Part shown: piece after piece, positions 1 through 64,000 of the stretch
Numbering within the stretch: the first letter of the stretch is position 1
Layout: each line of letters starts with the position of its first letter
Virus record (IMG/VR): IMGVR_UViG_3300021400_002728
Location: 197,154-261,153 of that record
Source of the DNA: a virus
Taxonomy: Duplodnaviria; Heunggongvirae; Uroviricota; Caudoviricetes
Strand: one strand, 5' to 3'
DNA: 64,000 nt
Translations under genes and position numbers: made by a program
The notes under the pieces: generated by a model
Seen by the model: the letters and a program-made list of their open reading frames with translations, nothing else
Told to the model about the DNA's origin: nothing
The model's database searches: none

Positions 1-200
1 TCATCTTCAAGCATTTCAGGTAAGTAATCTGGTAAGTTACGATTAACTTCTTCCTGAGCTTCCTTAGCAGTCATACCATCTATTTCTATATTTACTGGGA
101 TTTGTTCAAGCTCACCCATAAGTTCAACTACCATTCCATTTGCCGCATCAGCATTTAATGCAATATCAAGATATTTTGATAATGTTTCTCTAGAATACAT
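1..200 (-). CDS. hypothetical protein, 3' end runs off window
   Basis: ATG at 200 after AGGAGG; frame open to position 1 (MYSRETLSKYLDIALNA...). Confidence 0.7.
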   Translation of the reverse strand, partial: MYSRETLSKYLDIALNADAANGMVVELMGELEQIPVNIEIDGMTAKEAQEEVNRNLPDYLPEMLED

Positions 201-217
201 AATATAATCCTCCTTTA

Positions 218-424
218 TTAGTATATACAAATTTCAATAGTTAATGTAGTTCCATCAACTTCCCATCTTAAAACATCTGCATCATTCCAACCTTTATCTA
301 CGATTGTAGATGCAAGATCACCATATTTGCCATCATATAGTTGATTGTTGGAATCTTTCCATCCATCTAAAAGAATGACTCGTTCAATATTTTTAGCTGT
401 AGCTAAGAACATTTTCAAATTCAT
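218..424 (-). CDS. hypothetical protein
   Basis: ORF with GGAGG RBS. Confidence 0.75.
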   Translation of the reverse strand: MNLKMFLATAKNIERVILLDGWKDSNNQLYDGKYGDLASTIVDKGWNDADVLRWEVDGTTLTIEICIY

Positions 425-440
425 GATTATACCTCCCTTA

Positions 441-510
441 AAAAATATGACTTGCTTCCTATTATAAGAAACAAGTCATTTTTCACCATCCACTATTATA
501 ATTAAATAGT
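441..510 (-). promoter_or_regulatory. repeated promoter-like + hairpin element, copy 1
   Basis: minus strand CTATTTAATTATAAT..GTGAAAAATGACTTG-loop-CAAGTCAT-TTTT. Confidence 0.8.
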
Positions 511-529
511 CTTTGTGATGGATTTAGGC

Positions 530-784
530 TTAATCATCATCTCTACCAATAAATGTAAGAGATTTTACTGGATGTATTCCATATTTTTCAAATACTAACT
601 GTGCTTGATCTACTTGTACATCAGAAAGTCTATCATAGAACATTCTACCATTAGTGGTAACTACATAACAGTCGTCACCTCTAACTAAATCACACTTACC
701 AACTGTACCAGTAATAATAAAACAACCTGCACCAGTTAAAAATGATAAGTTACCAGAAGCGAAACTGCAAAAGTACTTATTCAT
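530..784 (-). CDS. hypothetical protein
   Basis: ORF with GAGG RBS. Confidence 0.7.
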   Translation of the reverse strand: MNKYFCSFASGNLSFLTGAGCFIITGTVGKCDLVRGDDCYVVTTNGRMFYDRLSDVQVDQAQLVFEKYGIHPVKSLTFIGRDDD

Positions 785-798
785 ATTACTTACCTCGC

Positions 799-1302
799 TT
801 AATCAGCTACAAGTTTTACTGGATTATCATACTCATTATCTAATACTTTTTGAATATCTATAATATCTTGATTAGATAATTCAAAAATCTTTTTAATTTC
901 ATCAAATGTTAATGGATCCTTAAATTCAGTCGGTTCGTACTCATAACAATCTGGTTCAATCCAATATAGATCACCAGATGAATCAAATTCATCATATTCG
1001 TCCTCATCTCCATATTGGCAAGCTAATGAATAACAACTATCATATATGTTTTCAGCGATATCAGCTGTAACATATCCATTAGATTGATAACCATCAGTAT
1101 ATAAGCTTAAGTTTTCAGCTAATGTCATAAATTTGTCTTTTAATTCATCTGGTACGTTCTGTGTTCTTAATTCATAAATATCATCTCTTTCATGGTTCCA
1201 ATCAAAATATTCCAATACTTCAAAAAATTGAGATTCTGTTTTAATGTCTTTATTTATACTTTGGAAAAATTCAGCATAAAATTCTAATATTTCTTGTGTC
1301 AT
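799..1302 (-). CDS. acidic hypothetical protein
   Basis: ORF with GGAGG RBS. Confidence 0.8.
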   Translation of the reverse strand: MTQEILEFYAEFFQSINKDIKTESQFFEVLEYFDWNHERDDIYELRTQNVPDELKDKFMTLAENLSLYTDGYQSNGYVTADIAENIYDSCYSLACQYGDEDEYDEFDSSGDLYWIEPDCYEYEPTEFKDPLTFDEIKKIFELSNQDIIDIQKVLDNEYDNPVKLVAD

Positions 1303-1316
1303 AATAAAAATCCTCC

Positions 1317-1790
1317 TTAATTATACCAACCTGGTTGTTCATATTTCTTTTTCATTTCAGGAAGACAATCTGGACAACATCTACCTGCAAATGAATATCT
1401 TTTCTGATCCTTATAAGGAACTACTTTTCCACATACTGGACATGTTTCCATTGCCGTTCTAGCCTTACCAACTACATCTGATAAACTACAACCACCATCT
1501 AGATCATTGATGATATTCTTTCCAGAATAAATAGAACCATTACGTTCAATAGCTTCCCAAACATCAATGCCACGTTTTCTAGGACAAATATATAGACCTA
1601 ATATATCCTCACCCATATCTTCAATTCTATAGATAATATTGATTGATACTGGGCCAGATGATTCATCTAATAAAATGTCAGCCAAACCATTTTCACCGGC
1701 TTCTCTATAGATAGGATCATTTTTGATGTCCATATTGTCCCAAACTCTTTCTATGGCACAAGCATCTTCAAATGAAATTATTCTACTCAT
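1317..1790 (-). CDS. hypothetical protein with C-terminal Zn-ribbon (CPVC...CPDC)
   Basis: two CxxC pairs; start moved to the ATG behind GGAGG. Confidence 0.75.
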   Translation of the reverse strand: MSRIISFEDACAIERVWDNMDIKNDPIYREAGENGLADILLDESSGPVSINIIYRIEDMGEDILGLYICPRKRGIDVWEAIERNGSIYSGKNIINDLDGGCSLSDVVGKARTAMETCPVCGKVVPYKDQKRYSFAGRCCPDCLPEMKKKYEQPGWYN

Positions 1791-1801
1791 AATAACCTCC
1801 A

Positions 1802-2143
1802 TTAATAATGTACTAATTTAACTACCAAACCATAACTATCATCATTATAAGAGCTTTCTACGTTATAATTATCAAAGAAATATTCTCTTAAGAAAGCTTC
1901 ATCAGATAATTGTTCTAGTTTAGTAAAATCTTCATCCTGAATAAAGATATTTTCATGCCACAGATCAATATCATGATTTTCTAAATATGACTGATGATCA
2001 CCATAATAATCTACCATATGATCATCTGTTGGATCATAACCAGCTCTTTCTGCCATATCACAATAAATATCCCAATCAAATGAAATACAGAACCCTGATG
2101 TAGGATTAAGTTTATGTTGTTTCTTAAATTCTTTGAAGGTCAT
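1802..2143 (-). CDS. hypothetical protein
   Basis: ORF with GGAGG RBS. Confidence 0.75.
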   Translation of the reverse strand: MTFKEFKKQHKLNPTSGFCISFDWDIYCDMAERAGYDPTDDHMVDYYGDHQSYLENHDIDLWHENIFIQDEDFTKLEQLSDEAFLREYFFDNYNVESSYNDDSYGLVVKLVHY

Positions 2144-2144
2144 A

Positions 2145-2435
2145 TTATCTACCTCCCTTCACGATTACCCAAGCTCTAACCCAATCATCAGAATAATCTC
2201 CATCTTGACATCCATCTGCTGGCTTAACAATAGTAAGATCATTCTTTTCAGCAAAACGTTCAATCCATCTTTTGGCCTTTTCTACAGAGGTATTTTTGAA
2301 ATCAGCTTCAATCTCAAAGGTACCGTCCTGTTTCTCATATACATTTATTGTATCTGCTTCACCAGATGCAGGATAATCTCCTCTACGATGCTGATAATCA
2401 TCTGTGGCTAATGCTAGAATTTCTTCTCTATTCAT
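2145..2435 (-). CDS. hypothetical protein
   Basis: ORF with GGAGG RBS. Confidence 0.75.
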   Translation of the reverse strand: MNREEILALATDDYQHRRGDYPASGEADTINVYEKQDGTFEIEADFKNTSVEKAKRWIERFAEKNDLTIVKPADGCQDGDYSDDWVRAWVIVKGGR

Positions 2436-2445
2436 ATTAGCCTCC

Positions 2446-2765
2446 TTATAAACTACCTATTACTTCGCCGTTGATTTCTATATTATCAGTGTCATATACT
2501 TTTATATAACCTACTGGTTCTACTTTTATATCATTAAAATCAGTAATTTCATCAAATAAATGTACATCAAAGAAATCATCTTCAAAAAATCTTTTATCTG
2601 AATTATAAGTATTTGCTAATTCAATTATATCATATACTTTATTAGATTTAGTAAGATAATAATCATCATCTATGTTATCTATTAACCAATCTTGTAAAGT
2701 ATCATAATCATCATCGTCAATATATGAAAGTACAAAGTTGGTGATCTAACAAATGTTAAAAGCAT
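2446..2765 (-). pseudogene. frameshifted hypothetical gene
   Basis: RBS+ATG at 2765 (MLLTFV) but the long frame (ITNFVLSYIDDDDY...GSL*) is offset by 1 nt near 2747. Confidence 0.6.
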
Positions 2766-2778
2766 AGGTTATACCTCC

Positions 2779-3027
2779 TTATCCTACAGCTGACTTTAAT
2801 TCCTTAAAATCATAGTAACGTTTCTCATTATATTCTATATAAGAACAATCACCATCAGAGTTTAATACAATTTTCATAGATCCAGCTTCAAACATATTAA
2901 AGTATGGTCTATTAAACTCTTTTATTTTTGACAGTTCATCTAAATGAAAAGGCATTCTTTTACCATATCTTTGAAGTGTACGATTTATGTTCTTTTCAAG
3001 AATTTCAATTACTTTCTTGCCATCCAT
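2779..3027 (-). CDS. hypothetical protein
   Basis: ORF; start at MDGKK behind GGAGG. Confidence 0.7.
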   Translation of the reverse strand: MDGKKVIEILEKNINRTLQRYGKRMPFHLDELSKIKEFNRPYFNMFEAGSMKIVLNSDGDCSYIEYNEKRYYDFKELKSAVG

Positions 3028-3040
3028 AACTCTACCTCCA

Positions 3041-3331
3041 TTAACCATCCTCTTCTACTGAATTACATCCACTACAAGTAATAGGTTTTGTAGTAAGATA
3101 TATACTTGCAAAAGGCTGTGTTCCATCTGCTTCAACTTTTACTATGTGATACGTATCATTATCATTAAAATTTGTAACATTAGGTTCTTTAAATGATAAT
3201 TCACCACTTTCAAATCTGTCATAGTCACCTTTACGAAGAACTTTTGTAAGAACTTCATTTATATCACCATTTGAAACTGGTGCAATACGAGTGTCCATAC
3301 TACCGAAAAATGTACATACAGCAATATACAT
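3041..3331 (-). CDS. hypothetical protein
   Basis: ORF with GGAGG RBS. Confidence 0.75.
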   Translation of the reverse strand: MYIAVCTFFGSMDTRIAPVSNGDINEVLTKVLRKGDYDRFESGELSFKEPNVTNFNDNDTYHIVKVEADGTQPFASIYLTTKPITCSGCNSVEEDG

Positions 3332-3345
3332 AATTTTTTACCTCC

Positions 3346-3729
3346 TTAAAATTCATAATATTCATCACACGGTATACCATTTTTATTTAACCACTTAGCT
3401 ACTAAATGTCTATGACAGAAATCAGACGGTTTCTCGTAACATATAAGAGCAATATCTTTTCCTCTAGACATTTTAGAAAGTTCTTCATATATAGTTTTAA
3501 CATCTAATAGATTTAAGACTTCTGAATCAAAATGTTCTATATAATAATCATTATCATGAGTCTTTTTCCATTCCATAAAGAATCCATACTTAGGTGCTAA
3601 CTTCTTATATTGAAGTCCAGTATACCAGTCAGGAGCCTTACCACATATAGATATTGGAACTATACTTTCTGGAAGGCTCCTCAATTTTGCAAAATAAGAC
3701 GTATATATTTTCATTTTTCTCATCCTCAC
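3346..3729 (-). CDS. DUF488-like protein
   Basis: IYTSYFA N-terminus and LICYEKPSDFCHRHLVAKWL motif. Confidence 0.7.
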   Translation of the reverse strand: MRMRKMKIYTSYFAKLRSLPESIVPISICGKAPDWYTGLQYKKLAPKYGFFMEWKKTHDNDYYIEHFDSEVLNLLDVKTIYEELSKMSRGKDIALICYEKPSDFCHRHLVAKWLNKNGIPCDEYYEF

Positions 3730-3738
3730 TTTTTATGA

Positions 3739-4785
3739 TTATTTTTTAGGCTTAACTAAAACTCTAAAATGATAGCATTGTCCATGGCGTCCTGAATCAA
3801 GAATAACATGTTCATTATAACCACCTGCTCCGATAGTTTCGACTTCAGCTTTTCCATCTTTACCAATAATGTAACCATTAAGATTACCATCATCTGCAAT
3901 GTAAAGATATTGAGCATCAATAATCTCACCAGTAATCTTAGAAACTCTAGTCATAAGATCAATAAGTTTGTTATTCTTTTCCTGTTCAATTTGTTTATCT
4001 AACCAATCAGGATCGAACTTACGAGATAACCATGCCTGGAAGAATCCGTCTCCGAATTTAGCTTTCCACTGCTCTTCATTTCTGACATACTTAGGATGCT
4101 CATCTGGATCATTCTTATCTCTATAACCGAAGTGAATTAAGTTAATGTATTCATAATTGTTGTTAGGTTTGAATCCTTCATTAAGAGTGTCAATGATTCT
4201 ATTGAATCTGTCTTCACTCTTCCAGCAATACTTCTGAATAAACTCTTCTTTATTCTCTTCAACAAGTCTATTGACTATTTCTACGAGACATTCATAATAT
4301 AGCTTATCTCGAGTCTCTTGGTATTCCTGTAAGGCCTCAGGATATTCTTCTGCTTTCTTAGTATAATATTCTATTACTCTAGATTTCCATTCATTCAGGA
4401 ACTCCTTGATAACTCTAGGGACTGAATCTTGAATATACTGTAACTTAACTTCTTCAAGTCTAAGTTTTTCTTGCCAAATCTTAACACCTTCTTGTGCAGC
4501 TTTAAGCTTTTTAAGATTATCATTAATAGATGATTCCTTATCTCTTATATCACAAGCCGTCCAATATAATTCATGATAGAAAGGTTGATTTTGATAGTCA
4601 TAATACCAATTTGGATTATCACATACATCATCATAAGTTATTCCAAGGTTATTTTGCTCCATGATCTTATTGAGAGCCATAACTTTCTTTTCACCTTGAG
4701 TCTTATGACGTTCAATAGTCTTTTCGATCTTTGCACATTTTTCTTCTGCAAGTCGAACTTTTTCTTTTAGCTCATCAATAGTCAT
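3739..4785 (-). CDS. coiled-coil-rich phage hypothetical protein
   Basis: 348-aa ORF, RBS, C-terminal VETIGAGGYN..QCYHFRVLV. Confidence 0.8.
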   Translation of the reverse strand: MTIDELKEKVRLAEEKCAKIEKTIERHKTQGEKKVMALNKIMEQNNLGITYDDVCDNPNWYYDYQNQPFYHELYWTACDIRDKESSINDNLKKLKAAQEGVKIWQEKLRLEEVKLQYIQDSVPRVIKEFLNEWKSRVIEYYTKKAEEYPEALQEYQETRDKLYYECLVEIVNRLVEENKEEFIQKYCWKSEDRFNRIIDTLNEGFKPNNNYEYINLIHFGYRDKNDPDEHPKYVRNEEQWKAKFGDGFFQAWLSRKFDPDWLDKQIEQEKNNKLIDLMTRVSKITGEIIDAQYLYIADDGNLNGYIIGKDGKAEVETIGAGGYNEHVILDSGRHGQCYHFRVLVKPKK

Positions 4786-4796
4786 AGTTATGCTCC

Positions 4797-5246
4797 TTAT
4801 TTAATGATTGCTACACCAAATATATTTTCAATCTTATCAATCTGCTCATGCGCGTTAACAATATTAGTATATGTGTCTTTAGCATACTGATTAAGTTTTT
4901 CACCAATTGAGGTAAATTCTACATTGATCTCAGTAGTATCTTCAATATAATTTGGATAATAAGATATTCCATTTCTGGTTATAATCATTTCAGAATATGG
5001 ATCTCTACTTGGCTTAATATCAAAAGGTAATCCAGCAGGAACCCAAATATCATCACCATTTGAATCAATTCTGCAACTAAATTTTTCTGCAGCTTCTTTA
5101 GCGACAACTTTATCATTATTATCATATAAACTAAGTTGATCAATCATAATTGGTTCAGCAAAACTAAACTTACCACTTTCAAATATAAGTTCAAATAATT
5201 CTTTATTGTCTGAATATAAAATTGGTTTAAGATCTTTATAAAGCAT
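4797..5246 (-). CDS. hypothetical protein
   Basis: ORF; start at MLYKD behind AGGAGG. Confidence 0.75.
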   Translation of the reverse strand: MLYKDLKPILYSDNKELFELIFESGKFSFAEPIMIDQLSLYDNNDKVVAKEAAEKFSCRIDSNGDDIWVPAGLPFDIKPSRDPYSEMIITRNGISYYPNYIEDTTEINVEFTSIGEKLNQYAKDTYTNIVNAHEQIDKIENIFGVAIIK

Positions 5247-5267
5247 ATATATGCCTCCTTTCAAACC

Positions 5268-5330
5268 AAATGACCCGCCTCATATGAGACAAGTCATTTT
5301 TCGCATCTACACTATTTATAATTAAATAGC
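5268..5330 (-). promoter_or_regulatory. repeated promoter-like + hairpin element, copy 2
   Basis: same motif as 441-510. Confidence 0.8.
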
Positions 5331-5339
5331 ACTTAATAT

Positions 5340-5795
5340 TCATACATGTACATCTTCTTTATATTTTATAATGTGATCCCAACCTTCCATATAAGTAGGT
5401 TCTTCATATACACTAACCATTCTATCAAACTCAGCATCTTCAACCTTAGCATAACCAGTTCGCATATTGTTTCTATACTTACATAATGACAGAGGTGTAT
5501 CTACTAGACAACAAGTTTTATCACAGGCAAAGTCTCGAATCAAACTCAGGAACTTTCTTCTACGTCTGACTGTTAGATTAGTAGAATCATAAACTATATC
5601 CTTTTTAGCCATCATATCTACTAATATTCGTTCATGTAGAATATCAAACACTCTCTGAGTATCATCGAGACTATGCAAGTTTAGTTCATTTCTTATTGTA
5701 TCAGGTGAATGAACTACATAACCTTTATTTTTGTATTCCTTAGCTAGAGTACTTTTACCTGCACCAGGAAAACCAACTAACATAACTAATTTCAT
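5340..5795 (-). CDS. P-loop kinase (AAA_33 / polynucleotide-kinase-like)
   Basis: GFPGAGKST Walker A, SPDTIR, DSTNL, C..RN..R lid. Confidence 0.8.
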   Translation of the reverse strand: MKLVMLVGFPGAGKSTLAKEYKNKGYVVHSPDTIRNELNLHSLDDTQRVFDILHERILVDMMAKKDIVYDSTNLTVRRRRKFLSLIRDFACDKTCCLVDTPLSLCKYRNNMRTGYAKVEDAEFDRMVSVYEEPTYMEGWDHIIKYKEDVHV

Positions 5796-5831
5796 TTTTT
5801 AATCATCCTTACTTTTCATATTAAGCACATC

Positions 5832-6233
5832 TTAATTACTTACACTAATAACTAATAGTTCTGAATCAATTATATCTGTACCAGTATTTTCAGTAAATTC
5901 AATAATATCATGTAGTATTTCTAGTAAAGTGTGTTCAGTTTTATATTTACAAGTTAATATAATTTTTGATTTTTTATTATCGGATTTTTCTAGTTGTACA
6001 TCAGTATAAATATGGTTATACTTGCTATAGTTATCATCCATAGTATTATTAATTTGTTCTAATATTTCAGATTTTTTATCATCAAAAGTTTGGATATTAG
6101 TATCAACAAATTTAGCTGAATCAAAATATACTGAAAATTGAACATTATATTTTGTTGTAGTATCAGCATATAATTCAGAAAATTTTAAAAGATGTATTAT
6201 ATCAAGTTGTATTATATCACCTTCATGCCACAT
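5832..6233 (-). CDS. hypothetical protein
   Basis: ORF with GGAGG RBS. Confidence 0.7.
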   Translation of the reverse strand: MWHEGDIIQLDIIHLLKFSELYADTTTKYNVQFSVYFDSAKFVDTNIQTFDDKKSEILEQINNTMDDNYSKYNHIYTDVQLEKSDNKKSKIILTCKYKTEHTLLEILHDIIEFTENTGTDIIDSELLVISVSN

Positions 6234-6293
6234 AATTGTAACCTCCGTATTTTTATAAGTTTTGCTTAGTTAAGATTATCTATATTAATCTCC

Positions 6294-6512
6294 CTAAAAA
6301 TCATTTTCTATAAAGTTTTTGAATAGGTCTATAATGTCTCTAGAATTAGCAATAACTTTACGATCTTCATAACCATCCTCAGTACCAATATATGCCATAT
6401 AATTTCCATCTTCAAAATGTAAAGCTACTTTAATAACTGTATCAAGTTTAGCTTCAGGATCTACTTCATAATTTTCATGCCATCTTTCTTCTAATTTTTC
6501 TACAGGTACCAT
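6294..6512 (-). CDS. hypothetical protein
   Basis: ORF with AGGAGG RBS. Confidence 0.7.
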   Translation of the reverse strand: MVPVEKLEERWHENYEVDPEAKLDTVIKVALHFEDGNYMAYIGTEDGYEDRKVIANSRDIIDLFKNFIENDF

Positions 6513-6522
6513 ATTATACCTC

Positions 6523-7224
6523 CTAATGATAATTTTCTACATTAGTTACTACGAATACATATTCTTTTTCATTACCAAATTTACCTTTATAAGTATATTG
6601 AGCAAGCATTGGATATTTTTCAGAAGGACCGCCGTATTCATTTACTATAAATACAGCTTTCTCATCATATACATTACTTATTGCCTGTCTAATAGTAACA
6701 GAATCTGGCATATAAGCAATTTCATCTGATACTTTACCAATTTCTCGTATACTCTTATGAACATTTGAGATTATATCATTTATTTTATCTTTTACTGTAC
6801 TTATAGTTGAGTTAGTTAACATAATTTCTCCACTATGTTTATCTAACCATGTAAATGATACATTATTAAGTTTAAGCTGTACAAAGATATATAATCTATC
6901 ATAATTTTCCTGTTTAGCATCAATAACTTCTGGTGCAAAATTTTTAGTATGACTCATTACAAAATCTTCTACTAATGATGGATCCCAATTACGTTCATTA
7001 CTGCCATAAATACTTACTACAATAGGAGTAGTTATAATAAGATCTCCTTCATAAGTATGTTTTTCAATATTCTTTTCATATTCAGCTTGTTTCTTCTTTT
7101 CTTCGGCTTCGCGGTTAGCTCTATAAGCAGCCTCTCGACCTTCATCAGTTATTTCACTTTTACCTATATCAAATGGATTACCACCAGCATGACTCATAGA
7201 CCAAATGGTAAAATAAGCTCCCAT
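6523..7224 (-). CDS. hypothetical protein
   Basis: ORF with AGGAGG RBS. Confidence 0.8.
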   Translation of the reverse strand: MGAYFTIWSMSHAGGNPFDIGKSEITDEGREAAYRANREAEEKKKQAEYEKNIEKHTYEGDLIITTPIVVSIYGSNERNWDPSLVEDFVMSHTKNFAPEVIDAKQENYDRLYIFVQLKLNNVSFTWLDKHSGEIMLTNSTISTVKDKINDIISNVHKSIREIGKVSDEIAYMPDSVTIRQAISNVYDEKAVFIVNEYGGPSEKYPMLAQYTYKGKFGNEKEYVFVVTNVENYH

Positions 7225-7242
7225 AATAACCTCCTATCAGAT

Positions 7243-7305
7243 AAAATGACCTACCTCTTTCAAGATAAGTCATTTTTCACAATCCATACTATTATATATA
7301 AATAG
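7243..7305 (-). promoter_or_regulatory. repeated promoter-like + hairpin element, copy 3
   Basis: same motif as 441-510. Confidence 0.8.
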
Positions 7306-7308
7306 TTC

Positions 7309-7842
7309 TTAATAGCTAATGTTATCGTAAAAAACATCATCATCGATTTCTTCACCATAGACATGCTCAATTTCGATGATTTCTATCCAACCTTGATTAT
7401 GGAAAAGCTTTAATATATCATCTTTTACTTTATTTCTAGCTGGACATTCTTCTTTCTTAAGTGGAAATCCTGTGTAGTCAAATTCAAGCTCTGCTGGTTC
7501 TGGTGGAGAATATCTATCTCCTGGATATGCAGGTGATACTACATGAATATCAGCTGAAACATCAGCTGTAATAGTAATATCGTCATCATCGAAGTTATCT
7601 ACTTCAAAATCATCTGCATCTTCCATAAGTGAGCTGAGAATATCAAATACATCCTCTTCTACTTTATAGAAGTCACTTTCTAAAATTTCATTCACGCGTT
7701 CTTCAGTAACATCATCAGCCCATTTAAGAATGATTCTAATAGTTTGACGACCATGAGTAGTAGTTGGTCCATCATCATAATCGTCATATCTATCTGAGGA
7801 AGAACTATTAGTTTCAAATAATTTATTTCTAATCTTTAGCAT
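7309..7842 (-). CDS. FETNSSS-motif family protein 1
   Basis: N-terminus MLKIRNKLFETNSSSS behind AGGAGG. Confidence 0.8.
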   Translation of the reverse strand: MLKIRNKLFETNSSSSDRYDDYDDGPTTTHGRQTIRIILKWADDVTEERVNEILESDFYKVEEDVFDILSSLMEDADDFEVDNFDDDDITITADVSADIHVVSPAYPGDRYSPPEPAELEFDYTGFPLKKEECPARNKVKDDILKLFHNQGWIEIIEIEHVYGEEIDDDVFYDNISY

Positions 7843-7843
7843 G

Positions 7844-8230
7844 TTATTTACCTCCTTCAAAAATTGGTCTACCTAAGAATCCACCAAATTTAGTAAGTAC
7901 AACTACTTCATCTGTTGGTTCAAATGTTAGATTCTTTGTATTAACTGCTTTGCCTTCAGGTGAAATAGATAATGTTATATGTGGTACTGGAATAGCATTA
8001 TATAACTCTCTAAGTTCATCTGACTCGCATAATACTAACTGAACTTTATAGCCTTCGTTCACATTATCATTACCATATCCAGTAACAATAAACTTAGCCT
8101 CTTGACCATATAAATGTTCATGACTTACGGCAGGCTTATATTCAGTAGTTACATGCTTAAATTCAATATCTTTAGATAGTTTACTAGGTAATGTACCTTG
8201 TACAAAGAATGCTTCATATACTATATTCAT
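7844..8230 (-). CDS. 2H phosphoesterase-like protein
   Basis: two HxT motifs (KHVT, PHITLS). Confidence 0.65.
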   Translation of the reverse strand: MNIVYEAFFVQGTLPSKLSKDIEFKHVTTEYKPAVSHEHLYGQEAKFIVTGYGNDNVNEGYKVQLVLCESDELRELYNAIPVPHITLSISPEGKAVNTKNLTFEPTDEVVVLTKFGGFLGRPIFEGGK

Positions 8231-8242
8231 AATAATTCTCCA

Positions 8243-8638
8243 TTAAGATTCTAATATTAATTCTAACTCTTCAAACATATTTGACCAGAAGTAATCTCCA
8301 TCATTATGATACCAGTCTTCGATAATTTTAAGCTCTTCATCAGTTAATTTTCTATTTGTAGTAACTTTTACATACCAATAACCCTCATTACCAAGACCCT
8401 CATCGTCATATATGTCATTGTCTCTAATATAATCTTCTTCTGATTCATAACCATCAAAGTCATTAGTTATTGCTATAATAGCGTCACTTAATGATTCTAC
8501 TATAGTATCATCAGATTTAAATGATTCAGTAACATCTTGATCTAATGTATTATACATAACATCTGATTTTTCTGCAAACTCACCTTTTGCGCCTTTAAGA
8601 TCAGATAACCATATTCTACCTGTGTAATTATATTCCAT
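8243..8638 (-). CDS. acidic hypothetical protein
   Basis: ORF with AGGAGG RBS. Confidence 0.75.
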   Translation of the reverse strand: MEYNYTGRIWLSDLKGAKGEFAEKSDVMYNTLDQDVTESFKSDDTIVESLSDAIIAITNDFDGYESEEDYIRDNDIYDDEGLGNEGYWYVKVTTNRKLTDEELKIIEDWYHNDGDYFWSNMFEELELILES

Positions 8639-8692
8639 TTTTATTATACCTCCTAATTATCAACTAATAATTTAATATCACTAATACTATGC

Positions 8693-9103
8693 CTAAGCTA
8701 ATCCGTATTGTTCAAGATCATCTTCAGTAATGTCATTAATAGTATATCTGAACTCATTTTCGAGCTCAGCATAATGTTCCATAATGTAGAATATAATGTC
8801 ATTAGTAAGGTTATTCTTAGAATAACTACATACTACATTCATATTATACATATTAGTAATACCAGAATACTGAACTACAAGATAATCTTTCCACTGTTCC
8901 TTTGAAGGTTTATTGGTTACTTCTTCGTCTTCGTCAGAATTGAATACTAATACATAACCCTCATTTATGGCTTCAATAATATGTTCTTCAATAAACTTCT
9001 GAAGCTTAAAAATTTCATCATTTTCAGTCGGTAATAAACCTCTATTTCGTCTATTTTTAATAGAGAGTTCTCTATATCTTTTAATTGCATCTAAAATAGT
9101 CAT
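8693..9103 (-). CDS. hypothetical protein
   Basis: ORF with GAGG RBS. Confidence 0.75.
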   Translation of the reverse strand: MTILDAIKRYRELSIKNRRNRGLLPTENDEIFKLQKFIEEHIIEAINEGYVLVFNSDEDEEVTNKPSKEQWKDYLVVQYSGITNMYNMNVVCSYSKNNLTNDIIFYIMEHYAELENEFRYTINDITEDDLEQYGLA

Positions 9104-9111
9104 AATCTACC

Positions 9112-9426
9112 TCATTGTAAATTCTTTTCCCAGGCTACGTATACAATCCAATCAGAAGTTATAGATGTTATGACTAAGTCTTTTACATCCATATTCTTAA
9201 GTCTTATTTCAGGTACTCCACCTTGTATACCAACAAGATCTAATTCATCGTGAAGATCACAATAATCTTTGATTTTATCTACAAGATCTGTAAATCTGTT
9301 TGGTAAGTTCTGTACATCAAGTCTATCTCTTAAAACTGTATATGTGTCAGGAATAGAGTTTATACGTACTTCAAATGGAAAATCTACTACCTTTTGTAGA
9401 TCTCGTACTCTCATATTACCACTCAT
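9112..9426 (-). CDS. hypothetical protein
   Basis: ORF; start at MSGNM. Confidence 0.7.
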   Translation of the reverse strand: MSGNMRVRDLQKVVDFPFEVRINSIPDTYTVLRDRLDVQNLPNRFTDLVDKIKDYCDLHDELDLVGIQGGVPEIRLKNMDVKDLVITSITSDWIVYVAWEKNLQ

Positions 9427-9649
9427 AGTATTCACCTTCCTCAAAAGCTAAAACTACTGATACATTTGAAGTATATCTAGACCAATAGAAATCCATCATA
9501 TTTTCAAACTCTTCTTTTGTATTAGCCTCGTAGAGTTTCTGTCCTTCTTTTTTGACAAATCCTAAACTAATTCTTTGTCTATTGATACCATTTTGATCTA
9601 AATAGTCTTCAAGTGTTCTTTTATCTATCAACCAAATTTGATAATCCAT
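9416..9649 (-). CDS. hypothetical protein
   Basis: ORF with AGGAGG RBS. Confidence 0.7.
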   Translation of the reverse strand: MDYQIWLIDKRTLEDYLDQNGINRQRISLGFVKKEGQKLYEANTKEEFENMMDFYWSRYTSNVSVVLAFEEGEYYEW

Positions 9650-9673
9650 AGAAATACCTCCTTATATACAAAG

Positions 9674-9738
9674 AAAATGACCTGCCTCTAGTGAGACAAG
9701 TCATTTTTCACTTTCATACTATATTATAATTAAATAGC
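9674..9738 (-). promoter_or_regulatory. repeated promoter-like + hairpin element, copy 4
   Basis: same motif as 441-510. Confidence 0.8.
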
Positions 9739-9762
9739 ACTTTACAATCAATACGAAAGTCT

Positions 9763-10878
9763 TTATTCATGTCCAGCTTTCTTTCTAACCTTGTGAAAGA
9801 TTGTATCGAATGTATCTCCAGGTTCAAGATCAAAAAGTTCAGTTTCCATAGACGAAATAGCGAACTTATTATTTTTCCAGTCATATCCACGATACCAACC
9901 TTCTTTAGAATATTTAGTTTCCCATTCTTCTAAAGATACGTATTTTGCACCAGTTTCATTATTTATTCTAATAAGTCCTTTATTTTTATTAGTATTTTTA
10001 TTTCCAGTGCCTTTAGTCCAACCTTGTGGTTCATATATAGTTATAAATTCTTCTTCTAAAACATATTTATAAGTTTTTCCATTATTTATTGCTATTTTAC
10101 CTCTAATATGACCACATTTTTCAGTATTACCTTTTAGTGTTTTTGAAATTTTAGCTTTACACTCTTTAGATAATTTTTTACCTTTATTACTTTTACTAAT
10201 ATTTTCATTCCATTCTTTATTATGTGGTAATGGTTTACCTAAATGTGCTTTTCTATTCTTTTCATTAGATTGTTTGTTTTTAGGTGGACCTTTAATTATT
10301 GCACCGGATTTAACTAATTTTTCTAATTCATTAGCTTTTACTAATTTATACTGATTATTATAATAAATCCAAGTTCTACCTAAATTTTGATGTAGTGTTT
10401 TACTTAAATTTTTAAACCGTTCTTTTTCTTTTTCAGAACAGACGTGTTTAGATCCAGTTAATCTTTTAGACATTAATTCAGAATTTATTTTACTTATTTG
10501 ATTTATTTCTTCTTTATTGTTAATAATAAAATCTTCTAAATTATATGTAATACCATTAGCTTTATGTTGTCCTAAAAATCTAATAACTGCAGTTGAATTT
10601 GCAAGTTTATATTTATTATTGTAACTACAAAAACACAAATATAAATGTGCTAAAATATGATCAGCTCTAGATAAATATACTAAATTATCTTCGGTATTAT
10701 CTAATTTTTTAGATATACTTTTATAATAATAGTTAGGAATGATATGATGTAAATCATATCCTCGTTGTTTAATATTAGATTTATTTTTGACAATTAGTTT
10801 CACATATTTAGATAAATATTTATTATTAATACATAATTTTAAGTCTAATAGTTTATTTTTCAGATCTTTCTGTGTCAT
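9763..10878 (-). CDS. HNH/NUMOD3-type homing endonuclease, ending in a second copy of the radical SAM C-terminus
   Basis: DLHHIIP..NLVYLSRADHILAH HNH-like core, NUMOD3-like 'KAKISKTLKG' repeats, Lys/AT-rich; last 33 aa match the end of 10853-11767. Confidence 0.8.
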   Translation of the reverse strand: MTQKDLKNKLLDLKLCINNKYLSKYVKLIVKNKSNIKQRGYDLHHIIPNYYYKSISKKLDNTEDNLVYLSRADHILAHLYLCFCSYNNKYKLANSTAVIRFLGQHKANGITYNLEDFIINNKEEINQISKINSELMSKRLTGSKHVCSEKEKERFKNLSKTLHQNLGRTWIYYNNQYKLVKANELEKLVKSGAIIKGPPKNKQSNEKNRKAHLGKPLPHNKEWNENISKSNKGKKLSKECKAKISKTLKGNTEKCGHIRGKIAINNGKTYKYVLEEEFITIYEPQGWTKGTGNKNTNKNKGLIRINNETGAKYVSLEEWETKYSKEGWYRGYDWKNNKFAISSMETELFDLEPGDTFDTIFHKVRKKAGHE

Positions 10879-11767
10879 GACCTGCTACCTCTCGCACATG
10901 CTTAAACATGGAGTCCAAAGTATCATTTTCTTTAATTGGAAAAATATTTTCAGTTTCCATTGAACTAATTGCATAAGTATTATCAATTAAATTTACAAAA
11001 AATGTATATTGTCCTTCGGCACCCATATTATGAAGTGCCCATTTCTCGGGACCAACCTTCTCTTCCATATGAAGATCTATAGTAGCAAGTGTGTCAAATC
11101 CAATACCATTGAATCTATCCTTGTTTTCCATAAGATGTTTATCAAGGTAATCGATGTTGGCATCTACTTCATCTTTATGCTTTTCATAGTACTCAACACC
11201 ACGACCCTTATGTTTGAATCCTAGCATAAGAAGCTTAAGATTATGATCTGCCATATTCTCAAGATCTTCTTTGGTGAAGCATCCATCAATAACATGAACT
11301 ACTACATTCTTGAGACCGTTCTCCCAAAGAATAGAATCTGACGAATTAGTAAGAGAAACACCAATGCCCCATACTAACTGTCTATTCTGCCAATCTTTAA
11401 GAGTCTCAACATTATCCTTAAGATGTTTCTGGTTGATTGTAATGTTTACAAATACACCTTTTTCTTTCATCTTAATAAGGAATGCTTCAAGTCCAGGATG
11501 AGTCATATCATTTGCATTGATTGCCATCTCTGTACCAGGATGTACAGTGTCAAAGATCGGATTAGTGAGATCTGCATGAGGCTTATCCATATTGCAGTTC
11601 AAATAACAGTATTCACAACCACCATTACACTTTTCTGTGATTGTGACATCCATACTTTCTGCAAAATCTGGAGTAAGATTGTCAAGGTCATTCATACGAA
11701 TCTTTGTGCCGTCATCAAAAAGACGAACAGTATAATTTCCATTTTTATATTTAGCAAGAAGCTTCAT
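10853..11767 (-). CDS. radical SAM protein
   Basis: CxxxCxxC (CNGGCEYC). Confidence 0.9.
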   Translation of the reverse strand: MKLLAKYKNGNYTVRLFDDGTKIRMNDLDNLTPDFAESMDVTITEKCNGGCEYCYLNCNMDKPHADLTNPIFDTVHPGTEMAINANDMTHPGLEAFLIKMKEKGVFVNITINQKHLKDNVETLKDWQNRQLVWGIGVSLTNSSDSILWENGLKNVVVHVIDGCFTKEDLENMADHNLKLLMLGFKHKGRGVEYYEKHKDEVDANIDYLDKHLMENKDRFNGIGFDTLATIDLHMEEKVGPEKWALHNMGAEGQYTFFVNLIDNTYAISSMETENIFPIKENDTLDSMFKHVREVAGHDTERSEK

Positions 11768-11794
11768 ATCTAAGTTCCTTTCAATTTTTTAGAT

Positions 11795-11830
11795 TATTAT
11801 AACATAACAAATTTAGTTTGTATATAGTTT
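11795..11830 (-). promoter_or_regulatory. sigmaA-type promoter
   Basis: TATACA-N17-TATAAT with TG extension. Confidence 0.7.
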
Positions 11831-11838
11831 AAACTATA

Positions 11839-12453
11839 TTATTTTTTATATTCTTTCCATTTTTGATAAAATGCATATATATTAAGTTTACCTTTGGTAA
11901 AGCCTTTACCATACCAATCAGTATATTTATCACTATATGTGTTAGCATCACTGTTAATTGCTACATAGGCAGGTATTTCATTTATAGCATTTAATGTTCC
12001 TATTGGTAATGAGCTGATTGTGTCTATATATACTACGTCAGCATCTGCACATCCTTTAGTTACATCATAATTACCATCTACATCTATTTCAGTAATTAGA
12101 TCATAGTAGTCTGTATGTAAAAATGCTTCATCAATTGTATAGTAATCTCCATTTTCTTCAGGTTCACCTATAAAAACATGAAAAGCCCTAGAATATGTTT
12201 GAGGTTCCCAGTCTCTACTCAATAAAACATTAATATCTTTTTCAATATCATGTATTTTTGCTACTCTATCTTCTCTATCTACACCTAAATATTTATATGG
12301 TAATTCAGTTTCAATATTATCTGCAATTTGCTTGTTTATAGTAAGTCTAAAATTACCTAAAGTTACAGTAAAACCACTATCTATATCTTCAATTGTGTAT
12401 TTTTTACTATTTTTATTATCTAGTATTAAATCTTTTACTTCTTCGACTGTCAT
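11839..12453 (-). CDS. hypothetical protein
   Basis: ORF with AGGAGG RBS. Confidence 0.8.
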   Translation of the reverse strand: MTVEEVKDLILDNKNSKKYTIEDIDSGFTVTLGNFRLTINKQIADNIETELPYKYLGVDREDRVAKIHDIEKDINVLLSRDWEPQTYSRAFHVFIGEPEENGDYYTIDEAFLHTDYYDLITEIDVDGNYDVTKGCADADVVYIDTISSLPIGTLNAINEIPAYVAINSDANTYSDKYTDWYGKGFTKGKLNIYAFYQKWKEYKK

Positions 12454-12467
12454 GGTTTTCCTCCTAT

Positions 12468-12500
12468 AAAATAGAGGACCTAATCGCTTAGATCCTCTTT
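12468..12500 (-). terminator. intrinsic terminator
   Basis: AGAGGATCTAA-GCGA-TTAGGTCCTCT followed by ATTTT. Confidence 0.65.
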
Positions 12501-12518
12501 GTGCTATTTATGTCTTCC

Positions 12519-12899
12519 TTAATCTCTACCACTGAAGCTAAATGCAGTAATATCACCTTCAGCTACATCAGCATATTCTTCCATTTCTTCTATAGTCTGA
12601 TCAAAAGTAAAGTAATCTCGGTTATTTGCATATTGTTTTAGATAATTAAGATCTAATGGTACGTCATCATCAATTAATCCTTCTGCATTCATCTCATCAA
12701 TAAAATCTTTTCCAGTCTTAAATTTTTGTTCGCTAGACTGTGTTCCGCTGTCCCATCTATTCCAAAATACTATATCTTCTAAATTATCATAATTTTCTTC
12801 ATGTTTACTAAATCTAATAAAATCAGTAGATTTCATCATAACTAGAACATGTACGCTGGAACTATTGGTTTCAAACATACTTGGTCTAAATTGAATCAT
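12519..12899 (-). CDS. FETNSSS-motif family protein 2
   Basis: true start MIQFRPSMFETNSSSVHVL behind AGAGG; upstream part of the ORF-track call overlaps the neighbour. Confidence 0.8.
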   Translation of the reverse strand: MIQFRPSMFETNSSSVHVLVMMKSTDFIRFSKHEENYDNLEDIVFWNRWDSGTQSSEQKFKTGKDFIDEMNAEGLIDDDVPLDLNYLKQYANNRDYFTFDQTIEEMEEYADVAEGDITAFSFSGRD

Positions 12900-12912
12900 A
12901 TTATACCTCTCT

Positions 12913-13623
12913 TTATCTTTTTCTGTTTTTCTTTTTATTGTGACGGTTTTTCTTAGTAAGATAGAAGTCATCATCTTCCCAAGCAGCATCTTCTTCCTGA
13001 AGATCTTCGATAGTTTTATTTTCGTAACCATCATATCCGTCGTATTCGCTTTCAATATCTTCATCATACTCTTTCTTATGTGCGAGATATTCTTTTTCAG
13101 CTTCAACTTCTTCATCAGAGATGACCATCTTAGCGAATCTAGTTGATTCCCAATCAATCTCATTACCGTCTTCGTCTATACAAATAATAAGATATTTTGG
13201 ATCTTTAATTAATGTCTGAACAGTTTTAATCTCACCTTTTGTTAAATACTGTGAATTATCCCATTCATCATTATAACCATGCCATTCACTAAAACTCTGA
13301 AAATCACCAAAACATTTAGCAAGAAGAACTTCTTCTCTGCAGAAAGTAACTCTTCTATTTTCAGGATCAGCATTTACTGGTCTACCATCTACATATATTT
13401 CTTTGACACCTGCATGTTTAAGTAAACCTAAGAACTGTTCTTCTTCCTGTTTAATTGCTGCCCAAGCGTATACTCCATTTAGATCACTTTTCCAATGATC
13501 TCCATTGGAATCAATTCTAACTACAGGTGGAATTTCAAGTTCAGCTACTTGACAAATCTGTACAGCAAATGTCATAGTAGACGAACTATTTGTTTCAAAT
13601 AATCCATATCTTACTTGAATCAT
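12913..13623 (-). CDS. FETNSSS-motif family protein 3
   Basis: MIQVRYGLFETNSSSTM; acidic then basic tail. Confidence 0.8.
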   Translation of the reverse strand: MIQVRYGLFETNSSSTMTFAVQICQVAELEIPPVVRIDSNGDHWKSDLNGVYAWAAIKQEEEQFLGLLKHAGVKEIYVDGRPVNADPENRRVTFCREEVLLAKCFGDFQSFSEWHGYNDEWDNSQYLTKGEIKTVQTLIKDPKYLIICIDEDGNEIDWESTRFAKMVISDEEVEAEKEYLAHKKEYDEDIESEYDGYDGYENKTIEDLQEEDAAWEDDDFYLTKKNRHNKKKNRKR

Positions 13624-13638
13624 AATTATTTCTCCTTA

Positions 13639-14673
13639 TTAATTCTTCTGCATATCATTTCCAACTATATTTAACAGTTCTACTTTTAATGCATTACCCA
13701 TTTCTAATACTTGACTTATCCAACTATCGATTATGTGTCTTGGTGGAAATTCTGATTCAGGTTTGTCAATTAATGATACCATTAATTTTATATCGTCTAT
13801 TTGTGAAATAACCATATTGATTGCTTTATTTGACTTACTTATTTTATTAGCTTCAAGATCGTCTAGTAGATCTAATAAATTCTGATATTCAGTTAAATTA
13901 GGAACTTCAGCTAGCATTATAGCAAGTAAAAAGTTGGTAAGTAAATTTCTGCTTATTTTAAATAATCTGTGAATATCATCTTCATCACAATCATCAATGC
14001 GCTTGTTAGAATATGCTATATTTAAAGATGTGAGTAGACCACTACCCTTGTTAAAATAATGATTAATATTTTCTACATTAGATAAATCATCTGAATTAGC
14101 TACATCATCAGTTACAGTAAAAACACGAATCATACTACTCATATTTTCACAATAATCTACTAATGACTTAAGATGATATATTTTAAGACCATTATCAGTT
14201 ATAGGAATATTCCAATACTCACCATGATAGTCAATATCTTTTAAATCATGTGTTTGTCCAACCGTAAATTTTTTTAACCACATATCCAAATCTGGTGTAA
14301 GTTTACGAATATCATTGGCTAAATTTTTGAGTCCATAAAATTTCTCTTCATCAACCTTAGCACGATCAAATGGTAGTTCAAATACTTTCCCTCTATTTTC
14401 GGGATTTTCACGAAATTCCTCTCCATATTTTACAATAACATTTTCAAAACTATTTATAGACTTCATAGCTATAAATGTTCCAGTGTATAAAATAGCATTT
14501 TTTGTAACATCATTATCTGATCTATTAAAATCAGTTATTGCCTCTATAGCTTGTTGATAATATGCCTGAGCCTCTCTAAAGTCTATAATTTTATCAAAAT
14601 CAGCACCAAATAACTGATATTTATTTAAGTACTTTTTAAGTAATTCTTCATTTTGTACTGTTTGACTTTTCAT
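13639..14673 (-). CDS. helical hypothetical protein
   Basis: long ORF; start at MKSQT behind AGGAGG. Confidence 0.8.
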   Translation of the reverse strand: MKSQTVQNEELLKKYLNKYQLFGADFDKIIDFREAQAYYQQAIEAITDFNRSDNDVTKNAILYTGTFIAMKSINSFENVIVKYGEEFRENPENRGKVFELPFDRAKVDEEKFYGLKNLANDIRKLTPDLDMWLKKFTVGQTHDLKDIDYHGEYWNIPITDNGLKIYHLKSLVDYCENMSSMIRVFTVTDDVANSDDLSNVENINHYFNKGSGLLTSLNIAYSNKRIDDCDEDDIHRLFKISRNLLTNFLLAIMLAEVPNLTEYQNLLDLLDDLEANKISKSNKAINMVISQIDDIKLMVSLIDKPESEFPPRHIIDSWISQVLEMGNALKVELLNIVGNDMQKN

Positions 14674-14697
14674 GCTGGATCCTCCTTTTATATAATA

Positions 14698-14760
14698 CAA
14701 ATAGCGTACCTATTGCTAGATACGCTATTTTTCACATTCATACTATTATATATAAATAGC
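14698..14760 (-). promoter_or_regulatory. repeated promoter-like + hairpin element, copy 5 (covaried stem)
   Basis: stem AATAGCGTA/TACGCTATT replaces ATGACTTG/CAGGTCAT; flanks conserved. Confidence 0.75.
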
Positions 14761-14762
14761 TT

Positions 14763-14990
14763 TTAATTATTCATTTGATCTATTTTATCAAATATATCTG
14801 TAAATAGTCTCATCTTAGTTTTTGCATTAGTAAGTAGCTTCTGGTAGGTATATTCATCTATATCCAGAACTGACATTACTTCTACTATGTTTAATTCTTC
14901 ATAGTAGGTTAATATTAAGACCATTTTCTCTTGTTCGGTCATATAAGACATGCCTTTAGTTAAGGCTTCTACCAAGCTTTCTTTGTTCAT
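14763..14990 (-). CDS. stand-alone sigma-70 region-4-like protein (FliA/SigD-like)
   Basis: MTEQEKMVLILTYYEELNIVEVMSVLDI resembles the sigma28 region 4 HTH. Confidence 0.6.
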   Translation of the reverse strand: MNKESLVEALTKGMSYMTEQEKMVLILTYYEELNIVEVMSVLDIDEYTYQKLLTNAKTKMRLFTDIFDKIDQMNN

Positions 14991-15002
14991 ATAATTTACC
15001 TA

Positions 15003-15452
15003 TTAAGAAAGTCTAAGTGAGATAAATTTCTTACCTTCACCAAACTCATTATCTACTGCTTCCTGACAAACTTCAAAGTCTTCCATTGTAGTGAGTTTAG
15101 TAGTTTCATTGAATAAAACCTGAATAAGACCCTTTTTATCATAACAACGATAGTTACCTCTTTCTTTGTATAATTCAAATAGCTTTACTACGTTCTCATC
15201 AGAACATCTTACATTCTGAACACCAATTGCAAGAAGACTATTAAGGAATCCTCCTATATAATCATCTTCAAACTCTCGTTCAGGTCTATACCAACAGTAA
15301 TAGTCGTTAAACAATATTTGAAGCATAGAATCTTCACTGTTAGGTATCAGTGTAACAGTTTTCTGTACTGTAGCATTACCTTTAGGGTCATATACAAATA
15401 CATGACAAGATGAACTGTTTGTTTCAAACATAGCGTTTCGTATTTCTAACAT
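15003..15452 (-). CDS. FETNSSS-motif family protein 4
   Basis: MLEIRNAMFETNSSSCHVF. Confidence 0.8.
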   Translation of the reverse strand: MLEIRNAMFETNSSSCHVFVYDPKGNATVQKTVTLIPNSEDSMLQILFNDYYCWYRPEREFEDDYIGGFLNSLLAIGVQNVRCSDENVVKLFELYKERGNYRCYDKKGLIQVLFNETTKLTTMEDFEVCQEAVDNEFGEGKKFISLRLS

Positions 15453-15457
15453 AATAA

Positions 15458-15907
15458 CTAATTCTCCTTATCCATAGTTTCATCTTTACATTCGCCTATT
15501 CGTATAAGTTCTTCTATAACTCTATGACATTCCGCTTCTACGTCTTCTGTAGTAGCATACATATTATAGTATTCTGAATCTCCACTCATAGCTCTAGCAT
15601 ATTCAAGTATATCTTCTATGTTAGGATCATTTCCATGTAGTTTACGAATACCTTCTTCATCAATACCATCCCACAAATGATGATGATCCCATCCAATAAA
15701 CCAACCATTAAGTCCTTTAATATGACCACTAAAAGTTAATCCAACTGAGTTAAAGTCAAGTTCAGTAAAGTGGATTTCATAAAAAGGATGAGTTTCTGGA
15801 ATATGAACATATCCGCATCTATATCCCTGAATATCATGAAACCATACAGCATATAAATAATTTTTATATTTATTTATTACTTCATAGTCTTCGGTTGGTT
15901 TAAGCAT
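15458..15907 (-). CDS. phage hypothetical protein, paralogue of 46982-47473
   Basis: GYRCGYVHIPETHP...WFIGWD motif. Confidence 0.75.
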   Translation of the reverse strand: MLKPTEDYEVINKYKNYLYAVWFHDIQGYRCGYVHIPETHPFYEIHFTELDFNSVGLTFSGHIKGLNGWFIGWDHHHLWDGIDEEGIRKLHGNDPNIEDILEYARAMSGDSEYYNMYATTEDVEAECHRVIEELIRIGECKDETMDKEN

Positions 15908-15910
15908 ATA

Positions 15911-16276
15911 TTACTCCTTAATCTCTGGAAATCTTACATTCTGACCAAAATAACCCACAATATCTGTATTCCAATATCTAATGAATGCTTCAATTTCAGT
16001 TGTTCTGAAAAATAATCTTTCACCTTCTTGATCAGCAACTCTAACAGAATAATGATTGTCCCAAATATCTACTATAATATATGGTTCAGTCATAAACTTA
16101 TAAATTGTTCCAGAATCCTCTTGCGTGCAAATTACTAATTTGCTATCATTATAAAGCTCCATCATTTCAGTTTCAGACATTTCAGAAAGTTCTGCATATT
16201 CTTTAACCATACCTAAAATGGATTCTTTTACATCATATTCAAAGAATCTTTCAAGTTCTCTATTTCTAGGATTCAT
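15911..16276 (-). CDS. hypothetical protein
   Basis: ORF with AGGAG RBS. Confidence 0.75.
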   Translation of the reverse strand: MNPRNRELERFFEYDVKESILGMVKEYAELSEMSETEMMELYNDSKLVICTQEDSGTIYKFMTEPYIIVDIWDNHYSVRVADQEGERLFFRTTEIEAFIRYWNTDIVGYFGQNVRFPEIKE

Positions 16277-16288
16277 ATTATATTCTCC

Positions 16289-16660
16289 TTATCGTACAAA
16301 GTATTTCCAGCCATAAGGGAAATTATAATCAACTCCACAACAAATGTCTCTAATTTTGATTTTTATAATGTCACTTGCTCCACCATAGCCAGAGATACTA
16401 AGTTCTTTTTCCATTTCTCTACACTTCTGAGCAAATTTGATATATTTTGAATAGAATCTACCTTTATCGTCATCATACTTCATATCTATAGAATCTATAG
16501 TGTTCTGATTAGGAAACTTAATATAGTCTTCCATGCATACATCATACGCTGCTTTAAGAGTTCTATACCATTCATCAATATCCTCAAATTTCTCAGTGCT
16601 AGTGAACTTAAGAACTTCATTAGGTATCTCAGGATCGATGAAATTAGTCATTTCATACAT
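16289..16660 (-). CDS. hypothetical protein
   Basis: ORF; start at MYEMT behind GAGGAGG. Confidence 0.75.
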   Translation of the reverse strand: MYEMTNFIDPEIPNEVLKFTSTEKFEDIDEWYRTLKAAYDVCMEDYIKFPNQNTIDSIDMKYDDDKGRFYSKYIKFAQKCREMEKELSISGYGGASDIIKIKIRDICCGVDYNFPYGWKYFVR

Positions 16661-16673
16661 AATAAATACCTCC

Positions 16674-17006
16674 TCAACCTGCACCTACGTATGCGTCAAT
16701 ATATAATACCTCTCGTTTCATTTGATAATCAACAGTAAGTGCTTGTATTTCATTTCCATTTACATACGCAACTGAACCAGTTTGATGATAGATATTTTCA
16801 AACATCTTCATATCCCATTCTTTATCTACAATTCGAACAGAATCTGCATGAATCTCTTCTCTAAATTCTCCATTAGGACCTTTCCATTCAACAGGTCTAC
16901 CATGTGAATCCCAGTAATAGCTAATAACTACATCTATATCTTGTGCAGTAAAAACTATTTCTTCTACTTCATTCATTTTTTCGAATTCAAAACTAATAGA
17001 TTCCAT
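16674..17006 (-). CDS. hypothetical protein
   Basis: ORF; start at MESIS. Confidence 0.7.
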   Translation of the reverse strand: MESISFEFEKMNEVEEIVFTAQDIDVVISYYWDSHGRPVEWKGPNGEFREEIHADSVRIVDKEWDMKMFENIYHQTGSVAYVNGNEIQALTVDYQMKREVLYIDAYVGAG

Positions 17007-17007
17007 A

Positions 17008-17241
17008 CTATATTTCCTCTTCAGTTTCCAGTATAACACGTTCTACATAGGGATATAATGTGTCATAGTAATCACATGCCCATTCAGTAAGATCACAAGT
17101 ATCTCCACCATAATTCTCATCAAATGGTACAAATCCAGACATAATGTTCATTATAATAGAAGAAATATTACTTTCAACAATTTGTTCTTTAGTCATATAT
17201 TTCTTCATGTAGTCTCTAACCTTTCTTTCATCAGAAGTCAT
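17008..17241 (-). CDS. hypothetical protein
   Basis: ORF with AGGAGG RBS. Confidence 0.7.
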   Translation of the reverse strand: MTSDERKVRDYMKKYMTKEQIVESNISSIIMNIMSGFVPFDENYGGDTCDLTEWACDYYDTLYPYVERVILETEEEI

Positions 17242-17243
17242 AT

Positions 17244-17624
17244 CTAATCCTCCTTATTAACTGTAATCTTTATAATAAATGAATCATGTTTATATCTGTC
17301 TCTATCTTCTACTTTTACCTTAATTCTAACTTCTTCAAGTTCAGTATTATCATGATATTGATCTATCCAATACTTAGCCCATCTAGTAATTTCTTTCTTC
17401 ATACCAGATAAACTTGTACTCCATTCTTCTTGACATAACCAATATAACATAATGTAATCATCTTGAACATATATATCACTATCTTTATCACGTAATGGCT
17501 CATACTTATTATGATTAAACTCATAAATATTTATAGAGTCTTCATTAAAACAAGGAACAGGCGCATCTGCATGTGCTTTCCAGTTTATCTCAAAATTATC
17601 TACTAAATAAGAAAGAAGTTTCAT
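17244..17624 (-). CDS. hypothetical protein
   Basis: ORF; start at MKLLS behind AGGAGG. Confidence 0.75.
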   Translation of the reverse strand: MKLLSYLVDNFEINWKAHADAPVPCFNEDSINIYEFNHNKYEPLRDKDSDIYVQDDYIMLYWLCQEEWSTSLSGMKKEITRWAKYWIDQYHDNTELEEVRIKVKVEDRDRYKHDSFIIKITVNKED

Positions 17625-17634
17625 AATAACCTCC

Positions 17635-18156
17635 TTATAATACAAATTTAATTATACAACCAATAGTTATATCTAAAAATACGAATACCCAAGTAAATAC
17701 TACACCAGCAGTACTATTACCGTCAATTCTAGCAAGACTAATTCGTTTAATTGGTCCACAAGGGATTCCTTTTCCATTAAATATATCTAAGAATAAATGT
17801 GACATACAACCTAAGAAGAAACCTATCATAGGTGTAAAAAAGAAATAACATAATACTAATCCAATTGTATAAGTAATTGGATCATGCAGAATTCCTCTGT
17901 GGTTTGAGCCAACCTTACCAAGTTTCTTATTAATAGCACCTATAACTGTAGACACTGGTGCAGAAAGCTGTCCCATATGACTACTAGGATTATCTATGTC
18001 TGGAAAAATACCACCTAAGATACCACCAAGTATAAATAATGTAGCTGTCTCAGGTGTATTAGTTACATTAGGAATTATTGCAGCTACTTTATCTAAGTTC
18101 ATTGTTACTGCTGTACCAACTGCTGCTCCATATACAAAATGACAATTTCCATTCAT
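17635..18156 (-). CDS. membrane-bound metal-dependent hydrolase (YdjM-like)
   Basis: PDID, HRGILH, SHLFLD motifs with hydrophobic segments. Confidence 0.8.
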   Translation of the reverse strand: MNGNCHFVYGAAVGTAVTMNLDKVAAIIPNVTNTPETATLFILGGILGGIFPDIDNPSSHMGQLSAPVSTVIGAINKKLGKVGSNHRGILHDPITYTIGLVLCYFFFTPMIGFFLGCMSHLFLDIFNGKGIPCGPIKRISLARIDGNSTAGVVFTWVFVFLDITIGCIIKFVL

Positions 18157-18180
18157 AGATTAAATACCTCTTTTTGTTTT

Positions 18181-18215
18181 ATTATAACAAGAAACCGTCA
18201 ACTTGTAAATAGTTT
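18181..18215 (-). promoter_or_regulatory. sigmaA-type promoter
   Basis: AACTA-TTTACA-N17-TATAAT with TG extension. Confidence 0.8.
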
Positions 18216-18241
18216 CTTATTATAACTTAATGTAATCTTCT

Positions 18242-18607
18242 TTACTTATAAATGCTAATCTTTTGTAAGCAATCTACAGGAAATTCAATATCGTCTTCTT
18301 TTCTGATATTGATTTCTCTACAAAGATCATACAAGGTCTCATACTTATCAGAATTACTGTCGAGATTAGCTATCATAAGACTAAATGTATTAGGACAATG
18401 TTCCTCAAAGAACTTAGTAACTGCCTCAAAATTCTCTCTAGAATCTGAAAGTGCATACTTCAAACTTTCATGAGTTTCATGTAAATCGCCTGAAATACAT
18501 CCAGCTTGTTCCATCTCATATTCACTATAACCTCTACTAGCTCTTTCATAATCTTTAGAGGCCTTGCTGAAGAACAATAATTGCTCTTCTAACTCTACAT
18601 ACTTCAT
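18242..18607 (-). CDS. hypothetical protein
   Basis: ORF with AGGAGG RBS. Confidence 0.75.
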   Translation of the reverse strand: MKYVELEEQLLFFSKASKDYERASRGYSEYEMEQAGCISGDLHETHESLKYALSDSRENFEAVTKFFEEHCPNTFSLMIANLDSNSDKYETLYDLCREINIRKEDDIEFPVDCLQKISIYK

Positions 18608-18617
18608 TGTATACCTC

Positions 18618-18806
18618 CTATACTTCTAAATGAACTATAAATTTAGATCCTTTAGGTTCAATAGAATAAATTATTTCTGTTAATAATTCCGGCTTATTCA
18701 TTCTAATTGCATTCTTATCTGCTTCATAGATTATATCACCACGATCACCACGTTCAACTCTGATAATCTCTGAACCAATGACTTTAAGGAACTGTTCTAA
18801 TATCAT
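18618..18806 (-). CDS. hypothetical protein
   Basis: ORF with AGGAGG RBS. Confidence 0.7.
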   Translation of the reverse strand: MILEQFLKVIGSEIIRVERGDRGDIIYEADKNAIRMNKPELLTEIIYSIEPKGSKFIVHLEV

Positions 18807-18818
18807 AAATATTCCTCC

Positions 18819-19154
18819 TTATGTCCAATCGTTATTGATAATATAATCATTAACTCTCTTAGCAAAAGCAAGAGCAGATTTGAGAACTTCAATATATTCT
18901 TCTGTATCAGCAAAAGAGTCTGCGCACATTCTCATACCATGTGATACTTCAGTTCTTTCTGGATCATATCTATGCTTTACTGGTGTACCATCAAATCGAG
19001 GATTACCTACACTAGAAAGTCTTACTTCTACTACATGTTTTTCTGCTGCATCTGAACTTTTTACTTTAAGGCCTTCCCAAGGTGTATCATTTACTCCAAT
19101 ACCAGAGTCCTTTACTAAGGTAAAATCACCTTCTGAAAAAATTACTTCTAACAT
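18819..19154 (-). CDS. hypothetical protein
   Basis: ORF with AGGAGG RBS. Confidence 0.75.
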   Translation of the reverse strand: MLEVIFSEGDFTLVKDSGIGVNDTPWEGLKVKSSDAAEKHVVEVRLSSVGNPRFDGTPVKHRYDPERTEVSHGMRMCADSFADTEEYIEVLKSALAFAKRVNDYIINNDWT

Positions 19155-19289
19155 ATTTATACCTCCTATTCTACAAGCTGATATACATAAGATTGTTCTA
19201 GTAAATCACCTATAGAGTAACCTCTTGAAAAATATGAATGTTTTTCTAAAAACTTACGATAAGCTTTTACAGTGTAAGCTTTTTTAGTT

Positions 19290-19661
19290 CTATATACAAT
19301 CTCCTGAATAAATCTTTTTTCTTTTACCAATATCATGTATACTTATTGAATCAAATTCTGGTCCAATAAAGTCAAAGTCTGCTATTTCTTCACAGCCAGT
19401 TGAAAACTGATTTTTGAATATTTGTTCTAATGCTTGATCATCTTCAAATGTTTCTTCAAGTAAATTATCAAAACAGTCGTATTCATCTTCAGCATCATAT
19501 ATCTCTGTAATGATGTTTGTACCATTTTTAGACTTATACTCTACTATGGTATTATCTTCAACAAATTCTCTAAATTCAAAAATATACTTATGCTCATTAT
19601 ATTCTTTAGCATTATAATCATCTATCTGCGAATTTAATGAATACTTAGTATTAAGCTGCAT
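19290..19661 (-). CDS. hypothetical protein
   Basis: ORF; start at MQLNT behind AGGAGG. Confidence 0.75.
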   Translation of the reverse strand: MQLNTKYSLNSQIDDYNAKEYNEHKYIFEFREFVEDNTIVEYKSKNGTNIITEIYDAEDEYDCFDNLLEETFEDDQALEQIFKNQFSTGCEEIADFDFIGPEFDSISIHDIGKRKKIYSGDCI

Positions 19662-19684
19662 GATGAATACCTCCTTTATCAAAC

Positions 19685-19729
19685 AAAATGACCTGCTTCT
19701 TTCGAAACAAGTCATTTTTCACATTCTTA
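19685..19729 (-). promoter_or_regulatory. repeated element copy 6 (hairpin half only)
   Basis: GAATGTGAAAAATGACTTGTTTC-GAAA-GAAGCAGGTCATTTT; matching promoter-like half lies at ~20031-20050. Confidence 0.75.
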
Positions 19730-19999
19730 CTTATCTAAAACTAATTTCATTCCTTTGCCCCAAATCATAGTCTCAACTGGTGCATATAGATCATTGAACT
19801 TCTGACTTTTCTTAGGCTTGATATTGATTAGTGTAACTTTATTACCATCTAAGCTAATATCTCCTTTCATCTGAAGTTCATTAAGTTCATTTTCAACTTC
19901 TTCTTCCGTCATTTCTGATACATCAGCAATTTTTGGAATATCTAATTCAAACTCGTTACTATTAAAGTAACTTCCTAAATAACTTAAAACTTTATCCAT
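19727..19999 (-). CDS. small hypothetical protein, possible winged HTH
   Basis: IPKIADVSEMTEEEVENELNELQMKGDI pattern. Confidence 0.6.
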   Translation of the reverse strand: MDKVLSYLGSYFNSNEFELDIPKIADVSEMTEEEVENELNELQMKGDISLDGNKVTLINIKPKKSQKFNDLYAPVETMIWGKGMKLVLDK

Positions 20000-20071
20000 T
20001 TTTGCTCCTTTGCTAAATAATTATATCTTACACTTATATAATTAAATAGCACTTCAATATGGAGCAAAAAT

Positions 20072-20105
20072 AAAAAGGTGTACCACTTTTATATGATACA
20101 CCTTT
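20072..20105 (-). terminator. intrinsic terminator
   Basis: AAAGGTGTA...TACACCTTTTT inverted repeat. Confidence 0.6.
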
Positions 20106-20110
20106 ATTAT

Positions 20111-21184
20111 TTATAAACAGTTTTCCAAATCATCTGCATATTTACTAAATTGCTCATATAGATTTAATGTATCAGCTATTTGCTGAATAAATTTAGTTAA
20201 CTGCGTTTGTGACTGTATAAATGATTCTACATTAAAATGTTCTCCTTTATCAGTCATTATATCTATTATAAATTTATAATTTATTTGATTATCAGATTTT
20301 AACTTTTCAACTTTAAATAAAGGAATTTTAGTATCTACAGCACAAATAATTATTGTATTCATTTTAATGTCATCGTCTATTTCTAAACTAAAAAATTCAT
20401 CAATAGAATCATAGTATGATTGAACGTTTAATTTATTTGATTCACTAATTTTATAAATAAAATCTTTTACAGCGTCTTCTACACCTAAAGCACACTTATC
20501 TGGATTTTGTTCCATCCATTGGCTAAGTGTTAACTTATGGTCTTCTAAATATTCTTCTACTGAAGCTTGAACGTAATAGTCTTTATCATTGATAAGCTTA
20601 TCAAGTCCATATCCGTATCTTGCTACTTCTACACGAACCCAATTAACTTCATCATTGATAAGTGTATCTAAACTATAACCTTGTGCAGCTACTGCCTTTC
20701 GAACATGATAATTTTTATCATTAACAAGAATATCAAGTCCATATCCTTTATAAGCTACGCTAGCGCGAACAACTCTATCTTCATCATTAACAAGAATATC
20801 CAGCCTATAACCATGTCTTGCTACTTCAGCACGAATATGTGATTCTTTATCATAAACAAGTTTATCTAGACCATAACCTTGTTTTGCTACTTCTTTACGA
20901 ACGTCATAATCTTCATCATTAACAAGAATATCAAGTCCATATCCATGTTTTGCTACTTCCCATCGAATCCAAGATTCTTTATCATAAACAAATTTATCTA
21001 GACCATAGCCATGTTTAGCTAATTCGAATCGAATACTAAATTCTTTATCATAAACAAGTTTATCTAGACCGTAGCCTTGTTCAGCTACTTTGTATCGAAT
21101 ATTAATATCATCACTATCAACTTGTTTATCTAATTCAGGATCTGTACCATAAGGTGTCCAATTACAATTTTCTGATATATACAT
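20111..21184 (-). CDS. tandem helical-repeat (LRV/HEAT-like) protein with shared C-terminal domain
   Basis: nine 22-aa repeats LDxLVxDxxxxVRxxVAxxGYG; termini resemble 53077-53751. Confidence 0.8.
   Translation of the reverse strand: MYISENCNWTPYGTDPELDKQVDSDDINIRYKVAEQGYGLDKLVYDKEFSIRFELAKHGYGLDKFVYDKESWIRWEVAKHGYGLDILVNDEDYDVRKEVAKQGYGLDKLVYDKESHIRAEVARHGYRLDILVNDEDRVVRASVAYKGYGLDILVNDKNYHVRKAVAAQGYSLDTLINDEVNWVRVEVARYGYGLDKLINDKDYYVQASVEEYLEDHKLTLSQWMEQNPDKCALGVEDAVKDFIYKISESNKLNVQSYYDSIDEFFSLEIDDDIKMNTIIICAVDTKIPLFKVEKLKSDNQINYKFIIDIMTDKGEHFNVESFIQSQTQLTKFIQQIADTLNLYEQFSKYADDLENCL
20540..21133 (-). repeat. 9 x 66-bp coding tandem repeat
   Basis: near-identical DNA blocks such as CATTAACAAGAATATCAAGTCCATATCC recur. 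Confidence 0.85.
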
Positions 21185-21230
21185 AATAATCTCCTTATAA
21201 ATTTCTAAATTATATATATATAATTTTTAG

Positions 21231-21956
21231 TTACATGTTCATTTGATTATATAAATCTACTATAGGTTCGAATATATTTCTAAATTCATCAATCCATGAT
21301 TCAATGACTTTTTCTAAATCTGAATCTGAATCTGAATCAAAATAAACTGAAGTACCAGTACCAAAATCATTTTCACATGTAAGATCATAATCACCATCTT
21401 GATCTCTGGTTATACGTATTTTAGAAATACTATTAACATTAATTATAAATTCATCATCGTCTCTTTTATCAATATCTTCAACTTTTATATTATATTTTTC
21501 AAAAATTCGTCTAATGTCACTCTCACTAATTTCATCTACTATGCAGTCATCATAGTTAGTTGGTAATTCAAAAAATTGAAAAATATCGCCAGATCTAGCA
21601 AATTCTTTTTGTTCTTCTACTATCTTTTCTACACAATCCCAATAAGTAGGATCATCTTCATCAGGTAATGTTGTATATTGTAAACCACTAGCACCCTCTG
21701 CTAAGTCTTCTTCAGAATAATCAATATACTCAATACTCTCTTCAGCTCGTCCATCTTCATAAATTAAAAACTTAAAAGTTATTTTACCAAAACCGCATTG
21801 GTTACTAGAAGATCTTCTATCGTTAGCGCTTATAGTAACTTCTGCACCTTCTGAATTATACTCTATATTATCTACTTCTACACTAGCAAATCTAGATTCA
21901 TCATATATTTTATTGTATAATTTTTCTTCAATTATTTTCATAATATTTTTCTTCAA
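21231..21956 (-). CDS. acidic hypothetical protein
   Basis: 241-aa ORF; start uncertain. Confidence 0.7.
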   Translation of the reverse strand: MKKNIMKIIEEKLYNKIYDESRFASVEVDNIEYNSEGAEVTISANDRRSSSNQCGFGKITFKFLIYEDGRAEESIEYIDYSEEDLAEGASGLQYTTLPDEDDPTYWDCVEKIVEEQKEFARSGDIFQFFELPTNYDDCIVDEISESDIRRIFEKYNIKVEDIDKRDDDEFIINVNSISKIRITRDQDGDYDLTCENDFGTGTSVYFDSDSDSDLEKVIESWIDEFRNIFEPIVDLYNQMNM

Positions 21957-21958
21957 TA

Positions 21959-21991
21959 ATAAAAAGCGCCTTAGTTTTCACTAAGACGCTG
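21959..21991 (-). terminator. intrinsic terminator
   Basis: AGCGTCTTAG-loop-CTAAGGCGCT followed by TTTTT. Confidence 0.75.
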
Positions 21992-22012
21992 TAATTATTT
22001 ATTTGTTAATTA

Positions 22013-23149
22013 TTACAGAATAGCACCGATAGCGTTCTGTACACAATCTACATACTCATTCATGTCATTCTCTTCAAGTACCTCAATAAGATCTTCAAGA
22101 GTCTTCTTGAGTTCTGCCTTGGTAGCGATCTGTCTTACAGGTCTCTTACCACCGGAAGTGATGTAGAGAGTGAAGGTGTAGAATGCATCTGTAGGTTCTA
22201 CCTTAGAGATACCACAAAGTCTACGTCTACCATTATCGCTGCCATCCTTATCTGCGGTGTAGATAGATACGTTCATTGCGTCCTTTGCATTTGATCTAGA
22301 TACAACCAACTTAGTACCTCTACCACCTCTTTCAAGGTTATCACAGAAGTCTTCGATGTTGGTATAGAGTGCTTCCCACTCCTTCTGATAAGCTTCAGGT
22401 GTAGAGCTAGTAAGGTGAGCTACAAGACCATCAACATATCCGTCAAACTCAGAACCATCTGCATTCTGGATTGCCTTAAATACCTTAGAGTTAGATCTAA
22501 CAAGAGAAATAACCTCGTCCTTAGGAACCTTAGGACATACCCAAGTATCTTCAGGAAGACCTACTTCTTCGTTGATCTTCTTTCTAAGTGCTGCATGAAT
22601 GTCCTTAAACTCTGCCTTGCTGATAACATTACCAGGTCTCTGAGGAAGAGTACCACGAAGATCATCGTCATTTCCATATCTCTTAGAAAGTTCTACTGCT
22701 TCCTTATACATAGCCATCAGATCTGCAACTGACATACCACTGAAATCAGGATGATATGCTGAGAAGAATCTAGTTGTAGGAATATCACCTACTGCGATAG
22801 TAGAAGAATTCTGCTCGAACTCATCAGGATGAGCTGCCTTATATTCCTTCCACTTCTTATCTGCTGCTTCGATCTGAGTCTTATACTTAACTCCCCACTC
22901 AGCATTGTGCTCATGCTCTGCCCAAGTGTCCTTGACCTCATAATCAGTCTTAGCAGTATGAGTTACATAAGTAGGATCGTCAGTACCAATAACGATTGCC
23001 TTAATATCAGCTGCAACATCTCTTGCCACATTGTGGATAAAAAGAGGAGTAGCCTTATAGGTACCGTCATCGTTAGGCTGGAAGTATCTCTCATCGATAT
23101 TTCCAGAAAGCTGGAACTTCTTGTTACTAAGCATTTCAAATAAAGTCAT
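22013..23149 (-). CDS. hypothetical protein, likely highly expressed; paralogue of 49202-49954
   Basis: own promoter and terminator; visibly more C/G-ending codons than neighbours. Confidence 0.85.
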   Translation of the reverse strand: MTLFEMLSNKKFQLSGNIDERYFQPNDDGTYKATPLFIHNVARDVAADIKAIVIGTDDPTYVTHTAKTDYEVKDTWAEHEHNAEWGVKYKTQIEAADKKWKEYKAAHPDEFEQNSSTIAVGDIPTTRFFSAYHPDFSGMSVADLMAMYKEAVELSKRYGNDDDLRGTLPQRPGNVISKAEFKDIHAALRKKINEEVGLPEDTWVCPKVPKDEVISLVRSNSKVFKAIQNADGSEFDGYVDGLVAHLTSSTPEAYQKEWEALYTNIEDFCDNLERGGRGTKLVVSRSNAKDAMNVSIYTADKDGSDNGRRRLCGISKVEPTDAFYTFTLYITSGGKRPVRQIATKAELKKTLEDLIEVLEENDMNEYVDCVQNAIGAIL

Positions 23150-23200
23150 GATAATTACTCCTTTCGAATTATAGGTTCTTTTATTTGATTTGATATAATT

Positions 23201-23234
23201 ATTATATCACGATCTAACCTATTTGTAAATAGTT
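23201..23234 (-). promoter_or_regulatory. sigmaA-type promoter
   Basis: AACTA-TTTACA-N17-TATAAT. Confidence 0.8.
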
Positions 23235-23258
23235 ATTTGTAAACTTTTAGTATTTATA

Positions 23259-23471
23259 TTAAATACCCAATTCTTCAGTATTCAACCATAAATATCCAGA
23301 AAAATCTTCATCAAGATAAGCTTGTCCATCTTTTGGATTGTAGATAAGCTTACATTTTTCAGAACCAAATGGATGAATGACTGTATCAGATGGAAGTTGG
23401 CTTAAAGCCTTTACTAATTGACCAGTAGTATTAACATTTTTTAATAATACTTGAACATCAACTTCGCTCAT
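23259..23471 (-). CDS. hypothetical protein
   Basis: ORF; start at MSEVD behind AGGAG. Confidence 0.7.
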   Translation of the reverse strand: MSEVDVQVLLKNVNTTGQLVKALSQLPSDTVIHPFGSEKCKLIYNPKDGQAYLDEDFSGYLWLNTEELGI

Positions 23472-23490
23472 TTTGATCTCCTTTCCAAAC

Positions 23491-23557
23491 AAAATGACTA
23501 ACCTTATATTTAATAGACTAGTCATTTTTCACATTCATTCTTATAATATTAAATAGC
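23491..23557 (-). promoter_or_regulatory. repeated promoter-like + hairpin element, copy 7
   Basis: same motif as 441-510. Confidence 0.8.
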
Positions 23558-23559
23558 TC

Positions 23560-23691
23560 TTATTGAACTGTACTCATCCATAAATCATTAAGTACTTCAC
23601 CAGGTACGTTATAGTATAAATAATAACCTAAAACCATACCTAAACCAATTGCAACTAAAATAGCTATTCCAATTATAACTTTCTTTTTCAT
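23560..23691 (-). CDS. small single-pass membrane protein
   Basis: MKKKVIIGIAILVAIGLGMVLGYYLYY. Confidence 0.6.
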   Translation of the reverse strand: MKKKVIIGIAILVAIGLGMVLGYYLYYNVPGEVLNDLWMSTVQ

Positions 23692-23692
23692 T

Positions 23693-24049
23693 TTAACAAT
23701 ATTTCCTTCCACTTCCATACGGTATTGGTGATCTAGATCCTCTATAGATAAAGGTACCATCATCATTAACAATAAACTCTAACCAAACATTGGTTTTAGG
23801 ATTACCTAAATTAAAAGAATCATCACCTGTAATTTCAATTCCTTCAAGTTGGTCAAATAAATCTTGTAGACTATCTTCATCGTCAAAACTCATTTGACTA
23901 AATAGAAAATCTTTGCCTCTGACAATATTTCTACCAAGAGCGCGTATAATACTGTATTGGTCAAAGAAATTTCTTTTCTCAGAGGCGTCAATCATTTCTT
24001 TATAGAATCGAATTTTCTTAAATTCATTATTCTTAATCAATTGACTCAC
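23693..24049 (-). CDS. hypothetical protein
   Basis: GTG start overlapping upstream stop. Confidence 0.7.
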   Translation of the reverse strand: MSQLIKNNEFKKIRFYKEMIDASEKRNFFDQYSIIRALGRNIVRGKDFLFSQMSFDDEDSLQDLFDQLEGIEITGDDSFNLGNPKTNVWLEFIVNDDGTFIYRGSRSPIPYGSGRKYC

Positions 24050-24333
24050 CTTCTTTTTATATACTCATAATAAATCTTTTTAATCTCTTCCTGATCTGCT
24101 TTACTTATTTCAGTTTTATATGTTTCTGCACTACCATCTTCAAAGCCCTCTTCTACAAAGAAATGGAATGAATTATTGTCATCTTCCCAGACTTCAAAAC
24201 CAAATAAAAGATAACCGTTGTCTCCATTATCTACAATATAGTCAGAAAACATATAGCTGCCTTCTCCAGCATATTCTTTTAGATGTTCAAGATCTACATT
24301 TTGGCATAAACCATATTGTGTTTGAACTACCAT
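24046..24333 (-). CDS. hypothetical protein
   Basis: ORF with AGGAG RBS. Confidence 0.7.
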   Translation of the reverse strand: MVVQTQYGLCQNVDLEHLKEYAGEGSYMFSDYIVDNGDNGYLLFGFEVWEDDNNSFHFFVEEGFEDGSAETYKTEISKADQEEIKKIYYEYIKRR

Positions 24334-24344
24334 AATTGTACTCC

Positions 24345-24821
24345 TTAATCTGCACTATATTCTCTGTACCAATTTTCATCATCAGAGTCTAAGTATTTAT
24401 ATTCTGGTGCAGGACCTACATTTGGTCTAGTTTCACCATCACTAAAATGTTGTATTTCTGACTCATTTCCAAAGAGAGCGAACTTAAGCACTTCTTTGTT
24501 CCAACCATCTGGAACTCCCATATCTTCTGGATGATCTTTATACTGTTCAATGGCTCTTTCAAAATAAGAATCATGACCTCCGTAAACAATCTCTTCTACA
24601 CCTGAGATATAGAGGAAATTGACTAATTTATCTATATTCTCACGATCGGCTTTCCAACCATGAATAATAGAATAGATAACTTTTTCTGACGGCTTCAAAG
24701 AAGTTTCATCATCTACGTAAATGAATCTCTGTGGTACATGAATACCTTGACTCTTAGGAATGATTAAAATATTAGCACTTGAGCTGTTTGTTTCAAAACA
24801 ACTTGTTCTAATCTGTATCAT
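24345..24821 (-). CDS. FETNSSS-motif family protein 5
   Basis: MIQIRTSCFETNSSSANIL. Confidence 0.8.
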   Translation of the reverse strand: MIQIRTSCFETNSSSANILIIPKSQGIHVPQRFIYVDDETSLKPSEKVIYSIIHGWKADRENIDKLVNFLYISGVEEIVYGGHDSYFERAIEQYKDHPEDMGVPDGWNKEVLKFALFGNESEIQHFSDGETRPNVGPAPEYKYLDSDDENWYREYSAD

Positions 24822-24832
24822 ACTATACCTCC

Positions 24833-25033
24833 TTATTTAAGTAACAATATAATTACACCGTCATACGCTCTTATCTGATCTACATCAGATTCAAGTAATT
24901 CATTCTTGTCTTTCTCAGGCATAGTAGCTCTAAAATCTGCACAAGGACCGTTATATTTAACTACACCTTGTCCATCATGAATACTAATCTTATCTATAGC
25001 TGAGATCATAGAAATAATTTTTGATAAAGGCAT
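24833..25033 (-). CDS. hypothetical protein
   Basis: ORF with AGGAG RBS. Confidence 0.7.
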   Translation of the reverse strand: MPLSKIISMISAIDKISIHDGQGVVKYNGPCADFRATMPEKDKNELLESDVDQIRAYDGVIILLLK

Positions 25034-25048
25034 ATTATAGTCTCCTCT

Positions 25049-25159
25049 TTATAATTTATAAAATAACTTAAATTCTAATGCTAAACTAATAAGCTCTTCA
25101 TTGTTTAAGCAATCAGTTAACTCATACTTTTCATTAAATTCATTTTGTAAATATTTTAT
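25049..25159 (-). pseudogene. orphan duplicate 3' end of 25163-25888
   Basis: startless frame IKYLQNEFNEKYE..ELISLALEFKLFYKL* aligns with LNFLKTKFSENYE..ELPVLAVEFNVMRKL*. Confidence 0.6.
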
Positions 25160-25162
25160 CCT

Positions 25163-25888
25163 TTATAATTTACGCATTACATTAAATTCTACTGCTAAAA
25201 CTGGAAGTTCATCACGTATTCTACTATTTGGTTCGTAATTTTCTGAAAATTTAGTTTTTAAGAAATTTAACACTTCATCTAAATTTAATCCATATGAATC
25301 ACAAAATTCTTGAACAGTTCTAATATCCATTATATAAAAATAATCTTTTACTTGCTTTTCATTTCTATAATACCATTCTTCAGTAGATGTTCCCCAACCA
25401 CTAGGTATATACCAGTTATTTAGACTTCCATAAGTATTTAATAAATTAACTACAACTTCACGTCCACCTAAAAATGCTATATCTTCACTATCTAGGCTAT
25501 CTGAATACAAGCCTGCTTCTTCATAACTACCACCACTTTTAGCACCAACAGTATCTATATCTATACCTAAATTATAAAAAATATTGTAAATAGTTGCTCC
25601 ATTATGTATATCCATAAGAATATTAGGTGGTAATTTCATATTCATAGGAATCCAACCTTTTTCTCTACATTCTTTAATATTAAGTGAATCACTAGATAAT
25701 AACTCTATAATAATATTTTTATCTAAAATTTCAAATGCAATATCTAATATTCCATTTTCAGCAAAAACTTCTATTAAATCACTATCATATTCAATTTCAT
25801 CTTTAAGATCAGATAAAATAAGCTTAATTGTAGCTTTATCTATATGATTCTTAACAAGACTTTCTATAAGACTATTTTCATATATCAT
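25163..25888 (-). CDS. hypothetical protein
   Basis: ORF with AGGAG RBS. Confidence 0.8.
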   Translation of the reverse strand: MIYENSLIESLVKNHIDKATIKLILSDLKDEIEYDSDLIEVFAENGILDIAFEILDKNIIIELLSSDSLNIKECREKGWIPMNMKLPPNILMDIHNGATIYNIFYNLGIDIDTVGAKSGGSYEEAGLYSDSLDSEDIAFLGGREVVVNLLNTYGSLNNWYIPSGWGTSTEEWYYRNEKQVKDYFYIMDIRTVQEFCDSYGLNLDEVLNFLKTKFSENYEPNSRIRDELPVLAVEFNVMRKL

Positions 25889-25900
25889 ATTATTATCTCC

Positions 25901-26143
25901 TTATTCAATCATAACTAAAAGATAGTCATTAGTATATTTCTGAGCAATTACACTATATTCAGATAACTGTCCATAGTTACTTCTTGATACCTTATAAAAA
26001 TCTCCAACATTAAAATCACTTAAAGATGATAATAACTGCTGCATCTTTAACTGCTCACTTGCAGGAACATTTGCGCTCCAAGTAAATAATACTTTGTCAT
26101 TCTCAATGTCAGTGAAGCTTAAAAACTGTGGAAATGTCATCAT
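25901..26143 (-). CDS. hypothetical protein
   Basis: ORF with AGGAGG RBS. Confidence 0.7.
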   Translation of the reverse strand: MMTFPQFLSFTDIENDKVLFTWSANVPASEQLKMQQLLSSLSDFNVGDFYKVSRSNYGQLSEYSVIAQKYTNDYLLVMIE

Positions 26144-26156
26144 GTTAATGTCCTCC

Positions 26157-26624
26157 TTAATAACCTCCGTCTTCTGGATCTTCTAAATTTGTTTCACATT
26201 CCTCTTCAAATGTACACATAACAATCTCATACATATCAGTACCTTTGAAAGTATGTATGTTCTGAAATGGTTCATTTGCCGGATTACATTCTTGAAGTAA
26301 ACTTCCTGGAATATCTGCCTTATAAACACATGAGTTGATGTCTTTATAATATTCGCATCTATTATTCCAATCATACTCAAAATTATTTTGGTTTAATGAG
26401 TCTATATCAACTTTTAGAACTACTATATCTTCTGGACACTCATCAGCGCATTCTGCATAAGCTTCAGCCGCATCAGCATCTAGTGCTAGAAATATCTTAC
26501 CTTTAAGAGCTGCTACACCTATTTCCTCTTTAAACGCATGTTCAGGTGGATTAATTAGCAATCCGTTTTGTTTGATAGACTCTAAATTTTTTCTGTCTGT
26601 TGCATGATAGAGATATAAACTCAT
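26157..26624 (-). CDS. ADP-ribosyltransferase-fold / Tpt1(KptA)-like protein
   Basis: LYHAT..NLESIKQNGL, IFLA, VVLKVD, IP motif order. Confidence 0.6.
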   Translation of the reverse strand: MSLYLYHATDRKNLESIKQNGLLINPPEHAFKEEIGVAALKGKIFLALDADAAEAYAECADECPEDIVVLKVDIDSLNQNNFEYDWNNRCEYYKDINSCVYKADIPGSLLQECNPANEPFQNIHTFKGTDMYEIVMCTFEEECETNLEDPEDGGY

Positions 26625-27061
26625 GTTGTTACCTCCTCATCACAAGTAAGACTAATATAAGACTCTTTTAATTGCTGATAAATAGTAATAAACTGTTCAG
26701 CTACATCCGAATCATATCTATCGAATCTTTCATAATAACCATCATCCAAAGCATCTTTCATAGCCATAAGATCTGACTTATTAGTTTTATGACTAGCTAC
26801 AAATAAGAATAAATCTGTACGACTATCCACCTCTGTAAGATACTGAATCATCTTTTGAAGTTGATCATTATTTAAGATTCCTTTATATATAGGCATATCA
26901 TTAAACAAACATTCTAATACATGCTCATGAATAGCATTATATGCCTTCTTTTCAGTTTCAAATATAACTTCATCACCATCCAGTTGAACAGTAAAATAAG
27001 GTCCATCAGTAGAAATATCATAATCACCATTGAAGGTATGAATAGTTTTTAATATTTCCAT
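26621..27061 (-). CDS. hypothetical protein
   Basis: ORF with AGGAGG RBS. Confidence 0.75.
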   Translation of the reverse strand: MEILKTIHTFNGDYDISTDGPYFTVQLDGDEVIFETEKKAYNAIHEHVLECLFNDMPIYKGILNNDQLQKMIQYLTEVDSRTDLFLFVASHKTNKSDLMAMKDALDDGYYERFDRYDSDVAEQFITIYQQLKESYISLTCDEEVTT

Positions 27062-27080
27062 ATTAACCTCCTTAATAAGA

Positions 27081-27142
27081 AAAAATGGCTAATCCTTTCA
27101 GATTAACCATTTTTCGCATTCATTCTATTAATATTAAATAGC
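27081..27142 (-). promoter_or_regulatory. repeated promoter-like + hairpin element, copy 8 (covaried stem)
   Basis: stem ATGGTTAATC/GATTAGCCAT. Confidence 0.75.
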
Positions 27143-27145
27143 TCT

Positions 27146-27358
27146 TTAGCCACCATAGTGGGAATCTCTCCAGTCCTGATATTTTTCTCTAGCAACTTCA
27201 TACTGTTCAGTATAATATTTGAAAGCAACATCCATTACTTCAGAACTATATTCTTTTATGAAATCATCCTTACTCATAGGATGCATGCAAGAAAAATCTG
27301 AGCTGGACCTTAATTGAATTGTTTTGAGTATATCCTTTAATTCATCTTCACTTTTCAT
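27146..27358 (-). CDS. hypothetical protein
   Basis: ORF with AGGAG RBS. Confidence 0.7.
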   Translation of the reverse strand: MKSEDELKDILKTIQLRSSSDFSCMHPMSKDDFIKEYSSEVMDVAFKYYTEQYEVAREKYQDWRDSHYGG

Positions 27359-27367
27359 ATAAACTCC

Positions 27368-27843
27368 TTACTGAACGAAGTCCTTGAGATCAGTAAAGAC
27401 AAGAGTCTTAATCTTATCCTTATACTTAGAAGCCTTCTCGAAGTCTTTGATATACTTATCACATCTCTTAAGAATTACGTCCTTATCTGTGTCCTGAGGA
27501 ACCTTGACATAAAACTCCTTATAACCGTCTGTCATAACTACGATAGAAGCATATCCAGCTTTGACTGCTTTCTTATAATACTTCTCATAATCTGCGAGAA
27601 CTAAGATCTCATAAAGCAGACACTCAAGACCATAAATGCTATCCGGTCCATAAAACTCTTTTGCTACTGCATCAAGTTCCTTAGTATCAAATTCATATTA
27701 ATCAGGTCCACCCCCCAACCGTCTTGAGACCAGAAACCTTTCTTAACTCCATTGAAGTAAATATTTCCCTGATAATTAGTCGGATATTCATGACCTCTAA
27801 AAGTCTTTACATTCTTTATCTCGATTCCTTTTATACTTGCCAT
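27368..27843 (-). pseudogene. paralogue of 59960-60433 frameshifted in a G6 tract
   Basis: MASIKGIEIKNVKTFRGHEYPTNYQG..WSQDGW, then G6 (27711-27716) shifts frame; other frame continues to ..VFTDLKDFVQ*. Confidence 0.8.
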
Positions 27844-27884
27844 AACAATACCTCCAAATATTGTGTTTGATTTATTATGGTTTA

Positions 27885-27918
27885 ATTATAACATAGAATC
27901 TAGATAATGTAAATAGTT
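27885..27918 (-). promoter_or_regulatory. sigmaA-type promoter
   Basis: AAACTA-TTTACA-N17-TATAAT with TG. Confidence 0.8.
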
Positions 27919-28218
27919 TTACCAGTCATCTCCAACTAAAATATCAAGACATTTGTCACCATCATGATCAAACCAATTATAGCCAAGTACTTTAACTTTT
28001 TCAGAATAACTATCTCCATCTAATGAAATAAGAATATTTTTATCCCACTTAAATACTCCGCAGAATCCAACTATAGTATCAGCTATAACTTCTACACTAT
28101 GTACCTGTACAACGTTAATAGTAGTATCTTTGAACATCTCATTAAAAGACATTGGATTTTCTACTATAGTAAAATTCTTGTATCTAGGTAATTTCTTTAT
28201 AATTTCCTTCCAATTCAT
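27919..28218 (-). CDS. hypothetical protein
   Basis: ORF; start at MNWKE behind AGGAG. Confidence 0.75.
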   Translation of the reverse strand: MNWKEIIKKLPRYKNFTIVENPMSFNEMFKDTTINVVQVHSVEVIADTIVGFCGVFKWDKNILISLDGDSYSEKVKVLGYNWFDHDGDKCLDILVGDDW

Positions 28219-28252
28219 TATAATTATTTTTCTCCTTAATATAAAGTTCTCT

Positions 28253-28786
28253 TTATTTAATTGAAAATTTTGGATTAACCGCGATCCATAGATCTTTGCC
28301 GTCATTACTTTCAGATTTTTCCCATTTTTCGGCAATAACACCAAATTTTTCTGCCTCTTTAATCATATCTTCTACGCTACTAGCTATATGACTACGGTAA
28401 TGTGCATGATTCGCGGTGTAAAGAATAAGCTCCCACGAATTATAGTCATCATCATAAATAATTCCAGCTTCTGTAAAATGTTCACCGCAATAATCTAAAG
28501 CTATATAGTTTTGTTCAATAAAAAGCTCTACCTGTTGTTGTAATTCTTTTAGGTCATCACCAATTGGTGTATGGTGATCAAAATCAAATGAACTACCATC
28601 TTTTTTAATAACTTTTATTCTTCGATCACGGTCAGTACCACGAATTACGGTAATATACTCATTATCTCCTGAAATAAATGGATATTGTGCTACTTTTAAA
28701 GGACTGTCAGCATGCACTTTAATAATTACTTGATTATCGTCAACTTCTGCTATTGAAAAAATATTGTCTAAGTCATAAGTTCTCAT
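28253..28786 (-). CDS. hypothetical protein
   Basis: ORF with AGGAG RBS. Confidence 0.75.
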   Translation of the reverse strand: MRTYDLDNIFSIAEVDDNQVIIKVHADSPLKVAQYPFISGDNEYITVIRGTDRDRRIKVIKKDGSSFDFDHHTPIGDDLKELQQQVELFIEQNYIALDYCGEHFTEAGIIYDDDYNSWELILYTANHAHYRSHIASSVEDMIKEAEKFGVIAEKWEKSESNDGKDLWIAVNPKFSIK

Positions 28787-28814
28787 ATTAAATTTCTCCT
28801 TTTCTCATAAATAT

Positions 28815-28866
28815 AAAATGACTTGTCTATTATTAGACAGGCTATTTTTCACATTCATACTATTAT
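28815..28866 (-). promoter_or_regulatory. repeated element copy 9 (promoter-like half truncated)
   Basis: AATAGTATGAATGTGAAAAATAGCCTGTCTAA..TAGACAAGTCATTTT. Confidence 0.7.
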
Positions 28867-30006
28867 TTACCATCTATTAGGACCATTTTGTTTTTTCTCA
28901 TCAATTGGATATAAGAAGTCTGCTTTTTTAGCTGAATACTCTTCAGTAAAACCTTTTGTCATATAACTGTTTCGATCATGCCTTGCTATTGCAATAGCAT
29001 CTTCCTCTGTCTCAGCTGCCACATTAGATTTCCAAGTGTATGTAACTTCCCAAACACCAGTATTTGCGTTCGTATCATTATTGTCAGGTATTATTTCATC
29101 TTTCTTCTCTTCAAAGATAGCTTTACCTATAAACTTGATAAGTTCTGGCATTATCTGTCCAGGATTATGATATGTTGTAGCAAGCTCAGCAATGACATTT
29201 TTGTCTATATATTTTTCTGTATCAGTTGCCTTAATATATTGTCTTATCATAGCATTAAGTTCAACTGTAGTCATATTCTTGATCTCATGCTTTATAGAGA
29301 GTCTTCTCATAAGAGCATCATCTACAATATCAAGACGATTTGTAGCTGCAATCAATACTACATGATTAGGTAGTTTGTCAAGTTCCTGCATAATAGAGAT
29401 TGTTGTTCTTTCTAGTTCACCATCTGCTCCTTTGCTACCACCAGAACTTCGCTTTGTAGCTACACAATCAACTTCATCAAGCATCAAAACACATGGAATA
29501 GTATTACAAAACTCGAATACTTTATGAATATTCTTTGCAGTACCACCCATATATGAGTCAATCATAGATGAAAATGATATATAGAAAAATGGCAAGTTGA
29601 GCTTATACGCAATATACTTACCAAGTTCTGTTTTGCCTGTTCCAGATTCTCCATATAAGAGTGTTGTATTCTTATATGGGATATCTCTAAGTGACATTTC
29701 ATCAGCAACATACTTCATCTTTATTATGTCATCAACAATCGCAGATTCGCTTTCTCTAACATAATAGCGATCTGCTTTGAATCCACCAGGAGAACTTCCA
29801 ACAAGGAATGTCTGTATATCACTTGGTAGATTAGACATAAGAATGCTTGCATTACCGACAAGAAGTTTGCGATAATACTTTATCATATCAGCATTTTTCT
29901 TCGATGTATCTTCTGCAAGAGAAGCCATAGCTGCCATTCTTGCTCTGTGTATATCATTTTTTGCTATTGCCTTGATTATCTCAAGATTATTATTTGTAAG
30001 AGCCAT
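28867..30006 (-). CDS. AAA+ family ATPase
   Basis: GESGTGKT, LMLDEVD, AATNR, second region of homology DDALMRR. Confidence 0.9.
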   Translation of the reverse strand: MALTNNNLEIIKAIAKNDIHRARMAAMASLAEDTSKKNADMIKYYRKLLVGNASILMSNLPSDIQTFLVGSSPGGFKADRYYVRESESAIVDDIIKMKYVADEMSLRDIPYKNTTLLYGESGTGKTELGKYIAYKLNLPFFYISFSSMIDSYMGGTAKNIHKVFEFCNTIPCVLMLDEVDCVATKRSSGGSKGADGELERTTISIMQELDKLPNHVVLIAATNRLDIVDDALMRRLSIKHEIKNMTTVELNAMIRQYIKATDTEKYIDKNVIAELATTYHNPGQIMPELIKFIGKAIFEEKKDEIIPDNNDTNANTGVWEVTYTWKSNVAAETEEDAIAIARHDRNSYMTKGFTEEYSAKKADFLYPIDEKKQNGPNRW

Positions 30007-30079
30007 ATATTTCTCCTATACTACAATCTGACATATAAAATAATATGTCATAAATTATTGTTAAATTTCCACACTTATT

Positions 30080-30637
30080 TCATGAAGCTTTTAATTTATA
30101 TGTCGGATGATTTCTATGCATAGTATCATCTATAAAATACTGATTATAATCTCCAGTGGCTTCAAGCATTTCTCTAGTAACTACATCAAAATACTTAATT
30201 AGTTCAGCTAAAGTGTCATCTTTCTGATTATACATTAAACGTTCAAATTTATGATTTAATTGTTCATTTATAGGTCGATTAACTAATAATCTTCCCCAAC
30301 CTTCTATATCATTACAATTAAACTCACCTTGTTTAAATGAAAAATCAAATAATTCATCATAACTAGAATGTTTTCTATAGTTCTTTACAATTTTGCTAAC
30401 AATTCGTTCAATATATTGTTTAGATTTAGGACTATAAGGCTTAACTTTACGCTTTTTCATTAGAGGTTTAACGATTGGCTTAAGCAAAAATAGAATTAAA
30501 CACAAAACCCAACATACAGGTCCAGCTATAATAATGTCAAGAGTCTCAACGATATAATAACCAGAACTGTCTTTATATAAGGTTACAATCGTTAAAATCA
30601 ACGAATAGATCAAAATCGTAATTATTACTTGCAGCAT
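30080..30637 (-). CDS. membrane hypothetical protein
   Basis: two N-terminal hydrophobic segments. Confidence 0.75.
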   Translation of the reverse strand: MLQVIITILIYSLILTIVTLYKDSSGYYIVETLDIIIAGPVCWVLCLILFLLKPIVKPLMKKRKVKPYSPKSKQYIERIVSKIVKNYRKHSSYDELFDFSFKQGEFNCNDIEGWGRLLVNRPINEQLNHKFERLMYNQKDDTLAELIKYFDVVTREMLEATGDYNQYFIDDTMHRNHPTYKLKAS

Positions 30638-30666
30638 CTAAATTAGTCCTTTCTAAATACTTAAAT

Positions 30667-30725
30667 AAAATGACCTGCCTAAAAGACAAGTCATTTTTCA
30701 CATTCACACTATTAATAATAAATAG
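30667..30725 (-). promoter_or_regulatory. repeated promoter-like + hairpin element, copy 10
   Basis: same motif as 441-510. Confidence 0.8.
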
Positions 30726-30767
30726 TTTTTCTTATATTTAGTTTACATAAATTAATGTTTATTTGAT

Positions 30768-31316
30768 TTATGCTATTAAAGAAGAAATATGATATCCTCT
30801 AACAAAATCATATGTTTCTTCAACATTTAAAAGTGTTTTAGCTGTATCTTCAACAAAAATTATTTCTTTATTGTGCTTATTATAAATTTCTTTTAACTTT
30901 TCCAGTTTTTCTTTTGAATTTCTGACATGAATAACATTTTCTTCTTTTACCGTTGGAAAAAATTTTTTTATAGCTTTATTTTTTCCTTTTTCAACATTTT
31001 CTTGTGTTACTGTTAAAATATAAACATCTTCTTCATATAATTCATTTAATATATATTGCATTGTTTTAGGAATCTTAACGTTTTCATAAATATTATTTAA
31101 CTTTGAATACTCATTTATATCGTCATCCTTACAAGGAAGAAGTCTATCAGTTGCATAATCAAAATGTGTTAATGTTCCATCAAAATCAAATACAACTGTT
31201 TTAAATTTTAATAAAGATATAAGGTTCAAAACATTTCTTATATATTCGTCTTTTAAGCTAGATATATCAATATCATTTAACATCCTTCCAGCGTTCATAA
31301 TATTATCGCCAAACAT
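30768..31316 (-). CDS. HAD-superfamily hydrolase
   Basis: VVFDFDGTL motif I, ILT motif II, K, FVED motif IV. Confidence 0.75.
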   Translation of the reverse strand: MFGDNIMNAGRMLNDIDISSLKDEYIRNVLNLISLLKFKTVVFDFDGTLTHFDYATDRLLPCKDDDINEYSKLNNIYENVKIPKTMQYILNELYEEDVYILTVTQENVEKGKNKAIKKFFPTVKEENVIHVRNSKEKLEKLKEIYNKHNKEIIFVEDTAKTLLNVEETYDFVRGYHISSLIA

Positions 31317-31405
31317 ATATTAAGCCTACTTTCTTTTAGAATAACTTTGATAAAACACTTTTTATAATATATAAGTTATTCTACATATAAAATTAGTTTT
31401 TTCTT

Positions 31406-33223
31406 TTATATAATAAACACTTGAATTGACTCATATTCTTTCTTTTGATTACCGTCTTTTCTAGTAAAATGACTAGATTTCTGTTGTAAAATAATCTCTT
31501 CTACAAAAGAATAACCTAAATCCAAGATTTGTTTATTCATATCTTTCTTAAATCTTTGATTGATTTGATAAGCAACTATCTTACAATCAGATTTCTGAAT
31601 AACTGATTTCCACCAAGTTAAAAACTCTTCATAAGAAAGATTCTCTGCACCATTATCAGTATAGATTTCAGTATTCCAATATGGTGGACAAGTAAATAAT
31701 ATATTACTAGTAAAGCTACCTTTACTTGAATCCCCATACTTAACTGTAGCATTGATATTATACTTATCAATCAAAGTATTAAGACCTTCCACAACATTAT
31801 CATTTATATCAAATCCTAAATATCTGATTCCATATTGATGACAAGTAAGCAGTCTCTCACCCCAACCAGAACAAGGGTCATATATAGTAGAAGGCTTATA
31901 TTTTTCAATAAACTGTATCATACCAGTATTATCAAATGTACTATACTTTCTAAGTTTACCAGAAATACTAAGTCCATTTAATAAGGCAAGATTAGAAAGT
32001 TGATGTGGTAACTTATCTAAATACTTGTATCTGTTTATGAATAGCTCACCTAATACCAATGGATTATCAAGCATTTCAATTTCTCTTTTAAAATACTCAT
32101 TCCAGTTAGCAAGTTTAGCTATTTGAGTCACATTCTTAATTTTGTCTGGAAGTGTGTCATGTTCAGAAAAGTCTCTGTTAAATATAAACATAAACTCTTC
32201 TTCTGACCAACATACTAGATAATTAAGATTGTTTTGCTGAGCAGTCTCTAACTTCTTTAAGTCTGATTCAGTCCATACATGAATAGCTATGTCAAAAAAT
32301 TTAGTATGCTTTGCTTTCCATTCTTCTAAAACTTTAATATCTTCTGAATTATTAGAATCAAAGAAATGACCACCATGTGTCCAAAAGAAATTACATTCTA
32401 CATATAAATCTAACTCAGGCACATACATATCACATTCAAATGGATAAACATCTGAAGTATAATGATGTACAGCATTAGGAAATATAGACTGTAATAAATC
32501 ATAACATTTATCTTCTGACTGAGATTTTCCATAGGTTCCATGCTCATGTAGAGTTCTTCTACGTTTAACCTTAAATTCTTCAGAACCTAAATATTGTCTA
32601 CTTTTGTTAGACTTCCCATAATTATCATAGCCATATCTGGACAGCATTGTAGATTTACCTTTTTCTCTAACTTCCTTAGATTTCATAGGGTTATCTACAC
32701 CATAATGCTCCATATATGATTGTTTCTTCTTTTCAAGAACTTCTGAGGAAGCATAAACATTATCTACTCCATAACGTTCTTGAACTGTTTGCTTACACTT
32801 TTCTCTATTAGTAAAAGTAGAGTTGCCATATCGCTTTTCTTTAGTAGCAGCAATTTTCTTAGCTGTTTCTGAACTAGCCATTCCAACTCCACCATGATTT
32901 TCAATAATAGTTTGTTTAATTTTCTGTTTTACTTCATCTGCTTGAAATGGATTTTCTACTCCATACTTTTCTAAATTAGTCTGTCTAGCTTTCTTTAGTC
33001 TAGACTTAGCATTTGCAGAATTTTTTTCTGACATTATTTTAGCTCTACATTTTTTACAACGTCCTCTTTGTTGATAAAGTTTACTTGGTAATATTTCAAA
33101 ATCACCATGTTCTTTACAAGTAACAATAATAGGAGTTGTATAAGATTTCCAATCTATATTAGAAAAATCATACTCTGGAAATAACTTTTCACATTTTTCT
33201 AAAAATTGTTCCTTTGTAATCAT
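31406..33223 (-). CDS. homing-type endonuclease (Zn-ribbon, KYGV repeats, Vsr/PD-(D/E)xK-like) fused to an amino-DNA-methyltransferase domain
   Basis: CKEHG..CKKC; repeated 'TNLEKYGVEN'; CDMYVPELDLYVECNFFWTH; IYDPCSGWGERL (SAM motif) and FTCPPYW (catalytic-like motif); start at MITKE behind AAGGAG. Confidence 0.8.
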   Translation of the reverse strand: MITKEQFLEKCEKLFPEYDFSNIDWKSYTTPIIVTCKEHGDFEILPSKLYQQRGRCKKCRAKIMSEKNSANAKSRLKKARQTNLEKYGVENPFQADEVKQKIKQTIIENHGGVGMASSETAKKIAATKEKRYGNSTFTNREKCKQTVQERYGVDNVYASSEVLEKKKQSYMEHYGVDNPMKSKEVREKGKSTMLSRYGYDNYGKSNKSRQYLGSEEFKVKRRRTLHEHGTYGKSQSEDKCYDLLQSIFPNAVHHYTSDVYPFECDMYVPELDLYVECNFFWTHGGHFFDSNNSEDIKVLEEWKAKHTKFFDIAIHVWTESDLKKLETAQQNNLNYLVCWSEEEFMFIFNRDFSEHDTLPDKIKNVTQIAKLANWNEYFKREIEMLDNPLVLGELFINRYKYLDKLPHQLSNLALLNGLSISGKLRKYSTFDNTGMIQFIEKYKPSTIYDPCSGWGERLLTCHQYGIRYLGFDINDNVVEGLNTLIDKYNINATVKYGDSSKGSFTSNILFTCPPYWNTEIYTDNGAENLSYEEFLTWWKSVIQKSDCKIVAYQINQRFKKDMNKQILDLGYSFVEEIILQQKSSHFTRKDGNQKKEYESIQVFII

Positions 33224-33312
33224 TTTTATTTCTCCTTCATAGAAATATAATAAGCAGCTTAGTGATGAAGGCACTATTACTCAAAGGCTCATGACTTCCT
33301 TTGCTCCCTGCA
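33224..33312 (-). ncRNA. structured 5' leader (3-way junction + kissing loop over the RBS), copy A
   Basis: covaries with 35258-35345; loop CCTTCAT complementary to loop ATGAAGG. Confidence 0.65.
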
Positions 33313-33320
33313 TTATTAAC

Positions 33321-34164
33321 TTAATTGTAGAGATACTCGTATATCTCCAATGCAGTCATTTCTTTTTCTTCGCCGGCTACACGAACTTTAATTTTTTCGT
33401 CTTTATCAAACTCACGACCGGTAATCCAAATTTTACCAGTCCAGTCTGTGGGCTTATAGTCTGCGACGTCATTCAAACCAATTTTCTGCATCTTCTTATT
33501 ACGAGAATACATAACTGAACGTCCAATTCTTAAAATCTCTGCAGCCTCTTGAACAGAGTTAGCAACGGCAACTACACCATTCATTCCCTTAAAAGGATAA
33601 ACATTATTAGACTATATCATATTCTCTAATTAGAGAACCCTACCACTTCGATTTAATAGACTGATATTAGACTAATCTCATCTAAATGCTAACCATATTG
33701 GCTCTACTCTACTTACTTCGTGCAAATGCCTTATTTTCATACCGTATTTCAGGTCCTATAGCTTTCGATAGTCGTTGAACCCGTCTCTGTTACCAAGACT
33801 TGGCTGCTGATTTTCCATTCTTATAACCCTTAGGATTTAACCATAGGTCATCCAAATTATTTTTTCTGCTTTCGCTGCATATCACGTTTAGTATTTCTCT
33901 TACGTTGTAGCTAATTTGGCATTAGGTTCGTATTCATTATAAGAATACTGTTCCAGCAATTCAATAGGGAATTTTTCACGCATGTCACCATACGCGGGAG
34001 CTTCATCCTTTAAAAACGCACTCCGTTTGCTTTATGTCTACAAGCGCAACCGATATTTTATTATTATGTTCGATTCTTTAGGCTTTCGCCTAAATACAAT
34101 GGAATATGACATTCCTCAAAGTGACACTATTGTGCGAAATGAGTCCTCGTTTAGCTGTCTCCAT
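33321..34164 (-). CDS. fragmented FtsK/SpoIIIE-like ATPase middle segment with N-terminal intein C-tag; join(34164..34093, 34071..34020, 33601..33321), 134 aa
   Basis: GGAGG RBS; reconstructed METAKRGLISHN|SVTLRNVIFHCI-EHNNKISVALVDIKQTE-FYPFKGMNGVVAVANSVQEAAEILRIGRSVMYSRNKKMQKIGLNDVADY follows the FtsK pattern between Walker A and Walker B. Confidence 0.75.
33602..34019 (-). mobile_element. group I self-splicing intron (418 nt, no internal ORF; IA-like)
   Basis: P AATTGCTGGAA (33961-33951), Q AATCAGCAG (33812-33804), R GTTCAACGACTA (33780-33769), S ATGATATAGTCT (33620-33609); P1 GGAGT/GCTCC with U.G at the splice site; P10 AAAGGATGAA/TTTATCCTTT; terminal G; splicing restores the frame. Confidence 0.9.
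34072..34095 (-). other. candidate translational bypass (ribosome hop) element
   Basis: ATT TAG GCG AAA GCC TAA AGA ATC: Ile take-off, stop inside TTTAGGC-GAAA-GCCTAAA hairpin, Ile landing 21 nt later. Confidence 0.6.
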
Positions 34165-35257
34165 TGTAATCATCACCTCCTTTTATAAACTGTTTAGTTT
34201 GAGCTATATTTTTACATTTTCTACAACAGTACATTTGATAACCTCTAGTGAAGTTAATATACTTAGTAGGTTTATTACAAACTAAACATTTCCCTTCATT
34301 ATTAGATTTTATATATGTATCATAATATTCTTTGCAAGTAATCTGTTCATTAAATCTAATATGTGCAGACAGATAATTACCATTTTGAAAAGTCTGATTA
34401 CATATTAGACATGTCATTGGATTATTTTTTATTTTAGGTACATATACAATAGTTCTTGGTTTATCATACTTAAATTTTTTATACCAATATTTATCTTTAT
34501 ACTTCTCTTCACAATACTCTAAATATTGCTTAATATCACTATATGACCATACTATAATGTTGTTTGTATCAATGCATTTTTGTTTATCAGAGTCTTTTAA
34601 TGTGCCATCTGAATTTAGATATTGATTACCTTTAACTTCTATAATATCAGCATTTATTTTAAAGTCAGGAAAATATTTATGTGTAATATTATTTGAGTCA
34701 GTATAAGTCAATATGATAGGTAAACGTTCTATAGGTATATTATGATCTTTATGCCAAATATATACGGCAACTTCCCAAGATGAATCAAATAATTGATTAT
34801 CATAACTATAATATTTTCTAGACTGTTGGATATTTTTGTCTTGCATTGGATGTTCAACACCATATTTAGCTAAACTGTTCTTCTTATGTTCAACCTTAAA
34901 ATAATCAGTTTTGAATATTTCATCTTGTCCATATTTAGCTTTTATAGTTTTCCTAATCTTAGATCTAACTTCTTTAGAACTTAATACACTTTCTACACCA
35001 TATCTTTCTAGATTAGTGTCTTTATGTTTCTGTTTACATTGTTCTGTATTATGAGAACATCGTAAGCAATATTCAAAATATCCATATATAACATTTTTGA
35101 ACTTAGTAGGTTTTCCGCAGGTTTTACAAAATCCATCATTGGTTTTATGTAAATAAGTATCATAGTATTGTTTAGTTTCTATTTTATGTGCTTGCTTAAT
35201 ATGTCCTCCAAATCCAATATTAGATTCAAATTCTTTTCCACAAATAAGACATTTCAT
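34151..35257 (-). CDS. homing-type endonuclease (Zn fingers, KYGV repeats, TnsA-like PD-(D/E)xK)
   Basis: CLICG..H...H, CKTCG; FDSSWE, YFPDF, IIEVKG; duplicated Zn module at C-terminus. Confidence 0.8.
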   Translation of the reverse strand: MKCLICGKEFESNIGFGGHIKQAHKIETKQYYDTYLHKTNDGFCKTCGKPTKFKNVIYGYFEYCLRCSHNTEQCKQKHKDTNLERYGVESVLSSKEVRSKIRKTIKAKYGQDEIFKTDYFKVEHKKNSLAKYGVEHPMQDKNIQQSRKYYSYDNQLFDSSWEVAVYIWHKDHNIPIERLPIILTYTDSNNITHKYFPDFKINADIIEVKGNQYLNSDGTLKDSDKQKCIDTNNIIVWSYSDIKQYLEYCEEKYKDKYWYKKFKYDKPRTIVYVPKIKNNPMTCLICNQTFQNGNYLSAHIRFNEQITCKEYYDTYIKSNNEGKCLVCNKPTKYINFTRGYQMYCCRKCKNIAQTKQFIKGGDDYNGDS

Positions 35258-35345
35258 GCTATTTCTCCTTAATAGAAATATAATAAAGCAGCTTGATGAT
35301 TAAGGCATCATTATCTCTTTGGTTAGCTAGACCAAAGCTACCTGT
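35258..35345 (-). ncRNA. structured 5' leader, copy B
   Basis: same architecture as 33224-33312; loop CCTTAAT complementary to loop ATTAAGG. Confidence 0.65.
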
Positions 35346-35408
35346 TATATTATTAAATAGCCTATATGAAAAAGAGACATACCAAGCTTGATATGTCTCC
35401 TTTAAATG

Positions 35409-35744
35409 TTAATTTGTCCAAACTCCATCTTTGTAATATACCGTACCTAAGTTAAAACTAAACTTCCAACCAGTTTTCATATATTTGTCGTCATATAATC
35501 CAGCGTCTATAACAGCTTCATAGTCATTTTCTGTACCACCTTCAAGTGGATTTAAAGTAAGTCGTACAAAGTATGGTTTTCCATCTCGCTGTGTATCTGG
35601 TGCAATAGAATAATAACACTGATCAGTTTCATTATAGAATAAAGTTGGAAATTTGAGTTTAAACAAAGTAAAGAGTACAATTGTTGCATCAAAAAAATCA
35701 TCTGTGCGAATAAGGTCAGTGTAGAAATCAGCGTCTTTTGTCAT
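35409..35744 (-). CDS. hypothetical protein
   Basis: ORF with AAGGA RBS. Confidence 0.7.
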   Translation of the reverse strand: MTKDADFYTDLIRTDDFFDATIVLFTLFKLKFPTLFYNETDQCYYSIAPDTQRDGKPYFVRLTLNPLEGGTENDYEAVIDAGLYDDKYMKTGWKFSFNLGTVYYKDGVWTN

Positions 35745-35841
35745 AATAATTTCCTTTCTTTTTAATTAAATAGTTCCTGCCTATAAGCATAAAAAGTTTA
35801 GGCAATGGTAAAACACATCAACCTAAACTTTTTATTATATA

Positions 35842-35875
35842 ATAATATCATGCTCCTTAATATTTGTAAATAGTT
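35842..35875 (-). promoter_or_regulatory. sigmaA-type promoter
   Basis: AACTA-TTTACA-N17-TATTAT with TG. Confidence 0.65.
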
Positions 35876-35888
35876 TTTTTGAAAAAAC

Positions 35889-37382
35889 TTACTCATTTGT
35901 GTAAGATAAGTATAAAGTTTCATCAAAAGCTCTATTAAACATAGCGGTAAACTCACCTAATCGTCTACCATCTACATCAGTATCTTCCAGTTTGTAGGTA
36001 ATAAAGTCAAAGATATAACTATTGTTTTCGCCTTCAGTAATATCGAGAATACGCGTATGTTCATTTTCATCATTGAATATAGCCATTATACCGCGCATCT
36101 TTTCAAGTAAGGCACTACCATATTGTACAGTAGAATCAGTTTTTTGCCATTTACCTTCCTGTTTAGTATTATAGACTGATTTTCTAATATAGACAGTTTT
36201 TCTGATTCTATAAGTAGAGTCAATAGGCATACGTTCTGCAAACTGTTTTCTTTGATCTGACGTAAATATTGGCCACATTGCTTGTACTGAGTCTGACCAA
36301 TCACATAGATCTGACATAAACTTACTCTTAGATATTTTATTATTTATTAAGAACTCTGATAAGTAAGTATGATTTTTCTCACTAGGATGATTAAACTCAT
36401 AGTATAGCTTAAGTAACTGTAATAATAACTTTTCCAGTCGTTCAGGAATAGTTTCTTCTATAAAAGCTCTATTAACTAAATCCTCATATGAATCTTTTCC
36501 AAGTTCAATGAGTTGGTTAACATATCTGAAACTTCCTAAGTTTAAAGAATCATCTACTTCAACATTTGATACAATTGTATCTATACCATCAGTTTCAAGT
36601 CTATGAATTAAACTTTTTCTTACATATCTAAGACTTTCACGTACATAAATATTATTTAATATAAGATACATAGAATATTTGAAACAGTTGATGTATTTTT
36701 CAGAACAATTCGCTATAGTAACAATTTGTTCTACCATAGGATCCAGTTTACCATCAATAAAATCTTTTATTCTATAAGAACTCACAGCATCAGTTAAATT
36801 ATACTTTATATTAGTACTAGCGTCTCTAAGATAAGCATTTTTTGACTTAAAGGTTTCAATATACTGTTTAAATGTTTTATAATTAGTGCATAAAGTTAAA
36901 TTGTACTTTATATCATCTAAAAAGTTATGACAATCTACAATGGCTTTAAAATAATTAGATTCTTTGCCATTAAGTTCTTTATCATGTGTAGCTTTATATT
37001 TTATTCTAGCTGATTCATAATCAGATTGATTTACACTCTTGTACTGAACATATCCATTTTCATTTACACCATCTGGAATCAAATAAAAATGTAAGCAGTG
37101 ATCAGTTAAACTTCGAGTAGCATTCTCAATAATAACAATTTCAAAATGATTTGGAGTAGCCTTATAATCATCTAGAGCAAGTACTCCCCAAATATGACAA
37201 TAAGATGCTAAGTTAAGAAATTCACTTTTATATAAAAAGTCACAAAGTCGCTGTACAACTATTCTTAAGCTAAAACGATTATAATGATTAACAATATTCT
37301 TCTCGAGATAACTCTTAGATTGCTTAAGCTTCGCAAACTCATGATCTCGCTGTGTATTATAATCAATTTCTATGCCACCCAT
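35889..37382 (-). CDS. large hypothetical protein
   Basis: 497-aa ORF with GGAGGAGG RBS. Confidence 0.85.
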   Translation of the reverse strand: MGGIEIDYNTQRDHEFAKLKQSKSYLEKNIVNHYNRFSLRIVVQRLCDFLYKSEFLNLASYCHIWGVLALDDYKATPNHFEIVIIENATRSLTDHCLHFYLIPDGVNENGYVQYKSVNQSDYESARIKYKATHDKELNGKESNYFKAIVDCHNFLDDIKYNLTLCTNYKTFKQYIETFKSKNAYLRDASTNIKYNLTDAVSSYRIKDFIDGKLDPMVEQIVTIANCSEKYINCFKYSMYLILNNIYVRESLRYVRKSLIHRLETDGIDTIVSNVEVDDSLNLGSFRYVNQLIELGKDSYEDLVNRAFIEETIPERLEKLLLQLLKLYYEFNHPSEKNHTYLSEFLINNKISKSKFMSDLCDWSDSVQAMWPIFTSDQRKQFAERMPIDSTYRIRKTVYIRKSVYNTKQEGKWQKTDSTVQYGSALLEKMRGIMAIFNDENEHTRILDITEGENNSYIFDFITYKLEDTDVDGRRLGEFTAMFNRAFDETLYLSYTNE

Positions 37383-37400
37383 ATTTACCTCCTCCTTAGT

Positions 37401-37685
37401 TTAATACATAAGTCGTGTTTCTCCATGATTAGTAAGAACAAATAACGTTTCTTCTGAGTTCTTAATCTTATAATCTTTGAGTTCATACTCATAGATCTGA
37501 ATCTCAGTATCTGTAGGAATAGATTTAAGGTATAACATATCCCACTTAATATTCATAACTTTTTCTAAGTCGTCTTCAGATGCAAAATCTTTGAATCCTA
37601 AAGTTTTTCCTGAGCTATACATAAGGCCTATAAGATTTCCAGCTTTAGAAAGTTTATAGGCGTCTCTAATCAATTTTTCTAACAT
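37401..37685 (-). CDS. hypothetical protein
   Basis: ORF with AGGAGG RBS. Confidence 0.75.
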   Translation of the reverse strand: MLEKLIRDAYKLSKAGNLIGLMYSSGKTLGFKDFASEDDLEKVMNIKWDMLYLKSIPTDTEIQIYEYELKDYKIKNSEETLFVLTNHGETRLMY

Positions 37686-37730
37686 GGCTATATCCTCCTA
37701 TTTAAGTCTTTTTGACTTTTATATCATTAA

Positions 37731-38114
37731 TTAACCTCTTTGATCAAATTCCCAACCTTTTCTATCATCATACCAGAAAGTGAGGAAAGTACAACCGTTA
37801 GATCCACCAGATGGATGAGTATATCTAAAACTTGCAGTTCCACAATAATGAGGTATAGATTCTTCTCCATCATCTGATTTACAGTATACTTCAGAGTTAA
37901 AATTAGCAATATAGATTTCTTTAAACATAAGCTTTAAGAATCCAACCTGATCAGCTAAATCTTGAGATTCAAAATCAATAATTATAATACCTCTAGATTC
38001 TTTTACTTTCTTAGTAAATTTAAGATCAGTTAGACCAGTAAGTCTTCTAAGTTCTGAATATAACTCCTCCATAGGAATATTTTCTGCCCATTCTAATAAT
38101 TTATCCTGATCCAT
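37731..38114 (-). CDS. hypothetical protein
   Basis: ORF with AGGAGG RBS. Confidence 0.75.
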   Translation of the reverse strand: MDQDKLLEWAENIPMEELYSELRRLTGLTDLKFTKKVKESRGIIIIDFESQDLADQVGFLKLMFKEIYIANFNSEVYCKSDDGEESIPHYCGTASFRYTHPSGGSNGCTFLTFWYDDRKGWEFDQRG

Positions 38115-38179
38115 ATTTATGCCTCCTTATAAATAAATGGAAGTCCAACATTAGACCTCCATTATAAATAAATAGTTTA

Positions 38180-38512
38180 TTAGTCTTTAATATAACAATA
38201 TTCGACTTTCCATCCATCTTTACCACCATGCTCAAGTTCCATATATCCCTCAAGACGAACACAAGGATCTGTACCGTCGAGACAAGATGCATAGATAGAA
38301 TAACCACCCATACCATCGAGAAAAGCTTTATTGTCACTAGAAACAATATAGCTTCTTGATTCTTCTGAATACTCCTTGTTAAAGCTATCTTGAGTAAATA
38401 CGACAACTACATGAGCTGTTTCCTTACAGATGCTATTACCGCATTTGTAACCATGCTGTCTATTGAATTCTCTCAAGTATTCTTTTGCTTCATACCAATT
38501 GATTCTTTCCAT
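38180..38512 (-). CDS. hypothetical protein
   Basis: ORF coupled to upstream gene. Confidence 0.75.
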   Translation of the reverse strand: MERINWYEAKEYLREFNRQHGYKCGNSICKETAHVVVVFTQDSFNKEYSEESRSYIVSSDNKAFLDGMGGYSIYASCLDGTDPCVRLEGYMELEHGGKDGWKVEYCYIKD

Positions 38513-38514
38513 GC

Positions 38515-39012
38515 TTAATTTCCTTTCTCAATAGTATCGTAAATATTATGATCGTATTTATCTTCATCTGGACAATCATCATCATTATCATTGCCAGTTT
38601 CAACAAAAGAATCATTTCCAAATAAGAATCTATCAAGAAGATTTTCATTAGCAAAAAGATCATCTAAAGGAATTTCTCCACAATGGTCAATATAACCATC
38701 ATTATTTTCAGCATACTCATATTCTTTACCATTCCATTCAGACTTTACCCAGTTAATTTCCGGTGCATGAATTTCTTCTACACCTTTTCTTTTAAGATAT
38801 TCAAAAAACTTATCAAGTTCTTCTCGTCCATTATCTAAGCATGCCTGATAAAAATAGTTTAACGTATCATATTCAGTATCTGCGCTCCATCCATACTCTC
38901 CACCTGAAAGAAATACTTTATGTGGTATACTGATAGAAGTATCTTTTGGAATTACTAATACATGTACACTAGAACTATTAGTTTCAAACATGCTCTGTCT
39001 AATTTCAATCAT
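38515..39012 (-). CDS. FETNSSS-motif family protein 6
   Basis: MIEIRQSMFETNSSSVHVL..GEYGW..GYIDH..FLF..S..TGNDN. Confidence 0.85.
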   Translation of the reverse strand: MIEIRQSMFETNSSSVHVLVIPKDTSISIPHKVFLSGGEYGWSADTEYDTLNYFYQACLDNGREELDKFFEYLKRKGVEEIHAPEINWVKSEWNGKEYEYAENNDGYIDHCGEIPLDDLFANENLLDRFLFGNDSFVETGNDNDDDCPDEDKYDHNIYDTIEKGN

Positions 39013-39328
39013 TGCTATCTTCCTCCATAGTATCTACGTAGATATTGCTAATTTTGCAGTAATAATTTAAGTCTTTTATAAGATCATTGACATTATCTAC
39101 AACTTCTTCATATGTTAGATCATAATCTTCAAAATATTGTAAGTTATCTGCCTCTCTTTCAATATCATCAAGATTATTTGCTAAATCAATTTCGTCATAC
39201 TCCTCAGGAAACTGTTCTCGAATTTCTCTCCAACATTTCTCAAGTATAGAAAGTACTTTTTCTACTTCGAGTTCCTCAGCTGCATTCTTTAATGCTTTTC
39301 CATTTTTTAAGGAATATCTATATGTCAT
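39005..39328 (-). CDS. hypothetical protein
   Basis: ORF with AGGAG RBS. Confidence 0.7.
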   Translation of the reverse strand: MTYRYSLKNGKALKNAAEELEVEKVLSILEKCWREIREQFPEEYDEIDLANNLDDIEREADNLQYFEDYDLTYEEVVDNVNDLIKDLNYYCKISNIYVDTMEEDSND

Positions 39329-39343
39329 TAGTATTCTCTCCTC

Positions 39344-39718
39344 TTAAAGTGAATTTCTAAAATTAACCATTTCTTTTTTTAAGTAATAATTATGAAAATC
39401 TTCATCTATGACTTGACCACCGAGAAATAGATGATTATTTTTTGTTTCAATATGTCTTACTATACAATTAGTCATAATGACGAATTTCTCAGATGAATTT
39501 GAATAATAAACCTCATCACAAAATACAATTTTCACTTCATCATTTAATTCAATTGATAATTGTGATATGTCTATGTCGGAATCTATTGTAATGCCTATCC
39601 CTAACTCTGAAATATCATGTACATAACCAGTAACCTCAAAATTTACACCATCTATATACAGTAATATAGGTACATCAACAATAGACAGACGAGTATAATT
39701 TCGTCTATCGTTAATCAT
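39344..39718 (-). CDS. PilZ-domain protein (putative c-di-GMP receptor)
   Basis: RxxxR (RRNYTR) and DxSxxG (DISELG) motifs, then VRH. Confidence 0.8.
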   Translation of the reverse strand: MINDRRNYTRLSIVDVPILLYIDGVNFEVTGYVHDISELGIGITIDSDIDISQLSIELNDEVKIVFCDEVYYSNSSEKFVIMTNCIVRHIETKNNHLFLGGQVIDEDFHNYYLKKEMVNFRNSL

Positions 39719-39743
39719 AATTTACTCCCTCTTTTTAATATTA

Positions 39744-39932
39744 TTAGCTTTCCTGATCCCAAGGCTCGAAGTCTTTTCTGCATAAATTATCCTGAATAAT
39801 ACCAGTTTCATCATTCTCTGCAATGAAATAATCACAATTTAACTGACTAGGTCCAAGATAAGTAAAGAACTTATAAGGCTTAGTCTTAGTCTGAACAGTT
39901 TCTCCGCGCTTGATGTTAGAATCAGTAATCAT
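39744..39932 (-). CDS. hypothetical protein
   Basis: ATGA overlap with upstream gene, AGGAG RBS. Confidence 0.7.
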   Translation of the reverse strand: MITDSNIKRGETVQTKTKPYKFFTYLGPSQLNCDYFIAENDETGIIQDNLCRKDFEPWDQES

Positions 39933-40504
39933 TGTATTCTCCTTTGTATGCTATCAAACATTATATTGACAAAATCTAATGTAGGACTTGCTAATATAGA
40001 TTTATCATACTTATATATAATATTATTGTCTATACTTCTAATATTGCCTGCAATTATTATTCGATCATAACCTTCTTTAGAAAAATCATAACCTTGAAGT
40101 GTTAACCCAATTAGTTCTGCTGAAAATCTAGTATATTCTTCATCAGGAAAATTGTCAATCACTACTGGTAAATCAGTTATTTCATCTCTAAATGTTGCAG
40201 TCTCATTTACAATATCAATATATGTAGTAGTGATATTCAAATTGATCATATAAATTGAACTTATACAATCAGCGTAAATAGCAGAACTATCGTGTACAAA
40301 ATGACCACTTAAACATATGGCACTGGGAAAGAAACTATCATTTGTATATTGTTTCATAGTCTGTACACATATATTATATTGTGCTGGATCTAATAACACA
40401 GGTAAATTTGAACATATATCAGTAAATCTATGTAATATCTGTCCATTTGTTGGATTATAAATCATAGACATACGACAGATTGTAAATATGTCATTAACTG
40501 TCAT
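39929..40504 (-). CDS. hypothetical protein
   Basis: ORF with AGGAG RBS. Confidence 0.75.
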   Translation of the reverse strand: MTVNDIFTICRMSMIYNPTNGQILHRFTDICSNLPVLLDPAQYNICVQTMKQYTNDSFFPSAICLSGHFVHDSSAIYADCISSIYMINLNITTTYIDIVNETATFRDEITDLPVVIDNFPDEEYTRFSAELIGLTLQGYDFSKEGYDRIIIAGNIRSIDNNIIYKYDKSILASPTLDFVNIMFDSIQRRIQ

Positions 40505-40514
40505 TATATCTCCT

Positions 40515-41039
40515 TTAATTTACCCAAATATTATCAAACAACTGACTAGTATCAACTTCTGTGTCAATTGCAAAATCTACATATACGGGTACATGTTTAT
40601 TATTAATAGGACTGATTCTCATGTAAAGAGATCCATCCTTATAGATAAGCTCTTCATTAATTGGATATTTGATCTGCTTAAGAATGTCATTAAGCTCCTT
40701 AATGTATATAACTAGCTGTTCTTCTAAGAAGCGAATAAACTGAGCGTCTTCAGCTAATCCATCATACCAATCATCTTCATTAAAATTATCTCTAGAGTCA
40801 TTGATTTTTACACGAATTTCAAACTTACCATCCCTATCATCCAGCGGCTGATCTATATACAAAATAATTTTAAGATCACCAAACTTATTTGACTTATAGT
40901 TAAGTTTCTTTTCTAGATCATTAGTAAGCTTATATATGGTATCATTAAGGTATTCAATATATTCGTCCCAATTATCAATGTCACTTGTATCTGTTGATAA
41001 TATAGTAGCAAACTTAACCTCAGATCTAATTTCGTGCAT
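40515..41039 (-). CDS. hypothetical protein
   Basis: ORF with GGAGG RBS; weak similarity to 50962-51480. Confidence 0.75.
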   Translation of the reverse strand: MHEIRSEVKFATILSTDTSDIDNWDEYIEYLNDTIYKLTNDLEKKLNYKSNKFGDLKIILYIDQPLDDRDGKFEIRVKINDSRDNFNEDDWYDGLAEDAQFIRFLEEQLVIYIKELNDILKQIKYPINEELIYKDGSLYMRISPINNKHVPVYVDFAIDTEVDTSQLFDNIWVN

Positions 41040-41066
41040 AAAATCATACCTCCGTCATTTTTATTT

Positions 41067-41100
41067 ATTATAACATGACTAAATTAATTTGTAAATAGTT
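41067..41100 (-). promoter_or_regulatory. sigmaA-type promoter
   Basis: AACTA-TTTACA-N17-TATAAT with TG. Confidence 0.8.
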
Positions 41101-41299
41101 TATTATACAGTCTTTTAACTGCATCGATATCCAATCTACCAAAATCTAAGTCTCCGTATTCTTCATCTCCAATATTATTCGCAGCTACAATAAGTTTCAT
41201 GCACACCTCACGTCCACATGCTTTCATTGTTCCATCTTCATTAAATACATCATTGTAAGCTGCTTCAAATAGCGCTAAATTTAATTCTGTTTGATTCAT
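41084..41299 (-). CDS. hypothetical protein
   Basis: ORF with AAGGA RBS. Confidence 0.7.
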   Translation of the reverse strand: MNQTELNLALFEAAYNDVFNEDGTMKACGREVCMKLIVAANNIGDEEYGDLDFGRLDIDAVKRLYNKLFTN

Positions 41300-41320
41300 T
41301 TTTCTAACTTCCTTTCTAAT

Positions 41321-41358
41321 AAAAAATTTGTGGCTACAGCTATAAAAACCGTAGCCAC
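41321..41358 (-). terminator. intrinsic terminator after the Hint gene
   Basis: GTGGCTAC..GTAGCCAC stem followed by AAATTTTTT. Confidence 0.7.
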
Positions 41359-41379
41359 GGTTTATAACACAAAAACCTC

Positions 41380-41736
41380 TTATTGCGTATATATAGCAAA
41401 TTGATGATCTGGTGCATCAGTGGTTATACACATTACAACTTCAGGATCTATCTTCTTAATAGATTTGATGATAGGTCCATCTTTAGTTCCAACGGGTCGT
41501 CCTTTATACCAGTCAAACTCTTGGTAAATGCCTTCAGCATCTATCGTATACATTTTATCATTTATGTATACGTTCCATTGATGTACATTAGAACATTTAA
41601 CTTTTCCATTGCTAAAAGTTATTTCATACATATTGTAGGATAACTTAGCTTTAGTCTTTTCAATGACTTTGTGAAATTCGCCATCAGTTCCTAAGACTAA
41701 ATCACCTACTTGAACATCTGCGATAGTCTTCTTCAT
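41380..41736 (-). CDS. free-standing Hint/intein middle fragment (class-3-like), lacking both splice junctions
   Basis: KTIADVQVGDLVLGTDG..KV (end of block A/N2), VKCSNVHQW (block B H-x-W), VMCITTDAPDHQF (block F with Cys); own RBS and terminator. Confidence 0.8.
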   Translation of the reverse strand: MKKTIADVQVGDLVLGTDGEFHKVIEKTKAKLSYNMYEITFSNGKVKCSNVHQWNVYINDKMYTIDAEGIYQEFDWYKGRPVGTKDGPIIKSIKKIDPEVVMCITTDAPDHQFAIYTQ

Positions 41737-41763
41737 TGAATAATTTCCTTTCCTTAAAATACA

Positions 41764-42135
41764 TTATTTATCTGAGATCTGAGATACTACTTCAGCGGGT
41801 ACAATATGATTTAATAGAAGATTAAGATCAACCATTACATCAACTAAGTATTCAATCTCATTAGGATCATAAAATTTATTAAATCTAATAGTATCGGTTA
41901 AAATTCTGATTTTATTAAGAAATACCTCTACATCGAGTCTATTTAGATATTGTTCTATCTTATCTACTAATTTTTCATCATTATACTTTAATAATTCTTG
42001 TATCAATAATTGAGTAAGATAATCATTTTTATCTAATACTCTTTTTATATAAATAGTTATTTCTTCTTCTAAATTGTTATAATTGAATTTTAACGCTTCC
42101 ATTGGATATAATTTGAGGGGTATAACAATTTTCAT
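41764..42135 (-). CDS. hypothetical protein
   Basis: ORF with AAGGA RBS. Confidence 0.7.
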   Translation of the reverse strand: MKIVIPLKLYPMEALKFNYNNLEEEITIYIKRVLDKNDYLTQLLIQELLKYNDEKLVDKIEQYLNRLDVEVFLNKIRILTDTIRFNKFYDPNEIEYLVDVMVDLNLLLNHIVPAEVVSQISDK

Positions 42136-42145
42136 AGTAAATTCC

Positions 42146-42454
42146 TTATTCAGCTATCTCACCTGTTATAAATACAAATTTGTCTTCTGAAATATAAGCA
42201 GTTCCAATTGATTCGACTTCATCATCTTCTACATCAAATATAGATGGTTTGTTGTTTTTAGCCATTACATCTGCAATATCGTCCCAGTCAAAGATTTCAT
42301 ATTTCTGTCCCGGATTCAAACTTTCATTTTCTTTAAGTCTTATATTGTATTCAGGACGTCCTATTGTCTCGAATGCTTTACTAACTGAATCGTAACTATT
42401 ATCTGCAACTTCAACTACACTAGTAATATATTTGGTTTCAATTACAAGCAACAT
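42146..42454 (-). CDS. hypothetical protein
   Basis: ORF with GAGGAGG RBS. Confidence 0.7.
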   Translation of the reverse strand: MLLVIETKYITSVVEVADNSYDSVSKAFETIGRPEYNIRLKENESLNPGQKYEIFDWDDIADVMAKNNKPSIFDVEDDEVESIGTAYISEDKFVFITGEIAE

Positions 42455-42599
42455 GATATTATCCTCCTCTATTCATTATAAATGTCATCTTCATCATAAG
42501 ACTCATCATCTTCGTCAAACCAATATGGTTTGATCTTCCATTTTGTTTTATCAACTAAAGTAAATGCTAGTTTCATATTTAACCTCATTATATTCTTTA

Positions 42600-44918
42600 T
42601 TATGCATCGAATAATTTAGATAATATATTATTAGGTTGTATATATGTTTTTACAAAATCTTTGCAATCATCTTCAGTCATAGACTCTCCAGAAAATACAA
42701 ATGTTCCAGCACCTATAGTTATTTTATCTATATTATACTTATTGACTAAATCAACTAAAATATCAGATGTAAATGGTTTCTCTTCATTAGCCCAACTTTT
42801 TTCATAACTAGCATTATATCCATATCTATAACATGCTCTAAAAATTTTTGTTGGTTTTGGTTCATTATCATTATTCTCATAAATTTCTACATCAAAACCA
42901 TCTGCACTAATTCCAGATTCTGTTCGTATGAAAAGTATATTATTAAATTTTATATTTTTAGCTTCAATTTGTTTACGAATATCAGCTGGACAATTAGGAT
43001 TTTTTGCAATATAATTATAATAAGATTCATCACAAATATTATATATATTCGTAAGTAACTCGCTATCAATTCTATCACTGCTAATAACCTCTTTAATTTT
43101 AGTAGCAATTTTTAATAGTGTTTGTACTGGACAATTAGGATTAGACGCTACTGCTGATTGTACTGTAGAATCTTCATCTTCGGCTAATTCATTAAGAATA
43201 GTAGCTGGACACAATTTATGACTAGCTGCAAAAGCTCTAAGGGACCAATGTTTACATTTAGATAGCTGACTAATATTATCTTCAGTTAATTCTTTATTTT
43301 TAAGTGATTCTATAATGTTATTAGCATAATTAACCCTCTCACAATCTATAGCATGGTCTATTAGAAATTCTAAAGAGCAATTGGGTAAACTAAATAAATA
43401 TTCTTGTATTTTATAATTGCTTAGATCATATAATTGCTTAATTTGCTCAGTAGTTAAATCTAAAGCTTTTAATTTATCAAGTATAACTTTACATGTAAAA
43501 TCTTGTATACCATAAGGTGTATTGTTTAATACTGTACATATTGTAGTAACTGTACAATTTTTATGATTTATTACTGCTTCAAGTATATCAAATGCAAACT
43601 TATCTCCAATTTTATATAAGATTGATTTGTTAGTTAATTGTGCAAAATTTTGTTCTGTTAAACTCATTTTAGCTAACTTTTTTAATGCTTCTTTTGACCT
43701 TGTATTTTGAATTAAAAGAATTAAGTTATCTACTGAATCAATATTTTTAACTATTTTTGTTATATCATCTTCATCTACATATTCAAAATTTGATAGCGCA
43801 TATATATCTATTGTATCTTTAAATCTATTTTCTAATAATTCATATACAGTTTTATTTAGATTTATTACTTTAGGTACTACTTCAACAGGAAAATTTTTAT
43901 GATTTATAATATATGATAATCTACGTTCATCATCTAAATTTTTTTGTATAAATATTTCAAATATTTCTGAAGTACAATTGTCTAAATCAAGTATAAAACT
44001 GCCATTATAAGTTTCACATATATCTGTCTCTTGTACTAAACGCATTAACTGTTGTGTAGTTAAATTACGCTTTTTTAAACCCTCTATTACCTCATTTTCA
44101 TGCATATATGAAACAAGACGTGACATAGAAACATTAATTATAGTATCAAGTGAACAATTTTTATGCGCTAATATTTGTTCTTTAATTCTAATATCATCAT
44201 TAAGTAATAAATTATCAATAAATTCAGATGTTATAACATCAGGAAAACGTTCATTAAGTTCATTCCAAGCATTTGTTGGATTTTTTACCCAAGATATATT
44301 ATTTATATAATTTACTAAAGTATTTACAGTTACTAACTTATGTTTTATTACTTTATCACAAATTTCGTCGTTATCACCAGTTTGTGCTGAAATATGCTCT
44401 AATACAGCTGAAGTACAATTTTTATGCTCTACTGCAAATAAACAGCTAGCCTTAGAATAATTAGTTATTTGTAGTATAGATAATAGTTGTTCTTCATTTA
44501 AGTCGTGTTTTAGTAAAACATCAAAAATTTGTTGACGAAGTCTATAGGATTTTTTCATAATATCAATAGCAATATTAGTTGAACAAAGTTTATTTTGAAC
44601 AATTGCTAATAAAATTGTTTCGTCTTTATCTGTATTATTTGATATTTTATTTAATATTTCCAGTGTACATGACTTGTGATTAACTACTAAAAGTTTATTT
44701 GAATCTAATTTTGATTCTGCTAATTCTTCTAATATATTTGATATATCATAAGTAGTAAAATCGGCATTATCAATAATATATTTTCTATTATCTTTAGTTA
44801 AATTAGGATTATCAAATAGGGTTAACAATAATTCATTATTAGAAAAATCTAATATCATTTGAATAGTACTAGTATTATTTGTAGTTTTAGCTAGTTGTAA
44901 AATTTCTTCTTTAGTCAT
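42600..44918 (-). CDS. large helical-repeat (leucine-rich-variant-like) protein
   Basis: recurrent 'HKNCT/NPNCP..L..L' repeats over 650 aa plus a distinct C-terminal domain. Confidence 0.8.
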   Translation of the reverse strand: MTKEEILQLAKTTNNTSTIQMILDFSNNELLLTLFDNPNLTKDNRKYIIDNADFTTYDISNILEELAESKLDSNKLLVVNHKSCTLEILNKISNNTDKDETILLAIVQNKLCSTNIAIDIMKKSYRLRQQIFDVLLKHDLNEEQLLSILQITNYSKASCLFAVEHKNCTSAVLEHISAQTGDNDEICDKVIKHKLVTVNTLVNYINNISWVKNPTNAWNELNERFPDVITSEFIDNLLLNDDIRIKEQILAHKNCSLDTIINVSMSRLVSYMHENEVIEGLKKRNLTTQQLMRLVQETDICETYNGSFILDLDNCTSEIFEIFIQKNLDDERRLSYIINHKNFPVEVVPKVINLNKTVYELLENRFKDTIDIYALSNFEYVDEDDITKIVKNIDSVDNLILLIQNTRSKEALKKLAKMSLTEQNFAQLTNKSILYKIGDKFAFDILEAVINHKNCTVTTICTVLNNTPYGIQDFTCKVILDKLKALDLTTEQIKQLYDLSNYKIQEYLFSLPNCSLEFLIDHAIDCERVNYANNIIESLKNKELTEDNISQLSKCKHWSLRAFAASHKLCPATILNELAEDEDSTVQSAVASNPNCPVQTLLKIATKIKEVISSDRIDSELLTNIYNICDESYYNYIAKNPNCPADIRKQIEAKNIKFNNILFIRTESGISADGFDVEIYENNDNEPKPTKIFRACYRYGYNASYEKSWANEEKPFTSDILVDLVNKYNIDKITIGAGTFVFSGESMTEDDCKDFVKTYIQPNNILSKLFDA

Positions 44919-44949
44919 GATTAATTTCTCCCTTTATCATCATCTATAC

Positions 44950-45240
44950 TTATTTCTCCAAATACTGTAATAGTGTATCGCATTCAGTAAGATAATGACC
45001 TATATAATCTGGATCATCTTTATCAATTTTACTCATGAGTTCTGACTTAATATTATTTAGCCAATCTCTAATCCAAGAATCATTATGATTAACGAGATCA
45101 GCTTCAATACTTCTAGCATTCTGTTCTAATACTTCGTCATCATCTCCGCCGTTATCAAGAAAATCATAAGTATCAAAAGCTTCAGCTAATTTGATAAGTC
45201 TTTGAGCAAAATCACTATTATTTGCAAGAGTATCGCTCAT
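44950..45240 (-). CDS. hypothetical protein
   Basis: ORF with AGGAG RBS. Confidence 0.7.
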   Translation of the reverse strand: MSDTLANNSDFAQRLIKLAEAFDTYDFLDNGGDDDEVLEQNARSIEADLVNHNDSWIRDWLNNIKSELMSKIDKDDPDYIGHYLTECDTLLQYLEK

Positions 45241-45263
45241 AATAATATCTCCTTCTTAACTAT

Positions 45264-45809
45264 CTACATTATATGTTTTATTCCTACCTTCTTATTAAGC
45301 TCATCTAATAAATCTTCTATACAAGGTATAATTTTATCTAATGGCTCATCATTTTTATATTTTTTATAATTATAATCGTGATAGCCATCTCCAAATGCAG
45401 CTTTCTTAAATGAATACTCAGCATAATTATCACTACAAGATGTCCCATCACCCTTTGAAACCCTTGGAAAATAAAAAGAATAATTTATATTAAGCTTATT
45501 AAAACCATATAAATCTTTTGGATCTTTTTCATCGTCAGGTTCAACATCAAATGAAAAAGTTAATCCTTCATAACTATCATAAGATATTTCATTTATAGTT
45601 ATTTTTAGATAAAACTGTCTATCACCATCAGTCTCATGTTTAGTAGGATAATATAAAAATTTATCTGATAAGTGTTTATCGCATAGTTTACATAGAAAAT
45701 CATCAAACTTATCATCATTATACCAAAATTTTTCAATATCTTCAGTGTAAACATATTCATTCTTATATTCAATGAAATAAAATTCATCTCCATCTTCTAG
45801 GTCATACAT
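45264..45809 (-). CDS. hypothetical protein
   Basis: ORF with AGGAGG RBS. Confidence 0.75.
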   Translation of the reverse strand: MYDLEDGDEFYFIEYKNEYVYTEDIEKFWYNDDKFDDFLCKLCDKHLSDKFLYYPTKHETDGDRQFYLKITINEISYDSYEGLTFSFDVEPDDEKDPKDLYGFNKLNINYSFYFPRVSKGDGTSCSDNYAEYSFKKAAFGDGYHDYNYKKYKNDEPLDKIIPCIEDLLDELNKKVGIKHIM

Positions 45810-45865
45810 ATAATTACCTCCTTAACTACTAAGTATATCAATAAAATTGCCTATAGTAAATTGTC

Positions 45866-46069
45866 TTAATGATTAGGATTATTTACAATAGCAACTAATT
45901 TATTATTGATAATTCTAATATTCTTTACTTCAGTGTTATAATTAGCACGAAGAAAATTAGGTTTAGCTTCATCACTAATCTCACGATCCATATTCATATT
46001 GTAATCAAACCAACTAATAACAAGCTGATCTAAGTTAGCCATTTTATCTGCAAGTTCACCTATAACCAT
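45866..46069 (-). CDS. hypothetical protein
   Basis: ORF; start at MVIGE behind GGAGG. Confidence 0.65.
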   Translation of the reverse strand: MVIGELADKMANLDQLVISWFDYNMNMDREISDEAKPNFLRANYNTEVKNIRIINNKLVAIVNNPNH

Positions 46070-46085
46070 TTTAATGTCCTCCCTT

Positions 46086-46334
46086 TTAATATACAAAATT
46101 TTCATTAATTTGTACATTAAGAACTTGTAATATATCTGGATTATTAGAACTAATACAAGTTCTTATTGCTTGTTTAATTTTATCAGTAGTAATTGCTGGT
46201 GGTAACATTTCAGTAGGAATACATTCATGAAACTTATCTTCAAACTGTTGTTCAAGATTATCGTATTCAGGATCAGTAGACTGAATTGGTATATCAGCAA
46301 TTTTATTCATATATTCTTCTACACTCATTTTCAA
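46086..46334 (-). CDS. hypothetical protein
   Basis: ORF in operon. Confidence 0.65.
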   Translation of the reverse strand: MKMSVEEYMNKIADIPIQSTDPEYDNLEQQFEDKFHECIPTEMLPPAITTDKIKQAIRTCISSNNPDILQVLNVQINENFVY

Positions 46335-46344
46335 TTCCCATTTA

Positions 46345-46779
46345 TCAATCTTCTAATAAATTCTGTTTTCTTAAATATTCTTCAAACTCTTGTTTATTAT
46401 CAAATGTATCTTTATTATTACTAAAGTACAACTCATTAAAAGATTTGATAATAGAATCTAAAGTTTTGCTATTTATAGTAATTTCATTGCCATTTACTAC
46501 TAAAGTGGAAACACTTAAGATAAAATCTACTAAATCATTAACTGAAGTGAGACCATACTCTTCATCAGGATAGATCTTAAATTCATCTGATGATGCACCA
46601 TCTTCATCACTTTCATCTAATACACCTTCAAAATTTGGAAATTCTATATCAAATGGAGTATTAAGAATAGTAACATAAAAAGTAGTAACACCACCCATAG
46701 AATTATAATATTTTATATCACTTATTTTAAAGTTAACTCTGTCTTGTAGTTTATTTTTAAGCTCTTCTAAGACATTCAT
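46345..46779 (-). CDS. hypothetical protein
   Basis: ORF with AGGAG RBS. Confidence 0.75.
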   Translation of the reverse strand: MNVLEELKNKLQDRVNFKISDIKYYNSMGGVTTFYVTILNTPFDIEFPNFEGVLDESDEDGASSDEFKIYPDEEYGLTSVNDLVDFILSVSTLVVNGNEITINSKTLDSIIKSFNELYFSNNKDTFDNKQEFEEYLRKQNLLED

Positions 46780-46790
46780 AATTATTCTCC

Positions 46791-46985
46791 TTATCTATTT
46801 CTACTTGCAGTGTATCTACCACATTCAAATTCTGTTCTAATATAATCACTAGAATCCAAGACTATATCTTCACTATCATATTGTTTCTGTACAATATCAA
46901 TTGCTTGATATTCATTTTCTGCCTCAGCTTCATCAATAAGAACTTCTCTTTCAAGAATTTCTCTAACAATTACTTTGTATTTCAT
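46791..46985 (-). CDS. DpnD/PcfM-like small protein
   Basis: YKVIVREILEREV..AENEYQAIDIVQKQY.SEDIVLDSSDY pattern. Confidence 0.65.
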   Translation of the reverse strand: MKYKVIVREILEREVLIDEAEAENEYQAIDIVQKQYDSEDIVLDSSDYIRTEFECGRYTASRNR

Positions 46986-47473
46986 ATGTTACCTCCTTTG
47001 AATTTACCATCTAAAAAATCCTGTTCAATTTGATCTAACTTTTTAAGTAAGTCTTCGTCTACTGTAGGTGTGTAGTTAACTAGCTGCACTATTATGGCCA
47101 GAATATCGTCTTCGACTTCCTCAGCAGTCCATACATGACCTGAACATTGATATTTTTCATTTGTAATAAGCGAATCTAATTCATGTTGACCGAAATAACG
47201 TCTATAACTGTTTGTATCAACTGCGTCCATAGGATAGTAACCACAATCAAATCCAATGATCCATTCATCATCAGCACGTTTTCCTGCAAGTTCATGACTA
47301 GCAAAATTTATTCCACCATGACAATTGATAAACTCAAATGACTCTACAGGTGCTTCAAATAAAGGATGATCTTTAGGTATAGCAATATAACCACATCTAT
47401 GACCGGCTTCAGTAAAGAAAATAAACCAATCAAAGCCTTTATGTGTACTATGTCTCTCTAACATAACAATCAC
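46982..47473 (-). CDS. phage hypothetical protein, paralogue of 15458-15907
   Basis: GHRCGYIAIPKDHP..CHGGINF..WIIGFDC. Confidence 0.75.
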   Translation of the reverse strand: MIVMLERHSTHKGFDWFIFFTEAGHRCGYIAIPKDHPLFEAPVESFEFINCHGGINFASHELAGKRADDEWIIGFDCGYYPMDAVDTNSYRRYFGQHELDSLITNEKYQCSGHVWTAEEVEDDILAIIVQLVNYTPTVDEDLLKKLDQIEQDFLDGKFKGGNI

Positions 47474-47476
47474 TCC

Positions 47477-47950
47477 TTATAAATCTAATGAATGTACATA
47501 TACACTATAATATGGAGTATTCTCAAGTTTAGTATCTACAAGTTTACATACTTTACCATCTACTCTAATAGTACCATTACAGTTACCATAAGCCACTAAA
47601 GTCTCATTAGAGAATGGACAATAATCTTCAAACTTAGTAGGTTTAGTAATAATAGGTCTTCCATTATTATGTCTACAAAGTTCATCAATTCTATTACCTA
47701 AAAGAATACATACATCATCGCAAAGAGCCTTAAAGTCTCTTCGATTACAATCAAACTCTGCAGCATTCTCAGACAGCCATCCAAAATCATATTGTTTTTC
47801 TGTTAAAAACTTTATACTGGCTATACAAGTATCAAACTCTTCTTTTTCATCAACATATGACTTAGACGTAGCATTTAAGTAATGTTGAAATAATTCAAAC
47901 GAAGTATCATCATAACTACTAAGTTTTGTAAGTAGAACTGCTTTATCCAT
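47477..47950 (-). CDS. hypothetical protein
   Basis: ORF with AGGAGG RBS. Confidence 0.75.
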   Translation of the reverse strand: MDKAVLLTKLSSYDDTSFELFQHYLNATSKSYVDEKEEFDTCIASIKFLTEKQYDFGWLSENAAEFDCNRRDFKALCDDVCILLGNRIDELCRHNNGRPIITKPTKFEDYCPFSNETLVAYGNCNGTIRVDGKVCKLVDTKLENTPYYSVYVHSLDL

Positions 47951-47970
47951 ATAATCCTCCTTATATAAAC

Positions 47971-48030
47971 AATATGTCTAGCCTATTTCTAGACTAGACA
48001 TTTTTCTCTTCCACTATTATAATTAAATAG
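47971..48030 (-). promoter_or_regulatory. repeated promoter-like + hairpin element, copy 11 (covaried stem)
   Basis: stem ATGTCTAGTCTA/TAGGCTAGACAT. Confidence 0.75.
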
Positions 48031-48363
48031 TCATTGGTTGTATTTTCCTAAAGGTCGACTAACTACATTATCAATCTCAGGTAATCTAGTTATATTAGGT
48101 AAATATTTCTCACTAGTGACATAAAATTTAAGATCAGGAAATGCTCGTTCACATTTCTCGCAATAATCAGCATATTCATCATATGTATCTAACTCAATTC
48201 CTTTTTCAAGTAATGGACTCACATTAAGTTCACCATTCTCTAACCACCTAACAATTTCACAATCATTAGTATTAGGATCTGTACAGATAATATACATCTT
48301 ATGATCTAATCGTCTCTGTTCAAATGGTTTATCTGATTCACTATTATGTCTCCAGCTAAACAT
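48031..48363 (-). CDS. hypothetical protein
   Basis: ORF with GAGG RBS. Confidence 0.7.
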   Translation of the reverse strand: MFSWRHNSESDKPFEQRRLDHKMYIICTDPNTNDCEIVRWLENGELNVSPLLEKGIELDTYDEYADYCEKCERAFPDLKFYVTSEKYLPNITRLPEIDNVVSRPLGKYNQ

Positions 48364-48364
48364 A

Positions 48365-49132
48365 TTATTCTACCTCGTATCTACCATAACCTGCAACATG
48401 TGCATATTTATAATCATCACTAATTACAATTCCATATGCCTTACCTTTAGCGTGTACAATTTTACCATCTCCAAGATAAATTGCTACATGCCCAATATCA
48501 TTTACATTAGGACCATAAAAGATTAAATCACCTTTTTGTAATTCATCTTCTGAAATATGTGTAGCAGCGAAATATTGGCAATCAGCTGTTCTAGGAATTT
48601 CAATTCCATATTCTCCATAAAGTGTTTGAATAAACCCTGAACAATCTGCACCTTTAGTAAGAGATGTACCACCCCATACATAAGGATTTCCAACAAATTC
48701 ACAAGCATAATCAGCAATTTGTTCTTGGACTGTAAGTTTGTTAGGTATCAAATCAACAGAAGGTTGTAAATAGATATTAGAGGATCCATTATGCATTTCT
48801 TTGGTATAGCCAAATTCTTTAGATTCTAATGCTATTACTTCACCTTCTTCTACATGTTGGTTATTGATTACCTTAACTTCATCCAGTTTTGAGTATGTTG
48901 AAACAATTGGTGCATTGTCATAAGTAATTGTAACTACTCCTTGATTACTTACAGACACCGTACCATTTGCATCAGCTAATACCTCAGTACCTTCTTCGCT
49001 ACATTCAATCGTTATTAAGTTGTCCGTCTCTGCCGCATAGACAGTCATTGGCATCATCATAGTAGTAGTAGCGAGTCCAATGGTGGCCAATGTCGTAACT
49101 ATCTTCTTCAATAGTTCATAATTTCCTTTCAA
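48365..49132 (-). CDS. secreted NlpC/P60 (C40) cell-wall peptidase
   Basis: signal peptide ending VYA; PYVWGG, DCSGF, GDLIF, GHVAIY, H. Confidence 0.9.
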   Translation of the reverse strand: MKGNYELLKKIVTTLATIGLATTTMMMPMTVYAAETDNLITIECSEEGTEVLADANGTVSVSNQGVVTITYDNAPIVSTYSKLDEVKVINNQHVEEGEVIALESKEFGYTKEMHNGSSNIYLQPSVDLIPNKLTVQEQIADYACEFVGNPYVWGGTSLTKGADCSGFIQTLYGEYGIEIPRTADCQYFAATHISEDELQKGDLIFYGPNVNDIGHVAIYLGDGKIVHAKGKAYGIVISDDYKYAHVAGYGRYEVE

Positions 49133-49152
49133 ATTTATTTCTTAACTTACAA

Positions 49153-49186
49153 TAAAACAGTCCCCAGAAATAACTCTAGGGACTGT
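49153..49186 (-). terminator. intrinsic terminator
   Basis: ACAGTCCC..GGGACTGT followed by TTT. Confidence 0.65.
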
Positions 49187-49201
49187 ATGTAAGATTAAGT
49201 T

Positions 49202-49954
49202 TTATCGAAAATTCTTAAGGTACTCAGTAGCATTTGAAGAAGTAATGTAGTTGATAAGTCCTTTATAGAATCCTTCGAGTTCAGATTCATCAACTTCAAT
49301 TTCACTACACTTTTTATTATCAATCTTATAGATCATTTTTTCTACTTTGCCAACTTCAGGTGCCTTAGGAATACCGAGCTCAGAATATATCTTAGCTTTA
49401 ACTCCTTTATGAACAGCAGCAAATTTTTCTCTAGAATATAATGGCTCTTCCATAGGAAGCTGGTTGTAGTAAATACCAGTAGACTTATACTTAGCATATA
49501 ACTGTCTAGCAGCATTATAAACCTGAATAGTACTAATAAGATTAGGTGTAATGAATGGTGTATAACTAGCAAAGAATCTAGCTTCACCAGGTCCGCCTAA
49601 TCTAACTCTTTTACCTTTGCTCATAAATTCATCAGGATGTTCTTCTTTGTACTCTTTCCATCTCTTACTAAATTCTAACAACTCGTCTGCATACTTAGCA
49701 TCAAGCTTTTTGTAAGTCTCATTCTCTGTCCAAATATCTTTAACTTCCTGAACAGATTCAGAGTGATACATCTTATCTTCGTCAAGCAAGAAGATTCTCT
49801 GTTTGAAATAATCTTCTGCATCTCTTGCGATATTACGAATCATAAGAGGTGTAAGTGAGTAGGTACCGTCTCCATTATCCTTAAAATAGTTAGGACTAAT
49901 GAATTTTCCGGTGAGTGTCATAGGCTGATAAAGTTGTTCAATAATTTTGCCCAT
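49202..49954 (-). CDS. hypothetical protein, shorter paralogue of 22013-23149
   Basis: YF..N.DGTY..TPL.I.N.ARD, EVKD.W.E, WKEYK..HPDEF, RFF shared. Confidence 0.8.
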   Translation of the reverse strand: MGKIIEQLYQPMTLTGKFISPNYFKDNGDGTYSLTPLMIRNIARDAEDYFKQRIFLLDEDKMYHSESVQEVKDIWTENETYKKLDAKYADELLEFSKRWKEYKEEHPDEFMSKGKRVRLGGPGEARFFASYTPFITPNLISTIQVYNAARQLYAKYKSTGIYYNQLPMEEPLYSREKFAAVHKGVKAKIYSELGIPKAPEVGKVEKMIYKIDNKKCSEIEVDESELEGFYKGLINYITSSNATEYLKNFR

Positions 49955-50016
49955 AGTTTTGTTCTCCTTTGAGATAAATAATTTATTTATAAGGCAGTCA
50001 GAGCCTTATATGCAAT

Positions 50017-50352
50017 TTAAAGATCTAATATTTTTGGTACAGTCATATTACAAAATTCAAAAGTCATATAACTAATTTCCCAATTTCTTTCATCACTAGG
50101 AAGAGAATCATTTTTACTTAAATCTGAATACTTATTTCCAGATACACCATATAAATAATATTTTTGATCTGGGTCTAAACTTGGTGTGAATGTAAAAGCT
50201 TCTCTATTAATAACACCTATTACAAGGTCTTTAGAATCTACAATTAAAAGTGTTTCACATCCATATTTATCTGCAAACCAAGCTAAAGCTTTTGCTAGTT
50301 CAGGTGCTTCTCTAAACTCAAAGATTCTATTTCCTTGAATTATACCAATCAT
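50017..50352 (-). CDS. hypothetical protein
   Basis: ORF with AGGAGG RBS. Confidence 0.75.
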   Translation of the reverse strand: MIGIIQGNRIFEFREAPELAKALAWFADKYGCETLLIVDSKDLVIGVINREAFTFTPSLDPDQKYYLYGVSGNKYSDLSKNDSLPSDERNWEISYMTFEFCNMTVPKILDL

Positions 50353-50375
50353 CTGATTTACCTCCTTAACTAAAC

Positions 50376-50441
50376 AAAATGATTAGCCTACAAGCTGTAC
50401 ACTAATCATTTTGCTCATCCTCTCTTATATAAATAAATAGC
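50376..50441 (-). promoter_or_regulatory. repeated promoter-like + hairpin element, copy 12 (covaried stem)
   Basis: stem AAAATGATTAG/CTAATCATTTT. Confidence 0.7.
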
Positions 50442-50444
50442 TCT

Positions 50445-50957
50445 TTATTTATTCTCTACTTCATATTCTGTCTGAAGAATTGAAATAGATATTTCACTAC
50501 CTTTTAAGATTTCATCACTAGTACGCATAAACTTCTGTTCTGCTCTAGCTTTAATTACATCTACTCCGACTGGATCCTGTTTATTTACATTAATAGGATT
50601 AACTTCTAGTACATCTACACCATTTACTGCAAATGACCTATTATTTAGCTGCTCTACAGATGCATTTCCAGTCTGCATAGCCTTAATAAACGAGTCAGTA
50701 CTAAATGACAATATTCCATGAATTACTGCTATAATTTCGTAAGTACCAAGATAAGTTTCCTCAATATGAGCAATTTTACCTTTTGATACATAATGAATAT
50801 CTAGATCAATAGATGTAATTGCACCATTCATGTCAAGCTTAGTAGGTATTACATTTATTCCATATGTACCATTAGTATCTGCGCCTTTAATATCAGAAAA
50901 TTCGATACTAGCAGTAGTCTTTTCTTTCACATTAGCTTTCTTTTCATTCTTAGCCAT
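50445..50957 (-). CDS. hypothetical protein
   Basis: ORF with AGGAG RBS. Confidence 0.75.
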   Translation of the reverse strand: MAKNEKKANVKEKTTASIEFSDIKGADTNGTYGINVIPTKLDMNGAITSIDLDIHYVSKGKIAHIEETYLGTYEIIAVIHGILSFSTDSFIKAMQTGNASVEQLNNRSFAVNGVDVLEVNPINVNKQDPVGVDVIKARAEQKFMRTSDEILKGSEISISILQTEYEVENK

Positions 50958-50961
50958 AACT

Positions 50962-51480
50962 TTACTCCTTCATAATCTGATCAATTAACTTATCTACATC
51001 TGGTTCTTCAAACTGAATTACCATTTCTTTTACTTCTGGAACATCTAAAAACTTATCAGTACTAAAATCATATATAGCAATATATAATTTACTGTTATGT
51101 ACATCAGAAGTATTTGTACTTTCTTCAAAATACTTAACTTTACTCTGTAAAGCATTAACAGCACTAATATATTTATCTACACACTGTTTGATAAAGTTTC
51201 TAAATTGACTATCAGATTCAAATAACTTAGCTAAGTCACTAACAGGAATATTATTATAATCAGAATCATATGCTTCTGCATTTAATGTAAAAGTTCTAGA
51301 ATGCTCTGATAGCCTACCTATATATATAAATAGTTCATATCCAGAGTCACCTACAGTAAATTGATGATCTACTGAGTCATTTCGAATATTTTTGATAATA
51401 GTATCAATGTCCATAAATACATAACCACTAACTGAATTTAAGTTAGATCGTATAGGTATTCGTTTTCTATATTCATGCAT
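50962..51480 (-). CDS. hypothetical protein
   Basis: ORF with AGGAG RBS. Confidence 0.75.
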   Translation of the reverse strand: MHEYRKRIPIRSNLNSVSGYVFMDIDTIIKNIRNDSVDHQFTVGDSGYELFIYIGRLSEHSRTFTLNAEAYDSDYNNIPVSDLAKLFESDSQFRNFIKQCVDKYISAVNALQSKVKYFEESTNTSDVHNSKLYIAIYDFSTDKFLDVPEVKEMVIQFEEPDVDKLIDQIMKE

Positions 51481-51492
51481 AATAATATCTCC

Positions 51493-51657
51493 TTAATCCA
51501 TTTTAGGCCATGCATCAATAACACATTCGTCTCTTAATTTCTTACAAATGTCTTCAGTTGTTTGTAAACAATTGGTAGATTCATCTTGAACATTTTTAAT
51601 TATGTTTATTGCATGACGTATTTGTTCTTGAATATACTTATCATTAGGATCATACAT
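51493..51657 (-). CDS. small hypothetical protein (54 aa, absent from ORF track)
   Basis: MYDPNDKYIQEQIRH..WPKMD* behind AAGGTGGTG; fills the gap exactly. Confidence 0.6.
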   Translation of the reverse strand: MYDPNDKYIQEQIRHAINIIKNVQDESTNCLQTTEDICKKLRDECVIDAWPKMD

Positions 51658-51669
51658 AGTATCACCACC

Positions 51670-51894
51670 TTAAATTCTATCAGCGTCTTTAGCTGATTTA
51701 TAAGCTGCAGATACTGACCTTTCAGACACTCTAAAATAAAAAGTTCCATCAGGCATATCACATTCTGCAATAAGGCATGTTTTATCTTGACTAGCACCTA
51801 AAAAATGTGGTCTAAATTCAGGATATACTTTTAAAAATGATTTCTTACATTCTTCTACTATACTTTCATCTACATATTGTTCTAAGTCCCACAT
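51670..51894 (-). CDS. hypothetical protein
   Basis: ORF with AGGAGG RBS. Confidence 0.7.
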   Translation of the reverse strand: MWDLEQYVDESIVEECKKSFLKVYPEFRPHFLGASQDKTCLIAECDMPDGTFYFRVSERSVSAAYKSAKDADRI

Positions 51895-51906
51895 AGTAAT
51901 ACCTCC

Positions 51907-52491
51907 TTAATCTAATGATCCATAACAGCCATCTTTAATAGATCCATCACTATATAAAGTTCTATCATATGCACCAGTTCCACTTCCATATGCTGCATTA
52001 TATTCATATGAATCTACAGCTACTACTTCACCTGCTCTGAACTTAGCAATAGTTTTATCTCTATGTTCTTTAGCTTGATCTGTCCAGAAGTTATTAGGTC
52101 CCCACTGTTCTTCAGTAAGCTGTACATGTCTATCTAAAAACATTCTAACTTCTGATTCAGTTAACTGACGACCTTCATATATTTCATATTTGTATTTAGC
52201 CTGTTCAGCTTCAAATTCATCTCTAGCAATCTGTTGTAATTCTTTTAATCTATTAAACTCTTTTAAAGTTAATGAACAGTAAGGTTCACTTAAAGCATAA
52301 TCGCTTAAATAATAATTGATGAACTTATGTTTATGACCAGCATCTGACCAACCATAAGTCTTTTTCTCAGCAAATTTAAGAAGTTCAGAATCAGATGTAA
52401 TTTCTTCGAATCCTCTTGCTTTGAAAATATATTCATCTCTTGAATATACAGCCTTGCCATTTACATAGCCATATACATTTGTTTCATCCAT
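51907..52491 (-). CDS. hypothetical protein
   Basis: ORF with AGGAGG RBS. Confidence 0.75.
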   Translation of the reverse strand: MDETNVYGYVNGKAVYSRDEYIFKARGFEEITSDSELLKFAEKKTYGWSDAGHKHKFINYYLSDYALSEPYCSLTLKEFNRLKELQQIARDEFEAEQAKYKYEIYEGRQLTESEVRMFLDRHVQLTEEQWGPNNFWTDQAKEHRDKTIAKFRAGEVVAVDSYEYNAAYGSGTGAYDRTLYSDGSIKDGCYGSLD

Positions 52492-52501
52492 AGTGACCTC
52501 C

Positions 52502-53050
52502 TTAATATAACTGTTCTAAGTTATAATGTAATCTGCATAATGGTACATAACTTTCATTTCCACCTAATTGTAATTGCTCACCAGTCTTAACTATATGACC
52601 GTCAACAACTCTAGCATTAAATCTTGCCTTCTTACCACACCAACAAATAGTAGTAATTTCTTGAAGTTCATCTGCAACTTCAATAAATCGTTTCGAACCT
52701 TCAAATAAGTGCCCAGTAAAATCTGTCTTAAGACCAAAAGCAATAATAGGAATATCCATATTATCAGCAATTCTTACAAATTCATCTACTTGTTCAGTTG
52801 TTAAGAACTGAGCTTCATCAATAAGAATACAATCACAAGGTTTTATGTTATCTAAGTAGTCTTCAACATACTGACATTTGGCCTCTAAACCTATACGTGA
52901 TTTGATCTTTTTATCTCCATCTCTATTCTCAAGCCTAGGTTTAAGTAAAATTGCTTTCTTGCCTTTTTCTTCAAAGTTATACTTAATCATAAGTATATTT
53001 GCTGTTTTTGAGCTACCCATTGCTCCATATCTAAAACTAATCTTTGCCAT
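52502..53050 (-). CDS. tdk: thymidine kinase
   Basis: YGAMGSSKT, SRIG, LIDEAQFL, FGLKTDF, LFEGS, CWCG, IGG-like LGGNESY..LCR.H. Confidence 0.95.
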   Translation of the reverse strand: MAKISFRYGAMGSSKTANILMIKYNFEEKGKKAILLKPRLENRDGDKKIKSRIGLEAKCQYVEDYLDNIKPCDCILIDEAQFLTTEQVDEFVRIADNMDIPIIAFGLKTDFTGHLFEGSKRFIEVADELQEITTICWCGKKARFNARVVDGHIVKTGEQLQLGGNESYVPLCRLHYNLEQLY

Positions 53051-53076
53051 ACTTTCTAATTTCCCTTCTAAACTAT

Positions 53077-53751
53077 TTATAAGCATTGCTCTAAATCTTC
53101 TGCGATTTGTCTAAATGTAGGATAACGATATAAAGCTGATACTGTAGACATAAGAGCTTTGTCAAAATCATCTTTAGTTTCAATATCACTTTTATATCTA
53201 AATTCTTCTCTACCAAAAGTTAAATCCACTAAAAATACAAATATCTTTTTAGAATCTACATATTCTCTATGTAACGTAAATATGTCTAAGTGTGAGTCAG
53301 TATCAAATATTGTTAACTTATTTATAGAATCTATATCATCTAAATTTCCATCAGCTAGTAATTTTACAGTATGACTATTAGTATCTATCTTATAAATGAA
53401 ATCTTTCACAATTTCATCGGCCTCAGTGTCAATAAATCCTGTAGAATCTACAAACTCTTCAGGAAGTTCTTCTGGTAAATATTCTTTAGCATCATATACA
53501 CTACAATAGTAATCTCTATCTGGACAATGAAATCTATAAAATTGCCCTGTTTGTTTATCTTTTCTTCCACCATCATGAGGAATATATGCATGTGGAGTAT
53601 ATACACCTCTACGTTTAACGATCAGTTCTTTAGCTTTTTTATCATAATAGAATGCTTCTGCTCCGCCATTAAAACGATTCACATACATAAGTGGACCAAT
53701 ATCATCCGTAGAATAAACAGTCCAATTGTCTCTATGTATCATTGATGACAT
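53077..53751 (-). CDS. hypothetical protein sharing termini with 20111-21184
   Basis: NWTxYxTD N-terminus and VKDFIYKI...A.DLE.CL C-terminal domain. Confidence 0.75.
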   Translation of the reverse strand: MSSMIHRDNWTVYSTDDIGPLMYVNRFNGGAEAFYYDKKAKELIVKRRGVYTPHAYIPHDGGRKDKQTGQFYRFHCPDRDYYCSVYDAKEYLPEELPEEFVDSTGFIDTEADEIVKDFIYKIDTNSHTVKLLADGNLDDIDSINKLTIFDTDSHLDIFTLHREYVDSKKIFVFLVDLTFGREEFRYKSDIETKDDFDKALMSTVSALYRYPTFRQIAEDLEQCL

Positions 53752-53791
53752 CTTAGATTCCTCCCTTTAGTATTATATAAAGTTAATTATA

Positions 53792-53819
53792 AAGGTCCCC
53801 AGATTGTCTCCAGGGACCT
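53792..53819 (-). terminator. intrinsic terminator
   Basis: AGGTCCC..GGGACCT then TT. Confidence 0.55.
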
Positions 53820-53829
53820 CAGAATGATA

Positions 53830-55035
53830 TTATAATGTCTTATCAAGTAATTCTTGAACTTCATCGAAAGTAATAAAACCACTACAATCTCTATGAGATA
53901 CTTGAGCAACTTTGCTCTTACCTTTAAATAAATACAATCTACCACTTCTAATAGCCTTTTCACCATAATGTTCTTCAAACTTGTTTAAAGGCATCGGATC
54001 ATAAACTCGGCTAATATTACTAAGTTTAACCTTGTCTACACACATATCATCTTTAAGTTTCTTTTCTTTTGCTTCATCGTCAAGATCATCCATATTGACG
54101 TTCTCTTCATCATTAACATGACGAAGCTTAGCATTATATGTGTAAAGTAAACTCATAGAATTAAATCCTTCATACTTAATCAAATGCATAAGATCATAAT
54201 TACCCATAATTCTGTAAATATGATTTACTTCATCATGATAAACTACACCATTCTTAAGCATAATTTCTGTATAGTTAGGAATTTTTGAAATAGGAACTTG
54301 TCTATGAAGATCTACCGCGCCATTTCCACCTGCATTGTTGTTAGTATGGAATTTAGAATTAAATATACCATCTGGATCTTGCATAGCATCACATAAATAC
54401 TCATCTATAATAGCATCTCTAAGTTCTACTGGATCTGAATCTTTATTTGATACATAAAGCTTTCGCTCATACACAATAAACTTTTTAACAACATGCAGTG
54501 TAAAGGTATTTTCGTTATTTCTACGATCTTCTAAAGGTGTATTATCCACAAACTCTTTAAGTTCCTTAAGACATCTATGATTATCTCTAACATTAATAAT
54601 CGCATTAAATGTAGGTAAGAAAATGTCATTTCCACCATATTTAACTAAACCTGCATCTAATATCTTAATATGTTTAGCATGAAGATAATCATAAACTTCC
54701 TTATTATATCTGTATAAATGTCTTTCTACTGCAGTATCAAATCCATCATAACAATCGTCTTGGATCTCAATGTTTTCACAGTACTTATCAAGTTCTTCTC
54801 CAGTGAATTCATTAAGTTCCTTATAAAGACGTCTATCACCAACAATCTTAGCACAGATCATATATTGAACAGCAGTTTCAATATGTTTGATGTTCTGTAC
54901 ATTTGTCCTTTTATGTTCTGTAAAACGTCTAGCAATCAACTGTATATTTGATACTTTAGCATAATCAGCATTAAATGACTGATCTGGATGATCTAGTCTG
55001 AGCTCTCTGGCTCTTGCTATAATATCACTTGGCAT
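53830..55035 (-). CDS. hypothetical protein, paralogue of 57131-57997
   Basis: shared TNV..IK....VQY.I.AK..G and G..YLFKG.S.VA. Confidence 0.8.
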   Translation of the reverse strand: MPSDIIARARELRLDHPDQSFNADYAKVSNIQLIARRFTEHKRTNVQNIKHIETAVQYMICAKIVGDRRLYKELNEFTGEELDKYCENIEIQDDCYDGFDTAVERHLYRYNKEVYDYLHAKHIKILDAGLVKYGGNDIFLPTFNAIINVRDNHRCLKELKEFVDNTPLEDRRNNENTFTLHVVKKFIVYERKLYVSNKDSDPVELRDAIIDEYLCDAMQDPDGIFNSKFHTNNNAGGNGAVDLHRQVPISKIPNYTEIMLKNGVVYHDEVNHIYRIMGNYDLMHLIKYEGFNSMSLLYTYNAKLRHVNDEENVNMDDLDDEAKEKKLKDDMCVDKVKLSNISRVYDPMPLNKFEEHYGEKAIRSGRLYLFKGKSKVAQVSHRDCSGFITFDEVQELLDKTL

Positions 55036-55060
55036 GACTAATCCTCCTTCTCAATATTCA

Positions 55061-55297
55061 TTAATTCATTTGATTAAACCAACTATCTTTCTTATACCAA
55101 AGATCTTCCCAATAATTGGCTTCTTTTCTAGAAAGTTCTAATTCATTAGCAACCTCATCGAAGTCACTACTATATGTATCTAAACCTGTACCTAAATAGA
55201 ATGCTTTCACTGTAGCACCAAGTCCAGCTTTTTTACAATTGGAATAACCAAGATCTTCAATAAACTGTTTTAAGTCTTTCTCAAACTGTTTATCCAT
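55061..55297 (-). CDS. hypothetical protein
   Basis: ORF with AGGAGG RBS. Confidence 0.7.
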   Translation of the reverse strand: MDKQFEKDLKQFIEDLGYSNCKKAGLGATVKAFYLGTGLDTYSSDFDEVANELELSRKEANYWEDLWYKKDSWFNQMN

Positions 55298-55307
55298 GTG
55301 GTACCTC

Positions 55308-55775
55308 CTACTGCATTTTAACTGATAATAAAATTGTATTGTCTACAATAATATCATCAATATACTCAAAGATTTCTTCTGCTTGATCTTCAGTAAGCAT
55401 TGGGCCAGATACAACATCAGTACTAATCATTTCCTGATTAAATTGTATACAGTTTTCAACTTTAGCTTTAGTTAACTCTCCTGTCTTGAGAGCTGTATCA
55501 AAGTCTCTTTTATCAATGACAATAGTATGACTTGTAACATATTTCTGAAGCATCATGGTAACTTCACCATTATCATGCTCATACTCATTTGGAGTTTTAT
55601 CAGCATACTTACGTACAATGTTCATTCTAATCTTAGAATCAGTTATGTCTACGCTTGTAACATCATAATCAATGTTATTGTCATTAGAATACTTAGGATG
55701 TCCGTCGCAGTCATAATCTTCATAAACTTCAACTTCAACCTTTGATTTTATGTCATAATCAATAACCATACTCAA
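55308..55775 (-). CDS. hypothetical protein
   Basis: ORF with AGGAGG RBS. Confidence 0.75.
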   Translation of the reverse strand: MSMVIDYDIKSKVEVEVYEDYDCDGHPKYSNDNNIDYDVTSVDITDSKIRMNIVRKYADKTPNEYEHDNGEVTMMLQKYVTSHTIVIDKRDFDTALKTGELTKAKVENCIQFNQEMISTDVVSGPMLTEDQAEEIFEYIDDIIVDNTILLSVKMQ

Positions 55776-56221
55776 CCTCCTATTTCTGATTTAATATCCA
55801 TAAGCTGATCAAGTATTTTTCTTTGCTGTCTTTCATCAAACTCAATTTCATCAACTGCTTCTTCATAAAGTTTAGCTGTATAATAAAGTACTACTTTATC
55901 TTTGAAAGCTTTACCAGCAAATTTAGTATCTTTCATATATTCTTGCGCAGCCTTACCCCAAGCATGATGTCCAGGTTCAAATATATCAGTTCCAGATTCT
56001 TCATAGATAGTATCATATACATCTCTAGCATTTTCAAAGAAATTCCATGAAGATTCTTGATCGCCATCATAATATGAATTAACCCAACACCATTGACTAT
56101 CTGCACAATTTTTAACATTTTCTACAAGTTTTTTCTGATGCTGATCATATTTTTGATCATCAGCCATACCAAGGTAAGTTTTAAGTTTGGTACCAAGACC
56201 AAGCTCTTTTCTATAGTCCAT
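55772..56221 (-). CDS. hypothetical protein
   Basis: ORF with AGGAGG RBS. Confidence 0.75.
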   Translation of the reverse strand: MDYRKELGLGTKLKTYLGMADDQKYDQHQKKLVENVKNCADSQWCWVNSYYDGDQESSWNFFENARDVYDTIYEESGTDIFEPGHHAWGKAAQEYMKDTKFAGKAFKDKVVLYYTAKLYEEAVDEIEFDERQQRKILDQLMDIKSEIGG

Positions 56222-56286
56222 AACTATACCTCCTTAATAAAATCAAAGTAGATTTATCTATAGCTACCACATGAATATTTTTCTTA

Positions 56287-56487
56287 TTATCTTATTTCTG
56301 AATATGTTTTCATAATAGTGCTTTTGGCAATTTCAAGATCTCTAATAGTATTATTAAGTTTAACTTCCATAAACTCTAAACTATTATAACCATCAAATTT
56401 GTCCATTTCTTTCTTTATTTCTTTGATTTTATACTCTGCCTCATCACAATATGATTTAATACATTCAAGTTTAGTTTCTATCGCCAT
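56287..56487 (-). CDS. small coiled-coil protein, paralogue of 59110-59316
   Basis: ECIK.YC.EA.YKIKEI.KEMD.FDGYNSLEFME shared. Confidence 0.8.
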   Translation of the reverse strand: MAIETKLECIKSYCDEAEYKIKEIKKEMDKFDGYNSLEFMEVKLNNTIRDLEIAKSTIMKTYSEIR

Positions 56488-56545
56488 AATTGAACTCCTT
56501 ATAAATCTTCATCTACATCAAGTAATTTATCTACAATATATATTA

Positions 56546-57112
56546 TTATAATCTATACCATTTATATAATTTTTCTGGTAATTCATTATCAAATGAATCA
56601 TCAGACCAATAAATTTGTTCTGACCAATGATCTGCAATATAAAAATTATCTTCACAATAATCTTTAAGAAGTTCTACACCTACCATTTCTACTACATCTG
56701 TATCATTAACATTTGTATCAATACAAGCAAACTTATCAGACATAAAATCTTTTAATTTTCCAGTTGCATGATTATTACCAAATGCACCAGCATTCTTTTT
56801 AAAATCTGATGCTTTATAAATATCTATATGAATATTCTTTAATATCATACACATATACTCATTTTTATTAGGTTGTTTACGAATAATATTATATAATGTA
56901 GTCCAAATATCGTTAAAAGTATATTCAAACTCGTAAGGCGATTTGCCATCATATAAAGCATATGTTTGATCATTATACATAAAATATCTAATGTCATCAA
57001 ATTCGTTCAATTCATATTTAAGCATGTCGCCAGATTCTATTAAATTAGTATAGTATTCTTCTAAATCTTCTTTAGTTATAATAAGTTTATGCCATTTATG
57101 AATATTTCTCAT
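56546..57112 (-). CDS. hypothetical protein
   Basis: ORF with AAGGA RBS. Confidence 0.75.
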   Translation of the reverse strand: MRNIHKWHKLIITKEDLEEYYTNLIESGDMLKYELNEFDDIRYFMYNDQTYALYDGKSPYEFEYTFNDIWTTLYNIIRKQPNKNEYMCMILKNIHIDIYKASDFKKNAGAFGNNHATGKLKDFMSDKFACIDTNVNDTDVVEMVGVELLKDYCEDNFYIADHWSEQIYWSDDSFDNELPEKLYKWYRL

Positions 57113-57130
57113 AGTTAAATCCTTTCTTTT

Positions 57131-57997
57131 TTATACAGTTTTTTCTAAGAGTTCAATTAATTTTTCAAAGGATAAATTATTATAATAACCATCCCAATCG
57201 CCTCTAATATGTGCTACTTCAGAACTACCTTTAAAAAGATAAATATTTCCTTTAGTTACTGGATCATGACTTCTATTCCAAACACAATTTTCGATACGTT
57301 CGCCTCTACCATATTTAGAAAAAGGTTCTGTACATACCCAAGCTGAGTTACGTAAACCAGAATATCTAGCAACTAAATCATATCCATCAATCTTATAATC
57401 AGCAAATAATTCAACATTTTTAATTTTATATTGGTTATTTACTTTATCTAAATATACATGGCCAGTATAAACTATCCAAGGAACAGATATATTTACACCA
57501 ATCATACCTAATGGCGCTTTACGAAAATACTCAAAAGTGTTCCAACAGTTATGATCAACACTAATATCATATTGTGTTGCCATATATAAAACAGTATCAT
57601 CTTCACAAATTAATTCTATTCTATTAGAATTTTCATCAATCATATAAATAACACCCTGATCATAAACTAATTTAGGATTTCCAATATTTTTTATTTCAGG
57701 CGTTTCATATGTGACTTCATCAAATATATTCTTAAAATCAAACGCAAGAATCATGTCTTTTACATAATCGTCTATTTGTCTAATAAGCGTATAACAGCCT
57801 AACATTTTAGCTGCAATATAGTATTGTACTAATTTATGAACAGATTTAATTGATTTAACATTAGTACCTTTATTATTATTCTTTCTATCTAATATTTTAT
57901 CATAATATTTTTGCTCAACGTCTTCATTATGTAATTTGTTATTCTTATTTGCTTGATACCATTGATATAATTCTTCAATGAAATTAGTTTCAGCCAT
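57131..57997 (-). CDS. hypothetical protein, paralogue of 53830-55035
   Basis: shared termini. Confidence 0.8.
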   Translation of the reverse strand: MAETNFIEELYQWYQANKNNKLHNEDVEQKYYDKILDRKNNNKGTNVKSIKSVHKLVQYYIAAKMLGCYTLIRQIDDYVKDMILAFDFKNIFDEVTYETPEIKNIGNPKLVYDQGVIYMIDENSNRIELICEDDTVLYMATQYDISVDHNCWNTFEYFRKAPLGMIGVNISVPWIVYTGHVYLDKVNNQYKIKNVELFADYKIDGYDLVARYSGLRNSAWVCTEPFSKYGRGERIENCVWNRSHDPVTKGNIYLFKGSSEVAHIRGDWDGYYNNLSFEKLIELLEKTV

Positions 57998-58010
57998 TTA
58001 TATCACCTCT

Positions 58011-58307
58011 TTATACAAATGTATTGTCTACAACAGCAGTTATATCATAATGTTCAAGACGAGTAAGTAAGTCTTTCATAAAAGAAAGTTCTTTCTCTTT
58101 AGTATTAAGACCTCTTGCCCACCAGTCATCATAATCATCATTTAGACTTCTAAATTCTTCAATAACATCTTCTGTAGTAATTTTAGTTAAAGTACCTTTT
58201 TCGAGTCTGTTTTTAAGATAATAAGCAACTTTATTAGCAATCCATTCCATATCTTCTGGCTCAGGTCCACGGGGTGGTTTATATGATATATAATCTAATT
58301 CACTCAT
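58011..58307 (-). CDS. hypothetical protein
   Basis: ORF with AGGAGG RBS. Confidence 0.7.
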   Translation of the reverse strand: MSELDYISYKPPRGPEPEDMEWIANKVAYYLKNRLEKGTLTKITTEDVIEEFRSLNDDYDDWWARGLNTKEKELSFMKDLLTRLEHYDITAVVDNTFV

Positions 58308-58318
58308 ATCGATACCTC

Positions 58319-58645
58319 CTATTTATCAAAGTACAGTATCTTACTCCAATCTGATGAACATGTTTTATTAATCAGTTTATGTAATTCATATTTTTCACTT
58401 AGATGCAATCGATCATTAACATCTATATTCAGCTTAAATAAATACGCCGGAACATCAGTACATTCATCTGCACCTAAAAACCAATCATCTTCAGTAGTTA
58501 CATAGATTTCTTCAATTTTGTCAGCAATTTCAGGCAGTTCATCTTTAATTAGATCTTTATTAAAATGATATAGATCTCTATCAGCAGATTCTTTATAGTC
58601 ACTATATTTTGACTGTTCTACTTTTAATTGAACGTAATATTTCAT
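58319..58645 (-). CDS. hypothetical protein
   Basis: ORF; start at MKYYV behind AGGAG. Confidence 0.7.
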   Translation of the reverse strand: MKYYVQLKVEQSKYSDYKESADRDLYHFNKDLIKDELPEIADKIEEIYVTTEDDWFLGADECTDVPAYLFKLNIDVNDRLHLSEKYELHKLINKTCSSDWSKILYFDK

Positions 58646-58658
58646 TTTTATTACTCCT

Positions 58659-59105
58659 CTATAATTTAGATCTATCCGGAGTTTCAAACTCTTCACCTTT
58701 TCTAAGTACTAAGAATCCTATAATATCATAATCAGTACTTCCAAAGGATTCACCGTCATAGAAATCAGCTTCAGTATATCCAGCATGAATAGAACGAACG
58801 TCTAATTCTCTTTTTCTAAGAATATCCATAATTTCTGAATTGAATACAGATTTCTTAATAATTTTACCGATTAGCAAATCTGCTAAAGATATTTCTTCAC
58901 CATTGTGATAGATATAATCTCGGTTAAATTCAAATCTATCAATATTCACATTCCAATCATATGAATATCCATATCCAGCTAAACTACCTTTTTCTAATAC
59001 TGAACCAGTATAAAGTTTTTCACATCGACCATCATAGTCGAATACACCATATTTAATTAAAATTTTTAAGTCAGTTGTATCATCTGATCTAGGAAAGAAT
59101 AACAT
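58659..59105 (-). CDS. hypothetical protein
   Basis: ORF; start at MLFFP behind GAGGAGG. Confidence 0.7.
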   Translation of the reverse strand: MLFFPRSDDTTDLKILIKYGVFDYDGRCEKLYTGSVLEKGSLAGYGYSYDWNVNIDRFEFNRDYIYHNGEEISLADLLIGKIIKKSVFNSEIMDILRKRELDVRSIHAGYTEADFYDGESFGSTDYDIIGFLVLRKGEEFETPDRSKL

Positions 59106-59109
59106 AAGT

Positions 59110-59316
59110 TTAATCCTCCTCAATCTCGTCATACGCAAGCATAACATTATTTTTTACATTTTCAAGATCTTCAATTGCTCTGGAAACTTTCATTTCCATA
59201 AATTCAAGACTGTTATATCCGTCAAATTCATCCATTTCTTTCTGAATTTCTTTGATCTTATATGCAGCTTCACCACAATAAGTTTTAATACATTCCTTTC
59301 TTGTTTTAAGTGCCAT
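59110..59316 (-). CDS. small coiled-coil protein, paralogue of 56287-56487
   Basis: see paralogue. Confidence 0.8.
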   Translation of the reverse strand: MALKTRKECIKTYCGEAAYKIKEIQKEMDEFDGYNSLEFMEMKVSRAIEDLENVKNNVMLAYDEIEED

Positions 59317-59328
59317 AGCTAATCTCCT

Positions 59329-59823
59329 TTACTTATTTGAAAATATATACTGTACATACTCATATGCAGAGTTAAAGAACATTGGTGGAACAGTATTACT
59401 TACATTATATTTTTGTAAAATAGCAGCAACTCTTTGAGGTGTCATCTGGTTTTTGATCTCTTTATATGCCTTCTTATAGTTATCTTTATTATCACTATTA
59501 GAGGCATCTTCTTTTAGTTGTTTGAGAATAGCCTTTTTATAATCCTCAAATGAATCTATATATACAATATGACAAGAAGTTATACCATATACTGGTTTAG
59601 GAATTATAGATTCAACTTTTATTTCATTTTCTAATAACTTACTAATAAATCTAGAGTAAGTTTCTTTTTGTGCCATTTCTAATATTTCAGGTTCTACATC
59701 TTTATGAGAGTAAGATGATTCATCTAAATCGCATTCACCAAGTTTAATCATTAAGCATTCAATAAGATAACCAACATGTACTAACGGATCACAATTAGGA
59801 CTAAAGTATGCAATATATAACAT
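59329..59823 (-). CDS. hypothetical protein
   Basis: ORF with AGGAGG RBS. Confidence 0.75.
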   Translation of the reverse strand: MLYIAYFSPNCDPLVHVGYLIECLMIKLGECDLDESSYSHKDVEPEILEMAQKETYSRFISKLLENEIKVESIIPKPVYGITSCHIVYIDSFEDYKKAILKQLKEDASNSDNKDNYKKAYKEIKNQMTPQRVAAILQKYNVSNTVPPMFFNSAYEYVQYIFSNK

Positions 59824-59881
59824 GTTAATCGGCCTCCTTATAAATCTTCATCTATATCAAGTAATCTATCTGACACATAAT

Positions 59882-59947
59882 AAAAATACCTAACCTCTTT
59901 TGAGATTAGGTATTGTTCACATTCATACATTATTATAATTAAATAGC
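59882..59947 (-). promoter_or_regulatory. repeated promoter-like + hairpin element, copy 13 (covaried stem)
   Basis: stem AATACCTAATCTC/GAGGTTAGGTATT. Confidence 0.75.
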
Positions 59948-59959
59948 TCTTATTAGAGA

Positions 59960-60433
59960 TTACTGAACAAAATCTGAAAGATCAGTAAAGACTGAAACTT
60001 TGATCTTATCTTTACTCTTAGATTTCTGTTCAAACTTCTTGATGAAAGATTCACACTTCTGAAGAATAACTTCCTTATTCTTATCCTTAGGAACTTTTAC
60101 ATAAGATTCAAAATAACCATCCGTCATGATAACCACAGAAGCATAACCTTCTTTTACTGCTTTTTTATAAGTGGTTTCATAATCACGAAGAGTTAAGAGT
60201 TCACCAAGTAAACATTCAAGTCCATAAATACTATCAGGACCATAATAATCCTTTGCCACTTTATCAAGTTCAGAAGTGTCGAAATCATACTGATCAGGTC
60301 CGCCCCAACCATCTTGAGACCAGAAACCTTGGTTCTTACCATTAAAGTATACCTTTCCCTGATAATTAGTGGGATATTCTGTACTTCTGAAAGTCTTAAC
60401 ACTTTTAAGTTCAATTCCTTTAATACTTGCCAT
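59960..60433 (-). CDS. hypothetical early protein, intact paralogue of 27368-27843
   Basis: MASIKGIELKSVKTFR; own sigmaA promoter. Confidence 0.85.
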   Translation of the reverse strand: MASIKGIELKSVKTFRSTEYPTNYQGKVYFNGKNQGFWSQDGWGGPDQYDFDTSELDKVAKDYYGPDSIYGLECLLGELLTLRDYETTYKKAVKEGYASVVIMTDGYFESYVKVPKDKNKEVILQKCESFIKKFEQKSKSKDKIKVSVFTDLSDFVQ

Positions 60434-60466
60434 AATAGATACCTCCAAAATATTTATTATGGTTAT

Positions 60467-60500
60467 ATTATAACAAGGATTTTGATTAATGTAAATAGTT
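60467..60500 (-). promoter_or_regulatory. sigmaA-type promoter
   Basis: AACTA-TTTACA-N17-TATAAT with TG. Confidence 0.8.
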
Positions 60501-60511
60501 TTTTGATAAAT

Positions 60512-62128
60512 TTAACTAACTTTCATTTCAGCTAATACTGCATTAATGGCGACATTTTTAAGTTTACAGAATGGTCCAAGTGGAACATATTGAGGAGCTT
60601 TTTGTCCAAGAATATATTCACGAGTCATATCTCCAGGATCTCCACCTTTTTCTACCCATCTTGCCCAAGCCTGTCTACATCTCATAGCAATTGCTTCAGC
60701 TACTACTTTTGCTACAAGTTCTTTTAACTCACAACTATATCCAGTAACAACAAGATCTTCTGGACGAATATCATTAGGTGGAATATAATCAATAATTTTA
60801 CTACCTCCACCAGCTATTCCAGCTTCATTAGGATTACTAGCAAGTTTCTTTTTATTTAACTGTGCAAATCTTGTTTTTTCTTCTTTAGTTAATCCAATAA
60901 ACTTACCAGTATTAGGATCAGTTGTTTGCATCTTAATAGCCAATTTTTCAAATTCTTCTTGTTCGGCTTGAGTCATATATTGAGCTGACTGTTCGTTTAA
61001 TAACTCATATACTGACTTTCTATGAAGATTGTCCACTATATCAAATACTACTTTTGCTTCAGAATCGCCAGTACTGATAGCTCTACCAAGCTGTTGTGAA
61101 TATATAATACCAGAATAAGTACCTCTGTACATAATAATTCCAGTAAGATCATTTGCGTGATGTCCCATGTTCATCATATTAATTGTATAGATAAAATCAA
61201 TATGATTTTCTTTTCTAGTTAATTCTGGTAATTTGTCTACATTACTTTCATATTCTGAATTTTCAGAAGAAACAATAAGTTCATTAATTGTATGGTTTGG
61301 AAATACTGTTTTGAACCATTTTTTAACATTCTTCTTAGCACGACGCATGTGAGCAAAATCTTTAAAAAATACAATATATTTTTGGTATGATGTATCTACA
61401 TTAGATTCTATTAAGGTTTGCTGAATTGCAGTTTCCATTTTAGATAATCTAGCAATTTCAAGAAGTCTAGCGTTAATCAACTCAGAAAAATGTGTACGTT
61501 CAGCAATATTTAAGTCTTGTACTTTTATCATTAGATCTTTTTTAAGTCGAGCTAATGTTTTTGGATCAGACTCTCCATAAGCACAAAATGTATAAATTGG
61601 TTTCTGTACTATACCATCTACAATAGCATCATGTAATGTATATGGACTAGTGCAGTGATCATCAAAATAGTAAGAAATTTCATCTACTAGATCCATTCTT
61701 TCAGGAGTAGCTGTCGCGCCTACAATATGTGGTTTTGGATTCATTTCTAATAAGTCATTTAATCCTATCATAGTCATAGGTGCGCCAATTCTATGACATT
61801 CATCACAAATAATCAAATCAGTACCTTGAAGTTCTTTCATATCAGATTCACTTAACTGTGTAAGTTTCATATAAGTCATAAAAGTTACATTATTAATAGA
61901 ATCATGATTTTTAGGATTGCTGTAATAGAAATTCAACACTGCTTGTTTAATTACTTCAGTTGGATATAAGTATAAAATTTTCTTATATCTATGGCTTTTA
62001 ATAAGTCTAGTAAGTAGACCAGTTTTACCAAATCCAGTAGGTCTAACTACCGCACATTGACCATACGTTTTAAGAAGATATATCATTTCTTGATATGTTT
62101 GTTCACGTAACTGTTCTATTTTAGTCAT
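60512..62128 (-). CDS. superfamily 2 helicase (ResIII/DExH-like)
   Basis: Q motif, PTGFGKT, DECH, TATPER, QQLGR. Confidence 0.9.
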   Translation of the reverse strand: MTKIEQLREQTYQEMIYLLKTYGQCAVVRPTGFGKTGLLTRLIKSHRYKKILYLYPTEVIKQAVLNFYYSNPKNHDSINNVTFMTYMKLTQLSESDMKELQGTDLIICDECHRIGAPMTMIGLNDLLEMNPKPHIVGATATPERMDLVDEISYYFDDHCTSPYTLHDAIVDGIVQKPIYTFCAYGESDPKTLARLKKDLMIKVQDLNIAERTHFSELINARLLEIARLSKMETAIQQTLIESNVDTSYQKYIVFFKDFAHMRRAKKNVKKWFKTVFPNHTINELIVSSENSEYESNVDKLPELTRKENHIDFIYTINMMNMGHHANDLTGIIMYRGTYSGIIYSQQLGRAISTGDSEAKVVFDIVDNLHRKSVYELLNEQSAQYMTQAEQEEFEKLAIKMQTTDPNTGKFIGLTKEEKTRFAQLNKKKLASNPNEAGIAGGGSKIIDYIPPNDIRPEDLVVTGYSCELKELVAKVVAEAIAMRCRQAWARWVEKGGDPGDMTREYILGQKAPQYVPLGPFCKLKNVAINAVLAEMKVS

Positions 62129-63388
62129 TTACATGCCCTCCTTATTTGCACAGATATGACTATTTATTTCCTCTATAGTTCCAATATCATGGTGGTGACA
62201 GCATTTACATACATAGAAAAAATTTCTTTCTGAACCATAATTATATGCACGCTGTTCAATTTGACACTTACCTAACATATATGGATATGGATGTTTAAGT
62301 GTGAGTTCAGTAAAACGCTTATAGTCTGTATTTACTTTATATCCATCTTCAAATGTAACTTCTATATCAGTAGCACTATTATATTTAGTAATAGTCATAT
62401 TAAGACCGTTTAAGTTAGTTAAACTTTCGCCAAGTCGTTCTTTGGGATATTTAATAGTGCCATCTAAAAATCCTTTATAATAAGTAGAAATTATAGTACC
62501 ATCATCAAATTGTACATCTATGTCAGAATTATTTTGAAATCTGACTATAGTCATTTTTAAACCTTCATTATTAATATTAGTTTCTCCAACTCTAATTTCT
62601 TTTATATAGTCAGATATATCAATTCTGCCATCTTTAAATTTTTCATATTTTCGATGTGCGAGAATAGTCCCATTTGGAAGTTGTATGTCTATATCTTTTC
62701 TATTTCTATATACAACTATTTTTATTTCTACTCCGTCAATTATAACAGTTTCACCAACTCTAGATGATTTTTGAGTATTAGCAAATATAGTTCCAGTTAA
62801 ATTTGGATTATTGATCTCACCATTCTTAAAATGCTGATAACGTTTATTTCTAACTATAGTACCATCTTCAAATTGTACATCTAAATCTTTAGAAGACCTG
62901 TAGTCTATAATAGTCATTTTCATACCATTTTTAGATATTATAGATTCACCTTTATGTGTAAATTTAGGTTTACTTATTTTTACGGGTTTAGACTTAGCAT
63001 AATTGGGATTTTTATATTTGCCTCTTTTAAAAGCATAATAATCTTTATGAGTGAGAATTGTGCCGTCTTCAAATTGTATATCTATGTCTGTAGATAGTCT
63101 ATATTCAATACAAGTCATTTTGAGACCATCTGAATTATATACAGTTTCGCCTTTACGTAAAAATTGAGAATCTGATCTAGTCTTACATATATTACCTTTT
63201 ACAAAATTACTATAAGACTTATGACAAACTATAGTTCCATCTATGTCTACATCAATATCCTCGGCATTTCTATATACAACAATGGTCATAGGTAAACCAT
63301 ATTTAGATTTACCATGCTGACCTAATCGTTCCACTTTATTTAGTTGTAAAATCTCTTCATTTGTTTTTCGATTTTCCCAATTATTCAC
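62129..63388 (-). CDS. tandem-repeat putative DNA-binding protein with C-terminal Cys/His module
   Basis: six ~55-aa repeats RxGE..GxxMTIxxYRxxxDIDVQFEDG..YxxFxxG; CKCC..HIC end. Confidence 0.75.
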   Translation of the reverse strand: MNNWENRKTNEEILQLNKVERLGQHGKSKYGLPMTIVVYRNAEDIDVDIDGTIVCHKSYSNFVKGNICKTRSDSQFLRKGETVYNSDGLKMTCIEYRLSTDIDIQFEDGTILTHKDYYAFKRGKYKNPNYAKSKPVKISKPKFTHKGESIISKNGMKMTIIDYRSSKDLDVQFEDGTIVRNKRYQHFKNGEINNPNLTGTIFANTQKSSRVGETVIIDGVEIKIVVYRNRKDIDIQLPNGTILAHRKYEKFKDGRIDISDYIKEIRVGETNINNEGLKMTIVRFQNNSDIDVQFDDGTIISTYYKGFLDGTIKYPKERLGESLTNLNGLNMTITKYNSATDIEVTFEDGYKVNTDYKRFTELTLKHPYPYMLGKCQIEQRAYNYGSERNFFYVCKCCHHHDIGTIEEINSHICANKEGM

Positions 63389-64000
63389 AAATATGTTTCT
63401 TAGCCTCTTCTATGGTCCAAATATCCTTATGACCACACTTAGTACAAGTGCAATAAAAATTTCCTATATCTTTTATATATGCAAGTTTTTCAAGTTTAAC
63501 ATCATTTATAAGTATTGGAAAATTTTGTAAATGACTTGAATGATGACCTATAAAAATATAGTCATAATTTTGATTTGTTAAAATTAATCCAGTATCAAGT
63601 TTAATAGTAATGTTACTGTGTTTATAATACTCAATTATCTCTGCAGAAAAACCTTGTTTAGTTATAATTTTTTGACCTAATCTAGATCTATCTGTAAGAG
63701 CATGTAAAGTAGGATGTTTTATAATTCCTTCTAAAAAATTACGATACGATTTATGTTCTACAATAACACCGTCTTCAAACTGAATATCTATGTCGACATT
63801 AGATCTATATGCAATAATAGTCATCCATAAACCGGTTTTAGATAACTGCTTTTCTCCTAATCTAACTTTAGGTAAATCTGAATGTTTTATTTTACTTTTA
63901 TGGCGTATTCGTCCAGATCTAAATTGATCATATCTAGTATGCTTTACTATATATCCATCTTCAAACATAACATCTATATCATTATTTCGTCTATAATCTA
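63381..64000 (-). CDS. second tandem-repeat protein of the same family, 5' part outside the window
   Basis: frame open to window edge (DYRRNNDIDVMFEDG); same repeat and CTKCG..HIC end. Confidence 0.75.
   Translation of the reverse strand, partial: DYRRNNDIDVMFEDGYIVKHTRYDQFRSGRIRHKSKIKHSDLPKVRLGEKQLSKTGLWMTIIAYRSNVDIDIQFEDGVIVEHKSYRNFLEGIIKHPTLHALTDRSRLGQKIITKQGFSAEIIEYYKHSNITIKLDTGLILTNQNYDYIFIGHHSSHLQNFPILINDVKLEKLAYIKDIGNFYCTCTKCGHKDIWTIEEAKKHICE

Follow-up and report, generated by a model that had tools for sequence, protein, structure and literature searches.

Covarying leader RNAs with a predicted kissing loop over the Shine-Dalgarno sequence of two phage homing-endonuclease genes

Homing endonucleases are the commonest selfish genes in phage genomes, and their expression must stay low enough to spare the phage. 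Hairpins that sequester the ribosome binding site (RBS) have been described on the mRNAs of several phage homing endonucleases, including I-TevI, I-TevII, I-TevIII, and segB of T4 and mobE of Aeromonas phage Aeh1 (reviewed in PMC3014915), and for free-standing nucleases of the Vsr-like and GIY-YIG types situated within "fractured genes", Dassa et al. (2009, PMC2677866) found hairpins in 15 of 16 5′ UTRs. So far, the control known for these genes has consisted of a simple hairpin at the RBS, in most cases coupled to a late promoter of the T4 type. The two leaders described here, each about 95 bases long and each preceding one of two DUF7487 genes, resemble this class in placing a cis RNA structure that includes the Shine-Dalgarno (SD) sequence at the translation initiation region of a homing endonuclease; indeed the last hairpin of each leader (P4) is itself an RBS-sequestering hairpin, lying at the translation start of such a gene and including SD bases. 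The known members of that class are single hairpins whose 5′ arm often contains a late promoter; the leaders add a second hairpin whose loop would form a 7-bp kiss with the loop holding the SD, as well as a preceding three-way junction. As at the loci of Dassa et al. (PMC2677866), a Vsr-like nuclease lies between pieces of a fractured gene; and just as the hairpin at one of their loci outlasts a lost nuclease, the leader of a close relative (L003) persists as a decaying relic exactly behind which the endonuclease ORF has been lost.

More distant parallels come from other RNAs in which a loop reaches the SD. The preQ1-II and SAM-II/SAM-V riboswitches control initiation by pairing the SD or adjoining bases with a distant loop, much as the leaders might; and purine riboswitches, like the leaders, are built on a three-way junction, but in these the arms of the junction dock with each other through their loops, whereas the kiss described here would join one junction arm to an external hairpin. 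In the ColIb-P9/IncI repZ pseudoknot, the loop of a hairpin lying 5′ of a gene base-pairs with nucleotides at that gene's RBS; that pseudoknot adjoins the SD, activates translation, depends on translation of a leader peptide, and is countered by an antisense RNA, whereas in our leaders the SD itself would be paired and there is no leader peptide. ColE1 RNA I and RNA II pair fully through 7-nt kissing loops, and both these complexes and those of retroviral DIS hairpins are intermolecular. The leaders share fully pairing 7-nt loops with ColE1 and, with DIS, a 6-nt palindrome in hairpin 1, in most cases, by our reading, at positions 3-8 of a loop of 9 nt; unlike either, the SD kiss would be intramolecular, and dimerization through hairpin 1 is conjecture only.

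Both leaders lie on the minus strand of the window, by which we mean the whole 64,000-nt stretch analyzed here, part of the 394,266-bp genome of an uncultured gut phage; sequencing runs with matching contigs come from gut and bovine gut metagenomes. All elements named in a preliminary description made from the sequence alone (two leaders, their hairpins, and their loops) were found in the minus-strand sequence at the positions given in Table 1. As that description had claimed, the stems of leaders 1 and 2 differ by compensatory changes, and in both leaders the hairpin 2 loop is the exact 7-nt complement of the RBS hairpin loop, a C-G pair in one being replaced by A-U in the other. The unpaired segments of the two leaders are nearly identical. 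A closing helix, P1, makes the 5′ part of each leader a three-way junction with hairpins 1 and 2, and both copies have three arms, one of which ends in a self-complementary loop (by the A4 alignment counts and the loop palindromes UCAUGA and UAGCUA). The SD of leader 1, AAGGAG, stretches across the P4 loop and 3′ arm. In leader 2, where the 5′ strand of P1 adjoins a promoter-like motif, P1 may be only partly transcribed.

Table 1. Positions of the two leaders, their helices, and neighboring features in the window
Feature	Position	Strand	Description
Endonuclease 1	31406..33223	minus	DUF7487 (Vsr-like homing endonuclease), 605 aa; Pfam PF24308, E 4.9e-21; ATG at 33223
Leader 1	33224..33318	minus	entire 5′ leader of endonuclease 1, made up of P1, hairpin 1, hairpin 2, RBS hairpin, and spacer; in alignment A4; 62.8 bits, E 1.3e-11 (model R1)
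Leader 1 P1, 5′ strand	33308..33318	minus	pairs with 33257..33248, 6+4 bp, one bulged U; MFE fold
Leader 1 hairpin 1	33283..33302	minus	5-bp stem, 10-nt loop containing palindrome UCAUGA
Leader 1 hairpin 2	33260..33276	minus	5-bp stem, anti-SD loop CCUUCAU at 33271..33265
Leader 1 RBS hairpin (P4)	33227..33247	minus	7-bp stem, loop AUGAAGG at 33240..33234
Endonuclease 2	34151..35257	minus	DUF7487 homing endonuclease, 368 aa; Pfam PF24308, E 1.2e-16; PHROGs "homing endonuclease"; ATG at 35257
Leader 2	35258..35353	minus	whole 5′ leader of endonuclease 2; in alignment A4; 62.0 bits, E 2.1e-11 (model R1)
Leader 2 candidate P1, 5′ strand	35342..35353	minus	pairs with 35291..35281, 10 of 12 positions; by eye and A4
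Leader 2 hairpin 1	35318..35336	minus	6-bp stem, 7-nt loop containing palindrome UAGCUA
Leader 2 hairpin 2	35294..35310	minus	5-bp stem, anti-SD loop CCUUAAU at 35305..35299
Leader 2 RBS hairpin (P4)	35260..35280	minus	7-bp stem, loop AUUAAGG at 35273..35267
Promoter-like motif, class B	35353..35361	minus	GCTATTTAA type; directly 5′ of leader 2

The case for the structure is comparative. A pattern scan of viral contigs, in which three loop positions were left free, returned 67 unique hits; 30 of these were fully Watson-Crick complementary with 11 different triplets (chance 1/64, binomial P 4e-36), and the remaining 37 followed a random distribution. The complementary hits also differed from the others in the median length of the hairpin 2 stem (7 vs 2) and of the P4 stem (5 vs 3), and in having an ATG 3-10 nt downstream (28/30 vs 9/37). 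When loop 2 carried C at position 4 in a controlled scan, the motif was present in 33 of 40 hits with a partner G (C-G) and in 0 of 20 with a partner A (C-A); a scan with the junction domain only found a complementary RBS hairpin 13-21 nt downstream in six of seven valid hits, the seventh being a truncated relic; and model hits lying outside the scan patterns brought in further complementary loop pairs, CCCTATA/TGTAGGG, CCATCAC/GTGATGG, and CCTCTAA/TTAGAGG, in which SD positions had changed too. In an alignment of 37 cores (A3), 89.7% of cells were paired and the covariation score was 0.488, compared with 0.113 for shuffled and at most 0.113 for slid controls; the P4 stem covaries, with five pair types each at pairs 43-59 and 44-58. 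Selection of the A3 members for loop complementarity and a minimal stem makes the loop statistics of this alignment circular, and the unbiased evidence is that of the free-position, controlled, and junction-only scans. Nine full leaders (A4) were 97.4% paired, both partners had changed in 18 of 30 pairs (score 0.544 vs 0.147), and P1 covaried in 5 of 6 counted pairs. All five helices, the kiss among them, covary, and this anatomy is demonstrated. Mispairs within helices were G-U rather than A-C by 14 to 4, modest support for a sense-strand RNA.

Nested minimum-free-energy folding was not significant against shuffles for either leader (z 0.23 and -0.39), so that the support is covariation and not predicted energy. 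A generic descriptor (two hairpins no more than 60 nt apart with fully complementary 7-nt loops, the second loop SD-like) found leaders 1 and 2 only in the whole 394,266-bp genome, and nothing in five Markov shuffles of it. One might argue that two duplicated leaders merely resemble each other by chance or by plain paralogy, inasmuch as the genome has only two copies, their unpaired segments are nearly identical, and the nested folding scores are not significant; but some 70 independent relatives have the same pairings in different sequences, the descriptor is silent in shuffled genomes, and a scan of cellular genomes stays at the level of chance. This reading is refuted by the comparative data, and we give it practically no weight.

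The relatives also define the family. Genes downstream, tallied with Pfam and PHROGs, encode nucleases of at least four families (HNH/EndoVII, GIY-YIG, DUF7487, and AP2), and in unrelated phages the leader precedes HNH/EndoVII, GIY-YIG, AP2, and other nucleases; the link to nucleases is therefore demonstrated, as is the restriction to viral contigs, since of two scans of 596 Gb of cellular genomes one gave 0 hits, and the 24 hits of the other were at the level expected by chance and included a single real copy. The most common members lack P1 and the junction and consist of hairpin 2 and P4 only, and the linkers between these two hairpins in such compact members are often only about 2-12 nt long. 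The preliminary description had the leader traveling with this endonuclease family, which does not hold: the phage genome has about 10 DUF7487 genes, most of them leaderless, the eight others examined have no such leader, none was found upstream of 35 distant DUF7487 homologs (25 of these loci were also searched with the model), and unrelated nucleases carry it. From these upstream regions, the idea of the leader as a property of the DUF7487 protein family was rejected. The C-terminal part of endonuclease 1 has methyltransferase-like motifs.

With respect to novelty, i) Rfam 15 gave 0 hits at the gathering threshold in the window, and only noise with E values up to 10 over positions 31000-36000; ii) Rfam searches of 14 related loci returned only group I and group II introns, away from the motif; iii) the papers searched, a set that does not extend to the unnamed entries in the 2023 catalogue of structured viral RNAs (PMC10690425), describe only simple RBS hairpins and no kissing leader; and iv) BLAST searches with the 2.5-kb region and with leader 2 against 50,697 GenBank phage records returned noise or the core of a group I intron and nothing else, BLAST of two related loci gave no match, and no cultured phage with the leader emerged from these searches. 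The suggestion of a more elaborate, possibly undescribed cis RNA is thus borne out insofar as the leader is structured and covarying, has a kiss over the SD, lacks an Rfam match, and is absent from the papers searched; the Rfam comparison that had been proposed as a check, a match being taken to speak against novelty, was run and no known family matches. We regard the leader as a candidate for a new Rfam family, and it is widespread among phages.

We think it most likely, with a probability of about two in three, that the leader is a translational throttle in which the SD is buried in an intramolecular kissing complex and the nuclease is kept scarce. On this account a free-standing homing-endonuclease gene would have the leader as its 5′ untranslated RNA; P1, hairpin 1, and hairpin 2 of this RNA would fold into the three-way junction, with P4 immediately after it; the 7-nt loop of P4 would hold SD bases one to four, and the remaining SD bases would lie in the 3′ arm of P4; and all seven bases of the hairpin 2 loop would then pair with the P4 loop. 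Since stem and kiss together would cover the SD, the whole SD would be double-stranded and 30S binding disfavored. Hairpin 2 and P4 are both weak (-1.7 and -2.7 kcal/mol), while the 7-bp loop duplex is estimated at -7.3 in leader 1 and -5.0 in leader 2, values that are nearest-neighbor duplex estimates and not measured tertiary energies; the SD:anti-SD duplex comes to -9.5 or -8.2. In the absence of the kiss, the model would leave AAGG exposed in the loop. Such a self-contained throttle would move with the nuclease cassette and keep a potentially harmful enzyme scarce at any transcript level, whether behind the cassette's own promoter, as for leader 2, or in the tRNA arrays of other phages. 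We infer both the in vivo fold and the translational repression. The conserved junction bases and the self-complementary hairpin 1 loop have no role in a pure throttle, which is a point against it; that the DUF7487 genes of this phage are mostly leaderless is another. Translational coupling to an upstream ORF was considered as a general means of release and rejected: three relatives begin directly after a tRNA gene, and the ORF 5′ of leader 1 ends before P1.

Those conserved bases figure in an unlikely alternative, that the kiss is conditional: the unpaired bases of the junction (GNAGC, GAG-N-UAA, and AG) would bind a small molecule or protein, or the hairpin 1 loops would dimerize leaders in the manner of a retroviral DIS, and either event would set or release the kiss so that synthesis follows a signal or the RNA concentration. 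In the nine leaders, all of whose helices covary, the junction bases show little or no variation, and a 6-nt palindrome occurs in 15 of 32 unique hairpin 1 loops compared with 3.2 expected (maximum 10 in 2000 shuffles), six different palindromes being represented and the window's two copies carrying different ones. Against this, the most common members of the family do without P1 or a junction; the palindrome of compact members falls, by our own reading, in the spacer of a sigma-70-type promoter and so is probably not in the RNA; and the leaders are unlike riboswitches in that no Rfam riboswitch matches and the gene context suggests no ligand or partner. If true, a conditional kiss would be a new class of phage riboregulator on mobile nuclease cassettes, tuning translation to a signal or to mRNA abundance. 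The notion that hairpin 1 loops are -10 promoter elements or one common operator was discarded, as the palindromes differ within the genome and most are not -10-like.

Somewhat more doubtful is a temporal switch of the T4 I-TevI and Aeh1 mobE type, operated by the choice of transcription start, whereby read-through or upstream-start transcripts with the full leader would be silent, and transcripts from a promoter inside the leader, lacking hairpin 2 or also the 5′ arm of P4, would be translated late. The mechanism is established for I-TevI, the T4-type late-promoter octamer TATAAATA is present in 10 of the hairpins of Dassa et al. (PMC2677866), and by eye two leaders of the three-way-junction class (L062 and L157) have an exact copy in the linker that joins hairpin 2 to P4. 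These two relatives are, however, the only ones with it: in the window's copies the 5′ portion of the fold has no late promoter, and their linkers contain neither TATAAATA nor either of the promoter motifs enriched in the genome. Moreover, the short linkers of many compact members leave too little room for a promoter, and the promoter-like motif of leader 2 lies 5′ of the whole fold, so that transcripts from it would carry the lock. That the inverted repeats act at the DNA level, marking a cassette end, a recombination site, or an operator, is very improbable, even though every helix is also an inverted repeat in DNA, the hairpin 1 palindromes could be protein sites, and the ORF of L003 is lost exactly behind the leader. 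In every case the kiss has as one of its partners the SD of the gene that follows, in coding orientation and with an ATG 3-10 nt after it; the stems change freely in sequence without loss of pairing, as expected of a structure but not of a site recognized by a protein; tolerance is greater for G-U than for A-C; and in L003 the leader outlives the ORF instead of bounding a deletion on both sides, which also makes the element-end structure entertained in the preliminary description unlikely.

If the kiss does regulate translation, the throttle would be a portable, promoter-independent design common to at least four unrelated nuclease families in dozens of uncultured phages. Loop pairs that differ between copies might supply synthetic biology with natural orthogonal loop-loop translational locks, and the leader could serve as a flag for annotating free-standing nuclease cassettes, decayed ones included.

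As to transcription of the two genes, 8-mers of the class B motif are about 11-fold enriched upstream of genes in the phage genome, and leader 1 has no intact copy of it. A sigma-70 and terminator consensus scan of positions 33150-35500 found promoter-like sites at chance level and no terminator; a hairpin followed by a T-run, seen by eye on the minus strand at about 35365-35400, falls outside the loop limit of that scan. RNA-library contigs include none over leader 1, and a single 151-nt contig over 35193-35339, in the leader 2 region, which may be DNA carry-over.

The two DUF7487 endonuclease genes of the window encode proteins with dissimilar N-termini, yet they have similar leaders, and over the ~95 nt 5′ of each ATG (minus-strand sequence) the layout proposed in the preliminary description is confirmed: GNAGC, hairpin 1, GAG(N)UAA, hairpin 2, AGC, an AU-rich segment, and a 7-bp hairpin (P4) with a 7-nt loop within which the SD starts in both leaders. 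As also proposed, the hairpin 2 loop is exactly complementary to the P4 loop in both copies (CCUUCAU/AUGAAGG and CCUUAAT-type/AUUAAGG); this complementarity stops at 7 nt, neighboring bases adding no pairs in either copy. A closing helix, P1, also appears in the MFE fold, pairing bases 5′ of GNAGC with bases 3′ of AGC, so that the 5′ part of the leader is a three-way junction; in leader 2, P1 contains two mismatches and may be transcribed only in part. The source record, a single contig of 394,266 bp (32% GC) with terminal repeats, holds only these two copies of the motif, and a generic descriptor (two hairpins no more than 60 nt apart, stems of at least 4 bp, fully complementary 7-nt loops, and an SD-like second loop) matches the two leaders alone in 394 kb and nothing in five Markov shuffles. 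Nested folding energy is unremarkable (z of 0.23 and -0.39), as expected for AU-rich stems of 5-7 bp whose main stabilizer is a pseudoknotted contact. An in-frame C-terminal part of endonuclease 1 carries methyltransferase-like motifs (DPCSGWG-type and TCPPYW, seen by eye); Pfam finds DUF7487 alone in this protein.

Features of the two leaders, their genes, and the promoter-like motifs (window coordinates)
Feature	Position	Strand	Description
Endonuclease 1	33223..31406	-	605 aa; Pfam DUF7487
Leader 1	33318..33224	-	before endonuclease 1
Hairpin 1, leader 1	33283-33302	-	loop palindrome UCAUGA
Endonuclease 2	35257..34151	-	368 aa; Pfam DUF7487; PHROGs 'homing endonuclease'
Leader 2	35353..35258	-	before endonuclease 2
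Hairpin 1, leader 2	35318-35336	-	loop palindrome UAGCUA
Motif class one	genome-wide		sigma-70-type promoter (host type): -35 within AAACTATTTACA, then TGTTATAAT ~14-17 nt on
Motif class two	genome-wide		promoter-like, ACTATTTAAT / ACTATTTAATTATAAT type
Example promoter-like motif sites	35766-35774, 35866-35874	-	enriched upstream classes

Four pattern scans bear on the pairing of the two loops (the kiss). The first searched viral contigs with CCTTNAT and TCTATNAAGGAGA held fixed; of its 50 matches, 37 had complementary bases at the two N, where 25% would be expected. In a second scan, any base was allowed at the three loop positions outside the SD, in both loops, and the only fixed elements were CCTT, TCT, AAGGAGA, and the closing pairs. 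Here i) 30 of 67 unique matches were complementary at all three free positions (chance 1/64, P = 4e-36), with eleven distinct triplet pairs, while the other 37 split in a random-like way (3, 18, and 16 with 2, 1, and 0 matching positions); ii) the median hairpin 2 stem was 7 bp in the 30 complementary matches but 2 in the others, and the median P4 stem 5 against 3; and iii) an ATG lay 3-10 nt downstream in 28/30 complementary matches, compared with 9/37. When the third scan placed C at position 4 of the hairpin 2 loop and allowed either A or G as its SD partner, the true motif was present in 33 of 40 matches with a C-G pair but in 0 of 20 with a C-A mismatch. The fourth specified the junction domain alone (GTAGC, space for hairpin 1, GAG(N)TAA, hairpin 2 with CCTT, and AGC), leaving downstream sequence unspecified; an exact 7-nt complement followed 13-21 nt downstream in 6 of the 7 matches with a valid hairpin 2, in every case within an SD-bearing hairpin of 5-10 bp whose loop it occupies, and the seventh (L286) ends inside P4 and is relic-like. 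A model of the motif (R1), whose E-values are rough, added copies beyond the patterns with loop pairs CCCTATA/TGTAGGG (one G-U), CCATCAC/GTGATGG, and CCTCTAA/TTAGAGG, so that 5 of the 7 kiss positions covary; one 117-kb contig has four copies, no two of them with the same loop pair. Our prevalence of ~70 unique copies is a lower bound, because the pattern scans cover narrow sequence subclasses only.

The covariation first noticed between the two copies is borne out in an alignment of nine full junction-class leaders (those with P1, hairpin 1, hairpin 2, and P4), where 97.4% of cells are paired, both sides have changed in 18 of 30 pairs, and the covariation score is 0.544 (shuffled, 0.147; slid, no more than 0.134). 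Counted pairs that covary number 5 of 6 in P1, 4/5 in hairpin 1, 3/5 in hairpin 2, 4/7 in P4, and 2/7 in the kiss, the unpaired GNAGC, GAG(N)UAA, and AG being invariant or nearly so. In a larger alignment, of 37 cores (hairpin 2, kiss, and P4), 89.7% of cells pair and the score is 0.488 versus 0.113 shuffled and at most 0.113 slid; complementary loops and minimal stems were selection criteria for its members, however, which leaves the outer stem pairs as its sole independent evidence. A compact class, consisting only of a GC-rich hairpin 2 and P4, is commoner than the junction class, and in a third class (L043 type) the anti-SD lies within a larger hairpin 2 loop.

The preliminary description had the leader travelling with this endonuclease family, and that proved not to be so. 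The leader is absent at eight other DUF7487 genes examined in the same genome and upstream of 35 distant DUF7487-type homologues (a model search of 25 of those loci found none), and other nuclease families have it. Among 32 downstream proteins, Pfam recognized Endonuclease_7 (8), HNH-type (at least 3), GIY-YIG (3), and DUF7487 (3) domains, as well as NUMOD3, NUMOD1, and AP2, and PHROGs labeled 13 'endonuclease VII' and many more 'HNH' or 'homing endonuclease'; ordinary genes, RecA among them, follow random pattern matches whose loops are not complementary. The variety of downstream nucleases, together with DUF7487 genes lacking the leader, argues that it is a module of nuclease cassettes generally. 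The strict pattern had 0 matches in 596 Gb of prokaryote sequence (185,579 species, one genome per species), and a looser pattern had 24 in the same set, about the estimated chance number, with complementary N positions in 4 of 24 and hairpins absent in all except one. Judged by these searches the leader is phage-only, the one real copy lying on a MAG contig resembling the elements of viral contigs L041 and L076. The source of the window and its relatives are metagenomes of gut and bovine gut. In phage tRNA arrays, three junction-class leaders begin with the very next base after a tRNA gene (L056:1254, tRNA-Ile; L062:12385, tRNA-Lys; L074:1647, tRNA-Leu). Two other leader-bearing contigs have, within a few kb, clustered group II intron domains (L052, 6270-8106) or three group I introns (L157, 2249-3827), and these loci are mobile-element hot spots.

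Decaying copies are found in relatives. The IMG/VR contig L003 (331,944 bp), collinear with the window region, keeps leader 2 with one change (G-C to G-U in hairpin 1) before an endonuclease 2 of 106 aa left by an internal deletion (L003:2858-3178 vs window 31317-35257 region). Endonuclease 1 is missing, deleted just 3′ of its leader (region L003:3594-3714), and a leader 1 relic at L003:3594-3690, after the preceding gene piece, has one loop pair spoiled to G-G, a P4 5′ arm one base short, and no ATG after it. Thus the ORF was lost while the leader persists and decays; one of the loci of Dassa et al. (PMC2677866) likewise lost its ORF and kept a leader hairpin. L003 also lacks the two ORFs at window 35409-37382. 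On a DNA contig from a gut-metagenome relative (run X6), an 8-nt deletion at window 35272-35279 removes the P4 5′ arm of leader 2, which may be another decaying copy.

In keeping with the suggestion that the structure is undescribed, no Rfam 15 family matches the window, none matches the 5-kb region even at E values up to 10, and none matches the motif at 14 related loci. Single RBS hairpins are described for I-TevI, I-TevII, I-TevIII, segB, and mobE (PMC3014915), and for Vsr-like and GIY-YIG nucleases located in fractured genes, 15 of 16 5′ UTRs contain hairpins (PMC2677866). The loop-loop contact is not mentioned in the literature found by full-text search, although a 2023 catalogue of >10,000 viral structured-RNA candidates might list the motif unnamed. 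Nearby, within non-coding 33585-34150, positions 33768-33926 (-) are 74-79% identical over ~157 nt to sequence without annotation in Staphylococcus Twort-like and other phages; in phiIPLA-RODI the matching segment is flanked by a shortened tail-tube CDS and an 'Ioh' gene, an arrangement suggestive of a group I intron core. The Rfam group I model at 33768-33926 falls below even the E 10 level of match, and L003 is without this insert.

By nearest-neighbor estimates, hairpin 2 contributes -1.7 kcal/mol and P4 -2.7, the 7-bp loop duplex -7.3 (leader 1) or -5.0 (leader 2), and SD:anti-SD pairing -9.5 or -8.2. P4 without the kiss would leave AAGG exposed in its loop, and the kiss, once formed, would have the SD paired in both the loop and the adjoining stem. 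Because the kiss would complete SD pairing, we infer that the leader is most likely a built-in translational throttle shielding the nuclease from surrounding transcription.

Rival readings, less likely than a plain throttle, have the lock released by an internal promoter, a bound factor, or dimerization of leaders through hairpin 1. Regarding promoters, upstream regions of genes in the source genome are enriched for two motif classes, and a conserved leader hairpin starting GAAAAATGAC follows many class-two sites. A class-two motif at 35361..35353 lies immediately 5′ of leader 2 P1, so that the start of leader 2 transcripts is probably at or within P1, with the whole lock included; for leader 1 there is only a degenerate class-two motif, and this leader is probably part of the upstream transcript. 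On other contigs, consensus promoters (flanks read by eye) would set the RNA start at P1 in the junction class or at hairpin 2 in the compact class. As for an internal promoter, the segment from hairpin 2 to P4 contains no promoter motif in either window leader, and TATAAATA occurs there in two relatives. At window ~35365-35400 (-), between an upstream 111-aa ORF and the leader 2 promoter-like motif, a near-perfect palindromic hairpin with a T-run is terminator-like by eye; its loop is too large for the scan tool, which did not flag it.

Bearing on dimerization, 15 of 32 hairpin 1 loops contain a 6-nt palindrome (3.2 expected; maximum 10 in 2000 shuffles), and the six different palindromes include TAATTA, TCATGA, TAGCTA, TTGCAA, and TTATAA. 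By reading of the loops, most palindromes span positions 3-8 in loops of 9 nt, a placement like that in retroviral DIS hairpins, and the two window leaders have different ones. In the compact class, the equivalent palindrome sits in the promoter spacer, and so may act there in DNA. Compact loci such as L102, L149, L227, L236, and L260 have, upstream of hairpin 2, a consensus promoter of TTGACA, spacer, and TGTTAAGAT-like sequence, and its spacer is itself an inverted repeat centered on GGTTGCAACC or a comparable core, a form kept across many contigs.

Follow-up and report, generated by a model that had tools for sequence, protein, structure and literature searches.

Two probable natural three-piece split inteins encoded around a scattered FtsK/SpoIIIE-like ATPase of a jumbo phage

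In a 64,000-nucleotide stretch (the window) of a 394-kb jumbo-phage genome, we identified parts of what are likely two natural three-piece split inteins that rebuild a single scattered FtsK/SpoIIIE-like ATPase. As is characteristic of split inteins, their fragments are spread over several genes and attached to the two halves of a common host protein. The Hint domain is not completed by two such fragments, as its middle part (118 or 196 aa) is a third, extein-free gene, and the N-tag and the block-G part of the C-tag total ~22-27 aa. An earlier note on this DNA had proposed one natural three-piece intein, a concept that fits our data for two inteins rather than one. Below we document the architecture of the pieces, their homology and conservation, and the selection acting on them. 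All window features lie on the minus strand.

The ATPase coding sequence is dispersed over ~140 kb. A contiguous reference, P0066 (746 aa, one ORF on a 156-kb contig; PF01580, E 7e-18), aligns to the genome at six separate sites, which are on one strand and not colinear with it, and the genome's pieces match its residues 1-249, 287-375, 383-474 and 616-746. The pieces are 15-90 kb apart, two of them (C and D) are split without any intein, and no second copy of these ATPase and intein segments was found elsewhere in the genome. By its PF01580 domain and Walker A motif, the host protein belongs to the FtsK/SpoIIIE ATPases. Its gene is loaded with a contiguous intein within the P-loop, a group I intron, a group II intron and flanking homing-endonuclease genes, and also has short in-frame-stop coding gaps resembling bypass sites. 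With stops in frame, a pair of introns, endonuclease genes and such extreme fragmentation, the pieces might be read as the decaying relics of a dead gene wrecked by mobile elements. We regard this as very improbable, given that dN/dS is 0.03-0.25 for every extein and for each of the two cores, synonymous sites being nearly saturated, that low values also hold for the sequence 3' of an in-frame TAG, and that the ribosome-binding sites and start codons of the pieces are intact. In addition, the scattered layout and the tags recur in three other complete jumbo-phage genomes, the architecture being identical in all four. A megablast search with 9.5 kb against GenBank phages gave no match.

One extein-free gene lies within the window. 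This gene (core 2, 41,380-41,736) encodes a stand-alone class 3 Hint core of 118 aa, the middle piece of an intein at an IIQNN|C site. As the earlier note had described, the ORF has its own expression signals: a purine-rich ribosome-binding site, AAGGAAAGGAAA, at 41,744-41,755, 7 nt 5' of the ATG, and an intrinsic-terminator-like stem-loop with a T-run 3' of the gene (41,330-41,358). The note's reading of the product as the interior of a class 3-type Hint domain was also borne out by the ORF, which begins MKKTIADVQVGD, ends ..AIYTQ, lacks both blocks A and G, and contains block B (CSNVHQW; His52 = B10, Trp54 = B12) and block F (VMCITTDAPDHQF; Cys103 = F4). Trp54 is two residues past His52, Cys103 falls within VxCITT, and C48, H52, W54, N55 and C103 are invariant in an alignment of 22 core 2 sequences. 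As a stand-alone gene, core 2 is found in 55 protein clusters (69-137 aa, most 118-126 aa), and its dN/dS of 0.04-0.23 indicates strong purifying selection. The Hint beta-fold was recovered by structure prediction (AF2, pLDDT 88.5), by Foldseek, where the top 11 matches were all inteins (TM 0.69-0.72) and the class 3 DnaB inteins 6BS8 and 6RIX were the best structural matches (TM 0.70), and by a profile search against the PDB (6RIX, E 3e-9). Core 2 spans approximately residues 16-126 of a 139-residue class 3 DnaB intein chain. The Pfam model Intein_splicing (PF14890) had no match over the genome and Hom_end_hint matched core 2 weakly (21.6 bits vs a cut-off of 32.1), so Pfam-based screens would miss these intein pieces.

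Comparison with contiguous and two-piece homologues placed this intein (intein 2) at the ...IIQNN|C... site of the ATPase. Its N-piece ends ..VLPGIIQNN followed by a 12-aa tag, PLSIDTLVEVKD, and a stop codon, and its C-piece consists of a basic leader and then ..DKNMIFTHN|C, which supplies Thr at G5, His, the terminal Asn and a +1 Cys. The N-tag is 17.7 kb and the C-tag (...MIFTHN|C) 1.6 kb outside the window. Placed end to end, N-tag, core 2 and C-tag account for the contiguous P0066 intein without gap or overlap. The first residue of the tag is Pro in this genome and in relatives G001 and G002, the Thr of ..FTHN|C is present in the C-piece in four genomes, and the WCT triad (Trp B12, Cys F4, Thr G5) is complete, in a register checked against 6RIX and P0066. 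With the triad, Pro1, the +1 Cys and the terminal Asn all conserved in its parts, intein 2 falls under the class 3 definition of no Cys, Ser or Thr at position 1 and a WCT triplet (PMC2807308); a +1 Cys is rare among class 3 inteins (PMC2807308). Thus, the Trp and Cys that the earlier note had placed in the core stood, whereas its Ser at G5 gave way to the Thr of the cognate tag. The N-piece is interrupted by a group II intron, whose splicing would be needed for joining, and the C-piece has an in-frame TAG five codons past the junction. Contiguous inteins have nothing that corresponds to the 22-aa leader ahead of the block G strand.

The second intein (intein 1) occupies the Walker A GK|S site, and its C-tag is in the window. 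The 12 codons of METAKRGLISHN (34,129-34,164) are block G of intein 1, as judged from homologues and the cognate core end, and are followed by the +1 Ser codon (34,126-34,128). This Ser begins the C-extein, SVTLRNVIFHCI (34,093-34,128), which homologues identify as FtsK-like sequence following the Walker A GK. The ORF starting at the ATG at 34,164 reads METAKRGLISHN|SVTLRNVIFHCI and is unannotated because only 24 codons precede a TAG. The proposal that METAKRGLISHN|S joins the C-terminal end of an intein to the part of an FtsK-like P-loop that follows GK was upheld by comparison with relatives: P0091 and P0069 carry an intein at this site, with the ends ..NDLTNHN|S and ..NGLIHHN|S, respectively, and P0066, which has no intein here, reads GGGK|SVAIQN. 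As ..HN|S closes an intein in the homologues and leads into the FtsK sequence behind Walker A, the match of METAKRGLISHN|S is not due to chance. A genome search also recovered the N-piece that the note had predicted, an ORF ending TGGGK plus a 15-aa block-A stub, AIYIDQSVEVQSDEV, and a stop codon (tag at genome positions 318,671-318,715). The core is a separate stand-alone ORF of 196 aa (core 1, genome positions 302,709-303,296) that ends ..GRYET. Where core 1 stops, two-piece relatives read on ..GRYCVNDLTNHN|S, and the core 1 end and the C-tag join in sequence (..GRYET / ETAKRGLISHN). In each of the three relatives searched, core 1 is likewise a gene of its own, and its ORF ends ..YET in both that were read out. 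It has Leu at B12 (..AYNHVLL), the tag has Ser at G5, so that the WCT triplet is absent, and position 1 is Ala (Ser in G003); in our alignment a Cys occupies the F4 position, in a ..PCFCIST motif. On these residues, intein 1 would be class 3-like at most.

These assignments bear on the pairing proposed earlier, in which core 2 works with the METAKRGLISHN tag and a GK-ending N-piece at the Walker A site. The tags of the two sites are alike (AIYIDQSVEV vs PLSIDTLVEV, LISHN vs IFTHN), so cross-reaction is conceivable by sequence. However, homologues of core 2 are flanked without exception by ..SN|PL.LDTLV and ..THN|C, the METAKRGLISHN tag continues the other core, two-piece relatives carry a core-1-type Hint domain directly before ..HN|S, and each site has its own complete cognate set in four genomes. 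We therefore abandon this pairing as highly improbable: by homology, core 2 belongs to the IIQNN|C site and the tag to the 196-aa core. Joining of the pieces as RNA, by trans-splicing of split introns that would make the three ORFs an artefact of reading DNA, is scarcely credible even though the ATPase gene contains introns of both groups, I and II. Every piece has its own ribosome-binding site, start and stop, exactly at Hint strand boundaries, a terminator follows the core gene, the pieces are non-colinear on one strand, and endonuclease genes rather than visible intron halves adjoin the tags.

Downstream of the intein 1 junction, the C-piece is interrupted twice. An 18-nt coding gap (34,075-34,092; UAG, hairpin, UAA, AGA) between AUU (34,093-34,095), the Ile codon that closes the first stretch of C-extein, and AUC (34,072-34,074) is a candidate site of translational bypass; its 7-bp stem (z-score -3.6) is the same in G001 with another loop, and the gap is absent in G002. 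The FtsK-like frame picks up again 3' of the gap with EHNNKISVALVDIKQTE plus 1 nt (exon 1b, 34,020-34,071), the final U of which precedes an ORF-less, 418-nt group I intron (33,602-34,019; P1 GGAGU/GCUCC; 3' end AAUAAUG). A scan of 441 nt recovered RF00028 over the full model, ending at 33,602, with 25.3 bits and E 1.8e-4, below the gathering score of 50; Rfam scans of the whole window and of 3 kb did not find the intron. Precisely these 418 nt are missing from G001 and G002, whose alleles read KQTEFYPFKG. A conserved core, a 5'-site U, a 3'-end G and a precise intron-less allele identify the element as a group I intron. Exon 2 (33,321-33,601; ..YPFKGMNGVVAVAN.. to ..EIYEYLYN and a stop codon) matches residues 287-375 of P0066 and has a dN/dS of 0.03-0.12. 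Bypass-type features (matched take-off and landing codons, a stop after take-off, a stem-loop) are found at 34,072-34,095 and at five other sites, none of the gap sites being homologous to T4 gene 60. We rejected reassignment of TAG or TAA, as stop use is ordinary (332 TAA, 71 TGA and 42 TAG among minus-strand ORFs of at least 100 aa genome-wide) and one gap in G003 changes frame. Judged from sequence, both the in-frame TAG of the intein 2 C-piece and the TAG/TAA gap of the intein 1 C-piece would need putative bypass.

Intermediate forms are present among relatives. In P0057, P0062 and P0064, the core, block G and C-extein form one gene, preceded in P0064 by a DUF7487 endonuclease gene, and in P0060 the N-extein, block A and core are followed by a stop before block G. 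As complete genes, these show that each break point occurs alone in nature. A natural intein whose sole short fragment is the C-terminal one, as P0060 implies, is not known to us.

From these data we infer that both inteins assemble, are catalytically active and splice, although engineered three-piece inteins are usually inefficient. Binding of both tag strands would complete the Hint fold of each core. For intein 2, the core would contribute His B10, Trp B12 and the nucleophilic Cys F4, which would act with Thr G5 of the C-piece: Cys103 would attack the N-extein/Pro1 bond and take up the N-extein as a thioester, the acyl group would move from the free core to Cys+1, and cyclization of Asn would leave the exteins joined, both tag peptides released and the core chemically unchanged. 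In a predicted complex of N-piece tail, C-piece head and core the score was 0.58, and 0.65 in a control with the C-piece replaced, a result that we weigh neither for nor against assembly. It is also conceivable, but unlikely, that the Hint pieces assemble without splicing, with tags and cores serving as a non-covalent clamp on the ATPase fragments. Split-intein fragments do bind tightly (PMC7891396), and the intein-less split between pieces C and D means that the ATPase tolerates at least one non-covalent joint. Yet Cys F4, His B10, Trp B12, Thr G5, the terminal Asn and the +1 Cys or Ser are invariant despite saturated synonymous divergence, and an uncut clamp would lodge a Hint domain in the P-loop between Lys and Ser. 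As the break in the P-loop falls between K and S, the two halves must be joined for an active ATPase. Beyond splicing, we raise tentatively, as a doubtful extension, that the free class 3 cores are multi-turnover, tag-directed protein ligases acting through a Cys103 acyl-enzyme thioester, in two or three orthogonal sets; the N-extein would pass from Cys103 to the +1 Cys of the tagged acceptor and the core would leave unchanged. The tags of both sets share the patterns [AP][IL]xIDxxVEV and [LI][IF][ST]HN. Textbook inteins are single-turnover and in one or two pieces.

In the literature searched we found no natural three-piece intein, natural inteins being known only as one or two genes (bioRxiv 10.1101/2023.01.30.526203, 2023 preprint). 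Intein 2 resembles the class 3 inteins MP-Be DnaB, Msm DnaBi1 (6BS8) and MchDnaB-1 (6RIX) in its Hint fold, its WCT triad and its location in a helicase- or translocase-type ATPase, and, like MP-Be DnaB, has Pro1 in place of an N-terminal nucleophile, with Cys F4 the presumed first nucleophile. These inteins are contiguous single chains with a +1 Ser or Thr, whereas intein 2 has a +1 Cys and distributes its triad over two polypeptides, with the scissile bond on a third. A known two-piece class 3 system, from metagenomic, phage-like DNA, likewise derives class 3 chemistry from non-covalently assembled fragments, but each of its pieces is fused to an extein, unlike the extein-free catalytic core here. 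The plan of short tag, extein-free middle and short tag is shared with engineered three-piece inteins, namely Ssp DnaB (Sun et al. 2004, as cited in PMC2677866) and Npu DnaE and gp41-1, in which it reconstitutes splicing (bioRxiv 10.1101/2023.01.30.526203). Those are man-made and class 1, whereas the present ones are natural, conserved, of class 3 or at most class 3-like type and at least two in one protein. AceL-TerL and VidaL (6VGV), atypical natural split inteins whose N-fragment is short, break after block A at ~12-25 aa, the same kind of break as on the N-side here and the only one in P0057 and P0064, but keep block G on the large fragment.

If the natural, conserved three-piece form is true, evolution has separated a catalytic Hint core from both of its substrates, the step that an intein must take to become a ligase. 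Protein engineering would also gain short ligation tags with cognate cores, ~12 aa on the N-side and, on the C-side, 12 aa (Walker A intein) or an 18-32-aa leader ending in block G (class 3 intein), in one set with class 3 chemistry and probably two or more orthogonal sets. The gene is an extreme case of survival under layers of selfish elements, which comprise one cis and two trans inteins, introns of groups I and II, endonucleases and bypass-like gaps.

Endonuclease genes adjoin the intein 1 C-tag gene and both N-tags. In fractured genes, two halves adjoin around one endonuclease gene (Dassa et al. 2009, PMC2677866); here, the endonuclease genes sit beside the tags, but each intein has two breaks and the far-apart pieces are reordered. 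The 3' end of the free-standing homing-endonuclease gene at 34,151-35,257 (DUF7487, PD-(D/E)XK-like) overlaps the C-tag gene start by 14 nt. We rejected its placement as an ORF inside the group I intron, which is ORF-less and downstream of it. Another DUF7487 gene of homing-endonuclease-like type, the C-terminal part of which resembles a methyltransferase (31,406-33,274), lies directly downstream of the FtsK-like piece. By eye, the PD-(D/E)XK-like motif of the window endonuclease may mark it as kin to the Vsr-like family of PMC2677866.

The earlier note had described a gene at 41380-41736 of the window with its own RBS and terminator. This gene is confirmed: it lies on the minus strand and encodes 118 residues, opening with MKKTIADVQVGD and closing with ..HQFAIYTQ, with a purine-rich RBS ahead of it and a hairpin plus T-run terminator behind. 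Relatives of this stand-alone Hint core (core 2) formed 55 clusters in a word-indexed search (69-137 residues, mostly 118-126 residues and 62-92% identical), on contigs reaching 467 kb. In an alignment of 22 relatives, the N-terminus was MKK in 21 and MQK in one, all of them ended in ..(I/V)(Y/F) and a short, variable tail, and C48, H52, W54, N55, C103, D110, Q112 and F113 were invariant. Between four complete genomes, dN/dS of core 2 was 0.04-0.23, with synonymous sites near saturation. The best structural matches of its AlphaFold model (mean pLDDT 88.5) were the class 3 DnaB inteins 6BS8 and 6RIX (TM 0.70, E about 1e-6), and 6RIX was also matched in a profile search of PDB sequences (E 3e-9). 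As core 2 spans about residues 16-126 of the 139-residue 6BS8 chain, it is missing the first and last strands alone.

An exhaustive HMMER search for core 2 relatives distinguished four architectures. The intein is contiguous in P0066, a 746-residue FtsK/SpoIIIE protein (PF01580, E 7e-18) encoded by a single ORF in a 156-kb contig; the intein sequence, PLALDTLVET..(core)..IYTHN, is flanked by ..ATQKP..ILRSN on one side and by CGFRAFCGR on the other. Core, block G and C-extein are joined in P0057, P0062, P0064 and others; P0064 is a complete gene with a gene for a homing endonuclease of the DUF7487 family directly upstream. N-extein, block A and core, ending ahead of block G, make up P0060, a complete internal gene, and P0091 has apparently the same form. 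The fourth architecture is the stand-alone core, as in core 2 and many others. Since P0064-type and P0060-type genes each show one break, each of the two break points of the intein to which core 2 belongs (intein 2) exists singly in nature.

The 394,266-bp record has direct terminal repeats, a completeness rating of 100% and a G+C content of about 30%, and nearly all its genes lie on the minus strand. The window covers its bases 197154-261153, and genome positions given here convert to window positions on subtraction of 197153. P0066 aligned to six separate places in this genome, all on the minus strand and in non-colinear order. Homology matches place its residues 1-249 at genome 319960-319193, 287-375 at genome 230749-230483 (window 33596-33330), 383-474 at genome 180357-180082, 492-615 in the core 2 gene and 616-746 at genome 195579-195187; at the sixth, a contiguous intein in piece A of the scattered ATPase, the match is weak and between Hint sequences. 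No second copy of these segments was found in the whole genome. 

The partners of core 2 are borne by two of these pieces. Piece D, from genome 180426, reads ..CTQRNDATVLPG, then an ORF-less group II intron of 624 nt (genome 180082-179459, minus; RF02004 93 bits, RF00029 60 bits), then IIQNN/PLSIDTLVEVKD and a stop codon, so that the intron divides ..ATVLPG from the IIQNN end; two relatives' genomes (G001 and G002) are without it. Piece E, from genome 195648, reads MLNILEKVFKRKGGDLNKSGTTMDKNMIFTHN/CAARI.., C-piece start codons having been placed by RBS position. In a MAFFT fragment alignment, N-tag, core 2 and C-tag aligned end to end along the contiguous intein of P0066. Assembled with its own partners, intein 2 starts with Pro1, like MP-Be DnaB, the intein on which class 3 was founded, and ends with an Asn that precedes a +1 Cys; it also carries Trp B12, Cys F4 and Thr G5. 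By sequence it is thus a class 3 intein as defined in PMC2807308 and PMC7891396.

The earlier note had paired core 2 with a tag opening an ORF at window 34164. The ORF is as described, reading METAKRGLISHN/SVTLRNVIFHCI and then TAG, and the pairing is not borne out, as the tag matches the end of a different Hint domain of about 190 residues. This domain (MKWNEIHTG..) opens the two-piece relatives P0091 and P0069 and ends ..TGRYCVNDLTNHN/SVTINNII.., which is post-Walker-A FtsK sequence. Its stand-alone counterpart here (core 1) is a 196-residue ORF at genome 303296-302709 (minus), reading MVKQWKDVKVGD..LPCFCISTDTGRYET to its stop, with its own RBS. The note had also called for a search for an ORF ending in GxxGxGK plus about 10-15 residues; we located it as the N-terminal piece of the ATPase, which ends ..TGGGK/AIYIDQSVEVQSDEV and a stop codon at genome 318715-318671. 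Judged by these homologies, the METAKRGLISHN tag is part of a second three-piece intein at the Walker-A GK/S site (intein 1). Residues ET occur on both sides of its core/C-tag break (..GRYET and METAKRG..). Intein 1 has Ala1, Leu at B12, Ser at G5 and, in our alignment of ..PCFCIST, Cys at the F4 position; its sequence is class-3-like without the WCT triad. Homology suggests that the two sets are orthogonal.

Three further jumbo phages with complete records (332, 290 and 467 kb) had the same dispersed pieces. At the Walker-A site, the relatives' N-tags read GGGK/AIYIDQSVEVQSDEM, GGGK/AIYIEQEVEVL and GGGK/SLFVEQEIDVDNE, and at the second site IIQNN/PLSIDTLVEVKD and VIQNN/PLSIDTLVEVKE, each before a stop codon; their C-tags read METAKRGLISHN/S, MSTNKGLISHN/S, ..MIFTHN/C, ..MVFTHN/C and ..AIFTHN/C. 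Core 1 had a full-length match in all three, within an open frame of 197-208 residues that ended ..YET in both relatives read out. The dN/dS was 0.03-0.25 for core 1 and for the C, D and E exteins, and low values extended past an in-frame TAG in piece E; this purifying selection argues that the stretch beyond the TAG is translated.

Further elements interrupt or adjoin the ATPase gene. A contiguous class-3-like intein (PLGLNTIV..AAYIYQ/T; genome 319189-318731, minus) lies in the P-loop between CVGS and TGGGK, five residues ahead of the split-intein junction; it has Pro1 and, in our alignment, Cys at the F4 position, and its last residue is Gln here and Asn in G002 and G003. An ORF-less group I intron of 418 nt occupies window 34019-33602 (minus). 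Its full-length match to RF00028 (E 1.8e-4) is below the gathering score and absent from window-scale Rfam scans; the 5' exon has ..ACGGAGU at its end, pairing with GCUCC, and ..AAUAAUG closes the intron; the alleles of G001 and G002 are without exactly these 418 nt and read KQTEFYPFKG. A DUF7487 gene (window 34151-35257, minus) overlaps the C-tag gene by 14 nt, and DUF7487 genes also adjoin both N-tags. A second such gene (window 31406-33274, minus) lies on the other flank of the FtsK-like piece, and one of the flanking DUF7487 genes has a methyltransferase-like region fused to it. The upstream DUF7487 gene of G001 (L012, 1062-1421) is cut to a 120-codon open frame, apparently through a deletion that spared its beginning and end. 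Endonuclease genes likewise stand at the breaks of fractured genes (PMC2677866); unlike those, the pieces here are dispersed.

The ATPase is also divided between the end of piece C (..EIYEYLYN, window 33321) and the start of piece D (MGWFDHQ.., genome 180426), and no intein remnant was found on either side of this break. In G001, the endonuclease gene upstream of piece D opens with the same MGWFD.. residues. With no intein to join pieces C and D, the mature protein would consist of A+B/C as one chain and D+E as the other.

We propose that each pre-folded core would complete its Hint fold by binding one strand from the N-tag and the strands of the C-tag. In the class 3 intein, Cys103 would attack the Asn-Pro1 bond to give an N-extein thioester on the free core; the acyl group would then pass to Cys+1 of the C-piece, the tag Asn would cyclise, and an S-to-N shift would form the peptide bond. 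Because the core would be chemically unchanged at the end, turnover by the free core is conceivable, if rather doubtful. At the Walker-A site the break falls between Lys and Ser of the P-loop, so ATPase activity should require ligation there.

According to a 2023 preprint on three-piece inteins made by engineering (bioRxiv 10.1101/2023.01.30.526203), every natural intein known is encoded by either one gene or two. The first report of a split class 3 intein dates from 2020; before it, 0 of 1701 class 3 inteins had been found to be split. No natural three-piece intein was found in the literature searched on three-piece, tripartite and jumbo-phage inteins. A 2026 paper on gut 'Jug' phages of 360-402 kb reports genes interrupted by group I introns, endonucleases and 'putative inteins'; it notes the broken genes and does not describe the three-piece architecture that appears to be present here. 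Beyond the window, the genome has another FtsK-like gene, which terminates in ..ILICGGTG/CMEENTPVMMYDTLVH and a stop codon; a 41-residue intein C-part (..DGSVFHN/SGKS) opens another ORF, and an orphan Hint protein of about 165 residues lies between them (parts at genome about 296940-297005, 285874-286368 and 268461-268600). Together these are probably a third multi-piece intein, with Cys1.

Six in-frame UAG stops occur with insertions of 6-24 nt; the UAG always follows an Ile or Val codon immediately, and relatives have no insertion at the same position (window 34072-34095, minus; L026, genome 195537-195552; and loci L012, L017, L011 and L019); the sites adjoin endonuclease genes. Piece B reads AUU UAG, 15 more nt, AUC here (window 34095-34072), AUU UAG, 18 more nt, AUU in G001 and AUU UAG CUC in G002. 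Piece E reads AUU UAG GUC here, AUU UAG AUC in G001 and GUA UAG, 10 more nt, GUA in G003, where the 13-nt gap changes the frame. The gap is closed by a matching codon at four of the six sites (AUU..AUC, AUU..AUU, AUU UAG AUC and GUA..GUA), and the closing codons of the other two (GUC and CUC) agree at 2 of 3 positions. A 7-bp stem, with differing loops, is common to the two longer gaps; it begins with the final two bases of the take-off codon and includes UAG. Sequence downstream of the gaps is under purifying selection, and we regard the gaps as candidates for bypass of the gene 60 kind or for short hops. Stop-codon use is ordinary genome-wide, with TAA the main stop. A cluster at genome 104893-125227 holds 39 tRNA genes and a tmRNA; one of these tRNAs has the anticodon UUA and would decode UAA, despite the predominance of TAA as a stop in this genome.

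Follow-up and report, generated by a model that had tools for sequence, protein, structure and literature searches.

A fragmented FtsK/SpoIIIE-like ATPase gene of a jumbo phage carries a group I intron, a candidate translational bypass gap, and one end of a putative three-piece split intein

The window analyzed in this work is a 64,000-nt stretch from the genome (G000) of a 394-kb jumbo phage of the gut or rumen. The gene examined, X_M (minus strand, 34164-33321), is the middle fragment of an ancestral membrane-anchored FtsK/SpoIIIE-like ATPase. The features of the locus, all on the minus strand and given from upstream to downstream, are as follows.

41380..41736, minus strand: M1, a free-standing Hint core of 118 aa limited to blocks B to F (match to a purpose-built Hint HMM with E 2.4e-11, over positions 15-128 of its 150)
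34151..35257, minus strand: a free-standing homing-endonuclease-like ORF of 368 aa with zinc fingers and DUF7487 (PF24308, E 1.2e-16; PHROG homing endonuclease, E 2.6e-15)
34129..34164, minus strand: start codon and 12-codon head, METAKRGLISHN, which would be the IntC (intein block G) in a split intein of three pieces
34093..34128, minus strand: first C-extein coding stretch, SVTLRNVIFHCI, with Ser +1 at 34128-34126 and the candidate take-off codon ATT at 34095-34093
34072..34092, minus strand: non-coding 21-nt insert, a candidate translational bypass gap with the landing codon ATC at 34074-34072
34020..34071, minus strand: second coding stretch, consisting of EHNNKISVALVDIKQTE and the first base of the Phe codon, without a start codon of its own
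33602..34019, minus strand: group I intron of 418 nt without an ORF, internal guide GGAUGAA-GCUCC at 34008-33997
33321..33601, minus strand: last exon, FYPFKGMNG...EYLYN, stop at 33323-33321, 157 homologues
31406..33223, minus strand: a second homing-endonuclease-like ORF with a methyltransferase-like C-terminal domain (PF24308, E 7e-21; PHROG homing endonuclease, E 1.9e-17, and DNA methyltransferase, E 4e-7)

A sequence-only reading of this DNA had claimed that removal of 34092-34072 and 34019-33602 leaves a clean 405-nt frame of 134 aa, and this proved exact: the coding segments 34164-34093, 34071-34020, and 33601-33321 join to 405 nt, or 134 codons, with a single terminal stop. The frame starts at the ATG at 34164, downstream of a GGAGG at 34180-34176 (minus strand). 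When the reconstructed product was aligned with natural uninterrupted orthologues, as that reading had proposed, 125 of 131 residues were identical in P0002 and 124 residues in P0004, and no internal gap was found at either junction. The ORF caller sees 87 aa of X_M and nothing else, in agreement with the remark that the ORF track shows only the last exon. Homing-type genes had been placed on both sides of X_M, and both flanking ORFs were indeed found to match PHROG homing-endonuclease families; the stop of the 368-aa ORF overlaps the X_M start, and the second ORF lies just downstream of X_M. A megablast search of phage records with the X_M region gave no match, and the window was found to contain neither an Rfam match at the gathering threshold nor a tRNA.

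The claimed likeness of X_M to FtsK is real, but it is weak for the fragment alone. Orthologues of the fragment scored 20.8 to 24.3 bits with PF01580 (profile positions 53-135; curated cut-off, 24), as compared with 37.9 bits for an unsplit 383-aa orthologue and 57 bits for P0300, and the PHROG FtsK/SpoIIIE-like match had an E value of 6.5e-8. Neither Walker A nor Walker B is complete within X_M. Walker A would arise only after ligation to an N-terminal piece that is encoded 88 kb from X_M and supplies the glycines and the lysine of the motif, and Walker B belongs to a separate gene at about 180 kb in G000 (L005 ORF 1821-1432), which is fused to the X_M part in P0300. Each of the three processes proposed for this gene, namely, RNA splicing, ribosome hopping, and protein trans-splicing, is independently supported, but X_M supplies only the middle of the ATPase.

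The 418-nt insert is identified by its sequence as a group I intron. RF00028 aligns with it over its full length (model positions 1-253) at 25.3 bits and an E value of 4.4e-4, below the gathering score of 50, and its core shares 73 to 79% identity over about 160 nt with introns of Staphylococcus Twort-like and Enterocloster phages. It is preceded by U (34020) and ends in G (33602), as is the case for all nine intron copies (9/9). P1 pairs GGAGU with GCUCC, with a U.G pair at the 5' splice site, and P10 pairs UUUAUCC with GGAUGAA. Both helices covary in L036, L037, and L040, the P1 variants being GGAGU with GCUCC, CGAGU with GCUCG, and AGAGU with GCUCU. The intron-less alleles L010, L014, and L015 read uninterrupted ...ACA GAG TTT TAT CC..., so that the proposed junction matches natural uninterrupted orthologues to the letter. 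In the proposed route, the intron would first self-splice from the mRNA, joining GGAGU to UUUAUCC. Two related introns are present elsewhere in G000, and in different relatives the same insertion site is used by introns of 418 nt and of about 350 nt, two families unrelated to each other.

The 21-nt insert (TAG GCG AAA GCC TAA AGA ATC) is missing from P0002/L010. Together with the preceding bases it can form a perfect 7-bp hairpin with a GAAA loop, UUUAGGC-GAAA-GCCUAAA (34094-34077; -9.3 kcal/mol, z -2.6), with the UAG in the 5' arm. Homologous inserts of 24, 29, and 38 nt occupy the same site in relatives, in which the stem is kept and loop and tail vary. Their last codon is ATT or ATC, or GTT where the take-off codon is GTA; hairpin-type inserts at this site all (11/11) end in ATT or ATC. 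These inserts belong to a larger family in metagenomic relatives, for which 27 distinct inserts were found at three sites of the gene (after L13/R14, I21, and I34), with lengths of 5, 6, 9, 10, 11, 15, 17, 18, 21, 24, 29, and 38 nt; in 10 of them the length is not divisible by 3. TAG opens 25 of the 27, and in 19 to 20 of the 27 the final codon is identical or synonymous to the codon before the insert, with imperfect take-off/landing pairs in some relatives (CGT/AGT, CGT/CAC, ATT/GTC, and ATT/ACC). The hairpins show compensatory changes (CUU..AAG versus CUC..GAG), and an identical site-B stem occurs with different loops. The insert is not a multi-copy mobile element, as it is found once per genome, its only other match being a tRNA stem.

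Programmed translational bypass is the best reading of this insert family. The take-off and landing codons AUU and AUC are both decoded by a phage-encoded tRNA-Ile(GAU), a stop follows the take-off codon inside a stem-loop, and the frame resumes whatever the length of the gap. The ribosome hop suggested by the sequence-only reading has thereby gained a recurrent family with bypass anatomy, and removal of the insert reproduces uninterrupted orthologues to the letter. The ribosome would translate METAKRGLISHN-SVTLRNVIFHCI and stall with peptidyl-tRNA-Ile paired to AUU and UAG occupying the A site, slide past the 21-nt hairpin insert, re-pair on AUC, and resume at GAA, which would give the hop-spanning peptide NVIFHCIEHNNK with the junction HCI-EHNNK. 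There is no evident Shine-Dalgarno-like (SD-like) element in the gap, the 21 nt containing no GGAGG-like motif, and for this reason the mechanism may differ in detail from that of T4 gene 60. In seven loci a relative of the 368-aa ORF adjoins the gene start or lies close upstream of it, and a 21- or 24-nt site-B hairpin is present in all of them (7/7); the 21-nt insert probably makes the site resistant to the homing endonuclease whose gene lies immediately upstream.

The third interruption lies at the protein level. Unsplit orthologues read ...GSTGGGK/SVTLRN, i.e., GSTGGGK-SVTLRNVIFHCIEHNNK, and the gene is cut here between the K and S of Walker A (slashes mark this cut or a splice junction). 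Intein-free unsplit alleles (L020-L023 and P0232-P0237) carry GGGKSV at this conserved insertion site; a search of IMG/VR for an unsplit allele, made to test for absence of the core gene described below, found none. The N-terminal piece (G000 319960-318668) shares 60% identity with the unsplit orthologue over residues 1-259 and ends in ...GSTGGGK followed by a 15-aa tail that resembles intein block A. Such tails ([AS]IYxxQxVE) are conserved in forms without a downstream endonuclease gene, and their Gln6 is invariant. The 12-aa head of X_M, ..GLISHN, resembles block G, and 13 orthologues all retain G-L-I-x-H-N-S-V in spite of numerous synonymous changes. A C-terminal His-Asn followed by Ser +1 is present in X_M (..GLISHN/S) as well as in two-piece forms (..HHN/S or ..SHN/S), and in two-piece and contiguous relatives ..GLIHHN or ..GGIISHN directly follows the intein core.

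The split inside Walker A and the HN/S junction on which the claim of protein trans-splicing had rested are thus present, but an ordinary two-piece split intein is not, the core being a third, free-standing gene. Tail (15 aa) and head (12 aa) amount to 27 aa, and blocks B and F are found on M2, a free-standing intein core gene of 196 aa with its own ribosome binding site (RBS), located at G000 303296-302709, 72 kb from X_M. M2 ends exactly where contiguous and two-piece relatives run on into block G, and it shares 28 to 33% identity with the contiguous-relative family. An M2-like core is joined straight to ..GLIHHN/SV in L034, P0300, and 25 other representatives, and P0331 is fully contiguous. 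Contiguous, two-piece, and three-piece forms thus make up a comparative series for one insertion site. In the core family the block-B His and the block-F Cys, which in M2 are His48 and Cys186, are invariant, as are a Trp and a Thr.

Pfam did not recognise M2 as a Hint domain, and its best match by sequence to solved inteins had an E value of only 0.02; within the genome, PF14890 (Intein_splicing) gave no match and PF13403 only a weak match to a cis intein of the N-terminal piece, and a purpose-built Hint HMM was needed. An alignment-based AF2 model of the contiguous relative P0331 (residues 251-436) reached a pLDDT of 92 and a pTM of 0.85 and was used in place of a single-sequence model of the contiguous intein (pLDDT 34). 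Its top PDB matches were all inteins or Hint domains with a probability of 1.00, including VidaL and the class 3 DnaB intein. Complex prediction for tail, M2, and head gave 0.75, the best control scoring 0.48; 58 of 80 solved complexes attained that mark, as did 2 of 110 mismatched pairs. Contact agreement between runs was at least 45% and partner pLDDT at least 78, although this pass may partly reflect resemblance to solved split inteins.

We infer protein splicing from sequence and comparison. Residue 1 of the tail is Ala in G000, and either Ala or Ser in the relatives. Class 1 splicing, which needs a nucleophile at that residue, would therefore be impossible in this phage, and the tail fits only class 2 or class 3. 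Given the Ala or Ser at this position and the invariant block-F Cys, splicing is likely to be of the class 3 type. The N-terminal piece would first lose its own cis class-3-like intein, M2 would then bind tail and head, completing the Hint fold, and K would be joined to S, creating the Walker A motif GSTGGGKS. RNA trans-splicing was also considered for the cut and rejected: the ends do not resemble the splice sites of either group I or group II introns, and tail and head have evolved in the manner of translated sequence.

Other accounts of the locus were weighed. The 21 nt might be translated, a suppressor tRNA or leaky termination reading TAG and TAA and adding X-A-K-A-X-R-I. This is very unlikely, although the insert is in frame, ARAGORN calls a weak tRNA with anticodon UUA (G000 114279-114350), TAG is seldom used as a stop (it ends 13 of the 212 long ORFs of the genome), and gene callers take some related 9-nt inserts with TAG=Q. 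The acceptor stem of the predicted tRNA(UUA) is poor, most long ORFs (168 of 212) end in TAA, the main stop codon, and in the closest relative, G001, the 24-nt insert holds three stops and no suppressor tRNA is called. Moreover, the RNA stem and the last codon are conserved, not the reading frame inside the insert, and read-through cannot rescue the 29- and 38-nt inserts at the same site, nor those of 5, 10, 11, and 17 nt at other sites. That X_M is a dead relic, inactivated by stops, intron, and split, with a likeness to orthologues that reflects only recent ancestry, is highly improbable. Such a view would fit two in-frame stops, a gene with neither Walker motif, and homing-endonuclease-like genes on both sides, but insert- and intron-bearing lineages have diverged to saturated synonymous sites with the protein kept. 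The decay in dN/dS that the sequence-only reading had named as part of a possible refutation is not seen, the median being about 0.10 (last exon, loci with inserts or introns; dS often saturated), and behind the stops, codons 22-34 of the second stretch have a pN/pS of 0.13 among 13 loci with a site-B insert, with variable sites by codon position of 6/2/12. In addition, a strong RBS and the start codon are retained, and four complete genomes all preserve head, tail, and M2 on separate genes. The suggestion that X_M may still be functional accords with this purifying selection.

It is also conceivable, if unlikely, that the pieces are never ligated and that tail and head are remnants of a decayed intein which only keep the two polypeptides attached to each other by non-covalent contacts, perhaps with M2 in between. 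Residue 1 of the G000 tail is Ala, and the same ATPase is also broken between X_M and the Walker B piece without any intein ends, so that non-covalent assembly is tolerated in this family. Against this, H, N, Ser +1, the block-B His, the block-F Cys, and Gln6 are invariant, constraints of a catalytic type that mere docking would not need, and an open backbone between the K and S of the P-loop should abolish nucleotide binding. The best-fitting solved structure is that of a class 3 DnaB intein, and class 3 inteins splice without a residue-1 nucleophile. If ligation does occur, the core might be M1 of the window rather than the distant M2. M1 (41736-41380), which has its own RBS and terminator and 55 free-standing homologue clusters, likewise lacks blocks A and G and sits 2 to 7 kb upstream of the X_M gene in G000, G001, L010/L011, and L024. 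It was initially taken as the X_M core and dropped once L034, P0300, and P0331 showed an M2-type core fused to block G. The M1-like core of P0300 lies in a different contiguous intein, PLALDTVV...KIFTHN/C, after Walker B, and the other split of the phage genome carries the matching ends PLSIDTLVEVKD and ..MIFTHN/C. Phylogenetic profiles of M1 and M2 did not separate them, because all four complete genomes (4/4) carry every piece. We consider a role of M1 in the X_M intein scarcely credible; most likely it serves the intein of the next ATPase piece (Z).

With the anatomy, the exact junctions, the comparative series, and the purifying selection established, the best explanation, which we hold to be probable though well short of certain, is that the X_M protein would be made by intron self-splicing, bypass over 21 nt, and a three-piece intein completed by M2. 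Several kinds of selfish element have colonised the ATPase gene, which is still under selection. There is perhaps an even chance that the wider picture holds in all its parts, i.e., that the P-loop is restored by a natural three-piece intein (a tail of 15 aa, a free-standing Hint core of 196 aa, and a head of 12 aa), that the inserts are a new and diverse bypass family (5 to 38 nt, three hot spots), probably serving as immunity patches against neighbouring homing endonucleases, and that the enzyme is assembled from at least four extein genes with three inteins, group I introns, and ribosome hops.

We know of no demonstrated natural three-piece intein, such arrangements having so far been laboratory-made, and to our knowledge efficient programmed bypass is essentially that of T4 gene 60 and its homologues, with candidates in Streptomyces phages and yeast mitochondria. 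The literature consulted contained no earlier description of a natural three-piece intein or of this bypass family. If true, the bypass family would be a second, unrelated, and highly variable one, offering dozens of natural variants on what hopping ribosomes need. Their gaps range from 5 to 38 nt, some contain hairpins and others do not, and the landing codons are matched or nearly so. The family would also put to the test the view that hops originate as protection from homing endonucleases. The three-piece intein would show that Hint domains are workable from three gene products in vivo and may provide cysteine-poor, short-tag ligation parts (12- to 15-aa tags and a soluble core) for protein engineering. 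Contiguous, two-piece, and three-piece stages are all preserved for one insertion site, and the X_M locus illustrates the extent of selfish-element pile-up that one gene survives.

Gene 60 and its homologues have been called an isolated phenomenon confined to topoisomerase genes (Manning & Atkins 2022, bioRxiv 10.1101/2022.08.31.505936). The inserts resemble the T4 gene 60/MobA cassette (10.1101/2022.08.31.505936) in their matched take-off and landing codons, with a stop right after take-off. Further likenesses to gene 60 are a stem-loop at the start of the gap, an AU-rich 3' part of the gap, and an adjoining free-standing homing-endonuclease gene, the host in both cases being a split phage gene for a DNA enzyme. 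They differ in lacking sequence homology to it and in having an FtsK-like host gene instead of one for a topoisomerase; and, compared with the 50-nt gap and SD-like element of gene 60, the gaps are of 5 to 38 nt at three sites in one gene with no SD-like element seen. The intron, like those of Staphylococcus Twort-like and Enterocloster phages, is inserted in conserved coding sequence next to homing-endonuclease-type ORFs, although, unlike those, the X_M copy has no ORF.

The atypical split inteins VidaL and AceL-TerL likewise have an IntN of about 12 to 17 aa with block A only, and VidaL is among the best fold matches, but here the IntC is cut again into a free-standing core gene and an 8- to 14-aa head. 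Both cuts, one following block A and the other preceding block G, fall where engineered S1/S11 and three-piece inteins are divided. For natural inteins, one-gene and two-gene forms are stated to be the only ones known (Weis et al. 2023, bioRxiv 10.1101/2023.01.30.526203). Fractured genes (Dassa et al. 2009, NAR, PMC2677866) are also phage or metagenomic genes split by an intein at a conserved site of P-loop type, with a free-standing homing-endonuclease gene at the break. Their halves flank the endonuclease gene in one locus, with an IntN of about 100 aa and an IntC of about 40 aa (PMC2677866), whereas the pieces described here lie 72 to 88 kb apart, each with its own adjoining endonuclease-like ORF, and the intein is in three parts. 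The parallel with fractured phage genes drawn by the sequence-only reading therefore holds for the endonuclease-flanked break, but not for the arrangement, as the N-terminal piece and X_M share no locus. Class 3 inteins (mycobacteriophage and Mycobacterium smegmatis DnaB; PDB 6bs8) share with this intein the lack of an obligatory residue-1 nucleophile, the invariant block-F Cys, an invariant Trp and Thr (here in the core family), which may correspond to the canonical WCT positions, and a phage origin, and 6bs8 fits the P0331 model with the lowest rmsd (3.7 A; TM by target, 0.72). Unlike class 3 inteins, the X_M intein has Ser at +1 and is split.

The record containing the window (394,266 bp, with direct terminal repeats) was judged complete, and related genomes, 290-470 kb in size, are uncultured and come from metagenomes of the animal-gut and rumen type. 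The window is AT-rich and carries nearly all of its genes on the minus strand, including one for the proposed middle fragment of an FtsK/SpoIIIE-like ATPase, the anatomy and exact junctions of which are established:

34180-34176 (-): strong ribosome binding site GGAGG, 5' of the ATG at 34164
34164-34093 (-): frame of 24 codons from this ATG
34092-34072 (-): 21-nt insert, opening with TAG (34092-34090); TAA four codons further on
34071-34020 (-): frame open past both stops, without any start codon
34019-33602 (-): non-coding stretch of 418 nt
33601-33321 (-): exon 2, in which the frame resumes and ends

The three coding segments join into 405 nt, or 134 codons, and the product matches P0002, a natural protein without interruption, at 125 of 131 identical positions, so that the coordinates and 134-aa reconstruction of the sequence-only reading proved exact.

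Where the P0002 gene (L010) reads CAT TGT ATC GAG CAT, the window has CAT TGT ATT [TAG GCG AAA GCC TAA AGA ATC] GAA CAT. About 30 related loci were gathered and aligned to the uninterrupted gene, and three sites turned out to carry short inserts repeatedly:

Site A: follows Leu13/Arg14
Site B: follows Ile21 of P0002 (Ile24 in window-protein numbering)
Site C: follows Ile34, with the intron site four codons further 3'

TAG comes first in 25 of the 27 distinct insert sequences, the final codon equals the preceding codon or a same-tRNA synonym in 19-20 of them, and 10 have a length that is not a multiple of three. Examples are CTT[TAGCTT]AGG, CTT[TAGCAAGTGTAACTT]CGT, CTC[ATACGAGTGTAACTT]AGA, CGC[TAGAAACGT]AAC, ATT[TAGACGATT]GAG, and ATT[TAGCTGAATT]AAG; the site-B hairpin family (21, 24, and 29 nt) always ends in ATT or ATC, and a 38-nt insert, GTA[...GTT]GAA, has its own GNRA hairpin. 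The longer inserts form hairpins that take in the take-off codon or the TAG, and those at site A have a 3' arm complementary to the coding sequence upstream; stems are preserved via compensatory changes, and loops and tails are variable. Site-C inserts and the intron never occurred together in this sample. A dispersed repeat was ruled out, because the element occurs once per genome. Public gene calling set TAG=Q for L114 (111-527) and L115 (325-735), evidently because a 9-nt insert places TAG in frame; on short phage contigs, inserts of this sort can lead automatic assignment of the genetic code astray. All seven loci that have an ORF related to the upstream endonuclease-like one next to or near the gene start carried the site-B hairpin (21 or 24 nt). 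This pairing resembles the T4 MobA/gene-60 cassette, where the proposed role of the gap is protection of the site against the endonuclease (10.1101/2022.08.31.505936). The inserts described here may likewise shield against flanking endonucleases.

The Rfam group I model aligned at full length to 34001-33602 (E 4.4e-4; 25.3 bits, under the gathering score). At 34008-33997, the internal guide GGAUGAA-GCUCC forms P1 with GGAGU at the end of the 5' exon, with U.G at the splice site, and P10 with UUUAUCC of the 3' exon, and the last intron base is G. These P1, P10, and terminal rules held in nine intron-bearing relatives, with compensatory changes in P1 (CGAGU/GCUCG in L036, AGAGU/GCUCU in L037) and in P10 (UCUAU/AUAGA). 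Three loci lacking the intron (L010, L014, and L015) are continuous at this point, and their reading matches the junction proposed earlier. Two different intron families (~418 nt and ~350 nt) use the same insertion site, and a paralogous gene just outside the window has two related introns. The orthologous loci L040, L041, and L042 have extra group-I-like insertions of ~320 nt near codons 65-68 and 80, so that in some alleles 400 nt of coding sequence accommodates two short inserts as well as two introns.

The ATPase is also split within Walker A. An unsplit protein of 383-385 aa (L020-L023 and P0232-P0237) contains transmembrane helices and an N-domain, followed by ...PQALCVGSTGGGK-SVTLRNVIFHCIEHNNK..., and shares the end point of the window gene; it passes PF01580 (FtsK/SpoIIIE) with 37.9 bits. 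The window gene starts with METAKRGLISHN|SVTLRN, and G-L-I-x-H-N-S-V is invariant in 13 orthologues, synonymous variation notwithstanding. The preceding part is encoded elsewhere in the record:

Record positions 319960-318668: N-piece, 60% identity over residues 1-259

The N-piece reads ...CVGS, a 153-aa cis Hint insert, TGGGK, the tail AIYIDQSVEVQSDEV, and a stop. Relatives without the cis insert end in ...GSTGGGK plus [AS]IYxxQxVE.., with Gln6 invariant, and since no endonuclease gene lies 3' of their tail, its conservation is at the protein level. Together with the head (the start of the window gene before SVTLRN), the tail amounts to 27 residues, insufficient for a Hint fold. The cis insert is a mini-intein (L013 1620-1162 (-), record ~319.2-318.7 kb) between GS and TGGGK of Walker A, five residues away from the split site; it has Pro as its first residue, a block-F Cys, and the end YIYQ|T (mostly ..YTYN|T in relatives), and is present in ~70 homologues and absent in ~40.

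Two free-standing Hint cores were identified, M1 with an HMM built from this cis insert:

Window 41736-41380 (-): M1, 118 aa, blocks B to F only, without blocks A and G
Record positions 303296-302709: M2, 196 aa, with its own ribosome binding site, ending ...CFCISTDTGRYET

In L034, an M2-like core continues into ..GRYEL-NGLIHHN|SVTIRN.., the counterpart of the window gene, and this two-piece layout has 25 more representatives. All parts are contiguous in P0331 (N-extein ..GSTGGGK|SIWLES.., core, ..GGIISHN|SVALQN), and the series from contiguous to two-piece to three-piece is established. In other phages the window gene's product and the Walker B piece (~180 kb in the record) form one polypeptide (P0300), with a contiguous M1-like intein, PLALDTVV...KIFTHN|C, after the Walker B piece; the other short-ended split of the record has the ends ..PLSIDTLVEVKD and ..MIFTHN|C. 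Judged from these natural relatives, M2 belongs to the window gene and M1 most likely to the other split. M1 was rejected as the core for the window gene, the fused core in L034 and P0331 being of the M2 type and the M1-like intein of P0300 lying elsewhere. M1 stands alone as a conserved gene in 55 homologue clusters and four complete genomes and probably serves a second three-piece intein in the Walker B/C-terminal part of the same ancestral ATPase, with proposed ends PLSIDTLVEVKD* at ~179.5 kb and ..MIFTHN|C at ~195.6 kb.

The model of the contiguous intein has a pLDDT of 92; inteins make up all of its best PDB matches, with VidaL, gp41-1, and the class 3 DnaB intein among them. The three-chain prediction of N-tail, M2, and head scored 0.75 (runs 0.44, 0.75, and 0.87), a mark reached by 58 of 80 solved complexes versus 2 of 110 mismatched pairs; among the controls, replacing M2 gave 0.00 twice and replacing the head gave 0.48. 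Contact agreement between runs was at least 45% and partner pLDDT at least 78, with predicted contacts of tail residues to the block-B and block-F strands of M2 and of the head to the block-B region. This pass may be owed in part to solved split inteins, to which the sequence similarity of M2 is negligible.

Every coding stretch is under purifying selection. Compared between insert- or intron-bearing loci, exon 2 has a median dN/dS of ~0.10, with many pairs synonymous-saturated, and codons 22-34, 3' of the stops and without a start codon, have a pN/pS of 0.13, third positions being variable in 12 of 13 codons and second positions in two. These values contradict a dead gene and argue that the stretches past the stops are translated, in a frame that would be reached only by jumping the insert. 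The ribosome would hop from AUU to AUC. Alternatively, the 21 nt of the window copy, being in frame, could be read through by a weakly predicted tRNA(UUA); this fails, however, for the homologous inserts with lengths other than multiples of three. The tRNA, with an anticodon of the ochre-suppressor type, was called by ARAGORN at 114279-114350 (-) of the record among the 39 clustered tRNA genes of the phage; the acceptor stem is imperfect, and there was no such ARAGORN call in three related complete genomes.

At the protein level, the catalytic-type residues His-Asn, Ser+1, block-B His, block-F Cys, and tail Gln are conserved. M2, tail, and head would assemble and ligate K to S; with Ala or Ser as residue 1, the route would be of the class 3 type. 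The strongest alternative to this ligation step is that the pieces assemble non-covalently and are not spliced.

Assembly is presumably non-covalent at the break between the window gene and the Walker B half, which resembles a case of genes in pieces. The Walker B half has its own gene (L005 1821-1432 (-)) ~50 kb away, intein-like ends are absent here, and unsplit orthologues, too, end in ..EYLY at PF01580 profile position 135, as does the window gene (33321). The FtsK-like paralogue in L012 (record 261000-273000; 7602-4064 (-)) has a 41-aa IntC ending VFHN|SGKSVN, an endonuclease-like ORF overlapping it on the 5' side, and several group I introns, one holding another endonuclease-like ORF. 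Its N-piece (297743-296940) ends ..ILICGGTG|CMEENTPVMMYDTLVH*, and its intein therefore cuts Walker A elsewhere than that of the window gene; the middle part of this intein was not found. The window ORF 31406-33223 (-) fuses an endonuclease-like part (DUF7487 repeats) to a C-terminal methyltransferase-like domain (PPY motif; PHROG DNA methyltransferase, E 4e-7), an unusual pairing of a homing nuclease with a putative self-protecting methylase.

A literature search found neither the bypass family nor the three-piece intein of this locus described. Gene-60-type bypass has been described as limited to topoisomerase and MobA cassettes (10.1101/2022.08.31.505936). A further bypass candidate in the literature is from a Streptomyces phage. 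Natural inteins have been described in one-gene or two-gene form, and three-piece inteins as synthetic (10.1101/2023.01.30.526203).
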